A stretch of 64,000 nucleotides of DNA. Source: Octopus vulgaris (taxonomy: Eukaryota). Positions 1-64,000 of the stretch are shown piece by piece. The translations under genes were made by a program, and so were the position numbers. The stretch is taken from positions 47,244,001 to 47,308,000 of the forward strand of contig OX597833.1 of NCBI GenBank assembly GCA_951406725.2, read 5' to 3'. Under the pieces are notes generated by a model. That model saw nothing but the letters and a program-made list of their open reading frames with translations. It had not been told where the DNA came from and did not search any database. Within the stretch, counting starts at the first letter, position 1; each line of letters begins with the position of its first letter.

Positions 1-204
<204 letters not shown>

Positions 205-797
205 TATACCATCATCATCATTATCATCATTTAACCTCCATGTTTCATGCTGATATGGGTTGGGCAGTTTGATAGGATCCGGTGTGCCCGAGGACTACAT
301 CATGTTCCAGTGTCTGCTTTGTCATGGTTTATTCCTCTGGATGCCTTGCTGAAGACCAACCGCTTTACAGCATATACTGGATGTTTATTTCATACTGTCA
401 GTGTTACAATGGTCACCAAGTGGCTTGCATAACTACAAACCCCAAAGTGTGTGTGTGTGTGTGTGTATGAGAGAGTGAGGTAACTTAATGGTAGAGGATG
501 AGCAGTAGAGAATTATAAAGTATGAGAGAAAAGGGCCAGCGCAGAGCAAGTTCCTTGCTGGACTATTTGCATTTCAGGAGAGAGGATAGCAACGATCAAA
601 TGCAGGTAGAAAACCATAAAAACAGTGGTGATGAGGAGGGGGTCAAGGTCAACCTTTATCGTATGAGAGGGTTGACGATGGGATAGGCATCTACTTCAAG
701 CATGAAAAAGTGGATGGTAAATAATGATGATGATGATGTTGATGATGATGATGATGATGATGATGATATTGAAGATTATATGTACTTTCAATTTCAG

Positions 798-882
798 ATT
801 TTATTCCAGAACCAATAGTACCATCATTATTAATACAAAGAATAAACAATATTTTAACCAGAAATTCCGACTTATATAATAG
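798..882 (+). CDS. Probable internal coding exon of an unidentified host gene: (D)FIPEPIVPSLLIQRINNILTRNSDLYN(R/S)
   Basis: Acceptor TTTCAATTTCAG ends at 797 and donor AG|GTAAGC starts at 883. The 85 nt are open in one frame with non-repetitive, protein-like composition. Product not recognised. Confidence 0.6.
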
Positions 883-1269
883 GTAAGCCTTTTATTTATT
901 TATTTTAGACTTTTTCTTTTATTTTATTTTCAAAACTTGCTGATTGCATACTAGATGATCTTGTAGTTATTTCAAACATCTTGGTAAACTGAAATGAAAC
1001 AGAAACAAACATACTAATAAAATCAAGGAGCAAGGTCCTTCCCAAGTCATCGGCTCATAAGGCCAATTTCCCCAAATTTTTTGGCATATATGTTACCTTG
1101 CTGTCCTGGATGATGGTCTGTCACAAGATTACTCATTTTCACAATGTGAAATGAAGTGTCTTGCTCAAAAACACAATGCATTGCCCAGTCCAGGAACTGA
1201 AATCACAATTTTACAATCATGAGTGGAATGCTCTAAGCACTGAGCTACATGTATCCATTCATTATAAAA

Positions 1270-1786
1270 TACCTGTTGTGAATTAAGATATGAACCATTT
1301 TGTTGCACAATGCGTTTCCATCTTTCCTTTAACTTGAAAATACCCTCTTCCCATAATTGAGGTGGTTTCATGGCAAAGAATTCATCAAGGTATCTTTTTA
1401 CGTCATCCAAGGAATTGAAATTTTTACCATTAAGACTATTCTGCAGAGACCTGAATAAGTGGAAATCCGAAGGAACAACATCTGGTGAATATGGAGGGTG
1501 ATGTAACACATCCCAGCTGAGCTGCAGCAATTTTTGTCTGGTTCCCAAAGCATCAAGTGCCGAAAATGAACTTTGTCTGATTCCCAAAGCATCAAGTGCC
1601 GAAAATGAACATTTTAAAGGGTTACAGAATTAACCCAGGTTATCGGAACATAAACCTTCTTCCACGAAAACTGTACTCTAAATGGAGGTGTAGTCAAATT
1701 CTATTTTATGAACTCAACCATGTTCTAAAATAAGTCGAAAGGTAAGCTACTATAAATCGGCACGAACTTTCCGGACAGCCTAATAT
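1270..1786 (-). mobile_element. Internally deleted mariner (DD34D) element
   Basis: ORF 1165-1587 contains the mariner C-terminus WDVLHHPPYSPDVVPSDFHLFRSLQN...GIFKLKERW. A TIR TATTAGGCTGTCCGGAAAGTTCGTGCCG lies at about 1758-1786. There is a 30-bp local duplication at 1541/1581. Confidence 0.9.
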
Positions 1787-2274
1787 TTTCCAAAATCATG
1801 AGCGCTGTGCTGTTTTTTTGATTTTTATAAGCATCAACATTTTTAAACAAGCATTTTTGTTGTCACAGACTCAGAGGCCATCTCAAATGAATTGCTAAAA
1901 TGCCACGATCACAGAATCTGAATTTCCAAAAAAAGAAAAATTACTCCATCAGGGAATCATAACAAAAATGTTTTGATGCAACTTCATTTTTTTCAAAAAT
2001 TATCTTTTGTGTTTATGAATTTGTTTTGCAAAATTCCTGATGTGAAACCATGTGTTGAAACAGATATTGTTATATTTTAGGATGGTCATTTGCTTTTTTT
2101 TTAAAGCCAAATAAACACATGCACAGAATGTACTAGGTGGAGCAGGAGGATACACATGAAGTAAAAAGGATCACTGAAGAGGTCACAGATGTGTTACAAA
2201 AGATTTGCAGATGATGGACATAAGATAAAATAAGAATAATAATAAACAAGTGAAGAATGAATATATAATACATG

Positions 2275-2902
2275 TGTAACAGGATCAGGTTCGGGAACAC
2301 TGGAGGGGTCTCCGATCTGATCCCGTCACATACAATTTAAGTAGAATAAACAGAGACAAAGTCAGGCAGGCTACGACAACAGTAAGTGGTGGTTTATTCT
2401 GCGGTTACAGGCAAGAACGAAGGCGGAGAGCTGGCAGAAACTTTAGCACGCCGGGCGATTTGCGTAGCCATATTTCGTCTGCCGTTACGTTGTGAGTTCA
2501 AATTCCGCCGAGATCGACTTTGCCTTTCATCCTTTCGGGGTCGATAAATTAAGCACCAGTTACGCACTGGGGTCGATGTAATCGACTTAATACCTATGCC
2601 TGTCCTTGTTTGTCCCCTCTATGTTTAGCCCCTTGTGGGTAATAAAGAAATAGGTTACAGGCAAGAACTAGTGCACGTGTATCTCTAGTAGGGAAACCGG
2701 CAGCCGATTCCGTAGGACTGGTTGCGATGCTTTCTTGTTGCGGGTCAAGACGATTCGTCGGTTCGCTCCCGTTTCGTTGGGGTGAGGTTCTCTGAGTGTA
2801 GGGTTGTTCCCTGAGAGAAAGTCAAGCCACGTCCGACCGCCAGCGCTGCTCATGCCAGAAAGGCCGATTCAGCAGTCAGGCTTTTAGGTTCCAGTTCCTG
2901 CA
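2275..2902 (-). mobile_element. Probable solo LTR (TG...CA) interrupted by a SINE
   Basis: Ends TGTAACAGGA...TCCTGCA, flanked by CATG on both sides (candidate 4-bp TSD). GC-richer than its flanks, with AATAAA on the minus strand near 2394. Confidence 0.5.
2419..2652 (+). mobile_element. tRNA-derived SINE family A (monomer)
   Basis: A-box TGGCAGAAAC, B-box GAGTTCAAATTC, central GCCTTTCATCCTTTCGGGGTCGATAAA. 16-bp TSD GGTTACAGGCAAGAAC at 2403-2418 and 2653-2668. Confidence 0.9.
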
Positions 2903-3403
2903 CATGTGCATCATGAAGACATCTGGTGGCCAACTGGAAGTAATCCAATTCTGTGCATGTATGCTGAAACTTACACAGTAGCGTCACTACACATGTGTTT
3001 ATTTGGCACAAAAAAAAAAATGTCCACCCTGAAATATAAGAGTACATTTTGTGTTGTTTTATATATATATATATATATATATATTGAAAAATTTTTTTTT
3101 TTATTTTTTCTAGAAAACTTGATGAGACCAATTTCTTGAAATTACGTTCCCGTTGCACCAGTTGTCAGTTTGTGTACAGTAATGGTGAAGAGTTTATATG
3201 CACGTGTTATATCAGCTCTCGTTTGATGTAAACTCCTGTAATGTTGAACCAATAAAACTTTTTTTTTTTACTTTGTGTTTGCGTGTGTGTGTGTGTGTGT
3301 CTGACCATATGTACTTTAAAGTCACTCCCTTAATAAACTGCAGTGAATAAATTAATACACAATGATTACTTTTCTCTTTAATTTTTTATTCTGTTGTTTT
3401 CAG

Positions 3404-3581
3404 CAAGGGTCACATAGACAGCCAAAATAGTAGAACACCAAGCCTGATATCTTCACCATCACCATCATCAACCTCATCGTTGTCATCATCATCATCATCA
3501 TCATTGTTTAATATCTGTTTTCTGTGCTGGCATGAGTTGGACCATTTCACAGAAGCCAAAAAGCTAGAGGGTGGTGCTTAG
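3404..3581 (+). CDS. Possible next or terminal exon of the same host gene (SKGHIDSQNSRTPSLISSPSP...)
   Basis: Strong polypyrimidine tract with TTTTCAG at 3371-3403, phase-compatible with exon 798-882. It runs into a (CAT)n retroelement tail, so its extent is doubtful. Confidence 0.3.
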
Positions 3582-3653
3582 CCCTAATGTTTTACTTTGG
3601 TATGGTTTCTATATCTGGATGCCCTTCCTAATGCAAACCACTTCACAGAGTGT

Positions 3654-4066
3654 ACTCTCTTACTCTTTACTCTTTTACTTGTTTCAGTCATTTGACTGCG
3701 GCCATGCTGGAGCACCGCCTTTAGTCGAGCAACTCAACCCCGGGACTTATTCTTTGTAAGCCCAGTACTTATTCTATCGGTCTCTTTTGCCGAACCGCTA
3801 AGTGACGGGGACATAAACACACCAGCATCGGTTGTCAAGCAAACCCAGGGGGACAAACACAGACACACAAACATACACGCACACACACATATATATATAC
3901 ATATATACGACGGGCTTCTTTCAGTTTCCGTCTACCAAATCCACTCACAAGGCTTTGGTCGGCCCGGGGCTATAGCAGAAGACACTTGCCCAAGGTACCA
4001 CGCAGTGGGACTGAACCCAGAACCATGTGGTTGGTAAGCAAGCTACTTACCACACAGCCACTCCTG
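3654..4066 (-). mobile_element. tRNA-derived SINE family B (CORE-like, OR-type octopus SINE)
   Basis: Head GGAGTGGCTGTGTGGTAAG...GGGTTCAGTCCC, then ACCTTGGGCAAGT, an internal (TA)(TG) microsatellite, and a tail ...GACTGAAACAAGTAAAAGAG. Confidence 0.9.
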
Positions 4067-4399
4067 GGTGTTTTGAGGGTTTTTTTACATAGCTTGTAAG
4101 CCATGAAAGTGGCAGTATTGAGTGGGGTCGCTTTATACCAAGTTATGAGAGACTAAAGTATGATAGAGCGGAGAGACAGAAACAGATATCTTGCAGTGGA
4201 CAAAATACAGGGCTGCCCCTGGTTGGAAAAGGAAAGAAGATGATAAAGAGGTATCAGGATATCCCCTCAAATCACAGGAAGGTGAAACATACAAGAATTT
4301 GTCCAGAGGATTAGAGGGTGAATGGGTTGGTACATGACTACAATCATCAGCAAAAACAGACCTGAACATGGTGCTGTTCATGTTCAAAGGACTAGGGGT

Positions 4400-4926
4400 A
4401 ATATCGAAATCGATCAATGGAAATTACAGATGTGTTACCAGTGCCGGTGGCATGTCGAAACTCTACTTGTGAAGACCTGTTGAGGCAAGTGACGATCAGA
4501 ATTGAAATCGATCAATGGAAATTGCAGATGTGTTACCAGTGCCGGTGGCATGTAAGAGAACCTTCCGTTTCGCGACCGTTGCCAGCGCCGCCCCGACTGG
4601 CCTTGTGCCGGTGGCACGTAAAAAGCACCATCCGTTCGTGTCCATTGCCAGCCTCGCCTGGCCCTCGTGCCGGTGGCACATAAAAAGCACCATCCGTTCG
4701 TGGCCATTTGCCAGCTCTGTCTGGCACCTGTGCGGGTGGCACGTAAAAAGCACCCACTACACTCATGGAGTGGTTGGCGTTAGGAAGGGCATCCAGCCGT
4801 AGAAACACTGCCAGATTTGACTGGGCTTGATGAAGCCTTCTGGCTTCACAGACCCCAATAGAACCGTCCAACCCTTGCTAGCATGGAAAACGGACGCTAA
4901 ACGATGATGATGATGATGATGATGAT
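4400..4926 (+). mobile_element. RTE LINE 3' UTR fragment (family E) with ~62-nt internal repeats and (GAT)n tail
   Basis: Matches 39957-40432, which follows an RTE ORF C-terminus. Ends GGACGCTAAACGATGATGATG. Confidence 0.85.
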
Positions 4927-5381
4927 TCTCAACCAGAAATTGAAACCTCAGTCTGTATATTTCTGCAATTTTTTTATTTTTTCCTTTAATTCTCAGAATT
5001 TGCACTCAGAAATTTATGATAGTCAACTGTCAACTCCTTCACAATCTTGGGTCAAGTTCAGTTCAACTTATATAACCCTCAAAATATCCATTATTTCTGT
5101 GAACCAGTTTAACTACGGAATTGTTATAAATATGAAATACTAAACAGAATTCTTTCTCTTTTACTTTGCACCTGTTGCAGAAACAACACACCTGGTCTCG
5201 GTGATGTCTCTCTCTCTCTCTCTCTACCAACTAGTTGGTCAGCAGGGACAAATCCCTCACAAGCCTTAATATCTATCTTCTGTTCATTTAGTAAATAGTA
5301 AACTGATTACAACAATAATCATAAATTCTTCAACAAAACTTCTACAAGCCCTTATGTATTATCAACTCGAAGGAGTTGTTT

Positions 5382-5815
5382 GGATCTTTTCAGTTTGAAT
5401 GGCAGTTTTTTTCTAGTGATGTCATATGAAATTGTCACCCATAATAATGACCCTAGTATTGATCTATTGCATTTCAATCTATTTTAGGGTTAGGGTTGGT
5501 TAGGGTTAGGGTTAGGGGTGGGGGGAAGGGTATCTTTTTTTCTTCACAAATGTAAATAAACCCAATCTGTTTCTTAAAAGAGGGACATATTCATACGGCA
5601 CAGAATGTTTTTTAACTCAATGGACATCATTGATTGGTTGAAATTGCAGAAATTGAAGAAAAAAAACAACAAATATCTTACAAACTATAGAATTTTCTCA
5701 ATAAAGCCAAGAGGAAAAGATGTTTTATAAACACATTCTACCAGTATACGAAGTTTAAAAGTGTTTAGTTACGTGGAAATTTTGTTAAAAACTGCCGTTC
5801 AAACCGAAAAGATCC
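5382..5815. mobile_element. MITE with ~29-bp TIRs, 8-bp TSD and internal TTAGGG repeats (Merlin-like)
   Basis: TIRs GGATCTTTTCAGTTTGAATGGCAGTTTTT and AAAAACTGCCGTTCAAACCGAAAAGATCC. TSD AGTTGTTT at 5374-5381 and 5816-5823. Confidence 0.85.
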
Positions 5816-6453
5816 AGTTGTTTTATCTCTTAATGGTAAATAAAAGGCACTTTAACTATGATCTATTTCTCCTGTTATTTATTCCATGGACTATGAATTA
5901 ACCAGCATGCAATCTTCCTTCAAATGCAACTGTAATATCCTGATGACACAAATGACACTTATTGCTTCAATTCATCCATCACACCTTGTTTGAAAACTGG
6001 TCTAGGTTGATGACAAATAGAGCATTTAGCCATAGTCAAACCCAGGTAAGCATAAAAAGTAGACATTAAAATGATGATGCTGATGATGATGATGTGTGTA
6101 TGTGCACATGTGAATTTTTACGTTCTGCATCCTCACGTGAAACAGAAAAAAATGGTGACATTATGTTGATGTTTCCTGTCAACAAATCATCCTGTAGCTC
6201 TGTGCTTTCAAAATCCTTTACTTGAAAAGCAGTTAAAGGATTGCTGCAGGAAGAGCCTGGGGCTATAAAGTGATGCTTCAATAAGTATGTTAGCCGTACT
6301 TATTGTATGCTAGCATAGAAAAATGAATGTAAAGCAAGCCACCGAATGAACAAGTAGTGAATGAGAAGCTAAATAATTAATTTACAATGTGTTTATATTC
6401 GAGATTAAAACTGAGATTTTACTCCAAGAGGCTTATATACACTTAAAAGAATG

Positions 6454-6758
6454 TGGAGGCACATGGCCTAGTGGTTAGAGCAGCGGACTTGCGATTGAGG
6501 GATCATGGGTTCGAATCAGACCGGGCGATGTGTGTGTTTATGAGTGAAACACCTATGCTCCACGCGGCTCTGGCAGAAGGTAATGGCGAAACTTCTGCTG
6601 ACTCTTTCGCCACAACTTTCTCTCACTCTTTCCTCCTCCATCTTGCAGCTCACCTGCGACAAACCGGCGTACCGTCCAGGTGGGGAACCTATATGCCAAG
6701 AAACCGGGAAACCAGCCCTTTGAGCCAGGCATGGCTCGAGAAGGAACAAACAACAATG
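6454..6758 (+). mobile_element. tRNA-derived SINE family C, tail type 1
   Basis: TGGCCTAGTGGTTAG A-box and GGTTCGAATC B-box; TSD ACTTAAAAGAATG. Confidence 0.9.
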
Positions 6759-6852
6759 ACTTAAAAGAATGGCTGGAAGAAATTAATGTATTTTCTATGA
6801 GGAATGGTGTATAACAGAATCAAAAGACCAAGTTTTTGGAAACATAGCAGCA

Positions 6853-7200
6853 TTCAAACTCCACCTGTCTAACACCCGTGGACATGTTTACAAAGTCAGA
6901 AAACAGCACAGCTCCCATGACTTTCGGAAACAGTTTTTCACGCTAAGAGTTGCTGAAGTATGGAATAAACTGCCGGCATCAGTTGTTAGTTGTCGGAGCA
7001 CTGCATCCTTCAAAACTTCCATGCTTCCTGAGATTTGCCAACACTACACCTGATTTTCTCCCCTCCATACACACGCAAGCATGTATCTGACTCATACACT
7101 GTTCACTTTCCAGACATTTGTACATTACTGCACATGCTTTATACACACTTTTGACAAGTTGTGGTGCACTTGAGCACTGTATACAATAATTTCTTTATTA
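6853..7200 (+). mobile_element. CR1-clade LINE 3' end
   Basis: 6853-7053 translates FKLHLSNTRGHVYKVRKQHSSHDFRKQFFTLRVAEVWNKLPASVVSCRSTASFK, the typical CR1 TRGH...FF..RV...WN.LP C-terminus, followed by a 3' UTR and (ATT)-like tail. Confidence 0.85.
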
Positions 7201-7535
7201 TATAATAATGAAATAACACTCTTGTATATCAAGATCGGGATAAAAACAAAAGCAAAATATATAAATTTAAATGGTTTTTTACATAAACAACATACAATTT
7301 TTGTTGGTAAGAACAAAGTTTCTAAAAGAGATGGAGAAATTCAAAGGATTGCTTTGGTTCAGTGGCAGAATATCTGTTGAGTTTACTGATGGGGATTCAG
7401 ATGCCATGAGCAGCTCTCAACTTTTTCTATCTGAAAGTTTTTTAATCCCAATATTTAGGTACTGTTATTTATAGCTTTATCTGCTTCAAGTTCGACCACA
7501 AAAAATGAATTAGATATGTTTGCTTTAATGTATCT

Positions 7536-7847
7536 TCATCTTCTCGCCCTTTTCAAGCCTAGCCAGGCTCATGGGCCTAGTTTCCCAGTTTCTGTGGCAT
7601 ATGTATTCCCCCCCAGCTGGACGGGATGCCAGTCCATCGCAGCGTTATTCAAGAAACAGGAAGAAAGAGTGAGAGAAAGTTGTGACGAAAGAGTACAACA
7701 GGGGTCACCACCACCCCCTGCCAGAGCCTCATGGAGCTTTTAGGTGTTTTCACTCAATAAACACACACAACGCCTGGTCTGGGAATCGAAACCGCGATCC
7801 TCCGACCGCGAGTCCGCTGCCCTAACCACTGGACCATTGCGCCCCCA
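7536..7847 (-). mobile_element. SINE family C, tail type 2
   Basis: Same head as 6454 on the minus strand; TSD CTTTAATGTATCT. Confidence 0.9.
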
Positions 7848-8038
7848 CTTTAATGTATCTAGGTTATACATTCATTGCAAGTGTATAGTAGAAATGCTAG
7901 AGCTTCAGACAGCATACCTTTTATGTCCTAAGTTCAAATCCTGCCCGGGTCCACTTTGCTTTCTCATCTTTCTGAGGCCAATACAAGGTTCTTAGCATTA
8001 CTACAGTACAATGACAGAAACAAGTAGAAGGTGAAAAG

Positions 8039-8172
<134 letters not shown>

Positions 8173-8242
8173 CATGCAGATTGTTTTTCTGGTGTTGGTC
8201 AAATGATGCAGACACTTGATGAGACCCTTATAAGAGTCAAAA

Positions 8243-8450
8243 ATATGGTCTTGAGTTCACCATATGGTCTTGGGTTCACCATATGGTCTTGGGTTCACAA
8301 TATGGTCTTGGGTTCACAATATGGTCTTGGGTTCACCATTTGGCCTTGGGTTCACCATGTGGTCTTGGGTTCACCATATGGTCTTGGGTTCACCATATGG
8401 TCTTGGGCTCACCATATGGCCTTGGGTTCACCATGTGGTCTTGGATTCAG
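8243..8450 (+). repeat. 19-bp minisatellite (ATATGGTCTTGGGTTCACC) x ~11 at the head of a degenerate SINE B
   Basis: Period 19 from 8243; continues into a SINE B body at 8451-8770. Confidence 0.9.
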
Positions 8451-9609
8451 TCTCACTGTGCAGCACTGTGGGAAAGTATCTTATACTACAGCCTTGGGTC
8501 AACCAAAAACTTGTGGATGGATTTGGCAGGCAAAAAATAAAAGCTCATTGTATATGTATTTACACATGTGTGTGACTTTGTGCTTATCCCACCACCACCA
8601 CCACTACTTGATGACTGGTGTTGGTTTGTTTACATCCCCATAACTTAGCTGTTTGACAAAAGAATAAGTACCAGGCTTGCAAAAAAATAAAATAGTGGGG
8701 GTCAATTTGTTTGACTAAACCCTTCAAGCGGTGCCCCTGCATGGCTGCAGTTCAGTGACTAAAACAAGGAAAACGAAAGGTAAAAGATAAAGATACATAT
8801 TTATCTAAGGATAAATATCCTTTTTATATATTCTATAAACACAATCAATAAATGATGTCATTCAGATTTTTGACGCTTCTTGACCTTTTCCATGAAAGCC
8901 TGGTATTCTATTATATCAACCAACATGCCATACGTAGAAAAATATAAACAGAAAAAAAAAGTAAAAAAAAATGAATAAAAAAAAAGAAAAGAAAATGTCA
9001 CCATTTCCTAGCATGGAAAGAAGGTGAAAAAAAAATAAGCAGAAGAAGAAAAATGAGAGAAGAAGAAAATAGGGAGAAGGAAAGTCAATTAGAGACACAG
9101 ACAATTGAAAGAGAAGAATGAGAAGAATGAAAAGAAAAGAAAGACAAACATATGTGATGAGAAAAGATAGTGAAAAATAGGTGACGGATTAAGAAAACGC
9201 TGGATGACATTAAAATCAATCAATATTTACTTATAAAACATAACTGCGATAAACTGTGAATTACTTGACTTTTTGTAATCAGATCGTTTCCTTCAATGGC
9301 TTTCGAAAGAAGAAATATGTCACAACTGAAGCATAGTAATCTGTTTGTTGGCAACAGTGTGGCTTCTGAACGTCTCGGTACTCAGCCTGTTCTTGTCCCT
9401 CTTGTCCTATTACCAAACTAGTTTATTAAAACACACACGCACACACATAGTTGCAGGAGCGGCTGGGTGGTAAGTAGCTTGCTTACCAATCACATGGTTC
9501 CGGGTTCAGTCCCACTGCGTGGCGCCTTGGGAAAGTATCTTCTACTATAGCTTCAGGCCGACCAAAGCCTTGTGAGTGGATTTGGCAGACTGAAATTGAA
9601 AGAAGCCTG

Positions 9610-9678
<69 letters not shown>

Positions 9679-9681
<3 letters not shown>

Positions 9682-10285
9682 TTGCGGCCAAAATGTTCAG
9701 AACGGCATTGTTTTCATCAGAAAAGTAAGTATAAGTTTTTATCAAAGTAGTTTTATATTCTATAATTTTCACAGACAATAAATACAATATTAATTGTTAT
9801 TGTCTGAGATTTTGGTGTAATTTGAGAGGATAATACAAAAGTTATGGATGATTTAGTGATTTACTGCAAAACCCATGGCAGCCAAAATGATCAGAACAGT
9901 TGAAAAAATAACAAAATAATCAAAAATGACAGAGAATTATTTAATATTTAGTGTGAAGCCCTTTAGCTTCAATCACACTCTGAGATCTTCGACTGCATGA
10001 GGAAATTAAATTTTCAATTTCTTGCTGGGTGACCTTATTCCATTCTTCCTGAAGGGCATTCCATAATTGCTCAGTTGTTTTAGGATTTCTGGCTTTCGAA
10101 CGTTTTCCTAGAATATTCCATACATTTTCAATAGGATTGAGATCTGGGCTTTGAGCAGGCCAATCCATAACAATAACCTTTTCAGCCTTGAGGAAGTTCA
10201 TGACCACCTTAGCCTTGTGACATGGGGCATTGTCCTGCATGAATATGGGTGGTCGTTTAGTTGAATTTCTCAGCACAGGCAAGAC
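9679..10285 (-). mobile_element. Tc1-like (DD34E) transposon, 3' half
   Basis: ORF 9941-10282 QDNAPCH...WPAQSPDLNPIENVW has exactly 34 residues between D and E. TIR CAGTTGCGGCCAAAATGTTCAGAAC follows TA, with an inner direct repeat GCCAAAATGATCAGAAC at 9881. Inserted in the TA tract of a SINE B. Confidence 0.93.
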
Positions 10286-10295
10286 ATGTATATAT

Positions 10296-10595
10296 GTGGA
10301 GGCGCAATGGCCCAGTGGTTAGGGCAGTGGACTCACGGTCGGAGGATCACAGTTTCGATTCCAAGACTGGCCGTTGTGTGTGTTTATTGAGCAAAAACAC
10401 CTAAAGCTTCACGAGGCTCCAGCAGGGGTAGTGGCAACCCCTGCTGTACTCTTTCGCCGCAACTCTCTCTCACTCTTTCTTCTGTTGGCCTGCTCACTTA
10501 GCCAGCGGGGTGGCATCACTTGAAAGCTAAAACAATGTGAAGTGCATTGTAACCAGCGATGTGTAGCAACGTCTGATAGCCTGGTCGGTCACGTG

Positions 10596-10597
<2 letters not shown>
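10296..10597 (+). mobile_element. SINE family C, tail type 3
   Basis: Head GTGGAGGCGCAATGGCCCAGTGGTTAGG, tail ...CTGGTCGGTCACGTGAT; a second copy lies at 45713-45990. Confidence 0.88.
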
Positions 10598-10637
<40 letters not shown>

Positions 10638-10647
10638 ATGTATATAG

Positions 10648-10678
<31 letters not shown>

Positions 10679-10721
10679 TGTATGTATGTATGTATGTATG
10701 TATATTTGTGTGTTTGTATAA

Positions 10722-11433
10722 CATACATATTTAGAGTAGAAATTTAGCTCTTGGATTAATTTTGTGATCGCAACTGAAAATACAGGTGTTTTTAGATGTG
10801 CTTCATAAGCAGAGTTACGTTCCTTGGCAAAAAAAAAAAAGACAGGGAAAGAAAATGACAATGTCTTGCAATGCCATAAGCAAGATTTCTGACAATGTCT
10901 TGCAATGCCATAAGCAAGATAACTGTCTGTACAAAAGATAATGGTAGGGACCATAGCCTTCTTATGTCCTATTATACAAGGCAATCATAATAGTTAGGTT
11001 GATTTGTTGCATGATTTCTGTATGGGAGAATCAAGTGGAAATTTGTGAGAAATATATATTAAACCAATGAAGCTGGAAGAGGATGTAATTGTAATACTAT
11101 TGACATAAGAGTTTGCATTTAGAGAGAAATAGAGAAATACTGAGCGATTCAAGAGAGTGAATGAGAGAAGTTTTACCCAATATTGAGGTTATGATCTTGG
11201 GAATTTTGCCATATATTTAGCATATTCTTCATGCTTTGAATCAATATACCAATTCAATCAATAAATAGTGTTGTTATGCAGGAGTTTGTGATTATATTTG
11301 TAATATGTTGAAAGCAAGGGATTTAAGGAATGGTTTTACTCTTGCTTTTGGTGGTTAGGATGTGGAAGGATTTCTGTTTTTAAAGATGGTTGGGTGTGAT
11401 TTGGCTGGGATTTAGCAACTATTTCTAGCAGCT
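10722..11433 (+). repeat. Left arm of an old inverted duplication (partner segments at 15571-15604, 16245-16571, 17830-18058, 18487-18550)
   Basis: Manual reverse-complement alignment; the core 11183-11326 vs 16316-16459 has 12 mismatches in 144 nt with no gaps. Confidence 0.85.
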
Positions 11434-11911
11434 CAAGCAACCATCGAAAGGCTTTTTTGTTGGTTTCCTATATACATTTTGTTGAAGTGTATAGATGTGA
11501 TGTCTATAGATATAATATGAAGACATATGACTCAGTGGTTTCAGTGTTGCATGCATGATTATAAGATTGTGGTTTCAATTCTTGGGCCAGGCAGTGCATT
11601 AGGTTCTCAAACAAAATACTTCATTTCATGTAGGTCCAGTCCACTCAGCTGTAAATGAGTTCCAACAACAAATGGGAAGTTAGCCCTTTGACAGACTGAT
11701 ATCTCATTCAGGAGTAGATGTGTTGTAATCTCAGTCACTTATATGGCATAGAAACTGGACTGGGCTCTGATCTGGTGAGCCCAAGGGTTCATGACAGATC
11801 TAATCCCAGCTGGATGTGATGGTTATTTAGAAGAAGCAAAGTGAAGTATATCGCTTGGCATTTTATTGTCTTGGCAAACTCCATAACTATAGAGACAAAA
11901 ATAATGAACTG

Positions 11912-11914
<3 letters not shown>

Positions 11915-11958
<44 letters not shown>

Positions 11959-12270
11959 GTTTAACATCTGTTTTCCATCCTAGCATGGGTTGGACGGTTC
12001 AACTGAGGTCTGGGAAGCCAGGAGGCTGCACCAGGCTCCAGTCTGATCTGGCAGTGTTTCTACAGCTGGATGCCCTTCCTAACACCAACGACTCTGTGAG
12101 TGTAGTGGGTGCTTTTTTATGTGCCATTGGCACAGGGACCAGAGGAGGCTGGCAACAGCCACAATTGGTTGGTGCTTTTTACGTGTCACCAGCATGGAAG
12201 CCAGTCAAGGCAGCACTGGCATCAGCCACGTTCGGATGGTGCTTTTTATGTGCCACTGGCACAGGTATCA
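11915..12270 (-). mobile_element. RTE 3' UTR fragment (family E)
   Basis: (CAT)n tail plus CTACAGCTGGATGCCCTTCCTAA core. Confidence 0.85.
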
Positions 12271-12424
12271 CAAAAAACAAATTCCATTTGATATTTGGGA
12301 AATGTATGGTGTGATAGTTAAATTAATTTAAACCAGGTACATATCTAATTCTCGAGCAAATAAAAATGAGTAATCCTGCAACAGACTGGTGTCTCATCCA
12401 GGGAGGAATATATATATATTTATA

Positions 12425-13248
12425 GGTGCAGGTGTTGTTGTATGGTAAGAAGTTTTCTTCCCAACTACATGGATCCGGGTTCAGTCCCACTACATGGCTC
12501 CTTAAGCAACTGTCTTCTACTATAGCCTCAGACTTACTAATGTCATATGAGTGGATTTGGTAGATGGAAATTGAAAGAAGCCCATCGAATATATATATGT
12601 ATGTATCTATATGTATGTGTTTATCCTCCTACCATTGCTTGACAATTGGTGTTAATGTGTTTACATCCCTGTAACATAGTGGTTCAGCAAAGAGAGACCG
12701 ATAGAATAAGTACTAGGCTTACAAAGAATAAGTCCTGGGGTAAATTTTTTCAAATAAAAAAAAAAACCTTTAAAGTGGTGCTCCAGCATGGCCACAGTCA
12801 AATGACTGAAGCAAGTAAAAAAGTTAAAGGCACAGGAGTGGCTGTGTGGTAGGTAGCTTGTTTACCAACCACATGGTTCCGGGTTCTGTCCCACTGCGTG
12901 GCACCTTGGGCAAGTGTCTTCTAACTATAGCCTCGGGCCGACCAATGCCTAGTGAGTGGATTTGGTAGACGGAAACTGAAAGAAGTCTGTCGTATATATG
13001 TATATATTTATATATATGTATATATTTGTATATATGTATGTGTGTGTATATGTCTGTGTTTGCCTCCCTAGCATTGCTTGACAACCGATGCTGGTGTATT
13101 TACGTCCCCGGCAAAAGAGACCGATAGAATAAGTACTGGGCTTACAAAGAGTGGGACCCGGGGGGGGGGGTCGATTTGCTTGACTAAAGGCGGTGCTCCA
13201 GCATGGCCACAGTCGAATGACTGAAACAAGTAAAAGAGTAAAAGAGTA
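12425..13248 (+). mobile_element. Two tandem SINE B copies
   Basis: Heads at 12425 and 12829, each followed by the body and a GTAAAA tail. Confidence 0.85.
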
Positions 13249-13805
13249 TAATATATGTCACAGGAACTGGGAAACTGGCCCTTTGCTCCCTAAGGAACAA
13301 TGTGAACTAACCATATATTTTAAAGACATCTTCATAAAAACTTTTGTCAGGATTATAACAAAGTTGAACATTGTTTTATCAGTGAGCAGAAAACATGACT
13401 GCTAATGCACCAAGATCCAACAGAATTCTTTTATATAAAAATACTCAAATTCTTTAATAATTTCCATAAAAATTTAATACAAAGGGACTTGTCCACAGAG
13501 ATATTAAAAAGAGGCACATACTGGATGGAATAATATAAGAAACTATGAATATATACCATTCACTGCACAAAACTAGCTTCTGTTTTATTAAAATAATTTA
13601 CAATCTGCTGGGGTGGGGGTGAGGTTCATCATAAAACTTATCAAGCGGATGTTTGTAAAATACCATTCAGTAACAGGAAGTATTGAGCTACAGAAGTGGG
13701 AAAAATATCACTAATACATACCAATATATAAAGTTACAGATATTTTACTAAAGCCCTCTAAAATCATGATTATATTGAAAATTAATTAAATATATGTTCT
13801 TGAAA

Positions 13806-14213
13806 TACTCTTTTACTCTCTCTTTTACTTGTTTCAGTCTCTTGACTGTGGCCATACTGGAGCACCACCTTTAGTTGAACAAATCGATCCCAGGACTTGT
13901 TCTTTGTAAGCCTAGTACTTATTCTATCAGTCTCTTTTGCCAAACCGCTAAGTTACGGGGATGTAAACACACCAGCATCTGTTATCAAGCGATGTTGGGG
14001 GGACAAATACAGACACACAAACACAGACACACAAACACACACACACACACATACGACGGGCTTCTTTCAGTTTCCGTCTACCAAATCCACTCACAAGGCT
14101 TTGGTTGGCCCAAGGCTATAGCAGAAGACACTTGCCCAAGGTGCCACACAGTGGGACTGAACCCGGAACCACATGGTTGGTAAGCAAGCTACTTACTACA
14201 CAACTACTCCTGC
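13806..14213 (-). mobile_element. SINE B
   Basis: Full-length match to family B on the minus strand. Confidence 0.88.
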
Positions 14214-14973
14214 TTTTTTTTTTACACATATTTAAGTAATTGCACATTAAAATACTAATATTAATTAATTTCTCTTTAGAGCTTCAGTTAATGTGATGTG
14301 TCAGAGATAAAGAAAAGGGAACTCTATTTCACAGTCTTTGAAGATATCAGGACACTATTTTTATCTCCAAACAGATCAAGTTACCAAATCCTGTCCCACT
14401 GACAACACTATTACAGCATATAGCCTAGTCAGTGTTAACATATTTAATGTAATGAGCATAAAAAAAAACAACTGAAAATAATTATGCAATGAAAGAACGA
14501 AAGATTATTATTGACTTAATGACTGATATTTTAATAATTTCAGTAACTATGGAAGACAACTCTTAAACTGTTTCGGTCTTATTATACTTCTTCAAACAAG
14601 CAATGGAGATGGTGTCGCTGAGTAACTTCAGTGATTATTTTTAATATATATATACAACAGTGGTGCCCCAGCATGGCTGAAACATTTTTAAGGATTTAAG
14701 GATTTAATAGATGTAGTTGTAGCTGTGTGGTTAAAAAAATTTGCTTCTAAACAACATGGTTTAGGGTTCAATACAATTATATGGCATTTTGGGCAAGTAT
14801 CTTCTACTATAGCCCTAAGCTGACCAAAGTCTTGTCAGTTGATTTTTTTAATTTTATTTTTATTTTTTATTTTATCTAGTTTCAGCTCACGAGCTGTGGC
14901 CATGTTGGGGCACCGCCATTTGGTAGAAGGTAACTAAAACAAGCCCTTCCTTGAGTGTGTGCATGTGCGTGTG

Positions 14974-15007
<34 letters not shown>

Positions 15008-15164
15008 TGTACCTTCTTTGTCTTGGCATCACGTGAAAATTGTAAATCAGTGTCCGTGTCATATAAGCAGTGTCATTCATTTCCACTATTGTGTGGAAAC
15101 ATATCTGGCCATGGGGAAATACTATCTTTTCGTGGAAGAAGGTTTGTGTTCCTATAACTTGTGT

Positions 15165-15570
15165 TAATTCTATAACCCTTTAAAATGGAAGATAAGAAAG
15201 TTCATTTTTGGCACTTGATGCTTTGGGAACCAGACAAAAATTGCTGCAGCTCAGCTGGGATGTGTCACCCCACCCTCCATATTCACCAGATGTTGCTCCT
15301 TTGGATTTCCACTTATTCAGGTCTCTGCAGAATAGTCTTAATGGTAAAAATTTCAATTCCTTGGATGACGTAAAAAGATACCTTGATGAATTCTTTGCCA
15401 AGAAACCACGTCAATTCTGGGAAGAGGGTATTTTCAAGTTAAAGGAAAGATGGAGACGCATTGTGCAAAAAAATGGTTCATATTTGGTTGATTAAAAATG
15501 AAATGGCAAGTATTTATTGACCTTTTTCTTTCCTTTAAAAATCAGCATGAACTTTCCGGACAACCCAATA
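15165..15570 (+). mobile_element. Internally deleted mariner, same subfamily as 1270-1786
   Basis: MEDKKVHFWHLML N-terminus fused out of frame to ...PPYSPDVAPLDFHLFRSLQ...GSYLVD*; 3' TIR CATGAACTTTCCGGACAACCCAATA. Confidence 0.9.
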
Positions 15571-15610
15571 GAACTGCTTGAAATAGTAGCTAAATCCCAA
15601 CCAACTTTAA

Positions 15611-16244
15611 CCCTTTAGCATTCACAATATTCTGTTAAAGGTAATGCTTATTTATTCACATTGTTTTGAATTAATATGTGTTATTTTGTAGCTTTGAGAT
15701 TTTGATAATGTAACGGTTAATTTTTAGAAGGATATTGTAGGGTTGGCATGAAAAATCAGATCTGGCCAGTATGAATATAAAACAGGTAGAATATTTTGGC
15801 CAGATATGGCTGGTTTAAATTCCTATTTCTTTACTGCCCACAAGGGACTACACACAGAGGGGACAAACAAGGGCAGACAAACGGATTAAGTCGATTATAT
15901 CGACCCCAGTGCATAACTGGTACTTATTTAATCAACCCCGAAAGGATGAAAGGCAAAGTCAACCTTGGCGGAATTTGAACTCAGAATGTAACAGCAGACA
16001 AAATACCTATTTCTTTATTACCCACAAGGGGCTAAACACAGAGGGGACAAACAAGGACAGACATAGGTATTAAGTCGATTACATCGACCCCAGTGCGTAA
16101 CTGGTACTTAATTTATCGACCCCGAGAGGATGAAAGCAAAGTCGACCTTGGAAGAGTTTGAACTCAGAACATAGCGGCAGACGAAATACCACTAAGCATT
16201 TCGCCCGGCATGCTAACATTTCTACCAGCTCACCACCTAAAGGG
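15611..16244. mobile_element. TTAA-type (piggyBac-like) MITE containing a dimeric SINE A (15823-16237, minus)
   Basis: Ends TTAA|CCCTTTAGCATT...CTAAAGGG|TTA; related copies at 50838-51026 and 59112-60216. Confidence 0.7.
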
Positions 16245-16571
16245 TTAGAAGCAAATATCCTTCCATGTTGTAACTAACCCCCACCTCCCCCCAAAAAAGA
16301 ACAAAACTGTATATTTTAAATTCCTTGCTTTTAATATATTACAAATATAATCAGAAACACCTGCATAACAACGCCATTTATTGATTGAATAGGTATATTG
16401 ATTCAAAGCATGGAGAATATGCTAAATATATGGCAAATATTCCAAGATCATAACCTCAAGATTTGGTTGCTACAAATTCTTTTCTCTCCAACCATTTACT
16501 ATTTCTTCGGATGTAATATCCTATACCAATGGTATTACAATTACATCCTTTTCCAGCTTCATAGGGCTAAT

Positions 16572-16573
16572 GC

Positions 16574-16608
<35 letters not shown>

Positions 16609-16725
16609 CCACCACCATCATCATTGTTGTCATTGCCATCGCAATCACCATCATTGTCACTGCTACTGCTGTAGTCACCATTACCATCACTGCTGCTGTC
16701 GTTGTTGTGGTTGCCGTGGTCGTCG

Positions 16726-16809
<84 letters not shown>

Positions 16810-16971
16810 CCTTCAACATCATTTCAACATCACCATCACTGCCACCCCTACTGCCATCCCTGTTAACATCACTGTTGACATCATGGTTGTTGTCATCGTT
16901 GCCACCACCGCCGCCAACACCACCACCACCACCACCACCATCAACACCACCACCACCACCACCACCACACC

Positions 16972-17040
<69 letters not shown>

Positions 17041-17150
17041 GTCATCATCATCATCACCTTCAACATCATTTCAACATCGCTGTCACTGTTGACATCATGG
17101 TTGTTGTCGTTGTTGCCATTGTCGTTGTTGCCATTGTCGTCGTCATCATC
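16572..17150. repeat. Compound trinucleotide tract (CAT/CAC/GTT) expanded from a family E tail
   Basis: Abuts a degenerate family E element starting at 17151. Confidence 0.9.
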
Positions 17151-18073
17151 AACATCCACTTTCCCATGCTTTCATGGGTTGGATGGAGTTTATTAACGAT
17201 TTTCTATGGCTGGATATCCTTCAGGTCACCAATGCTTACCTGTTTCCAAACAAGATAATATTGCCCCTTTGGCTAGATATGTTTGCACAGAATATTGGAA
17301 ATGAATGACATTCATTACAATAACCATGTGATGTCAAGACAAAGTGACACAAACACTCTCACACACATATCCACATATATATATATACTTATACGCCCCC
17401 TACACACACACTATAGCTTTTTATACTGACCCTACATGCAAATAAAAGCAGTAAGCAATATTTTTCCAAGACAGGTTTGACCAGTAACCTAATAAATTTC
17501 TGAGTTCTAATGCCAAAAATAAAGGAAAGGATCACATAGTTATTCCATATTGGCTACCTCTAATGAGTGTATGGTTATATAATCAGATAGTTACCAAACA
17601 CTCCGTTGTACCCCCAGTGTGAAACCAATTGTTAAGATCAGCCGTGATGGATATATAATGCTGTACACTCCAGTTTCTGTCTACAAATCCACTCACAAGT
17701 CTTTGGCTGGCCTGGAACTGTAGCTATAGTAGAAGACACTTGCCAAAGGTGCCATGCAGTGGGAGTGAACCTGAAACCATATTATTAGGAAGCAAATGTT
17801 TTAACTACATATCCATGCCTGCATTTATACATTTTGCACAATTCCAAGCTCATTTCTCTCTTACTGAAAACAGGGAACAATTTGACCTGAATATTAAATT
17901 TGTCCTGTATAATAGGACATAAGATGGCTATGTCCCTTATCTTTAACCTTTGTAATGTCAAAATTTAAAGAAATTCTGCCTAAGGCATTACAATGCATTG
18001 CTTCTTCTTTTTTGTTTGTTTTCTTCTTTCCAAGGAACATAACTTTACTTATAAACAACAAAAAAAAACAAGA

Positions 18074-18489
18074 AGTGGCTGTGTGGTAAGTAGCTTGCTT
18101 ACGAACCACATGCTTCCGGGTTCAGTCCCACTGCGTGGCACCTTGGGCAAGTGTCTTCTACTATAGCCTCGGGCCGACCAACGCCTTGTGAGTGGATTTG
18201 GTAGACGGAAACTGAAAGAAGCCTGTCGTATATATGTATATATATATATATGTGTGTGTGTGTATATGTTTGTGGGTCTGTGTTTGTCCCCCTAGCATTG
18301 CTTGACAACTGATGCTGGTGTGTTTACGTCCCCGTCACTTAGCGGTTCGGCAAAAGAGACCGATAGAATAAGTACTGGGCTTACAAAAGAATAAGTCCTG
18401 GGATCGAGTTGCTCGACTAAAGGCGGTGCTCCTGCATGGCTGCAGTCAAATGACTGAAACAAGTAAAAGAGTAAAAGAGTAAGAGAGTA
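18074..18489 (+). mobile_element. SINE B
   Basis: Near-consensus copy with a (GTAAAAGA)n tail. Confidence 0.9.
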
Positions 18490-19545
18490 TTTTTGGTTGG
18501 CATTAGAAAATGAATCCAGGTGCTAAATTTCTATTCTAAGAATGTACATAATATAAATGCTTGGTTTCTTGCAATTATTCAACCATATAATCCAAACTAT
18601 TGTGAAAGAATACATTGAAAAAATTCCAAATAACTATCTAAAATGAGATCTCTATATATCATGTTAATGGTCTCTTTTAAGCATAAATTTCTCTTTGACT
18701 AGCAGAATCATGATGAAAATTTATACTGAGTTGCATCACAGCAAGAATTCATTAGAGAAAACTATGGAAGTCTATAACCTCATAAAAATTTTAGAATCTT
18801 GGGAGATGGGTAGATAAGCTAGAAGCAGATTTATATTCCATCAGTGGTATACACACACACACCCTTTAAGGTGGTGCTCCAGCATGGCCATAGTCAAATA
18901 ACTGAAAAAAAGTGAAAGAAAGAATGCTTCTGAAACTCTGCTTTCTTTATAGGTAGGGGTGTTGACATTAAACAAACTCATTTTTAACTCTGGGATGAAG
19001 TGGTCTGTATCAGTCTGGCCTTTATCCATTGACCTGTCCAGCATGAGAGCCCCTCCCAAGAGCTTGCACTCAGCTGTCAAAGCTGTCAGGGTCAACAAGG
19101 CATAAAAGCTACCACCCCACACTAAGGGTTGGACCTTGAGATGGTTGTTGTAGTATCACATACCAATTGTCAATGAATAAAAGAGACAGAACTCCAAGGA
19201 ATTGTAATCTGTCTGTTACCAATAAAATAATTAATGGTTATACCCTGGACCAAAGACTTCTGATGGCTAAGATATAAATTGGTAGTTTGTTTTGTGAGTC
19301 AGTATGTATGTCGCTACTGACTGAATGAATGTCAGTCATGAAGAAGTATGTCTGGAATAAATGATGGTGATGGTGATGGTGGTGGAAGACATTTTACTAC
19401 AGTTACAATAGTAATGTAAAGGGCATGAGCCAATGAAAGAACTACAATAAGATTGCTCAACCTATATGAAAAAATATCAGTGGAATCTCAGTCTTATACA
19501 AAAACAAACAAAAAAATGCAGGAAATGTTGGACACTGTAGTTTCT

Positions 19546-19961
19546 TATTTCTTTACTGCCCACAAGGTGCTACACACGAAGGGGTCAAACAAGGTCAGAC
19601 AAATGGAGTAAGTCGATTATATCGACTCCAGTACGTAACTGGTACTTATTTAATAGACCCTGAAAGGATGAAAGGCAAAGTCGACCCTGGCGGAATTTGA
19701 ACTCAGAACGTAAAGACAGACGAAATACCTATTTCTTTACTACCCACAAGGGGCTAAACACAGAGAGGACAAACAAGGTCAGACAAACAGACCAAGTCGA
19801 TTATATCGACCCCAGTGCGTAACTGGTACTTATTTAATTGACCCCGAAAGGATGAAAGGCAAAGTCGACCCTGGCGGAATTTGAACTCAGAACGTAAAGA
19901 CAGATGAAATACCGCTAAGCATTTTGCCCGGCATGCTAACGTTTCTGCCAGCTCGCTGCCT
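19546..19961 (-). mobile_element. Dimeric SINE A
   Basis: TSD TGTAGTTTCT; the 3' ~185 nt is duplicated head-to-tail. Confidence 0.9.
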
Positions 19962-20615
19962 TGTAGTTTCTGATATACATATAGTAAAGCTGGTTGTAAT
20001 TGGAATGTCTTTCATCAAAGACTGATGGATCACTGGATTGGAGCAACTATGGGACTAAACTACAAGGGAGCGTTTACATCATCACATGAAATGCTAGGAA
20101 TGGCAACTAAATCTCACTTAAATTACAACCCTGTTGCCTAGAACAAACAGGAATAGCATACTGGACAATATAGTCTTCATATGTCTGTTGGATGATAGCT
20201 GACTTTCGGATAAACAACAACTAGATATATTACTACTTACAACTGTGTATTAAATTCTGAATATGGGAGATACATGGAAAGAACTCCACATAGATGCTCA
20301 GTCAGTAATATATATATATAGCAGCCAAATCTTCCTCAAATCACACTGAAGGTATAGATTGCCTACGGTAAATGTATGGAATGCTGATGACTTGAAAGCC
20401 CTTCATCATAGATCTTTTTTAAACTGGGCTGATTTGGGGGTTAGGCAAGGACAATGTAAAGAGCCTCAGGGAAAGTTGCAGAATCATCAGTTTATGAAAT
20501 GAAGCCAGGAGATATGTGCCGAGGTAAGGGGATGATAAGTAAAGGAGAAGGAGTCTCCCTTTGCTTTTGAATTAACCCTTTTAATGGACAGGGAAGGGTT
20601 TGCTTTTACACAGAA

Positions 20616-20646
<31 letters not shown>

Positions 20647-21063
20647 TATGTGTGTTGTGTTTATGAGTTTCTTTCAGTTTCCGTCTATCAAATCCACTCA
20701 CAAGGCTTTGGTTAGGCTGAGGCTATAGTAGAAGACACTTCCCCAAGGTGCTACGCAGTGGGACTGGACCCAGAACCACGGGGTTGGGAAGCAAGCTTCT
20801 CACCACACAGCCACACCAGCCCTCGAAAATCATCCCAAAATAATTTTTTATGGGTTTTAAAATAGAAAAGGTGCAGTTACAAGGAAAATGGCAGTTATAA
20901 AAACATAATAAAAGAAAATGCAAAATGTGTAAACTGGTTTTATTAGGTTAATTACATTAAAGATGGGACGAATTGTGCACGAGGCAGAAGACGGAGCAGA
21001 GAAGTGGGAGGTTATTGTTTGGAAGGAGAATGTCTTTCCATTAAGACTTCAGAAAGAACTATT

Positions 21064-21490
21064 TACTCATTACTCATTTACTCATTTACTTGTTTCAGTC
21101 ATTTGACTGTGGCCATGCTGGAGCACCGCCTTTAGTCGAGGAAATCGACCCCAGGGCTTATTCTTTGTAAGCCTAGTACTTATTCTATCGGTCTCTTTTG
21201 CCAAACCACTAAGTTACGGAGACATAAACACACCAGCATCGGTTGTCAAGCGATGTTGGTGGGGGGGGGGGCACAAACACAACACACAAACATACACATA
21301 TACATATATATATATATATATATATACAACGGGCTTCTTTCAGTTTCCGTCTACCAAATCCACTCACAAGGCTTTGGTCGGCCCAAGGCTATAGTAGAAG
21401 ACACTTGCTCAAGGTGCCACTCAGTGGGACTGAACCCAGAACCATGTGGTTCGTAAGCAAGCTATTTACCACACAGCCACTGCTACGCCT
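21064..21490 (-). mobile_element. SINE B inserted in the Tigger
   Basis: Full-length family B match. Confidence 0.88.
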
Positions 21491-21816
21491 GACATTTTCT
21501 CTCCCACTTCGCTTAATTTAGGCTTTTTGGACATACTTTCTTCAGTTTTCATACTTGCAGGTCGTTTCATTAGAAACATATCAAGAGAAGTCTGATTTTT
21601 CCTGCTTTTCAAAATGTTACGAAAATGTGCCAGAGCAGTGTCAGTAAACAATGCAGCTGTATGACCTAGAGATCCTATTTCAGGATGATATTTTTCTCCA
21701 AATTCAGAAACATATTGCCACGTTGCCAACATTGCCTTTATGTCATCTAGCCTTCTCCGCTACACTGGCCTCCTCTGGAGAACCAATCTCTTCCACTGCA
21801 TCTGATTGCTGCTGCT

Positions 21817-22216
21817 TTGTTTGTTTGTTTATTGAGTGAAGTGGTCTTCATCCCAGAGCTCGCAAGATCGCGCCTCTGCAGTGGGAGAAATCCGAAACGT
21901 GGTCCTTTGCTATTTATAAGACCCGCAGAAGAGAAAGCAGGTCAACCCCTGACACCGAGAGCATCGACGGATGGATGAATGCGCATCCAGGCTCAGCAGT
22001 TGCGTAGGAAGTTGGGGACAAGAAATAGGAAGAAAGAGTGAGAGAAAGTTGGAGTGAAAGAGTACAACAGGGGCTGCCACCACCCCTTGTCGGAGCCTCA
22101 TGAAGCTTTAGGCGTTTCCACTCAATAAACACACACAACGCCCGGTCTGGGAATCGAAACCGCAATCCTCCGACCGCGAGTCCGCTGTCCTTACCACTGG
22201 GTCATTGCGCCTCCAC
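21817..22216 (-). mobile_element. SINE family C, tail type 4, inserted in the Tigger ORF
   Basis: TSD TGCTGCTGCT; (AAAC)n tail after AATAAA. Confidence 0.9.
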
Positions 22217-23181
22217 TGCTGCTGCTCCTGAAGCTGCAGCAGTTCATCTGTCGTCAGCTCATCTGAGTGTTCCTCAAAGAAATCATTAATATCCCCAGCA
22301 TCAACCACAAGGCTCATGGACTTGCCAAGAGACACTATCTCCTTGACTACAAGTGTTTCAAACTCTAACACCCTGAAGTCTCTTTTGAATATGCAGTCAG
22401 ACCACAGTTTTCTCCATGTGGAATTCAGCGTTCTCCTTGTTACACCCTGCCAGGCCATATCAGTGTTGTAGTGCTCCTTCCAAAACTCACAAAGGGTTAG
22501 ATTTGTATTTTCAATGACATCAAAGCACCAACGAAACAGGTGCTTGGTGTACAATTTCTTAAAATTAGAAACCAGTTGTTGGTCCATGGGTTGCAAGCTA
22601 GGGATGGTGTTGCATGAAAGGTGTAGAACGTTTATGGATTTAAATTCATCCAGGATATTATCTTCGAAGTTAGGAGGGTGAGCAGCAGCATTTTCAAAGA
22701 TGAGGAGGGCCTTGAGAGGAAGATTGTTCTCCAAAAGGTACTTTTTCACTGCTGGTCTAAAGATAAGGTTGACCCACTTGGAGAATCTCCTTCCATTAAG
22801 ACTTCAGAAAGAACTATTTCTGACATTTTCTCTCCCACTTTGCTTAATTTAGGCTTCTTGGACATACTTTCTTCACTTTTCATATTTCATGCATGAATTC
22901 CAGCAGCTCATCGCAGCCAAGGGGTGAAGAATTACCTGGTGACCCAAGCATTAACATTTGCCCTCTCCATGACCAGCATTGTCTCCAAAATTTTGCACAA
23001 CTTGAATGCTTGTGGCTTTTTTGGAATGGGAGATAAGTCTCCACTCACATTGGCACAAAAGGCAAGAGTTAGCCTATATTTCATAGGCTTGTGGACTGGC
23101 ATTTTCTTCTCCTCTGCAGTTATGTAGGTTCTTCTGGGCAGTTTTTTACAAAAAAGGCCAGTTTTATCACAGTTGAATACT

Positions 23182-23604
23182 CATTTCTTTACTACCCACA
23201 AGGGGCTAAACACAGAGAGGGACAAACAAGGACAGACAAACGGATTAAGTCGATTATATCGACCCCAATGCGTAACTGGTACTTATTTAATCGACCCCGA
23301 AAGGATGAAAAGCAAAGTTGACCTCGGTGGAATTTGAACTCAGAACGTAGCGGCAGACGAAATACCTATTTCTATTTCTTTATTACCCACAAGGGGCTAA
23401 ACACAGAGAGGACAAACAAGGACAGACAAACAGATTAAGTCGATTATATCGACCCCAATGCGTAACTGGTACTTATTTAATCGACCCCAAAAGGATGAAA
23501 AGCAAAGTTGACCTCAGTGGAATTTGAACTCAGAACGTAACGGCAGATGAAAAACCGCTTAGCATTTCGCCCGGCATGCTAACGATTCTGCCAGCTTGCC
23601 GCCT
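23182..23604 (-). mobile_element. Dimeric SINE A inserted in the Tigger
   Basis: TSD TCACAGTTGAATACT. Confidence 0.9.
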
Positions 23605-24163
23605 TCACAGTTGAATACTTATTAGCTGCGATGAGCTGATGGAATTCATGCATGAAATCTTCAGCTGCCTTCATGTCAGAACTCACTGCTTCTCCATACC
23701 TGACGACACTATGAACACCAGTCCTCTTCTTGAAATTAGCAAATCAGCCGCAACAGGCCTTAAATGCATCTGCTGATGCGTCCTCCGTTGACGTTCCAGG
23801 GTTCTGCTTTAAGAAATCCCTAAACAGCACTCATGCTTTCTTACAGATGATGTTCTCATATCCCCTGTGAGTTGCTTTTTGTTGATCCACAGGAGAAGCA
23901 ATTTTTCCATCTCTTCATGGACAGATGTGCATTGCTTAGAGAGCCTGGAGACACCCTTTGCTGTTGTAATGGCCCTGATCTTGTCCTTTTTCTTCAGGAT
24001 GGTGCAGATCATCGATGTGCTATGTCCACCACATGCACTCCTCTTTTATGTTTATCAATGATTTCCTTCTCCAGTTCTATTGTAATCAGCTTTTTCTTCT
24101 CAGCACTGTCCTTTTCACTAACCTTAGGACAACTAATGGCTAACACAACTAATTATTATAGAA

Positions 24164-24529
24164 CTAGCACTGTGACCTGGCGTTGCCAGATCACAGTGCT
24201 AGTGCATGCATATACAGCTGCGTGCATGCATACATACATGCGAGTACTGTCCAAATCTCCGACCAATCACATACAGCTAGCTGGCATTCAAATGGCGTAT
24301 CAAGTTTCGGGTATTTTGATTGGGTTTTGGATAGAAAATTCACAAAAAAGTCACCTCTATTGATTTTTTAATGGCTTTACGGGGTGACTGGGGAAATGTA
24401 AAGATGTGCACGACCACCCTAGGACGGTTTTGAATGACCATATAAATGGCGAGCCATCTAACTGAAAAATTGTGGATTTGTAAAAAGGACACACACAGAC
24501 AGACATTTTGCCATTTATATATAGAGAGA
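24164..24529 (-). mobile_element. Non-autonomous Helitron
   Basis: On the minus strand: 5' TCTCTCTATATATAAA, 3' hairpin plus CTAG, inserted between A and T, no TSD. A sister copy lies at 48164-48505. Confidence 0.85.
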
Positions 24530-24812
24530 TAACAGCAAAAAAACATACAAAATAAAAAAAAAAAACACTGGGAAAAACACAAGGATGCTGGCACAATGAG
24601 ATAAACATGTGAACTGAGCAAGCAGAGGCTGCGCTTGTTGGGAGAGCATGTGGGAGCTCAGTGCTGACTAGCGGTCGCTCGTATGAGACTCACTCGTACT
24701 GTGGATTACCGCTCAAACTTCAAATCAAAAATTCACATGAGCCTCGGCTCGTACAGCAAATTACTCATACAATGGTGCATTCTACTGTGAGGTTCTACTT
24801 GTACAATGGTGC

Positions 24813-25182
24813 GTGGAGGCGCAATGGCCCAGTGGTTAGGGCAGCGGACTCGCGGTTTCAATTCCCAGACCGGGCGTTGTGAGTGTTTATTGAGCGAAAA
24901 CACCTAAAGCTCCGCGAGGCTCCGGCAGGGGATGGTAGTGATCCCTGCTGTACTCTTTCACTACAACTTTCTCTAACTCTTACTTCCTGTTTCTGTAGTA
25001 CCTGTATTTCAAAGGGCCGGCCTTGTCACTCTCTGTGACACGCTGAATATCCCTGAGAACTACGTTAAGGGTACACGTGTCTGTGGAGTGCTCAGCCACT
25101 TACACGTTAATTTCACAAGCAGGCTGTTCCGTTGATTCGGATCAACCGGAACCCTCGTCGTCATAACCGACGGAGTGCTTCC
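24813..25182 (+). mobile_element. SINE family C, tail type 5
   Basis: TSD ACAATGGTGC. Confidence 0.9.
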
Positions 25183-25355
25183 ACAATGGTGCATTCGTAC
25201 TGCGATTTGGGGTACACATTATTGACAACTCACAAAAATGATGAAACATCAATGTCTGTCGCTCCTGAATGGGATCGGATGCAAGTTATTTAGCTTATCT
25301 ATGACTTCTAGATTTATTAAAACCAGGCACACTAATGAGACTATATTCTTTTATG

Positions 25356-25916
25356 CATGGCTCAGTGGTTAGAGCATCGAGCTTACAATCGTGAGGTTGT
25401 GAGTTCGAATCCCAGACCGGGCTACATGTTGTGTTCTTGTGCAAGACACTTTATTTCATGTTGCTCCAGTGAGGTTGTGAGTTCAAATCCTGGACCGGGC
25501 TGTGTGTTGTGTTTTTGAGCAAGACACTTTATTTCACGTTGCTCCAGTGAGGTTGTGAGTTCAAATCCTGGACCAGGCTACATGTTGTGTTCTTGAGCAA
25601 GACACTTTATTTCATGTTGTTCCAGTGAGGTTGTGAGTTCGAATCCTGGATCGGGCTGTGTGTTGTGTTCTTGAGCAAGACACTTTATTTCACGTTGCTC
25701 CAGTTCACTCAGCTGTAGAAATGAGTTGCGATGTCACAGGTGCCAAGCTGTATCGGCCCTTGCCTTTCCCTTTGGATACCATCGGTGGTGTGGAGAGGGG
25801 AGGCTGGTATATACGGGTGACTGATGGTCTTCCATAAACAACCTTGCCCAGACTTGTGCCTGAGAGGGTAACTTTCTAGGTGCAATCCCATGGTCTGGCA
25901 TAACCGAAGGGGGTCT
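25356..25916 (+). mobile_element. tRNA-derived SINE family D with a 4 x 78-bp internal tandem array
   Basis: Units start at 25391, 25469, 25547 and 25625; the single-unit relative is at 42381-42715. Confidence 0.9.
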
Positions 25917-26571
25917 CAGCATAAGCGCAGCCTACCTATGATCTCGCAAAACACATACCTTGTGTATGTTTTCAATATTGTTTGTACGTATATAAATTGA
26001 AAGAAGTCCATTGTACATATATATATATATATATCATCATCATCATCATTTAACGTCCGCTTTCCATGCTAGCATGGGTTGGACGATTTGACTGAGGTCA
26101 CGCGAACCAGATGGCTGCACCAGACTCCAATCTGATCTGGCAGAGTTTCTACAGCTGGATGCCCTTCCTAATGCCAACCACTCCGAGAGTGTAGTGGGTG
26201 CTTTTACGTGCCACCGGCATGAGGGCCAGTCAGGCGATATATATATATGTACACACATACATGTGAAGGCGCATGGCTTAGTGGTTAGGGTTTGTGAGAT
26301 TGTGAGTTCGATTCCCAGACCGGATGACATTGTGTTCTTGAGTGAAGCACTTCATTTTATGTTGCTCTGTGATCATTTCAACATTTGACATCCGTTGCAC
26401 CTGTACAGGTAAATGTCTACATGAAGGAGAAAGTGAGCTTATGTCTGCATAAACAAATCGATTTTGTGGTTGTTTGATAAGAAATTGTAAAACCCTCATA
26501 CATCATCTAACGACGGGAGAGTCCATCATATACATACATATATACATACACACACACACATATATATATGT

Positions 26572-26872
26572 AGCACCATCCGATCGTGCCTGTTTGCCAG
26601 CCTCGCCTGGCCTCCGTGCCGGTGGCACATAAAAAGCACCATCCGATCGTGGCCGTTTGCCAGCCTCGTCTGGCACCTGTGCAGGTGGCATGTAAAAAGC
26701 ACCCACTACACTCACGGAGGGGTTGGCGTTAGGAAGGGCATCCAGCTGTAGAAACACTGCCAGATCAGACTGGGCCTGGCGCAGCCTTCTGGCCTCCCAG
26801 ACCCCAGTTGAACCGTCCAACCCATGCTAGCATGGAAAACGGACGTTAAATGATGATGATGATGATGATGAT
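26572..26872 (+). mobile_element. RTE 3' UTR fragment (family E)
   Basis: Repeat units plus (GAT)n tail; another copy lies on the minus strand at 26035-26237. Confidence 0.85.
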
Positions 26873-26919
26873 ATATATATATACACGCACGCACACACGA
26901 TGGTTTACTTTCAGTTTCT

Positions 26920-27153
26920 TATTTCTTTATTGCCCACAAGGGACTAAACATAGAGGGGACAAACAAGGACAGACAAACGGATTAAGTCGATTATATCGAC
27001 CCCAGTGCGTTGACTGGTACTTAATTTATCGACCCCGAAAGGATGAAAGGTAAAGTGGACCTCGGCGGAATGTGAACTCAGAACGTAGCGGCAGACGAAA
27101 TACCGCAAGGCATTTCGCCCGGCGTGCTAACGTTTCTGCCAGCTCGCCGCCTT
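26920..27153 (-). mobile_element. SINE A monomer nested in a SINE B
   Basis: TSD CTTTCAGTTTCT. Confidence 0.9.
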
Positions 27154-27723
27154 CTTTCAGTTTCTGTCTACCAAATTCACTCACAAGGCTTTGTTTAGCG
27201 CATAGCTATAGTAGAAGACACTTTCCCAAGGTACCAAGCAGTGGGACTGAATCCAGAACCGTGTGGTTGAGAAGTAAACTTCTCAAACACACGGCCACTA
27301 TATATGTATGTATGTATGTGTGTGTGTGTCTTCTTTATATGCAACATCATCACTTTATCATCCACTTTTCTATGTTTGCACAGAATGGGTTGGACAGAAT
27401 TTATTTTCTACGTTGTCTTACATGTTTCTCACACGACATTTGAAATAAATGACACCGCCCGTGTGATAATGAAACTGTGACATTAATTTTAAAAAAACAT
27501 GATGCAATATTAAAACAAGGAACATGAATATACACATATGTACGTATACATACGTGTATGACAGGTTTCTTTCGGTTTTCTCGTCAAATAAATCTACTGA
27601 TATGGCTTTGGTCAGCCCAGGCTATAGCAGAAAACACGTGCCCAAGGTGTCACAAGCTGGAACTGAACTCAATACCATGGGACTGGGAAGTAGCCTTCTT
27701 GACCATATAGTCATGCCTGTATG

Positions 27724-27757
<34 letters not shown>

Positions 27758-28077
27758 TGTATGTATGTATGTATGTGTGTGTGTGTGTGCGTTTGTTTAC
27801 GTCTTCGTAACTTAGCAGTTCGGCATAAGTAACCGATAGAATGAGTACCGGGTTTAAAACTATATGTACTCTGGTACCTTCGACTAAAACCCTTCAAAAG
27901 GTGCCCCAGCATGGCTGCAGTCCAATGACTGAAACAAGTGAAAGATAAAAGAAATCTATATACATAGATATATATAATAAAAATCATGTATATAAACATA
28001 TAAAATATACACGTATACACTTATATCTATACCTTGAAATATATACACAAATATACATACGTCTATCTGTCTGTATG

Positions 28078-28125
<48 letters not shown>

Positions 28126-28474
28126 CTTTACTACCCTAATGTGCTGTTTACGCGTAAGGGAGCATTAAAACTTGCCGCCAACACTTTATGTACAAGTGAA
28201 TGTCAAAATTCGGTCAATACGTTTCCCCTGAACACTACTGACGAAGAATTATATTGCTGAGTAAGTTCTTGAAATGAAATGTTAAAAAAAAATGGTAAGA
28301 TATATTATTTACCAAGTTGTTTTTTAGCTTAAAAAAAAAAAAAAAAACGATAAAAAAATGAAACAGCTTAATTAAAGTTTATTTGTCGCACTAACAATAT
28401 ATTTAGTATAACGATATACAATAGAATAGTGTAGATTTATTGAAAAGAATACTGAGAAATATATATATATAATG

Positions 28475-28509
<35 letters not shown>

Positions 28510-30779
28510 TAAATATCATACAGAATGATACTATAAAAATATTGATCAGTGCATTTAACAGAAGCACGAAAGCAAAGCTGTCGTTTATTGTGCATATGTG
28601 TTGTAATGAATGGATTTGTAATTTTAGGCACAAAACAGTAACAAAATGAAATGATACTGGGACAAGATAACACCAATTACTCTCGTAAGTTTAGATACAG
28701 TTCACATATATGCAGCATTACTGCGTATATACACAGTGAATTTTATTGAAATCGGTTTCTTTTTTTTCTTTTCCTCACATCTCCTTTCATTTTCCCTATT
28801 ATAATTCATCGATTGCTATCTTTCTTGAATACAATTATTATAATTATAATTGTAATTATAATCATTATTGCCTATGACTTTGAGCACCAAGACACCTTTT
28901 CTGAGGAATATATATTGAAGTGTATTTTATTATATTGATTTGATATGATAATAATAAAAGACTATACGTAGGTAGCGATACATGTAATAAATGCTAGCGA
29001 GGAATATAAATATAATAGCAAAAGAAATACGTCGATGCTCATAGTGACTGCTAATATTTATCATATGCTGCTGAAAACCTGGAGATCGATGGAAAAAGGA
29101 TGGAAGAAAGAAGTTAATAAATTCGCGATATATAGAAGAAAATACATTTTACTTTCATGGACAAACTAATAATATAAATAAATCTGAAAATATAAAAAGG
29201 AAATAAGCGAACCTAAAAGTACAAAGATATTCAAGTTAGCTGAACAATGACCCTGAAATGTGTTTTGAAAACTAGGCGCCAAATGGTAGGAAGCTTATAT
29301 AAAGGGGGTAAAAAATGTCTAAATAATTTTATTTCGTTAAAAAATTAAATATTTTCCAGATAATATGAAACACAATGACAATGTAGGTTTCGTGCCAATG
29401 TTGAAAGAGATTTTATCAGCTCCAAACGTGTTATTTTCTTTGTGATATGTATTTTGAGGTTAACTTCTGTTAGTCATTTGACACATAAGCTAAAGCAGAG
29501 ATTGTAATTGATTTGTCGATAGCAAGCCAAACTATACGATTATAAAACATCGTGTTTGTGTGCGTTAAAGAGGTCGGCTATCCGTTTAAGACCGGGATAA
29601 GCTGGTACCTTGTGCTCGTGGAACACCCCCGCACAGGTGCGTGTGTGGCTGGTGATTAAGTGTCACTTGGAAGAGGAAAACTTTTCGAAAGAACTGAACT
29701 TTATGATAGCGGGACATTACAAGAAATTTACATGAGTAAATAACACGATGCTCTATATACTAAATATGAATGGCTTACTTGGAAATAAGAAAATACCAAA
29801 TAGGTTTTTTCTTAAAAAATTGTCACTCTGAAAGAAAAAAAAAACGAAAATAATTTTCTTATATTTCCAAAGTTTGCAATTAGAGAAGTCGTTTTTCCAG
29901 AACCAAACTGAATATATTTCCTCCCGATTTTTTTTTCTTTCAGATTATAATAGAAAATCCATAAATTATATAAATATATATAACGTTAAATTCTTGATAT
30001 ACGCAAAGAATAAATTATTTCAAAAAATGATAAAGATAGGAACGAAAGAATACTCAAATGAACAGATTGTTAAAATTGTTGGGAAAATATAATTAATTCA
30101 TGATAAATTTAAAATTAACTATTTTTCAAATAACTGAATGATTGACCGAATTTTGGCAAAAGTCCAAATTTTTTTCTCTTTTCGCAAATTCCTATCTATA
30201 ATTTTTTTTTTACTTCCAATGCAAAACAAATATTTTAATTCTTTCCTTTATTAGCTAATCTCTTTCAAACCATCAATTTTCCTAAGTTCACTTTGAATTC
30301 TCTTCAGCCAGGTGATTTCTTAAATATCCCAATTGAATCTCCTATTCTTCTCTTAATCTTTCTATCTTTTTCCTTTCAAGAATCTTCCTTCCTCACTTTC
30401 TCCCGCTCTCTCTCTCTTCCACTTTCTGGTCTTTTTAATTTCTTTAAAAGTCCGGCATCCCTATTCTGGTCTCTTCGACAAGCTACTTCTTCTGCTGCTC
30501 ACTCTTTCTTCCTACCATTTCTCCTTATTTCCTCTCGCCATCTGTCCTTGCCTGCTTCTGTCTTACCCCCTCTCTCGTTCCAATCCTGCCTGTGTTTCTA
30601 CCCCACTCTCTCGTTCCCATCCTGCCTGTGTTTCTACCACCCCCTCTTTCGTTTTCGGTTTCCGCCTGTGTTTCTGTCTTTGTTTCTTTCTTTCTCCCCA
30701 TCTCGTCTTCAATCTCTCTCTGTGTATCTACTTCCCTCTCTCCTTTTCATTCTGTATCTATTTCTTTTTAACTGTCTCC

Positions 30780-32018
30780 CCGTCACCTTTTGAATCTCTC
30801 CCTGACTCTCTTTCTTTCTCTCTATCTCCCCTTTACATCTGTCTCTATCTTTTCCTATCTGTTTATCTCCCCCTCACCTCATAAGTCTCTGCCTATCTAT
30901 TTATCTCCTCCTCACCTCTTTAGTCTCTGCCTATCTATTTTTTATCTCTCTCTCTCAAGTCTTAAGTCTCTATTTTTTATCTCCCCCTCATGTCTTATGT
31001 TTCTGCCTATCTATCTATTTATCTCCTCCTCACGCCTTAAGTCTCTGCCTATCTACTTTATCTCCCCCTCTCGTCTTCAATCTCATTTCGTCTTTCTATC
31101 TACCTCCCCTCACGTCTTCGCCTTTCTTTCTCTCCTTCTATTAATCCCATCTTCACTCTTTGTCTATCTATCTATTTATCTCCCCTCACCTCTTTAGTCT
31201 CTGCCTATCTATTTTTATCTCTCTCTCTCTCTCTCTCTCTCTCGAGTCTTAAGTCTCTATTTTTTATCTCCCCCTCAGTTCTTAAATCTCTGCCTATCTA
31301 TTTTTTATCTCCCCCTCACGTCTTAAGTCTCTACCTATCTACTTCATCTCCCCCTCTCGTCTTTCTATCTACCTCCCCTCACTTCTTCGCTCTTCGCCTT
31401 TCTTTCTCTCCTTCTATTAATCCCATCTTCACTCTTTGTCTATCTATCTATTCATCTCCCCTCACCTCTTTAGTCTCTGCCTATCTATTTTTATCTCTCT
31501 CTCTCAAGTCTTAAGTCTCTATTTTTTATCTCCCCCTCACTTCTTAAATCTCTGCCTATCTATTTTTTTTATCTCCCCCTCACGTCTTAAGTCTCTGCCT
31601 ATCTACTTCATCTCCCCCTCTCGTCTTCAATCTCATTTCGTCTTTCTATCTACCTCCCCTCACTTCTTCGCCTTTCTTTCTTTCTCTCCTTCTATTAATC
31701 CCATCTTCACTCTTTGTCTATCTATCTATTTATCTCCCCTCACGTCTTTAGTCTCTGCCTATCTATTTCTCTCTCTCTCTCAAGTCTTTATTTTTTATCT
31801 CCCCCTCACTTCTCAAATCTCTGCCTATCTATTTTTTATCTCCCCCTCACGTCTTAAGTCTCTGCCTATCTACTTCGTCTCCCCCTCTCGTCTTCAATCT
31901 CATTTCGTCTTTCTATCTACCTCCCCTCACTTCTTCGCTCTTCGCCTTTCTTTCTCTCTCTCCTTCTATTAATCCCATCTTCACTCTCTGTCTATCTATC
32001 TATCTATCTCCCCCTCAT
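30780..32018. repeat. Pyrimidine-rich minisatellite: ~38-bp subunits in a ~276-bp higher-order repeat
   Basis: Marker TTAATCCCATCTTCACTCT at 31141, 31417, 31695 and 31969. Confidence 0.85.
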
Positions 32019-32029
32019 CCCACCTCAGT

Positions 32030-32158
32030 TCGAACATCTGTCTACAAAATAAACTCTAAAAGACCCTAATTTAAATATGGCGGCCGTTGAAGAAGAGAGA
32101 TCGTACGATACTGTGGCTGTTGTTGATAATAATAATAATGATGCCATGACCAACTAAG
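32030..32158 (+). promoter_or_regulatory. Probable first exon / 5' UTR of a plus-strand gene, with uORF MAAVEEERSYDTVAVVDNNNNDAMTN* (32077-32157)
   Basis: YY1-like AAATATGGCGGCCG overlaps the ATG; donor AAG|GTAAGC at 32159; CpG-rich downstream sequence; T-rich intron-like plus strand to the end of the window. Confidence 0.55.
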
Positions 32159-33646
32159 GTAAGCTCTGTGCTTCATTTTGTTTTGGAGGAAAACAATTTT
32201 TTTTTCCTCTTCTTCAGTCTGTCTCTCTCCAACACTCAAACTCTGCACTCCAAGAACATTTTCATTCTCTCCCAATGGTTCTACTGAATCTAGCTGCTGC
32301 TTGCTTGCTTCGCTCGCTCGCTTGCTTGATCGAAATCCTCGCGATGCGATGCCATCTGAAAAACCTGCTTGCTGTTTATTTGCCTGCCGTTTTTATGACG
32401 GAGCAGAGAACACACAGAACATATATACATATATATATACATACATATATACACACATATATATACATATACACACACGGGTGTTCTCTTTTTGACTGAT
32501 TCATACTGACTCGTCTCGTCCTCCTCGAGGAGGAACGATAAGTGATTATCTTTGATTACGACTGATTAGTAGTATTTTTTTTTTTTAAAGCAGAAGGCCC
32601 GAGCACCGACCGAGTACTGATTCGTCTCCTCTGGAAGTTAAGCAGGTGGAGAAGGAAAAAACAAAAAAAATCTTCAATTCATCTTAACAGTGACCGTATC
32701 ACTCTTTTACATATATATATATATATATATACATGCAGGTATACATACGTCTATGCATCTATATACATAGACATATGTATGTATACATACATATATATAT
32801 GTATATATATATGTTTATATATATGAAGCCCTTTTACATCTCGTAGAAGGAAGCCGCTATGTGGTCGGTCGCTTGATCGGCTAGAAATAGCAACCATCCG
32901 ATTCTTACTTAAATCTTACTCTACCGTCTTAAGAAATACATACGTACATCCATATATATACACACACACACACATATATACATACATACAGGAAAGGAAG
33001 GTATCGCATTGGCTAATTTAGTCCGAGATGAGTAACTGCAGTGTCTGGGGCAAAAGACCCAGGATGGTCAAGGCTGTTAATTACCTTTTGATATCAGAAC
33101 TGAGCTGGCTGGAAGTGCGAGGTGTCGGTGGGTTAAACTACAAGTAACTTATTTGCGCTTTCGTGTCTTTTCTTCGTTTAAAGACAACTTAGAAAGAAGC
33201 CAGTTCATATTATGCGAATAGTTGATGCACAATACAAAATCTAGGAAACCAACGACGGATATACCTATATATATATATATATACATACATACACGTACAC
33301 ACAATTATGTGTATACATACATACATACACAGACATACGTAAACGAAAGTGCACTAGCATGTCGAGAATTAAAAAAAGGAAAATGTCTACATATTAATTG
33401 ATATTGTCAAGTTCAGTATATATTTTTATCTCGATCTAATGGGTTCGTGCCCAGTTTCATGGGCTTTTAAAAATACAAAGTAATTAGGGTTAGGTGTAGT
33501 TAAACCCTTTTTTTTTAATGATCCTTACACTTTTATCTCGCAAAGGCTTTTATTGTCAAGGTGCTATTTTAAAATATTAACTGCACACACATTATATATA
33601 TATGTATATATATATATGTACATATGTATATATATGTATATATATG

Positions 33647-33691
<45 letters not shown>

Positions 33692-35814
33692 TTTATTGTG
33701 TGTAATTTTTAGCATTCTGATCCGAACGTTATTCATTATCATTATAAAAATTATTTATATTTTTTTGCGTTTCATCTTTTTGTACTTAATTCTTTTTATT
33801 AATTATACATTGGGGGGATAAGGATCATAATGTAACTTGTTAGTTTATTTATTAATACTATAAATACTAGTATTTTATAATATTCTTTGTTTTAAAAGAA
33901 ATGCTTAAAGAAAGAAACTAAACCCAGTTGACCTATCTTTGTTTTCGTATATGAGAGGGAGAATCTTATACAAGGTATTGCCCCATCTTAGCCCTGATCG
34001 AGTAGACCTATAATCAGTGGCATTCCAGCCATAGCCACCCCGTCTTTTTTTGTATATCCAGGACTACATTACCCGATGCGTTCTTTTCTTGCTTGAAACA
34101 GTATGGTACGATTTGAAGAGGGTGGTGGTGTTTGGCTGTTGTTTCTAGCAGATCGTTCGATCGACCGCGTAGAAGGCCTCCTTCTCGTCAATGGCTTTTG
34201 ATATCAAATCTGTCAAAGTAGTTTTAAAACCGAGACGTGTTAGTGTTGATGATGATGAATGGAGCTGAGCAGATGGCAGTTAAGAAGGCCTGTTGGCAGT
34301 TCTCATTGAAAATAAAGACACTTCACATGGCCATTGCACTTTACTAAAACATGCTTACGTTTTTGTCTTGTACTGTTTAAATATGTATATACCGTTTTTT
34401 TTTTATGTGTATAAAGCTCATTATAAACTAGAAAGGAATCATTATTCTATATACACTGACTAGTCTATGTATTTGGTCCAGTTGATAAAAGTCGGAGATT
34501 TTTTTTCTTTTTATTTTACTCTAATTAGTTTATTTAATGCCTCGTGAAAAATATCCAAGTACTTTGACAAGGACATTTTTTTCTTGGGTTTAAATCTGTT
34601 TCAACGATCGTGCGTGTATACGTCTTGGCGTATATGCGTGTGTGTGTATATATATAAAATTGCTGTATATCTCATATGATGTATGTATAAACTTTTGTAT
34701 GTGGCTGTGTGTATATATATAATTTACGCATATACTTTCGTGTATAACATAAACTAGCTACGAACATGAGGTGCTGGATTCGATCCGACTACATAGCATC
34801 TAGAGCAAGTATGTATTACCATAGGTTCTGGTCGATCCAAGCATTGTCTGTGAAATTCGTTAGACTGAAGCACTAGAATCCCATCGGATGTACTGTACTT
34901 TATAATTCTAGGAGTCAGCCTTGTAAGACACGAGGGCATACGTTATGAGTACAAGTAACTTTGAAGTACTCGTCTACATACACAAACAGTTGATCAACTC
35001 ATCATCGTCGAAACCGATGTAGGATCCATTTATTTATACTTACCACGTAGCTATACACTCTATGCGGTTGTAATCATGGGTGTGCGGATGTACATGTGTG
35101 TGTATACACGCACACATACCTAGGCGCAAATTTGCTTCGGAAACCACGTGGTCGTAGGTTCAAGCCTCATACGCGGCACTTTAGGCTAGTATCGGGCCGA
35201 CCAGTGTCTTGTGAATGGAATTGGTTTGACGAAAACTGCAATGAAGCCCGTCGCATATGAAACTACACGATTTCGAAAGATATGTTTCATTGTTCTCCAT
35301 TTTACAGTTTTTAAAATAAAACCGTAGAATTTCCATGGATACTGCGCTAATGTATATGGATGTGTGTGTGTATGGGTGTATATATGCTTATATGATTGTG
35401 GAGTGGCGAGCTTGTAGAATCGTTAACAGTCGAACAAAATGCTTAGCGGCATTTTCCCCGGCTCTCCATGTTTTGAGTTCATATCCCGTAGAGGTCAATT
35501 TTGCCGTTCATCTCCTATTGATCGATAAAATGAAAAAGCAGTCGATGTAATCGATTTGTCCTCTCTTCCTTGTATTTGCTGGCCTTGAACTCCGCAACGG
35601 ACCGGTGTCTCGTTCAGGAGTGCTGTGATCTCGGTCACTGATGGCCGGCCTTATGAGTCCCAGGGCTCAAGAAGGGGAAAAGATTATATATATGTGTTTG
35701 TAACCATTTCCGAATGTCTGTGTGTATATATATTTGAACATATATATGTGTGTTTGTATGCATATATGTATGTATGTGTATATATATGTATATCTATATA
35801 TATATGTATATTGA

Positions 35815-35990
35815 ACCGCTGAACTCTACACATTTTTTTCATTCTGTTTATTTTCTCTTATTCCTCTCTGTTGAAGAGCATAGGCTCGAAATGTAAAAGA
35901 CTTTTTCATTTTCCCCCTAACTTCAAACTGATACACTTGCTTGTTGTTCATACACCTGTCTTTGTCTTTTGTCTTTCTATAAATTTCAAC
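35815..35990 (+). mobile_element. Penelope-like terminal-repeat fragment with a minimal hammerhead-like motif (35863-35900)
   Basis: CTGTTGA-A-GAGC-ATAG-GCTC-GAAA-TG-TA-AAAGA; a second copy lies on the minus strand at 57472-57640. Confidence 0.65.
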
Positions 35991-36129
35991 TGTATATATG
36001 TGTATATGTATATGTGCATGTATATATATATGTGTGTGTGTGTATATATGTATATATATAAATTCCAGGCATTGCAGAGAAATCAGAAACCAAAAGACCT
36101 CGAGGTAAAGTTAACAAAGACTGATATGT

Positions 36130-36980
36130 TATGAAAAACAAGGCCCCAGTATTGTTGTGGAAATAGCCTTGCTCAATATACAGGAAAGGAGTAGGCAGAC
36201 ACTCCAAATGTGCTACCCAGTGTCAGCTATCAATGTGTAGCGGGCTGGATGAAAGATGTAATATCAGGTCGATATGATGTAGCATGTAGATGTAATGCTT
36301 GAAGGTTCTCGCATTGGAGTACCAGTAAATATCGAAGAACCAACACCAAGAAGGAAGAAATATTATTTACATATATTTATTTGTTTGCCTGCCGACTGGT
36401 AGTTTGAGATAGTGTAGAAAAAGGTTGGCTCACTGGTTAGTAGTTGGTAGTGTGTAGAAGAGTGAAAGAGTAAAGAATGCACGGTGCTGACTAGAAAGGA
36501 AGAAAGGATAAAAGTGGCATCATCTTTCTTGCGGCTGAAAGCTTCTGTTTGTACGTCAAGCTAAGGGCGAAGGGAAGCGTTGTTCTTGGTCATGGCTGAC
36601 ACAGAAGTGCGTGTTGCTCCTTGGTCTGTTGACACAAAAAAGAGGAAGAGATAGGATCTGTTCTCTGTTACATAGACTATGGTCAGTAATGTAGGTCAAG
36701 CCCTGAACAAAGGACTGACCTTTCCTCGAACAACACAGGTCCTTGGGGATCAAGTGCTTCCTCATCAATCATCTGGTATGGAGAGGAATCCCACTTGTTT
36801 TGACAAGCAACAAGCAGGTAGATTTGGTTTCAGATCTCAGGCAGGGCGAAGCGAGGTCCCTACAAATACACAAAAGGTATAATAGAATCACAGACAGGCT
36901 AACAGGGAAAGCAAGCTTTGTATGGTCGATGTATTGGGCCTATGTACAAAGGGCACATTGGGAATAGATTCTTTTGAATA
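36130..36980 (-). mobile_element. Heavily decayed retroelement ORF, possibly Penelope-like
   Basis: Frameshifted pieces (EERSVLC.GL, RPDIT, YIEQG) resemble the N-terminal region of Penelope-like ORFs; many stops. Confidence 0.3.
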
Positions 36981-37026
36981 CCTGACTGGCTGACTAGAAG
37001 AAGCTGAAAGCTCGTGTTACCTAGAT

Positions 37027-37200
37027 CAGTGTTCTGCAACCTTTTTTCACTTGTGGTACACTTATATTCTTCTCAAAATTCGGTAGCACACCTGAACTAA
37101 AAGTATAGGGGAAAAAATTATATTCAGGTTACACTGCAGCGCACCTAGTGTTGTCTTATGGCACACCAGTGTGTCGCTGTATACCAGTTGTAGAACACTG
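37027..37200. mobile_element. hAT (Charlie-like) MITE
   Basis: TIRs CAGTGTTCTGCAAC and GTTGTAGAACACTG; 8-bp TSD ACCTAGAT. Confidence 0.9.
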
Positions 37201-37562
37201 ACCTAGATAACATAGATATCCTTAGACATTGTATAGTAGCCAGGTAAGAATAGATTCATAAAAGCACAATGAGCTGTTAGCTCTGCTGGCAATGAATGTC
37301 TTTTCCCTTGGAGCGAAGGGCAGATTATTTGTTGCTTGAATTTGAACTGTGATGAAACCATGTGGTTGGGAAGCAAACTTCTCATCTTCATATATGTATT
37401 TGTACATATAGTTACAAGCATGGGTGTTTGGTGAGGAAGCTTGCTAACAAATCCTGTGGTCTTGGGTTTAGTCCCACTGCATAGTACTTCAGGCAAGCGT
37501 CTTCTACAAGTGCCCCAAGCTGACCTAAGCTTTCTGTTTGAATCTGCAGAAACTGAAAAAGC

Positions 37563-37607
<45 letters not shown>

Positions 37608-37610
<3 letters not shown>

Positions 37611-37927
37611 TCCTGTGCTAGTGGCACATAAAAAACACCCACTACATTCACGGAGTGGTTGGCGTTAGGAAGGGCATCCAGCTGTAGAAACACTGCCAAA
37701 TCAGACTAGAGCCTGGTGCAGCCTCCATGCTAGCACGGGTTGGACGGTTTGACCGGGGTCTGGTAAGCCATGGAGGCTGCACCAGGCTCTAGTCTGATTT
37801 GGCAGTGTTTCTACAGCTGGATGCCCTTCCTAACGTCAACCACTCCATGAGTGTAGTGGGTGTTTTTTTGTGCCAGGGGAGGCTGGCAGCGGCCACGATC
37901 GGTTGGTGCTTTTCATGTGCCACTGGC
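37608..37927. mobile_element. Fold-back pair of family E fragments
   Basis: Inverted arms at 37622-37729 and 37769-37875. Confidence 0.85.
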
Positions 37928-39342
37928 ATACATATATATATATGCTTGCATGATGGACTCGAAGAATTACACAGGATTTGTTTATAGTGATCAAATGTTT
38001 GTGTAGACAAGCCCACTCCCTTCCTCCAGATCGACATTACCTGTATAGGTGCAATGGGTGTCACATGTCAGATGTCAAAATGATCACAGAGCAACATGAA
38101 ATGAAGTGCTTTGCTCAAGAACACAATACCCGATCTGGGAATTGAAGCCATGATCTCGCAATCATGAGTACAACACCTTAGCCACTAAGCCTTGCACCTT
38201 ATATATATATATATACACACACACTCTTGTCTAGGCATAGTGTGATGATTATAAATGAGTATCACTATAGAAACAGTGTGAATGCTTGCCAGCCGTTCAT
38301 GAAAGCATGTCTGACCATGAAGAAATACTACCTTGCTTGGAAATGAGAGTGAGGTCTGGCAGTGGGAAGGGCATTTGGCCATAGAAAATATTTCTCAAAG
38401 AATGGATGCCATCTGATTCATGCATTCATGGAAAAGTAAACTTTAAAGCAAAGATACATATATACATACAAATATATATACACACACACAATGCAGTCTT
38501 CTCACTTGTACTCTGTATCTGATGCCTCTTATGACCTGTGTTTCTGTCTGTACTCTGTCATTCATGCACATTTGTATGTATGTATATGTGTGTACACACA
38601 CACACACACACATATATATGTATATATACATATATACTTATCTATGTGTGTGTATGCACTCATATATGTGGAGTATCGATGTGAAGCCTTGTGGGTAGGG
38701 TGGGCTTGCAATCATTGGGTCATGGATTTGATTTTTGTGTCCTCAAGCAGGGCCTTTCACGTTGCTCCAGTTTACCCAGCTAAAGTGAGAACACCCAGGT
38801 ACTTGTGTGGCTATCTCAGTCCCTCTCACTGATTTGATGTTCTAGTAGGTCAGATGTGGCAGCTTGTGGTTGCATGGTTAGTTGAAGCAACTCATGAAGG
38901 TATGGTACCATCATCATCATCGTTCAATGTCTGCCTTCCATGCTGGCATGGTTTGGACGGTTTGACAGAAGTTGGCCAACCTAAAGACTGCACCGGACTT
39001 CAGTGTCTGTTTTGGCACAGTTTTTGTGGCTAGATGCCTTTCCTAAAACAAACAACCCAGCAAAGTGGACTGTGACATTCTTAATTCTGAGTGAAAGCCA
39101 TAATTTTTAATTCCTTCTCTGCATGGAACCTTGTGAAAGTGTCCCATGCTGACCAAGGCCTTGTGAGTGGATTTGGTTGGTTAAGACTCAAAGAGACTTG
39201 TCATGTGTGTAGGTGTGTGTTTCTTTGTCCTGACTTTGCATAGCAGTAGTAAATGCTTATCACTGTCATACAATCCTTTGTCCTTTGTTTCCAATCCTCT
39301 ACTGGAACATGTCTGACCAAGATGACGTAACTGAAAAGAAGC

Positions 39343-39382
<40 letters not shown>

Positions 39383-39792
39383 CATGTGTGACCCCTGTAC
39401 TGACAACAAATGATGGTTGTAAATGAACATTGCCATAATATAAGTGATGTTGTTCGTTTTCAGTCTTCCACGAAAAATATGAAATATTATCTTGCTTGGA
39501 AACAGGTGAGGGTTAGTGACAGGAAAGTCATCCTGCTACAAAAAACCTACAGCAAATTCTATCTGATCCATGAAGGTGGCACATTTTGACTTTGGGCAAG
39601 TCACTTCATTTCTTGCACCAGTTTTCTTGGATGTCACTGAGTGCCATCCTAATGTTGGTGCAGTTTTTGCTCTTTCTAGCTATGACTTCCTCTATGTTTT
39701 ACTTGGTCAAGTGTATGAGAGCCAATAACATGTTTTTGTCTGCTTATGGCTACAAGGTATCAAGTTATACATGCTTATGAGTAATATATATG

Positions 39793-40432
39793 TTTCGAAC
39801 TTTAGGTCTCACTGAGGAAATGACTAGAGACCGAGACCTCTGGAAGTGTGCTGTGCGCGAGAAGACCCGGCAGGACAAGTGAGTCCATAACCCGTGGCCT
39901 TCTACATGGGATGGAGCCAGCCTACATATGCATACCTTCCCTTCTTGGGACACAACTCTACTTGTGAAGACCTGTTGAGGCAAGTGAGGATCAGAATCAA
40001 AATCGATCAATGGAAATTGCAGATGTGTTACCAGTGCCGGTGGCATGTAAGAGAACCATCCGTTTCGCGACCGTTGCCAGCGCCGCCCCGACTGGTCTCG
40101 TGCCGGTGGCACGTAAAAAGCACCATCCGTTCGTGTCCGTTGCCAGCCTCGCCTGGCCCCGTGCCGGTGGCACATAAAAAGCACCATCTGTTCGTGGCCG
40201 TTTGCCAGCTCTGTCTGGCACCTGTGCGGGTGGCACGTAAAACGCACCCACTACACTCACGGAGTGGTTGGCGTTAGGAAGGGCATCCAGCTGTAGAAAC
40301 TCTGCCAGATCTGACTGGGCCTGATGAAGCCTTCTGGCTTCACAGACCCCAGTTGAACCGTCCAACTGGAAAACGGACACTAAACGATGATGATGGAAAC
40401 GGACACTGAACGATGATGATGATGATGATGAT
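39793..40432 (+). mobile_element. RTE LINE 3' end: ORF C-terminus plus complete 3' UTR
   Basis: RTLGLTEEMTRDRDLWKCAVREKTRQDK* (RTE-type DR..W end), then the repeat-containing UTR and (GAT)n. Confidence 0.85.
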
Positions 40433-40728
40433 ATATACATGTTACCATCGTTTAACATCTAATGCTCAGTGCTAGCATGAGTGTGTGAAAATATATCATT
40501 GTCTAACATTCCTTTTTCCATACTGAGATGGTTTGGCAGGTACTGATAAACCAGAAGACTGCTGAGCTCCAGTATGTGCTTTGACATGGTTTCTACAGCT
40601 GGATGCCCTTCCTAATGCCAACCACATTACAAAGTGTACTGGGAGCTTTTTTCATGGCACTAATGAGATCACCAAGTATACTGATACAAATATATTTCTA
40701 TATATTTATATGAATATGTATATATATA

Positions 40729-40897
40729 GGTGCAGGAGTGGCTGTGTGGTAAGTAGCTTGCTTACCAACCACGTGGTTCCGGATTCAGTCCCACTGCATG
40801 GCACCTTGGGCAAGTGTCTTGTTCTATAGCCTTGGGCCATCCAAAGCCTTGTGAGTGGATTTGGTAGACGGAAACTGAAAGAAGCCCATCGTATGTG

Positions 40898-40932
<35 letters not shown>

Positions 40933-41740
40933 CTGCTTGTCCTCCCAACATCGCTTGACAACCGATGCTGGTGTTTTTACATCCCCGTAACGTAGCTGTT
41001 CAGCAAAAGAGACCGATAGAATAAATACTAGGCTTACAAAAAATAAGTCCTGGGGTCGACTTGCTCGACTAAAGGCAGTACTGCAGCATGGCTGCAGTCA
41101 AATGACTGAAGCAAGTAAAAGAATATATATATATGTATATATGTATGTATATGATGGAATCTCCTGTCAAAGATGATATATGAGTGTTTGGTTTTTGCAG
41201 AACAATCTGCACGCAATTTGTTTATAGTGATCAAATGTTTTACACATTAGCTCACTCCTTCTATCAAATCAACATTGCCTGTATTGGTGCACAGGCATGC
41301 CACATCAGATCTGTCTGTGTTTGTCTATTCTTTTCCTTGTTTCTGTCATTTGACTGCGGCCATGCTGGAGCATTGCCTTGAAGGGTTTTAGTCAAGCAAA
41401 TTGACCTCAGGATTTTTTTTTTTAAAACCTAGTACTTATTTTATCAGTTTTTTTTTTTTTTTTACTGAACTGTTAGGTTATGGAGATGTAAACACACTGA
41501 CATCGGTTGTCAAGCAGTGACGGAGGGACAAACGCAGACACAAAGACACACACACATAGATGTATACATACATACACAACAGGCTTCTTTCAGTTTCCAT
41601 TTACCAAGTCCACTCACAAGGCTTTGATTGGCCCAAGGTTATAGTAGAAAACACTTGCCCAAGGTGTCACATGGTGGGACTGAACCTGGAACTATGTGGT
41701 TGGGAAGCAAGCTTCTTACCACACAGCCATGCCTGTGCCT
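40729..41740. mobile_element. Two SINE B copies in opposite orientation (40729-41122 plus; 41338-41740 minus)
   Basis: Both match family B. Confidence 0.85.
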
Positions 41741-42380
41741 ATATATATATATATATATTCATTCTTGTGTGTGTTTATATATGGGTAATATATGTAATAT
41801 AACTGTATGGCTCAGTGATTTAATAGGCCACTTCTCAATTATGTGACCCCCAGGTTCAGTGTTACTTAGTCACCTTGGGCAAGTACCTGTAACCTTAGCT
41901 TTGGAAAAAGAGGACTTAAGTAGAATTGATAAAAGCCAGTCCCTAGATATTGAACTTCACAAAGGTGATGACAGCAGAATGCAGCAAATAATTTAGTTTC
42001 CATGGCAGGAATTTTTCCTCTCTTACAATCTCTGTACAAGAACCAGGTCATTAGTATTTTGGTATGACTGAGTGATTAAGCAGTTTACTTCCCAACCACA
42101 TGGTTCAGTGTTACCTGCATGGCACCTCGGCCAGGTGTCTTCTACTTTAGCTCCACACTGGCCAAAGTCCTTTGAGTGGATTTGTTAGACAGAAACTGAA
42201 AGAGGTCTTTTGTGTCATCAGATTGGAACCTGGTGCAGTTCTTGTGCTTACCAGCTCCTGTTAGCATGGAAAATGGACATTAAAGGATGATGATGATAAT
42301 GATGTGTGTATATACATATACATCCTACTTAATATGAATGTACTGTAAGAATGCCATAATTCTGTAATAATTACCTTGAG

Positions 42381-42715
42381 TGAAGGTGCATGGCTCAGTG
42401 GTTAGAGCGTCGAGCTTATGATCATGAGGTTGTGAGTTCGAATCCTGGACCAGGCTGTGTGTTGTGTTCTTGAGCAAGACACTTTATTTCACGTTACTCC
42501 GGTTCACTCAGCTGTAGAAATGAGTTGCGACGTCACAGGTGCCAAGCTGTATCGGCCTTTGCCTTCCCCTTGGATAACACTGGTGGTGTGGAGAGGGGAG
42601 GCCGGTAAGCATGGGCAACTGCTGGTCTTCCATAAACAACCTTGCCCAGACTTGTACCTGGGAGGGTAACTTTCTAGGTGCAATCCCACGGTCACTCATG
42701 ACCGAAGGGGGTCTC
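42381..42715 (+). mobile_element. SINE D
   Basis: TGGCTCAGTGG A-box, GAGTTCGAATCC B-box; TSD AATTACCTTGAG. Confidence 0.9.
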
Positions 42716-43417
42716 AATTACCTTGAGAAATCATTATGTATAGACTTATAGTGCTAAAAACAGAAATATCAATAGCAGATAAAAAAATGATCGATGCTTG
42801 TGGCAGAGCTGTCAGATCATGATTTCTGCATGTTTGCTTGTCATCAGCAGCAGGTATCCACTTTCACTGAATGCTGGTTAAATTTTTACTTCTGCTGATA
42901 TAGAAAAGCAATGACTACTTAGGGAAAGCATGTCTGGAGAAGAAATGCCTGACATCAAAAAAAGTACAAAAGAAGATGGAAGAAAGTAGCCCAAATGTTG
43001 GGTATGTAAGTTCCTGATTAAGCGGCGTAAAAAAATGGGACAAAGCAAACAGTTCAACGTAGGAATGTGGTTGGTGGGGTCAAACCCATTTCGCGTCCAT
43101 CTTTTCATGTTCATCCGAAATTATAATGTATATATTTATATATGCAATATCATTCGATAAGTCCCCGACCCCATTTGTCCCGTGTATTGTGCCCTCTTTG
43201 TTTAGCCCTTGTGATTTGAATAAAATCATTGTTGCAAGGAACTGATGGGCTGGGTGAAAATGAGTTATCAGCCTTAAGTTATTTGGTGCTAATACTGCTT
43301 CTGTCACTAATAACTAATATATATGAATGTATGTTTGAGTGATTGTGTCTCTTTGTCTTGACATCAAATGTTTGTTGTAAATAAATGTTGTTCATTTCCG
43401 ATGTTCTACGAAAACAA

Positions 43418-43650
43418 GGTGGCAAGCTGGCAGAATCATTAGCACGCCGGGCGAAACGCTTAGCGGTATTTCGTCTGCTGCTACGTTCTGAGTTCAAATT
43501 CCACCGAGGTCGACTTTGCCTTTCATCCTTTCGGGGGTTGATAAATTAAGTACCAGTTATGCACTGGGGTCGATGTAATCAACTTAATCTCTTTGTCTGT
43601 CTTTGTTTGTCCCCTCTGTGTTTAGCCCCTTGTGGGCAATAAAGAAATAA
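43418..43650 (+). mobile_element. SINE A
   Basis: Family A match, followed by an older related fragment. Confidence 0.85.
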
Positions 43651-44080
43651 GAATCATTAGCACAGTCTTTATATTCTGAGTTCAAATTCCGCTGAGGCCA
43701 ACTTTGCCTATCATACTTTCAGGATCGATAAAATAAGTACCAGTTGAGCACTGGAGTCAATATAATTGACTTCCCCCCACCCACACACCTCCCCTGAAAT
43801 TGCTGGCCTTGTGCTGAAACCAATATTCTATGGAAACAAATGGACATGGGGGAAATATTTCCTTGCTTCAGTTTTTTGAATTTCTTTAATCTGTAACAGA
43901 TTCTTCATCTATAAGAAATAGGTCATCGGCATATAGGAGTTTCCAGCTGGTTTTAAACTCCTGCGTTTATTAATGCATATATGTGCATATAAATGTACTG
44001 CATGGCTTTCTTAATTCATTTAAGTTGCATAAACACAACTCCTAATATGCTTCAATTGATAAATTTATTTTAAAAGCATA

Positions 44081-44521
44081 CAGGTTGGCCCAAAAGTAGG
44101 TTTACAGTTATCACGTAGGCACTTTAAATTTCTTTTAAAACATTTTGTTACATTTAAATTTCTGTCTTACAAACTGAAAAGGGAGCTTGACAAAATTAAC
44201 TAAATTAGCATAGAATAATGGTTTCATATTTTTTTTATAATTAAAATCTAAATTGTTAATACACGAATGCGAAAGAGGTAGTTGAATAACTGTAAACGAG
44301 CTGGTAGAATCGTTAGCATGCTGGACGAAATGCTTAGCAGTATTTCGCCTGCGGTTACGTTCTGAGTTCAAATTCCGCCGAGGTCAACTTTGCCTTTCAT
44401 CCTTTCGGGGTCGATTAAATAAGTACCAGTTACGCACTGGGGCCGATATAATCGACTTAATCTGTGTGTAGCCCCTTGTGGGTAGTAAAGAAATAGTAAA
44501 CCTACTTTTGGGGCCACCCTG
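44081..44521. mobile_element. Tc1/mariner-type MITE with a SINE A inserted in its right TIR
   Basis: TA|CAGGTTGGCCCAAAAGTAGGTTTAC...GTAAACCTACTTTTGGGGCCACCCTG|TA; SINE at 44297-44495 with TSD GTAAAC. Confidence 0.88.
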
Positions 44522-45682
44522 TACATTTGTTCAGCTTGACAAAGAGCATGAAGATGTAGAAAGAGTTGATGAAAAACAAGACTACTGCTACCATTTTACG
44601 TCAGAAGCGTTTGAAGTTTTAGTATGATTATTGCTTTACATAATTGTGTTGCTTATCCCATTGGTCTTTTTAGCCGGACTGCTTAGTTAGAGAGACATAA
44701 ACAAACCAACACTAGTTGTCAAGTGGTGGTAGGGAACAAACACAAAGACATACATATTATATGACAGGCTTCCACACAGTTTCCTTCTACCACATTCACT
44801 CACAAGGCATTGATCAGCCTGAGGACCACAGTAGAGGATACTCATAGTTCCAAACGGTGGGACTGAACCTGAAACTGTAGTTGCAAAGCAAGCTTCTTAA
44901 TCATTCAGCCATGCTGGAGCGCTATCTTAAAAGGTTTTTTTTAGTTGAAGAAATCAACCCCAGGACTTATTCTTTGTAAGCCTAGTACTAATTCTATTGG
45001 TCTCTTTTGCCAAACTGCTAGGTTATGGGGATGTAAACATAGCAACATAAGTTGTCAAGCGATGGTGGGAGGACAATCATAGACACAAAGGCACACATGC
45101 ATAAATATATATACACACTATATACACATGACAGGCTTCTTTCAGTTTCTGCCTACCAAATCCACTCACAAGGCTTTGGTTGACCCAAGGCTATAGTAAA
45201 AAATACATTTGCCCAAGGTACCATGCAGTGGGACTGAACCTGGAACCATGTTGTTGGGAAGCAAAATTCTTACCACACAGCTATATCTGTGCCTACGCCC
45301 ATAATTTTTTTTTTTTCCTACCATGTTTTACTTTATGTTTCCTGCTGAAATATCAGCTCTGAGCATCACCCTCATCAGTAGTTTATGTTTAGTGTTCCTT
45401 ATATGGGTTGGAAATTTTTTTTTTTTTTTTCCACCCCGGGTCACTGTTTTAAGACTGCATGCCCTTTTAGTTGGCTGTTATGATGTGCGGGGATGCAGTG
45501 TATCTATTCTAAAACAGATTCTCACAGTAAGCTGTGAGCTATACACTAAAGTTTATGGAAAGTGAATGGTATGTAGTGTAAAGACTATTGGTCTGCTTTA
45601 CTTCATTTACCCGGTTTAGAAATTATTTTTTATATAATCCATTCATTTCATTTTAACTCTCTCTCTCTCTCTCTGTATATAA

Positions 45683-45715
<33 letters not shown>

Positions 45716-45985
45716 GAGGCGCAATGGCCTAGTGGTTAGGGTAGCAGACTTGTGGTCGTAGGATCACGGTTTCAATTCCCAGACCGGGCGTTGTGCGTGT
45801 TTATCGAGCAAAAACACGTAAAGTTCCACGAGGCTCTTTCGCCACAACTTTCTCTCATTCTTTCTTCTGTTGGCCTGCTCGCTTAGCCAGCGGGGTGGCG
45901 TTATTTGAAGGCTAAAACAATGCAAAGCGCATTGTCACCAGTGATGTATAGCAACATCTGATAGCCTGGTCGGTCACATGATCAT

Positions 45986-46025
<40 letters not shown>

Positions 46026-46189
46026 TTGATAAACATTAGTGTTTACAAATGGAGAAAAAAAGTACTCAACACATAGTTGTTTGAATAATTGAATACTTGG
46101 CAAAGAAGCTTCAGTTCCTAATATATATATATATACAGACAACTGTAGAAGTACTATGTTAGATGCAAGCCACTGTACCTTGCAGTTGC

Positions 46190-47215
46190 TGCTATGCAGA
46201 TCTTTGATAGGGTCACTTCCTCTGTGATTTGGCAGTTTCTGAATATGCTAAGGGTAGATGAATGGCTTATGAAGTCTGTACAAGCCATGTACAAAACGGC
46301 AATCAGCAGTGATTACAGTGGTGAATTTAGTGTGCAGGTAAGGTCCACCAGTGTTCAGTTCTCAGTCCCCATCTATTTATCATAATCCTCCCGGCCAAAA
46401 GAAAGATGGGAACTGTTATATATGGCTGACCTAATCCTTGTAGCTGAATCTGCAGTGACCTCAAGGTAAGCTTAGGGGGCCAGTCAGGCATTGCCAGTAC
46501 CGCCTGACTGGACCCCGTGCCGGTGGCACGTACAAAGCACCCACTACACTCTCGGAGTGGTTGGCGTTAGGAAGGGCATCCAGCTGTAGAAACTCTGCCA
46601 GATCAAGATTGGAGCCTGGTGCAGCCATCTGCCTCGCCGGCCCTCAGTCAAAATCGTCCAACCCATGCTAGCATGGAAAGTGGACGCTAAACGATGATGA
46701 TCAGAGAAAAAGAATAGGTAGTAACCCCATATGTTCTATTCAGTGTAAACTATGGATGCACAAATGGTGTAGTGGAATCACAAACAGGCCGATGGAGAAG
46801 GCAGGCACCGGCAGAAGCACCGGGGAAAATAAACACTAGAGCACACAGGAAATAGATTCTCTCAAGTGCTTGGAAGGCTCGCAAGAAACAGTTGATAGCT
46901 TCTGTTATCTAAGTGGCCTAATTAGCAGTGAAGTTGGCTTCTATAAAAGTATAGTAGCCAGAGTAAGAATGGGTTGGTGGACGGTCAGGGAGCTATTATC
47001 TTCGCTGGTAACAAAGGATTTCTTTTTGAGAGTAAAACACAGATTGTATTATGCTTGTGTGTGAAAGGCAATGCTGTATGGTAGAAAGACATGGGTCTTA
47101 AATGCAGAGGACTTGTGAAGAGTGAAAAAAAACAAAAACTGATGCAAACGAGTTCCACTGGATGTGTTATATTAGTATTCATGAATAATAGAGTACAGAT
47201 GAACTGAGAGAAATT
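46190..47215 (+). pseudogene. Decayed RTE reverse-transcriptase fragment
   Basis: FDRV...DEWLMKSVQAMY, WELLYMADLIL, VDSFCYLSGLISS...ARVRMGW...MLYGRKTW; interrupted by a family E copy at about 46478-46700. Confidence 0.85.
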
Positions 47216-47539
47216 TATCTTTATATTTTGATTTGTTGTATTTTCTGTGTACAGTAGACACAGGCATGGTTGTATGGTTAAGAAGTTCACTTGCCAAATA
47301 CATGGTTTCACATTCAATCCCATTGTATATTGATAAAGAATACTTCTTGTATGACAATGAAGCTCATTTTCAATTATCGCATACAAATACACATGAGCAC
47401 ACACACACACATGCATGCATGCATGAGCACACATATAACAGATTTTGTTTACCAAATCCTTTCGCAAAACTTTGGTTGAGAAGCTAACTTCTTCACCACA
47501 CAACTGTACCTATGATTCTTATATATATATATATATGTG

Positions 47540-47728
47540 ACCATGTGTGTACCGTTGGCGATTTTTTTTCCTCTGTCTTCCCTTCTCTGGATCTTTCCTT
47601 CTCCTATGTTTCCGATGAAGAGCTCCGCTCGAAACGTTAAACCCTCCTTCTTCCCTTCCTTCCTGAGCATCCAATAATACTATATTTGTTGCGTTTTCTC
47701 TTTGTGTTTTCATGTTTGGATTAACTTT
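47540..47728 (+). mobile_element. Second Penelope-like terminal-repeat family with a minimal hammerhead-like motif (47608-47642)
   Basis: GTTT-CCGATGA-A-GAGC-TCC-GCTC-GAAA-CG-TT-AAAC; inserted in a TA tract. Confidence 0.65.
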
Positions 47729-48163
47729 ATGTATATATATATATATATTTATATATGTGTGTGTCCTGAGTATGATATTAATCTGCATCTAGGTATGAAA
47801 CTCCCTTTCAGGAGTTCTGGAGAGTATGGAGTCAATTATTATTATTCCCAGGTCCATTCTGACCCAGAATGATAATACCTGACAGGGTTCTATCTATATC
47901 TATGAGTTAAATAGATTACTCAAGGGTAGGGGAGGCTCCCATAATTTTGACAAAGCTGTGGGGAAAGTAACTGTTCTAGAAGAAGAATACTCTGGCATAG
48001 AACTTGCAGTCTAAATAGTACCAGTTGTCTTACAGTGCTTGTCACTGGAACATACTATGGTGGCCGAGAGTGGCAAAAATGTTGTACAAGCTTTTGTCAT
48101 TTAAATCCAGTGATGTACAAATGTCTCACTATCATTTCATCTCTTGTTCCATTTTATATTTAA

Positions 48164-48505
48164 CTAGCATTATGACCCGGCAACACCGGGTCATAGTGCT
48201 AGTGCATGCATATACAGCTGCGTGCGTGCACACATACACGCGAGTACTGTCCAACTCTCCGACCAATCACATACAGCTAGCTGGCATTCAATTGGCGTAT
48301 CAAGTTTCGGGCATTTTGATTGGGTTTTGGATAGAAAATTCACAAAAAGGTCACTTCTATTGATTTTTTAATGGCTTTGCGAGGTGACTGGGGAAATGTA
48401 AAGATGTGCGCGATCACCCTTGGACGGTTTTGAAAGACCATAGAAACTTGTGGATTTGTATAAAGGACACACACACAGACATTTTGCCGTTTATATATAT
48501 AGAGA
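48164..48505 (-). mobile_element. Non-autonomous Helitron, sister of 24164-24529
   Basis: 5' TC, 3' hairpin-CTAG, A|T target. Confidence 0.85.
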
Positions 48506-49387
48506 TAAAGTCCTATGGTGATGAATGTGTGGTGTAAAATGTCATACCTGCTCACATATAAGGATGAAAGTAAATCAGAACAATCAAGCTGAATGTGGGA
48601 TGGCTATCATCTGACAAGATGAGGCAGTCATCCAGTATGTACATATTTGTGTGTGAGTATCTCAGTATGGATGCAGGCTAAGCTGTGTGGCTTAGAAGTT
48701 CATTTTATAAGAGCATGGTTTCAGTAATGATATCTTTGCTTGGGTAAGTGCCTATAGCTTCAGAATAATCAATACCCTTGTCATTGAAATTTTATGCATG
48801 GAAACTGTACAGAAGCCTATCATCGTGTTTGTCTGTATAATGTGTGTGTGTGTTTTTGCATATCTTCAAGTTCCCATCACTTGGAGCAAAAATGACATGT
48901 TTGTGTCCTAAATAAACAAAAAAGTCCAACTGGTTTCTTTTTTTTTTTATGTGAATAACGTGTTAAGCAGAGAGCTTGATAAAATGCAAAAACAAAAAAC
49001 AGGTTTAAAACAATATTATAGTGGTTGTGGTTAAGAAGCTTGCTTGCCAACCACATGGTTTTGAGTTAGTCCCACTGTCTGGCACCTTGGGCAAGTGGCT
49101 TCTACTATAGCCCTGGGCTAACTAGTGCCTTGTGAGTGAATTTGTTATGTAGAAACTGGAAGCCCATCGCGTGTGTGTGTTTGTTCCCCACCATTTGATA
49201 ACCAGTGTTGGCTTCTTTTAAATTCCCCTTTTGCTGGACTTGGCAGTTCAGTAAAAGAGACTAATAGAGTAAATTCCAGACTTTAAAAAATTAGTACTGC
49301 CATCAGTTTGTTTGACTAAGCCTTTCAAGACTGTGCCAGTCATGGACGCTGTCCAATGACTAAAACAGGTAAAAGATACAAATCTTA

Positions 49388-50141
49388 TCTCTCTATATAT
49401 AAACGGCAGTTTGTCTGTGCGTGTTTCTGTGTGTCTGTTTTCTCGTACCCTCACCCTGACCACGGCTTTCAACCGATTCTGATGAAACTTGACACACACA
49501 TAGCCCAATGTCATAATTCAAAACTAACGCAGCGAAAATTTTGAAAAGTTCCCCCAGTTCTGAAAAAATCGATAAATTCGACATGGGGTCGAGAATCAGA
49601 AACACGAACCACAAACTGTCTAGGGGACGCAACTCCACCTTTTCTAAATCTCAAAAAAAAATTTACCATCATTTTTTTCCATTTTTTTGCTATTTTTTGG
49701 CTATAACTCTCTAAAAATGCTTTATAGTTATTTCCCTTAAAAACCTGAGCAACGCCGGGCGATACTGCTAGTCTATATATAAACGGCAGTTTGTCTGTGC
49801 GTGTTTCTGTGTGTCTGTTTGCTTGTACCCTCACCCTGACCACGGCTTTCAACCGATTCTGATGAAACTTGACACACACATAGCCCAATGTCATAATTCA
49901 AAACTAACGCAGCCAAAATTTTGAAAAGTTCCCCCAGTTCTGAAAAAAATTCAATAAATTCGACATGGGGTCGAGAATAAAAAAACAAACCACAGACTGT
50001 CTAGGGGATGCAACTCAACCTTTTTTTACTCTCAAAAAAAAATTTACCATATTTTTTTTCCATTTTTTGGCTATAACTCTCTAAAAATGCTTTATAGTTA
50101 TTTCCCTTACAAACCTGAGCAACGCCGGGCGATACTGCTAG
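49388..50141 (+). mobile_element. Head-to-tail dimer of a second non-autonomous Helitron
   Basis: Units at 49388-49771 and 49772-50141, each TC(TC)TATATATAAACGGC...CCTGAGCAACGCCGGGCGATACTGCTAG; A|T target. Confidence 0.9.
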
Positions 50142-50450
50142 TACAGCCTAAAATGAAGAATTGCTCAAAAATAAGGTCAAGCTACATTTATTGTAATAAC
50201 CGTATTCATATTCTCTTTCATCTCCAAATATGAGCATGTTTCTCATTGCCAAGTGTTTGTAAAGATTTATGAGCACATGTGGAATACTGGTGAGTCATAA
50301 GAAGATTTTTAATGTTTATATGCACACTTGTGTTAAAACTAAGCAATACATGGAAATAGTTGCAAGGTGGATAACATGAATATGTTCATTTTGTGTGTAA
50401 AGTAATTCACTGGAATTAAGTCATTACCATTCAGTTACTCTGTTTAATGT

Positions 50451-50835
50451 ATCATCATCATCATCATCTTCGTTTAGCGTCCGCTTTCCATGCTAGCATG
50501 GGTTGGACGGTTCAACTGAGGTCTGGGAAGCCAGATGGCTGCACCAGGCCCAGTCTGATCTGGCAATGTTTCTACGGCTGGATGCCCTTTCTAATGCCAA
50601 CCACTCCGTGAGTGTAGTGGGTACTTTTTACGTGTCACCAGCACAGGTGCCAGACGAGGCTGACAAACGGCCACGATCGGATGGTGCTTTTTATGTGCCA
50701 CCAGCACGGGGGCCAGGCGAGGCTGGCAACAGCCACGATCGGATGGTGCTTTTTATGTGCCACCGGCACGGAGGCCAGGCGACGCTGGCAACGGCCACGA
50801 TTGGATGGTGCTTTTTACATGCCACCGGCATGAGG
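50451..50835 (-). mobile_element. RTE 3' UTR fragment (family E)
   Basis: Four repeat units; further copies at 51672-51968 (minus), 52650-52833 (plus) and 53690-53874 (plus). Confidence 0.85.
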
Positions 50836-51090
50836 CCAATGCTTATTTATTCACATTGTTTTGAATTAACCATGCGTTATCTCATAGCTCCGAAATTTCA
50901 ATGACGTGATTGTTCAATTTTAGAATGACATTGTAGAGTTGGTGTGAGAGGCAAGATATGGAAAGTTTGAACATAAAACAGGTGCAATATTTGAGCAGAT
51001 TATTATGCCCAGTTTCAATGCTAAAGGATTTAAAGAAAAGGGATTTGGTTTGCAAGATTCTTTATATGAGTTTGTGTGTGTTGAAGCATA

Positions 51091-51355
51091 TTCTGTTGTG
51101 TCTGGGGAGAGTCATTTTCTTTTTGTGCCTTATAATGTAACACACTCACCAGTAAAATCTCCACTTATTTCTTATTTTTATTTTCCTAAAATTTCGTTGT
51201 GTCTTGCAACCTTTTCAATAAGACTATTGAAAAGGTTGCAAGACGCAACGAAAATTTTAGGAAAATAAAAATAAGAAATAAGTGGAAATTTTACCAGTGA
51301 GTGTGTTAGATTATAAGGCACAAAAAGAAAATTACTCTCCCCAGACACAACAGAA
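51091..51355. repeat. Near-perfect palindrome with ~130-bp arms and a 4-nt spacer
   Basis: Arms at 51091-51220 and 51225-51355 around AGAC. Confidence 0.92.
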
Positions 51356-52531
51356 ACGGGATATACTGTCTAGAAATGAGCCGTAGAAATTAATAGCTTC
51401 TTCAATACCTTGCAGTTGTAACATAAAGATTTTTCTTGTACAAAGTATTTTGCAGAAAGCTTGATAAAAATGGGGGGAAATGTTTAGAGCAATAATTTGA
51501 TAATTATATAAGTAGCTAAAATAAAAAGAAACTTGGAAATATAATCTTAGTGTATTCATTGAAATATTTACATATGAATTCATAATATTTTGGCACCTCA
51601 TCATCAAAATAGCAGAAAATTCTAAGATAATTTTACTGTTTATATACACTCTGTTATGTGTGTGTACATATCATCATTATAGTGTAACGTCCGCTTTCCA
51701 TGCCAGCATGGGTTGGACGATTTGACTGAGGTCTGGCAAACCAGATGGCTGGCAGAGTTTCTACAGCTGGATGCCCTTCCTAATGCCAACCACTCCGAGA
51801 GTGTAGTGGGTGCTTTTACGTGCCACCGGCACGAGGGCCAGTCAGGCGGTACTGGCAACGGCCATGCTCAAGTGGTGCTTTTTATGTGCCACCTGCACAG
51901 GAGCCAGTCCAGCGGCACTTGTAACAACCTCGCTCGAATGTTTTTTCACATTCCACCAGCACAAGTGCTATATGTGTATATCTATCTACTTACCTACCCC
52001 CCCACACACACACAGACATAACAGTACACAGCTCAGTGGTTAGTGTCGGGCTTACAGTCATGCAGTTGTGTTCTTGAGCAAGGTACTCAATTTCACATTG
52101 CTCAGCTGTAGAAATATGTTGTGACTTCAATGATGCCAAGCTGTATCAGCCTTTGCCCTTTCCCTTGAACGGCATCAATGGCATGAAGAAGGGAGACTGG
52201 TATGCATGGATGACCGCTGGTCTTTCACAAATAACCTTGTCTGGACTTGTGCCTTGGAGGGGAACTTTCTTGGTGCAATCCCATGGTCATTCATGATCGG
52301 AGGTGGTTTTTACTCTTTATGTAGGCACAGGCATACATGTGAGGTAAGAGGTTTGTTACTCAATCACATGGTTCCAGGTTCACTCCCACTGCATGGCACT
52401 TTGGGCATTTTCAACTATAGCCCTGGGCTATAGTAGACTGAATTTGGTTGACAGAAACTGAAAGAAGCCCATCATATATATATATATGTGTGTGTGTGTG
52501 ATGATGATAATATATATATATATATATACAT

Positions 52532-52562
<31 letters not shown>

Positions 52563-53910
52563 TATATATATATATACATATATATATAGGCGGTGCCCCA
52601 GCATGGCCACAGCTCATGAGCTGAAACTAGATAAAATAAAATAAAAAATCTGTGCAGGTGGCACGTAAAAAATCACCCACTACACTCGCGGAGTGGTTGG
52701 CGTTAGGAAGGGCATCCAGCCGTAGAAACACTGCCAGATCTGACTGGGCCTGACGAAGCCTTCCAGCTTCACAGACCCCAGTTGACCCGTCCAACCCATG
52801 CTAGCATGGAAAGCGGACGCTAAACGATGATGATATATATATACTTTTAGGATTTATAGATCCTAAAATTGCAGAACAATTCATTACTGGGTGGTTTAAC
52901 TTAAAGGTAAAGCACTTGACGTGTAATCACAGGGATGTGAGTGCAAGTTTCATGGCTGGCCGGCTGGTAATGATTTTTTCTGCAATATATGGATAGTTTA
53001 TCCTGTTCATGCTATTGTATTAGTATTATCCTGTGTTTGAGAAAAAAATTATTTCTGTATCTTTCAATACATCTCAATGCTTCTATAGCAAACTTTGTTT
53101 ACTTTCATCATAAGTTGAATTTCTTTGATTAAAATTTATTTAGTAAGACCTTTTTTTATTATATGAAAATTTTCCAGTGAAGTGTAATTATCTTTTATTT
53201 TTGTGTAAAATTCATGTTATGAAAACATAATTTTGTATCTTTATTTTCATACATATAGGGTATATAATAGATATTTATCTCTTGTTTTATTGAAATTTTT
53301 GTGTGGTACAAAGTTTGCTTCCCAACCACATGGTTCCAGGTTCAGTCGCACTCTAAGACACCTTGGGCAGGTGTCTTCTGCTATGGTCCTGGGCCAACCA
53401 AAGCCTTGTGAATGGATTTGGTATGTGGAAATTAAAAGAAGTCAAGCGGTGGTAGGACATACACATATACACACATACAATGGTATGTGTGTATATGTGT
53501 GTGTCCCACCACTGCTTGACAACTATTTATGTCTCCATAACTTAGCTGTTCAGCATAAGGGGCTGATAAAATAAGTAACTTGGCTTTAAAAACAAAGAGT
53601 GAGTGTGGGGTCAATTCTGTTCAACTAAAACCCTTCAAGGTGGTGCCCCAGCATGGCCACAACCCAATCACAGAATCAAGTAAAAAATAGGTGGCACGTA
53701 AAAAGCACCCACTACACTCTCGGGGTGGTTAGCGTTAGGAAGGGCATCCAGCTGTAGAAACTCTGCCAGATCAAGACTGGAGCCTGGTGCAGCCATCTGG
53801 TTGCCAGCCCTCAGTCAAAATCGTCCAACCCATGCTAGCATGGAAAACGGACGTTAAATGATGATGATGATGATATATATATATATATATAAATTTAGTA
53901 CATATTTTTC

Positions 53911-53949
<39 letters not shown>

Positions 53950-54767
53950 TACAAACAGTTTGACCTGCTACACAAATATAAGTGTGTGTGTGTGTATTTA
54001 CATATGCATGTGTCTTTATGTAAATCTGTGTGCGTGTGTATTTGTTCTTTGCATACATACTTATATGCTGCTAGGCATCAGTTAAAAGAATCAGACATCA
54101 AATTTAATATTCAGTCCACATAGCATTCTATTCTTAACTCTGCTTTTGTATTGCAAACATGTGATTTTTAGTTTTGATTTTCATTTGGAATCAGTCTTTT
54201 GAAATAAATAAATCTCTTTAATAATGAATGCATAGATTTTTGTATCTTCTTGTCTGTTGTTTTCCACTTTTGTGTCCCTTTCTTAAGTTTCCGTGGGATT
54301 TGGCTACAAATGTTTTGATGTTAGTTGTATGAGACTACCTCTCTGCTATTTCATCTAAATCTCTCTCTGTCTCTCTCTCATATACACCTTGCATGTATAC
54401 ACAACTGCCTAAAAATAAGCGAGACCTGCACATGGCTGTTTGACCTGCTCAGAATAGCCATGCATAGCCAAATTTTTAAAATCTTACCCTGTGGGCTCAA
54501 CAAAAGACGGATACATTAGATCATGTTTTTCACTCTACACTACTTTTTTTTCGATGGTGTGGTCATTTTTGGAATGCTCTTTGATCATAATTTTGCTCAT
54601 TCAGAACTGAGCCGGGGCTGAAAAAACAGCACAGTCTTGTACAATTCACAGTTATTCACATGCATGCATGTGCATACACGTGAGTAATACGCATATGCTC
54701 AAATGTTGTTCGTGCAAACCACGTTCTCCCTCTCCCTCCATTTTACAAATATATATATATATATAGA

Positions 54768-54815
<48 letters not shown>

Positions 54816-55564
54816 CCTACATTCATGAGGAAGAAGGAGATTTATGAGACTCTTCATAGCATCAACACATACACACATGTACACATGCATACACACACAC
54901 ACACACACTTGTACATATACACACTTTATCATCTTTGTCAGGAAAGCAAACCACACACATACGCACGTTTATTTCTTGTCATACGTGCACCCAATTACAA
55001 AAAGGGAAAGCAGGGGGGGAAAAAAAATCAATAACATTGAACAAAGGATCTTTCACACATGCAGTGTGACATATTCAAACTTGGCTCGTTTCTTATTTTA
55101 CATTCCCAGTTTTGTTGTTCTAGCTTTTGTTTTTCTTACCGTTGTAAAAATTCATTTATTTATTATTTTAGTATAGAGATTATGGAGATTGTTGTTTCAG
55201 ACATAAATATGTGTGCATGCATATGTATGTGTGTGTATGTATATATATGTATAATTTTCACTATTGCTACAGTTTATGGTTGTGTAAGGGACACAGTCTG
55301 GGAACCCCAGTAAAAAGGTCATGAGCACTGCCTTTTGTCCTAAACTATATGTACATATATGAGTGTGTGGTGTGTGTGTGTGTGTGTGTGTGTGTATACA
55401 TATATATATATATAGAGAGAGAGAGAGAGGTCGACTTTGCCTTTCATCCTTTCGGGGTCGATAAATTTAGTACCAGTTACGCACTGGGTTTGATATAATC
55501 GACTTAATCCATTTGTCTGTCCTTGTTTGTCCCCTCTATGTTTAGCACCTTGTGGGTAGTAAAG

Positions 55565-55647
<83 letters not shown>

Positions 55648-57471
55648 TAGGTAGATAGATGTAAATATGTGTGTGTGTATATATATATATATAGAGAGAG
55701 AAATGTGTGTGTATGTATGTATGTATAGATATAAATATGTGTGTGTACATATAGGTAGATATAAATGTGTGTGTGCATATATATATATATATATACATAT
55801 ACACACACACGCACACATACATTCATACATACATACACTAGCAATGCATCCTGGCGTTGCCTGGGTATTATGTCCCACAGCCACATTGTATTATTTCTTC
55901 CTTTCTTATGGCCAGAATCAGCACAGCGTAATAGAAGTAATTGCTTGTTTGAAAGTGAAGGTGGGGTGGGTACAAGTTGCATGGGTTTGCATGAAAGTGC
56001 TTTCTGTTCTTAAGAAGGATCACAAACTATGTATTGTTTCATTGTATAAAACGGGGTTAATACGATTTTGCCCAGAAATCACATTTTCAAAATTTTTATT
56101 TCCCACTGTCTCCACTGCAATTTCTTAAATTGTAACTTTTTTTCAAATTTTTTTCTTTTTATCCACAGAAAAATACAGAGATTACGAGTGGGATTTTTTT
56201 TTCTTTTTTTTTTCCAAGTTTAATTTTTCTTAAAGAAACATTCAATAATCCCCACCCATCACCTACCTGCTTTCAAAAAGCTTAAACTTCCCACTGTTTC
56301 ACTTTTGCGTAGAATTGTATTGAAATAGTAGATGTAAAAAAAAACCACATCACCACCAGAAAACCTGACATGCTAGAAACAACAGGTAAACAACATTGTT
56401 TCTGAAGAAACTTCCCCACTTTCCAAAAAGCTAAAAGTGAAACATTGGGAATTTGTAGCTTTTTGAAAGTAGTGAGGCAGTATAGGTGGATGTTTGGGAA
56501 GGAGGTTTTTTGGGCGAAATCTTAATTTCCTGCATCGAAAACATAGGAATTGGAAGAAATTTAAGGAAAAAAAATAAGGAAGGGGTGCAAATGTCATCTC
56601 AGACATGCTAGAAATAACGGGTAAAGGACAGGATTTCTGGCAAAACTTCCTTTAAGTTTATATTGAAGATCAGGTTTTAAAATATGCTCCATCACAAACA
56701 CAAATTACAGAATAGAAAAAGGTCTTTTCAATTCGATTTGAGCTGTAATTTTGTGCATGCACACAGCGAGAAATAACAAAGTTTATACAGTTTTACCTAG
56801 TGTGTGTGTGTGTGTGTGCCAAAGGAAATTATTTTATGGCATTCTTTTGTTTAAAGCAGCAAAATTGTCAACTCAGTCATATGGTTGATCATATGGGATC
56901 ATATGATTATTCATTAATTTCCATAAATGTTTTTGTATTTCTTTATGCTTTGAAGACAGAAGAAATTGAAAGAGGGGAAAAAGTAAAAAGGCAACATTTG
57001 CGTTGAAGTGAGAGCAGAAAGTGAAAAATGTATGCACGTGCATGCGTGGGAGAGTGAATGAAGGTGTGTGTTGTCATGTATGTGTAAGTGATACTCAATT
57101 GCTCACTCTCTCTCTCTATCACACACACACACACACATCTTTCATATACACTTACATAAATACACGCATACATCATTTTTGTATGGATGTGTACATGTGC
57201 TTGTGAGAGAGAGAGTGACTGACTGTATTTCCTCAGAGAAATGGATGTCTTTTAATGAGTGACTAATTCAGATAAGCATTACTTTCATTATTCATACATC
57301 ATCACTCTCATAATGCAAGTTGAGAGTGGAGAGGTTGGTATTAAAAAGGGCATCCGGCTGCCAGATCAGATTGGTGTCTGCTGCAGCCGCCTGGCTTCCC
57401 AGACCCCAGTTGAACTGTCCAACCCATGCCAGCATGAAAAACGGATGTTAAAGGAGGAGGAGGAGAATGAT

Positions 57472-57640
57472 AGTTAAAATTTATAGAAAGCCAAAAGACA
57501 AAGACAGGTGTATGAATAACAAGCAAGTGTATAAGTTTGACGCTTGGGGAAAATGAATAAGTCTTTTACGTTTCAAGCCTATGCTCTTCAACAGAAAGGA
57601 ATAAGAGAAAATAAAAGAGAGAGAGAAGGAAAAAAAACTT
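57472..57640 (-). mobile_element. Penelope-like terminal-repeat fragment, copy of 35815-35990
   Basis: Minus strand CTTT-CTGTTGA-A-GAGC-ATAG-GCTT-GAAA-CG-TA-AAAG at 57562-57599. Confidence 0.65.
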
Positions 57641-57829
57641 ATAGATTTCAGCAGTCCAACATGTGTGTGTGTGTATATAACTATATATGTATGTATATAC
57701 TGTTTTAGCTCATTTGTTCTTTGTTTAATTTTCCCTGAGAGAATATTTAGTAGAATGTACGTAACCCACTTTCTTATGTGATGCAGCAGCAATTAGTTCA
57801 CGATAGCAGTAGGTTTAAATTCACTTATC

Positions 57830-57860
<31 letters not shown>

Positions 57861-57974
57861 GGTGGCGGCAGCGGCTGTGTGTGTGTGTGTGTGACCCATT
57901 TAGTTCTCCAAGGAGGCATGTGTTAGATGGGTTTTCTGAAGCAGCCCTTCATGGATGGTATACCATAATGTAAA

Positions 57975-58005
<31 letters not shown>

Positions 58006-58114
58006 CACACATGCATGCATACACCCATACACAATAAATATAGACAGTAGTTTGCAGTGTGACTGGGGTGTTAGCAGTGTAGGTGTTTATAACACCCTAG
58101 TCACATTTAGTGAC

Positions 58115-58161
<47 letters not shown>

Positions 58162-58601
58162 CAAGATGGGGGGGAAAATGTGAAAACAAACCTACACCAG
58201 TTCTCAAGTGTTGATGGAGGACAAACAACACTACACACGTACAATGGGCTTCTTTTAGTTTCCATCTACCAAATCCACTCATAAGGCTTTGGTTGACCTA
58301 TGCTATAATAGGAGACACTTATCCAAGGTGTCATGCAGTGGGATTATAAAAATATAATAGGATTTTTATAACATTGATTTGTTAGAAGGGGCTATCCGAG
58401 TAAAAAAGGAACCAAACAGTTCCATGAGTAAAAAGTGATTGAGAAACACTGCTGTAAATTTTTCTTTTTATATTCTTATTTCTTTTACATAATTTTGCTG
58501 AATGCTAATATCTGGTCATTACAAAATATTTATTATAAAGTTTACAAAATAACATATTTCATGTATTAAGGTTTGATTTTATTTTCAGTCAAGATTTAAA
58601 C

Positions 58602-59078
58602 TTAGAAATATTGAATTTCTAAATGTCTCAGAGAGACATAAGCGGTGGTGGAGCGATATAGTGGTTGTATACTGTCAACGCAACGTGACAGTCCCGTAAG
58701 GGAATTACACCACCACCATTTAGCCCTAGGAAACATAGACGTTTCCTGTCGGCTTTGACACATTTTCTGTGTCCGTATATTTGCAAAGGGGAGGCAATCA
58801 CCCCCACCAGCTGGGACTAGCACCTGAAGACATATGTTTCTGAGTGTATTGCTCGTCATCAGTCCAGGGTAATCAGTCTCGCTCGCTGAGATGACTGCAA
58901 CCTCTCTGCAAATATATCCTATTTTCATTAAATTTTATTTACTGATCACCAAAATTAGAAATATTGAATTTCTAAATGTCTCAGAGAGACATGAGCGGTG
59001 GTGGAGCGATATAGTGATTGTATACTGTCAACTCAATGTGACAGTCCCATAAGGGAATTACACCACCACCATTTAGCC
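58602..59078 (-). mobile_element. Retrozyme-like non-autonomous retroelement: 353-nt unit plus 125-nt terminal redundancy
   Basis: Direct repeats at 58602-58726 and 58955-59079; TSD CAAGATTTAAAC at 58590-58601 and 59079-59090; internal hammerhead. Confidence 0.85.
58815..58878 (-). ncRNA. Type I hammerhead ribozyme
   Basis: Minus strand GACUGAUUAC-CCUGGA-CUGAUGA-CGAGCAAUACACUCA-GAAA-CAUAUG-UC^-UUCAGG-UGCUAGUC; intact core and GUC cleavage triplet. Confidence 0.85.
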
Positions 59079-59111
59079 CAAGATTTAAACGGTAAATGTA
59101 AATCTGCTTAA

Positions 59112-60216
59112 CCCTGTAGCATTTAGACCAACCATATCTGGCTAAAATATTCTACATGTTCTATGTTCGAATCAGCAATATTTGGCCTCTCATACCTACC
59201 CTACAATGTTATTCTAAAAATAAACAATCACATCATCAAATTCTAGAGGGAACTAAGTAATGCATGATTAATTTAAAATAATGTGTGTAGGCTTGAAAGA
59301 AATGAAGCTAGTATGCTTCACTGGGTTTGCAATGACACTGTGCGTGTATAACAGTGTAAGCATCTTGAGAGAAAAGTTGGGGATAAGAGGCACCAGATGC
59401 AGTGTGCAAGTGAGACAACCTCATTGGTGTGGCCATGTGATACCTGTGTGGTAAGTATCTTGCTTACCAACCACATGGTTCCGGGTTCAGTCCCACTGCG
59501 TGGCACCTTGGGCAAGTGTCTTCTATAGCCTCAGGCCAACCAAAGCCTTGTGAGCGGATTTGGTAGACGGAAACTGAAAGAAGCCTGTCATATGTATGTA
59601 TATGTATGTCTGTGTTTGTCCCTCTCAACATCGCTTGACAACCGATGCTGGTGTGTTTACGTCCCTGTAATTTAGTGGTTCAGCAAAAGAGACCGATAGA
59701 ATAAGTACTAGGCTTAGAAAGAATAAGTCCTGGGGTCGATTTCCTTGACTAAAGGTGGTGCTCCAGCATGACTGAAACAAGTAAAATAATATGGACAAGG
59801 ACAGCAGTGTAAAGAAGTGTTGATCTCTAACTGTGGAGGGGTAAGCCTAGGAAGACATGGGACGAGGTGGTGAAGCATGATCAAGATCTTTGGTGATATG
59901 CTGTACTTGAGAAGACCTGTCAGGCCAAGTGAAATCATAGTCACAGCCAATGCTGGTGTCACGTAACTAGCACCCATACCAGTGGCATGTAAAAAGTATC
60001 TATTACTTTCTTGGAGTGGTTGGCATTACGAAGGGCAATCAGCTGTGGAAACCATGCCAAATCAGATTGGAACTTTGTGTAACTCTCCAGCTTACCAGTT
60101 TCAGTCAAACCATCTAACCCATACCAGCATGGAAAGCAGATGTTAAATGATGGTGATGACAATGAAAGTGAGTAAATAGGCATTACATTTGACAGAGTAA
60201 TCTGAATGCTAAAGAG
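59112..60216. mobile_element. TTAA-type MITE split by a nested SINE B (59446-59785) and an RTE end (59800-60160)
   Basis: Left end TTAA|CCCTGTAGCATT and right end AATGCTAAAGAG|CTAA; the body is the reverse complement of 15611-15820. Confidence 0.65.
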
Positions 60217-60410
60217 CTAAACTTCTTTATAAATCTTTGGCTTTTGGTTTTATCATCATCATCACTTAATGTCCGTTTTCCATGCTGGCATGGGGTTGGC
60301 TGGTTCGACTGAAAACTGGTAAGCCAGGGAGCTGCACTAGGCTCCGATCTGATTTGGCAAGATTTCTACAGCTAGTTGTCCTTCCTAACGCCAACCCCTC
60401 TAAGAGTGTT

Positions 60411-60731
60411 GTCAAAATCTCTCGTGGAAGCATCATCCAACCAAAATGCAAATATATGGGAAACTACCACTTGTGTCATCTCTTGTGAAGGGTTGGAGAG
60501 TCCAGTTTGCTGGACATTGTTGTAGAGCTGAAAACGAGGCAATTTCTACTCTTCTCCTCTGGAAGCCATCTGCTCACAATACCAGAGGGCGCACACTCTC
60601 CTACCCTAATGTAATCTCCAGGGATACAGGCTTCCAGCAACAGGATCTCCGTAATGCTATGATGGACCGTGAAGTCTGGCGTAGCATGGTAAATTCCATT
60701 GTCTCAACCACGGTCGAACAATGATGATGAT
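60411..60731 (+). mobile_element. RTE/RTE-X-like LINE 3' end, a different family with almost no 3' UTR
   Basis: QNLSWKHHPTKMQIYGKLP...FAGHCCR...LLLWKP...AMMDREVWR...* followed directly by (ATG)n; candidate TSD TGTTGT. Confidence 0.85.
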
Positions 60732-63249
60732 GTTGTATTTGTATGTGCCATTGACCTGACATCGACCACAACTATGGTGTCACTGCCTCCATGAGACTCA
60801 GTGCTCGAAGGGTACTTTTTATGTGCCAGTTGGCACTGGCATTGGCCACGACTATGATTTATCCCTCTCTCTCTCTTTCGGAGAGGCACTGAGCAGCTAT
60901 ACGCACACATACACACACGGCAGTAACTTCCACCTACCGAATTCAATCACAAAGCTCCGGTGGGACTGAACCCGAAACCATGTAGCTAGGAAGCAAGCTC
61001 CCTAACCACACAGCCATGCCCGCGTGTAAAATAAGAAACCAGCTAATCAACCATAATTTTTGTGTGTTCATTTTTAACATATGTTCAAGCAAACTGTTCT
61101 TTTTCACTCAGAATATTTTGAACACCTTTTAAATTTTAAATATTCTATTTAAAATTCATCCCAATGTAGATAACTTCAACAAATGAAAGAGAAGTAAAAT
61201 TTCTTGACATGTATTAGTTGTGGTAGGTCAGGTGTGTGTGCACGTGTGTACATGCACAGTTTCCATTGATGAAATCTTAGGTTTAGTCACAGAACAATGG
61301 ACCATTGGAAACTATTGATATCTTTGTATATTACTAATAATATACGTGTGGCCTGAGTCATTCACTCGATAGGACATGCTAATACTAGTTCAGCTTCACA
61401 TTTAAAATTTACTTTTGTATGCTAGGAAAATATGAAAACATTTTTCTTTTATTCTTGGTGGTGGGTGATGGGTGTGTTGCTATTTTGTACTTTAAACTTC
61501 AGTAACTAAAATTAGAATAATAATAAATTGCAAGACAAAAAGAAAAATTGAATACAGCAAAAATTGTTACTATTTTACAACTATGCATATCATCATCATC
61601 CTAATCATATGCCCATGTTCTGTACTGGCATGGGTTGGACAATTTGACAGCATCCAATGGGTCCAAGGACTGCGTTGTGCTCCAGTTCATTGTGTGTATG
61701 CATGCACACGTATAATATTTATATACATGATAGGCTTCCATACATTTTCTGTCTTCCAAAATCCACTCAGGAGGCTTTGACCTTTGACCAGCCTAGGGTT
61801 GTCGTAGAAGACACCCAACCTGCTATGTGGTTGTAAGGCAAACTTCTCAACCACACAACCTCAGTAGCACCTATGTATAAAAATGACGGGGTGATCTTCA
61901 GCTAAATGCTGCAACAACTACAGTCTGTATGGGATGTGCTGGTGAAGTGCTGGGTTGAAATATGTAGGGGGTGTTGATAAACTACAGTTTTGTGTAACTT
62001 ATGTTTATCCATCATCTGCAAATGAGTATGGCCTGGTTGTTTGTACCATGCTTTCACGAGTGGTTTGTTGGTGCCTTGAAGTTGCTAACAGATAATGATG
62101 CCGTCTTGGCCATTATACTCTTGACCTTGACCTGACAGAGTACTGAGGATGTGTCAGCAGGAGAAGAGATAGTTGTGCACCAACAGTCACCTGGTATTCT
62201 TTTTCAGTTTAGTAGACTGGAATAGTGTGAAGTGAAGTGCCTTGCTCAAGAACACAATGTGCTACTCAGTTCTAGAATTGAACCAATGACCTCGCACCTG
62301 GCAGCCTAACACCTTTAACTACTAGACTATGTTCTTTCATTTATGCCTATAGTTAGTCGCCATTACCCTGTAAGGAGCATAAGGCCAGTTTCCTGATTTA
62401 TCTTGCATATACATTTCCTCCCTGGATGAGAAGCTGGTCCATTGCAGGAATATTCATTTTTACCAGCTGAGTGGACTGGAGCAATGTAAAATTACGTGTT
62501 TTGTTAAGAAAACAATGCATCACCTGACCCAGGAATCAAATCCGCAATCTTACTATCATGAGCCCAACACCCTAACCATTAAGCCAGGTGCCTCCACAAT
62601 TGGCATCTATGCCTATAGGGGAATAAAATTATGATGAATGTTGGCTTCTTAATTATCTGATCCTGAAAAGGGGCTTCTGTTCATATTTGATATCAGGAAT
62701 TAAAACCTGAAATCTACAGCAGAAAATAATCTTTTAAATGAGCTGTTTATTGATTGTGACCTTGAAGGATGTATAAATGCACGATGATAACCTTGCTTTG
62801 TGTGTTGCTAAAGATATATGATAATTTAGTACTTACGCCTCACTCATCGTTACATATCATTACCTCTATTTGGTCTGTTTGACTTTTTGGCACCAGTCCA
62901 AACCATACATGTTTGATAGTTTATATTGTTTTCCTTTTCTTTTTAATATATACAACTAGCAATGGTATTTAGACATTCTGATAGCTCTATCTCATATTTA
63001 GTTTGAGGGAGGCTATTTAGAAAACTTAGTTTTAGACACAAATATCAGACTGATATTTCTGTCTGAAACAAAGAATTTTCTAAATAACTTGTCCTCGTAC
63101 TAAATACTTATGCTATTATTATCATTGATTAACAGACTGAAGTGACAATAAGTAGAATGATTAACAAAATGCTAAACAGTATTTAGTTACATTACTTAAA
63201 TTCTGAGTTCAGTTCCTAGTGAGGTCAGTGTAACTTTTCATTCTTGAGA

Positions 63250-63800
63250 GAAGGAGTACAGGTCAGGTCAGGTGTTCAAGTGATCTCTAAGGGCTCTGGA
63301 CTGTGTCCAAGTCTCGCAGTTGTAGAGCAAGATGGGAAGAACCAGAGATCTGAAGACCTGCACCTGTGTCCTCATGCAAATTATGAGAACCAGTTCAGCA
63401 TCCAGATTAAAGGCCTTGTGAGTATGTGTTTTGGCTTTTTGTGCTCCAAGGTGAAACTTAGTTTTTTTGTCCTTTCTGACCCATTAAAGTACCAGACCAG
63501 GACATTGGACCTTGTAGTAGACTATAAAAAAAAAAAAAAGAAATAGCATAGACCTTAAGAAAGAGTTTACATCATTCTTCTTAATCCTTTAACTCCACTT
63601 GAGCGCCAACAAGAGATCTTCATCTATCTCAATGTTTGGTAATGGGTTACAGCTTCCTTTTGACTTTCACTATGTTGCTTCATATGCAGTCTCTGAAAAC
63701 TACCTCCCCTTAACAGAATTAGTTTTCATCTGTCCTCTCATTGGTGTTTCAGTAACAGCGTAGAAAAGATAGTACAGGGCTGCTAACTCTGTGCCCATCA
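63250..63800 (-). pseudogene. Decayed RTE-type LINE fragment
   Basis: Minus strand QVFRSLVLPILLYNCETWT (RTE LLYGCETW motif) near 63300-63365. Confidence 0.6.
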
Positions 63801-64000
63801 CCCTCCTTTCTCAACCAGGCTAGGAACTGCCTATGGCAAAATTATTTGCGTCATTGTTACAGGCAATTTAAGCTGAGGTCACAAAGTACTCAAAAGAGCT
63901 ATGGTGCTGGTGGCAGCACTGGATTCAATTTATGCAACTATAACACTCCTCACAAATTTGTGTCTTTGTGCCTCTATTAAAATTCATTTATTATCATTCC

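Follow-up and report, generated by a model that had tools for sequence, protein, structure and literature searches.

What put a 477-bp stretch of tandem DNA carrying a hammerhead motif into an octopus chromosome, and which machinery copies its relatives? The insertion lies in a 64,000-nucleotide stretch of the Octopus vulgaris assembly (GCA_951406725.2, contig OX597833.1, positions 47,244,001 to 47,308,000 of the forward strand), hereafter called the window. An initial annotation made from the letters of the window had proposed that a 12-bp target site duplication (TSD) brackets an insert that repeats directly at a period of 353. Both statements stand: CAAGATTTAAAC is present in two exact copies, and the repeats between them are 95% identical (Table 1). 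Animal retrozymes are abundant, and their mobilization by Penelope-like elements (PLEs) has so far been proposed from co-occurrence and homology. At base resolution, the insertion ends trace out the Penelope footprint, and they identify which RNA sites to test.

The octopus element is, by the features read from its sequence, a metazoan non-LTR retrozyme, a class that is already known; its cleavage and its circle are here predictions only. Such retrozymes measure 350-390 bp in mussel and 331/353 nt in axolotl (Cervera and de la Pena 2020, PMC7229834). With those described there, the octopus unit shares its short and non-coding nature, a G+C content below 45%, a type I hammerhead, a short palindromic stem III, and a TSD of more than 4 bp. 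Its length and composition fit the short, low-G+C retrozyme unit (150-450 bp), it has no tRNA head, and its fold has a z of -7.4 relative to shuffles. A 108-aa frame in the window unit is private, since a long frame occurs in only 1 of 30 copies, and a coding role is therefore rejected. The main text of PMC7229834 makes no mention of two fixed 3' ends, two-armed inversions, octopus, or cephalopods. A search of the open-licence literature returned no cephalopod retrozyme family, and the family may already be catalogued as an unclassified repeat.

Table 1. Features of the retrozyme insertion, in window positions; minus-strand features are read downwards.
Feature	Position	Strand	Remark
TSD, copy at the element's 3' end	58590..58601	.	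exact 12-nt repeat
TSD, copy at the element's 5' end	59079..59090	.	exact 12-nt repeat
Whole insertion	58602..59078	-	5'-truncated partial unit (unit positions ~230-353), then one full 353-nt unit
Full 353-nt retrozyme unit	58602..58954	-	position 1 = 58954, counted downwards; 43% G+C, non-coding
Partial upstream unit, pseudo-LTR-like	58955..59078	-	5' truncation point variable
54-nt "tail" between the family's two fixed 3' ends	58602..58655	-	unit 300-353
Second fixed 3' end of the family (unit 299)	58656..58656	-	putative second RT start site; end counts and PMC11167929
Type I hammerhead, all parts	58815..58878	-
Hammerhead core	58862-58856	-
Stem II	58855-58841	-
GAAA	58840-58837	-
Palindromic stem III	58837-58830	-
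C17	58829	-	predicted cut after 58829, unit 126
Proximal stem I	58868-58863 with 58828-58823	-
Distal stem I	58878-58874 with 58819-58815	-
ATCAGT	58941..58946	-	candidate snRNA-type promoter element; seen 57-61 nt upstream of the genome's U2 genes
Stem I 5' arm around the predicted transcription start (58892-58887)	58860..58892	-	empty in the window copy; LINE landing site in other copies and sister families

The window copy ends at unit 353. Between its two repeats there are 5 differences in 122 sites, one of them at a bimodal subfamily (diagnostic) site, and the copy carries one ribozyme, so that no circle could be released from it by double cleavage. An empty site was sought among sequencing contigs: none spans the insertion, and in two runs with different organism labels a contig enters it by 28-29 nt from the left. 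A very abundant short repeat (window 59143-59270), with the highest contig depth, lies beside the insertion, and two inverted SINE-like copies occupy 58232-58343 and 59491-59600.

The hammerhead motif is confirmed. The minus-strand core, the GAAA, the palindromic stem III, and the GUC cut site all lie where they had been placed at first, and the hammerhead pattern has a single match in the window and none in 100 shuffles. The base pairs described for stem I and its distal extension are present, and 87-98% of family copies keep them (65% at pair 80/137). The latter pair covaries, with T-A in 43 copies vs A-T in 33, and variation at three further pairs of stem I preserves pairing (A-U/G-U). What did not survive is the explanation of the two stem II mismatches as CpG decay. 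Both A's are the family state (A at position 110 in 59/60 full units and at position 114 in 58/60), and the family alignment likewise rejects the GCUCG arm as the family state. The base of stem II is C-A in 77 family copies and U-A in 43, with G-C, A-U, and G-C above it. Of 33 related hammerheads from sister families, 15 also have this C-A base, and the axolotl HHR_Amex2 is also mismatched at the stem II base (PMC7229834). Across the same 33, pairing of stem I is found in 135 of 165 cells, vs a mean of 108 and a maximum of 129 in 2000 shuffles, a result that is no probability because the rows are kin, and the 3-8 pair is C-G in 23, U-G in 4, C-A in 3, and U-A in 3. Judging from the covariation and from pairing above that of shuffles, the ribozyme stems are under selection, and the core and three stems, together with their conservation and covariation, identify the motif as a canonical type I hammerhead with predicted cleavage. 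Rfam gave no hammerhead match at E<=1 in window 56000-62000. In silico, the minimum-energy structure of the isolated 76-nt motif differs from the catalytic shape (z -0.2), as expected if the ribozyme needs a partner; hammerheads with a short palindromic stem III are reported to be active as dimers (PMC4209133). Two loci (L065 and L087) have lost the ribozyme core or stem II by deletion and end a few bases past the cut site (~unit 131-133).

How large is the family, and how is it arranged? A search of the octopus genome (2.8 Gb) with the unit gave 2965 first-look candidates, and shorter queries yielded 540 (ribozyme part) and 2252-2486 (3' parts), numbers that are not copy numbers; the 40 candidates that were scored are 89-100% identical to the unit. 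The exact core pattern occurs at 130 places (reversed control, 0), and 86 of the 100 core matches listed belong to this family. Left out before counting were four loci with hammerheads of other families, L052, and two of the three segmental duplicates L006/L009/L016. Family copies lie at a median of 2.8% from the consensus at non-polymorphic sites (97 pieces). They mostly are dispersed and span about 0.3-2.1 units, whereas the retrozymes of PMC7229834 form arrays. Partial tandems are common, with 43 of 80 copies crossing the unit junction; another unit follows an intact core in only 2 of 85 cases, among cores from the matches listed, and none of 131 distinct loci holds a long array. Similarly built retrozyme families, at least six more of them and with the core variants CCGAUGA and UUGAUAA, were noted in the genome (L135:6212-6765 oriented, L144, L217, L218, L124, L134, and L226-L316). 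Fixation of A-to-I edits in the copies was considered and rejected, since there is no strand bias (A>G 144/13020 vs T>C 143/12585 at non-polymorphic sites, 25 polymorphic sites excluded).

The ends of these copies carry most of our argument. Since the first query favored copies ending at 353, copies for the census of ends were chosen solely by the core pattern (100 matches listed, 86 family-type cores, of which 85 were used). Of 83 terminal units, 44 end at unit 295-300, 26 at 343-353, and 13 elsewhere, which makes 70 of 83 canonical; over the 131 distinct loci, 83 ends fall at 295-300, 69 at 343 or beyond, and 27 elsewhere. Free permutation would be expected to place less than one-tenth of the ends in these 17 positions. 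The anticipated circularly permuted copies with free start points are thus not what the genome holds: 3' ends are fixed at two sites and only 5' ends vary, spreading over the unit with no wall at the predicted transcription start or at the cleavage site. An LTR element, a TRIM, or a plant LTR retrozyme, taken to have two fixed ends, a 4-6-bp TSD, and (in the plant form) a type III hammerhead, is rejected by the spread of 5' ends, the 12-nt TSD, and the type I motif. The earlier equation of fixed ends with LTR elements or TRIMs is inapplicable here: a single end is fixed, and tailed inversions are characteristic of PLEs (bioRxiv 2021.04.23.441226).

Two-armed inversions make up 48 of the 131 distinct loci. 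Where both ends are canonical, 29 of 31 have one end of each kind, and one insertion each has two ends alike of either kind (p ~2e-7); 17 further inverted insertions have a non-canonical end. The arms overlap by 1-14 nt at 27 of 45 joints. TSDs of 11-17 nt flank 12 of 28 non-microsatellite copies with canonical ends, and 10 have none; a TSD of at least 9 nt is found in these 12 of 28 vs 7 of 560 controls, in agreement with the dispersed, TSD-bearing family that had been predicted. Moreover, (TA)n adjoins 91 of 152 canonical ends. The fixed 3' ends with an optional tail, the 5' truncation, the partial tandems, and the inverted 5' copy in which only one end bears the tail (29/31) form the insertion pattern of PLEs. 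PLE insertions have been described with an inverted 5' copy and a tail on one end, and PLEs devoid of any hammerhead also form partial tandems (bioRxiv 2021.04.23.441226). A PLE protein studied in vitro cuts AT-rich DNA on both strands and extends each of them; the tail is set by the two internal sites from which it starts (PMC11167929). Hence, the Penelope-type mobilization that the initial annotation had suggested is backed by the insertion anatomy, with its two fixed 3' ends and mixed-end inversions.

We therefore regard the window copy as a 5'-truncated, 1.35-unit retrozyme copy, probably inserted at a staggered cut when a Penelope-type reverse transcriptase (RT) initiated inside the RNA. 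The enzyme, very probably a PLE RT-endonuclease, would bind the RNA, make a staggered cut of ~12 nt in AT-rich DNA, and prime at 299 and/or 353, with each of the two cut DNA strands priming at one of the two sites. A direct copy such as that in the window would result if one primer prevails; two cDNAs that meet could be joined by short homology into an inversion. The octopus retrozyme and the Penelope/Poseidon element PAc of Anolis (Frangieh et al. 2024, PMC11167929) have in common AT-rich targets and two internal starts downstream of the hammerhead that define a tail. PAc extends both strands, and the octopus anatomy points to an enzyme that does likewise. They differ in that the octopus unit encodes nothing and has a tail of 54 nt, vs 30-40 in PAc, and in the strict pairing of opposite sites in two-armed insertions, of which we found no description for PAc in the available part of that report. 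Nor did we find, in the open-licence literature, such a two-site rule in retrozymes. The rule of one site of each kind is a genomic prediction of how a PLE enzyme engages both strands of its cut.

These ends raise a further question: is the template a circle or a linear RNA? We propose that the rare two-unit loci, such as C1:71811767 and C2:17095835, would be transcribed from a U2-type promoter in the upstream unit (see below). The RNA may be copied uncut, as a linear molecule, giving copies whose repeats differ. Alternatively, it could cleave itself twice, probably as a dimer, and be ligated into a 353-nt circle, a step to which we give slightly better than an even chance of occurring. If one circle were the template, the repeats within an insertion would start out identical. 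They disagree in 13 of 73 comparisons (12 bimodal non-CpG sites), in 9 of 35 insertions, with 37 disagreements expected for random pairs and ~4 from later mutation. As 13/73 exceeds the 5.7% background (p 2e-4), not every insertion came from one monomer circle. A single template type thus accounts for most insertions but not for a quarter of them. This discordance could have been raised by hypermutable sites or gene conversion, and the numbers are small.

Could there be no circle at all, with only uncut linear transcripts of tandem loci as templates and the ribozyme as a passenger or acting at another step? The heterologous repeats would fit, as would L062, which begins at position 65, the predicted start site, and whose two units differ, the structure expected of a linear dimer transcript. 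Hammerhead-free PLEs make the same partial tandems (bioRxiv 2021.04.23.441226), and cleavage is dispensable in vitro, where uncut RNA is the main template of the PLE (PMC11167929). A linear dimer transcript, however, should be unable to regenerate a promoter-bearing dimer, and long arrays are absent from the 131 loci. The two longest copies (L086/L184 and L003/L189) extend 335 and 384 nt past the last unit on its upstream side, beyond the reach of a linear dimer transcript, and their units match at 10/10 and 10/12 sites. A circle step would explain copies longer than such a transcript allows, and selection on the stems also speaks against an idle ribozyme. We consider the absence of a circle unlikely, though it deserves to be taken seriously, and a 353-nt RNA circle plausible. 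Circles have been proven for mussel, coral, and axolotl retrozymes, and the mussel ones are similar in size to the octopus unit (PMC7229834). Because a second unit follows the core in only 2 of 85 cases, circle-making loci would be rare. None of the sequencing runs found to contain the element is recorded as RNA, and contigs from four presumed-RNA runs have the same 3'-biased profile as those from four other runs.

The opposite extreme, in which every copy, that in the window included, is a cDNA run around one 353-nt circle from a free start, is very improbable. It would account for the 43 copies that cross the junction, for the few that pass two ribozyme sites, and for repeats that are more alike within an insertion than random pairs, and the circles proven in other animals lend it precedent (PMC7229834). 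Against it, start points are not free, and the 9 insertions with repeats that differ at subfamily sites include the window copy. Furthermore, the two arms of L222 are unlike, one with an intact unit and one with a unit broken by a LINE, which requires two different templates or a linear dimer. The strict rolling-circle form is refuted; a circle with fixed starts is part of the best explanation.

If a PLE enzyme writes these copies, which PLE provides it? Dependence of retrozymes on PLEs was already proposed in PMC7229834. More recently, retrozymes were presented as non-autonomous PLE derivatives on the basis of co-occurrence and of homology with the PLE terminal repeat (pLTR) in 35 species, none of them molluscs (Li, Clavereau, Pollet 2026, bioRxiv 10.64898/2026.07.22.740005). 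Our analysis points to the same class of partner from insertion anatomy, with no homologous pLTR found. By the two-ribozyme rule of that study, the window copy is not "active". Young PLEs with open 781-aa RT and GIY-YIG frames are present in the genome; they have two 3' ends, located at (TA)n, and by eye their terminal repeat shows a minimal U3-A8 hammerhead-like motif. Animal PLEs are known to carry minimal hammerheads (PMC4209133). We compared the unit by BLASTN and by an HMM of the unit with 50 PLE stretches (30 + 20, mostly one family, of 6136 candidate places) and found in them no pLTR resembling it; the matches were to distinct, older retrozyme relatives close by. None of the family copies is adjoined by a PLE protein match belonging to the element; among 16 loci with other hammerheads, one (L223) has such a match, not tied to this unit. 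A very young two-ORF PLE family with a ~500-bp pLTR and a ~35-nt tail (G000:C2, C3, C4, C5, C6, C7, C16, and C17; L126-L133 and others) is a ready candidate for target-primed reverse transcription in vitro.

It could be argued that the unit is itself the detached pLTR of a full-length PLE and that the copies are truncated PLE insertions. The end anatomy is the same as that of PLEs, and frog retrozymes are related to pLTRs (10.64898/2026.07.22.740005). Yet copies extended upstream run into another unit and not into an ORF, the searches just described found neither an adjoining PLE protein match nor a similar pLTR, and the hammerhead is canonical here, as opposed to minimal in animal PLEs (PMC4209133). 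This makes a detached pLTR highly improbable.

A second kind of mobile element marks the same unit. Three loci break off at unit 92-95 into one common foreign sequence, a 1.63-kb element that has a CCHC ORF1, lacks ORF2, and ends in AATAAA. A search with its 3' end gave 290 candidates. Of the 30 loci retrieved, 26 run on into a retrozyme of this or a sister family, at the 5' arm of stem I, and 4 do not; on-target rows often share ancestors, so 26/30 is not a count of independent events. Both ORF1-only and complete L1/Tx1-type LINEs land at this arm. Their target duplications measure 14-22 nt in 32 of 41 cases (a few of them parsing errors), different elements stack at one site, and insertion mostly leaves a complete hammerhead downstream by way of the TSD. 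In 19 of 496 pairs, LINE ends at least 90% alike sit in host retrozymes only 55-69% alike (host cutoff, <=75% identical), which needs repeated targeting. Clustering of host labels on the LINE tree (9 changes, shuffled mean 13.5) indicates that hitchhiking also occurs; this tree includes four rows of truncated pieces, with long branches, that lower mean identities. Three LINE-retrozyme composites (L122, L222, and L224) have 299/353 ends, and L122 and L222 share a junction, as a composite re-copied whole would. That one old insertion spread by hitchhiking accounts for the association is extremely improbable: it agrees with the composites that were re-copied whole and with the clustered labels, but not with differing junctions and TSDs, stacks of different elements at one site, near-identical LINEs in such dissimilar hosts, and off-target copies with their own TSDs. 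LINEs landing at one position of very different retrozymes provide a natural experiment on target choice.

What might these LINEs recognize? In 18 of 20 U2 loci, A[T/C][C/T]AGT lies 57-61 nt before +1, and a LINE occupies that place in the other two. The unit has ATCAGT at 9-14, which puts the predicted +1 at ~63-68, a spacing of 54-59 nt that touches the short edge of the U2 range. One class of LINE junctions falls at this predicted +1, and a second falls ~10-14 nt later. One complete LINE family occurs both at +1 of U2 genes and in a sister retrozyme, with 94-96% identity over 3.7-5.5 kb, and the copy in the sister retrozyme lies 60 nt after ATCAGT. These results suggest a U2-type promoter in the unit, as judged by a 6-mer and by LINE behavior. 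A U6-type promoter was rejected: none of 25 U6 loci, of which many are probably pseudogenes, has ATCAGT at that distance. In two loci (L403 and L404; G000:C3:20810000-20819500 and C23:43308000-43317400), a complete LINE sits at the first bases of a U2 snRNA gene, with ~20 nt around +1 duplicated. On C1, a divergent U6 variant (L415-L420 and L430) is clustered in tandem; it has TATA at -30 and an octamer-like motif near -78.

A promoter in the unit would give a role to the partial tandems: run-on into the preceding unit would restore the promoter region upstream of a new copy, as the pLTR does, and ORF1-only LINEs could borrow this promoter and ride the Penelope route too. Together, three layers can be pictured: a retrozyme circle driven by a U2 promoter, a Penelope RT dimer that copies the circle from two fixed sites into both strands of one cut, and LINEs that read the position of the promoter and are carried along. 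We offer this combined reading tentatively, as somewhat short of probable. Within it, a radiation of Tx1-type and ORF1-only LINEs would recognize where the promoter lies instead of a sequence, and insert at the start site, just ahead of the hammerhead. The two mapped starts make RT identity and circle use in animal retrozymes directly testable in vitro.

The passengers themselves resemble known elements. At 1.5-1.8 kb, with TSDs, a CCHC knuckle, and no ORF2, they have the characteristics of HAL-type ORF1-only LINEs; a homologue of their protein is named from Octopus bimaculoides, which agrees with a cephalopod host, and more distant relatives sit in other targets. Their ORF1 matches (34% identity, E 1e-21) the ORF1 of a young complete LINE located in (TATC)n, a putative partner assigned to the Tx1 clade by its two-ORF layout, zf-RVT, and target habit rather than by an RT tree. 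Target-specific LINEs of this clade include Tx1 in Tx1D, Keno in U2, and Tx1-Mar and SINEU-3 in Mariner-N4 (PMC4494074), and Tx1 elements that target other transposable elements are known, as is HAL1 (PMC4494074, PMC4640811, PMC5753468). As in these precedents, the octopus passengers insert into another repeat, form serial stacks separated by TSDs, exist in an ORF1-only form, and have sisters at U2 genes and microsatellites (PMC4494074, PMC5753468). They differ in having as targets hammerhead retrozymes of families 55-69% alike and in composites re-copied with Penelope-type ends; the open-licence literature that we searched yielded no LINEs targeting hammerhead retrozymes. Elsewhere in the genome, a highly active complete L1/Tx1-type LINE with a 1152-aa ORF2 (L349-L354; e.g., G000:C2:30463000-30472500) gave 16596 first-look candidates, and (TATC)n follows its 3' end in nearly all loci in which that end was found. 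Finally, head-to-tail stacks of at least five near-identical 1.8-kb ORF1-only elements with open frames occur in non-retrozyme targets (L299-L309 and L313-L315; examples at G000:C4:70041500-70054000 and C4:27054000-27069000), and a second ORF1-only family follows some of them.
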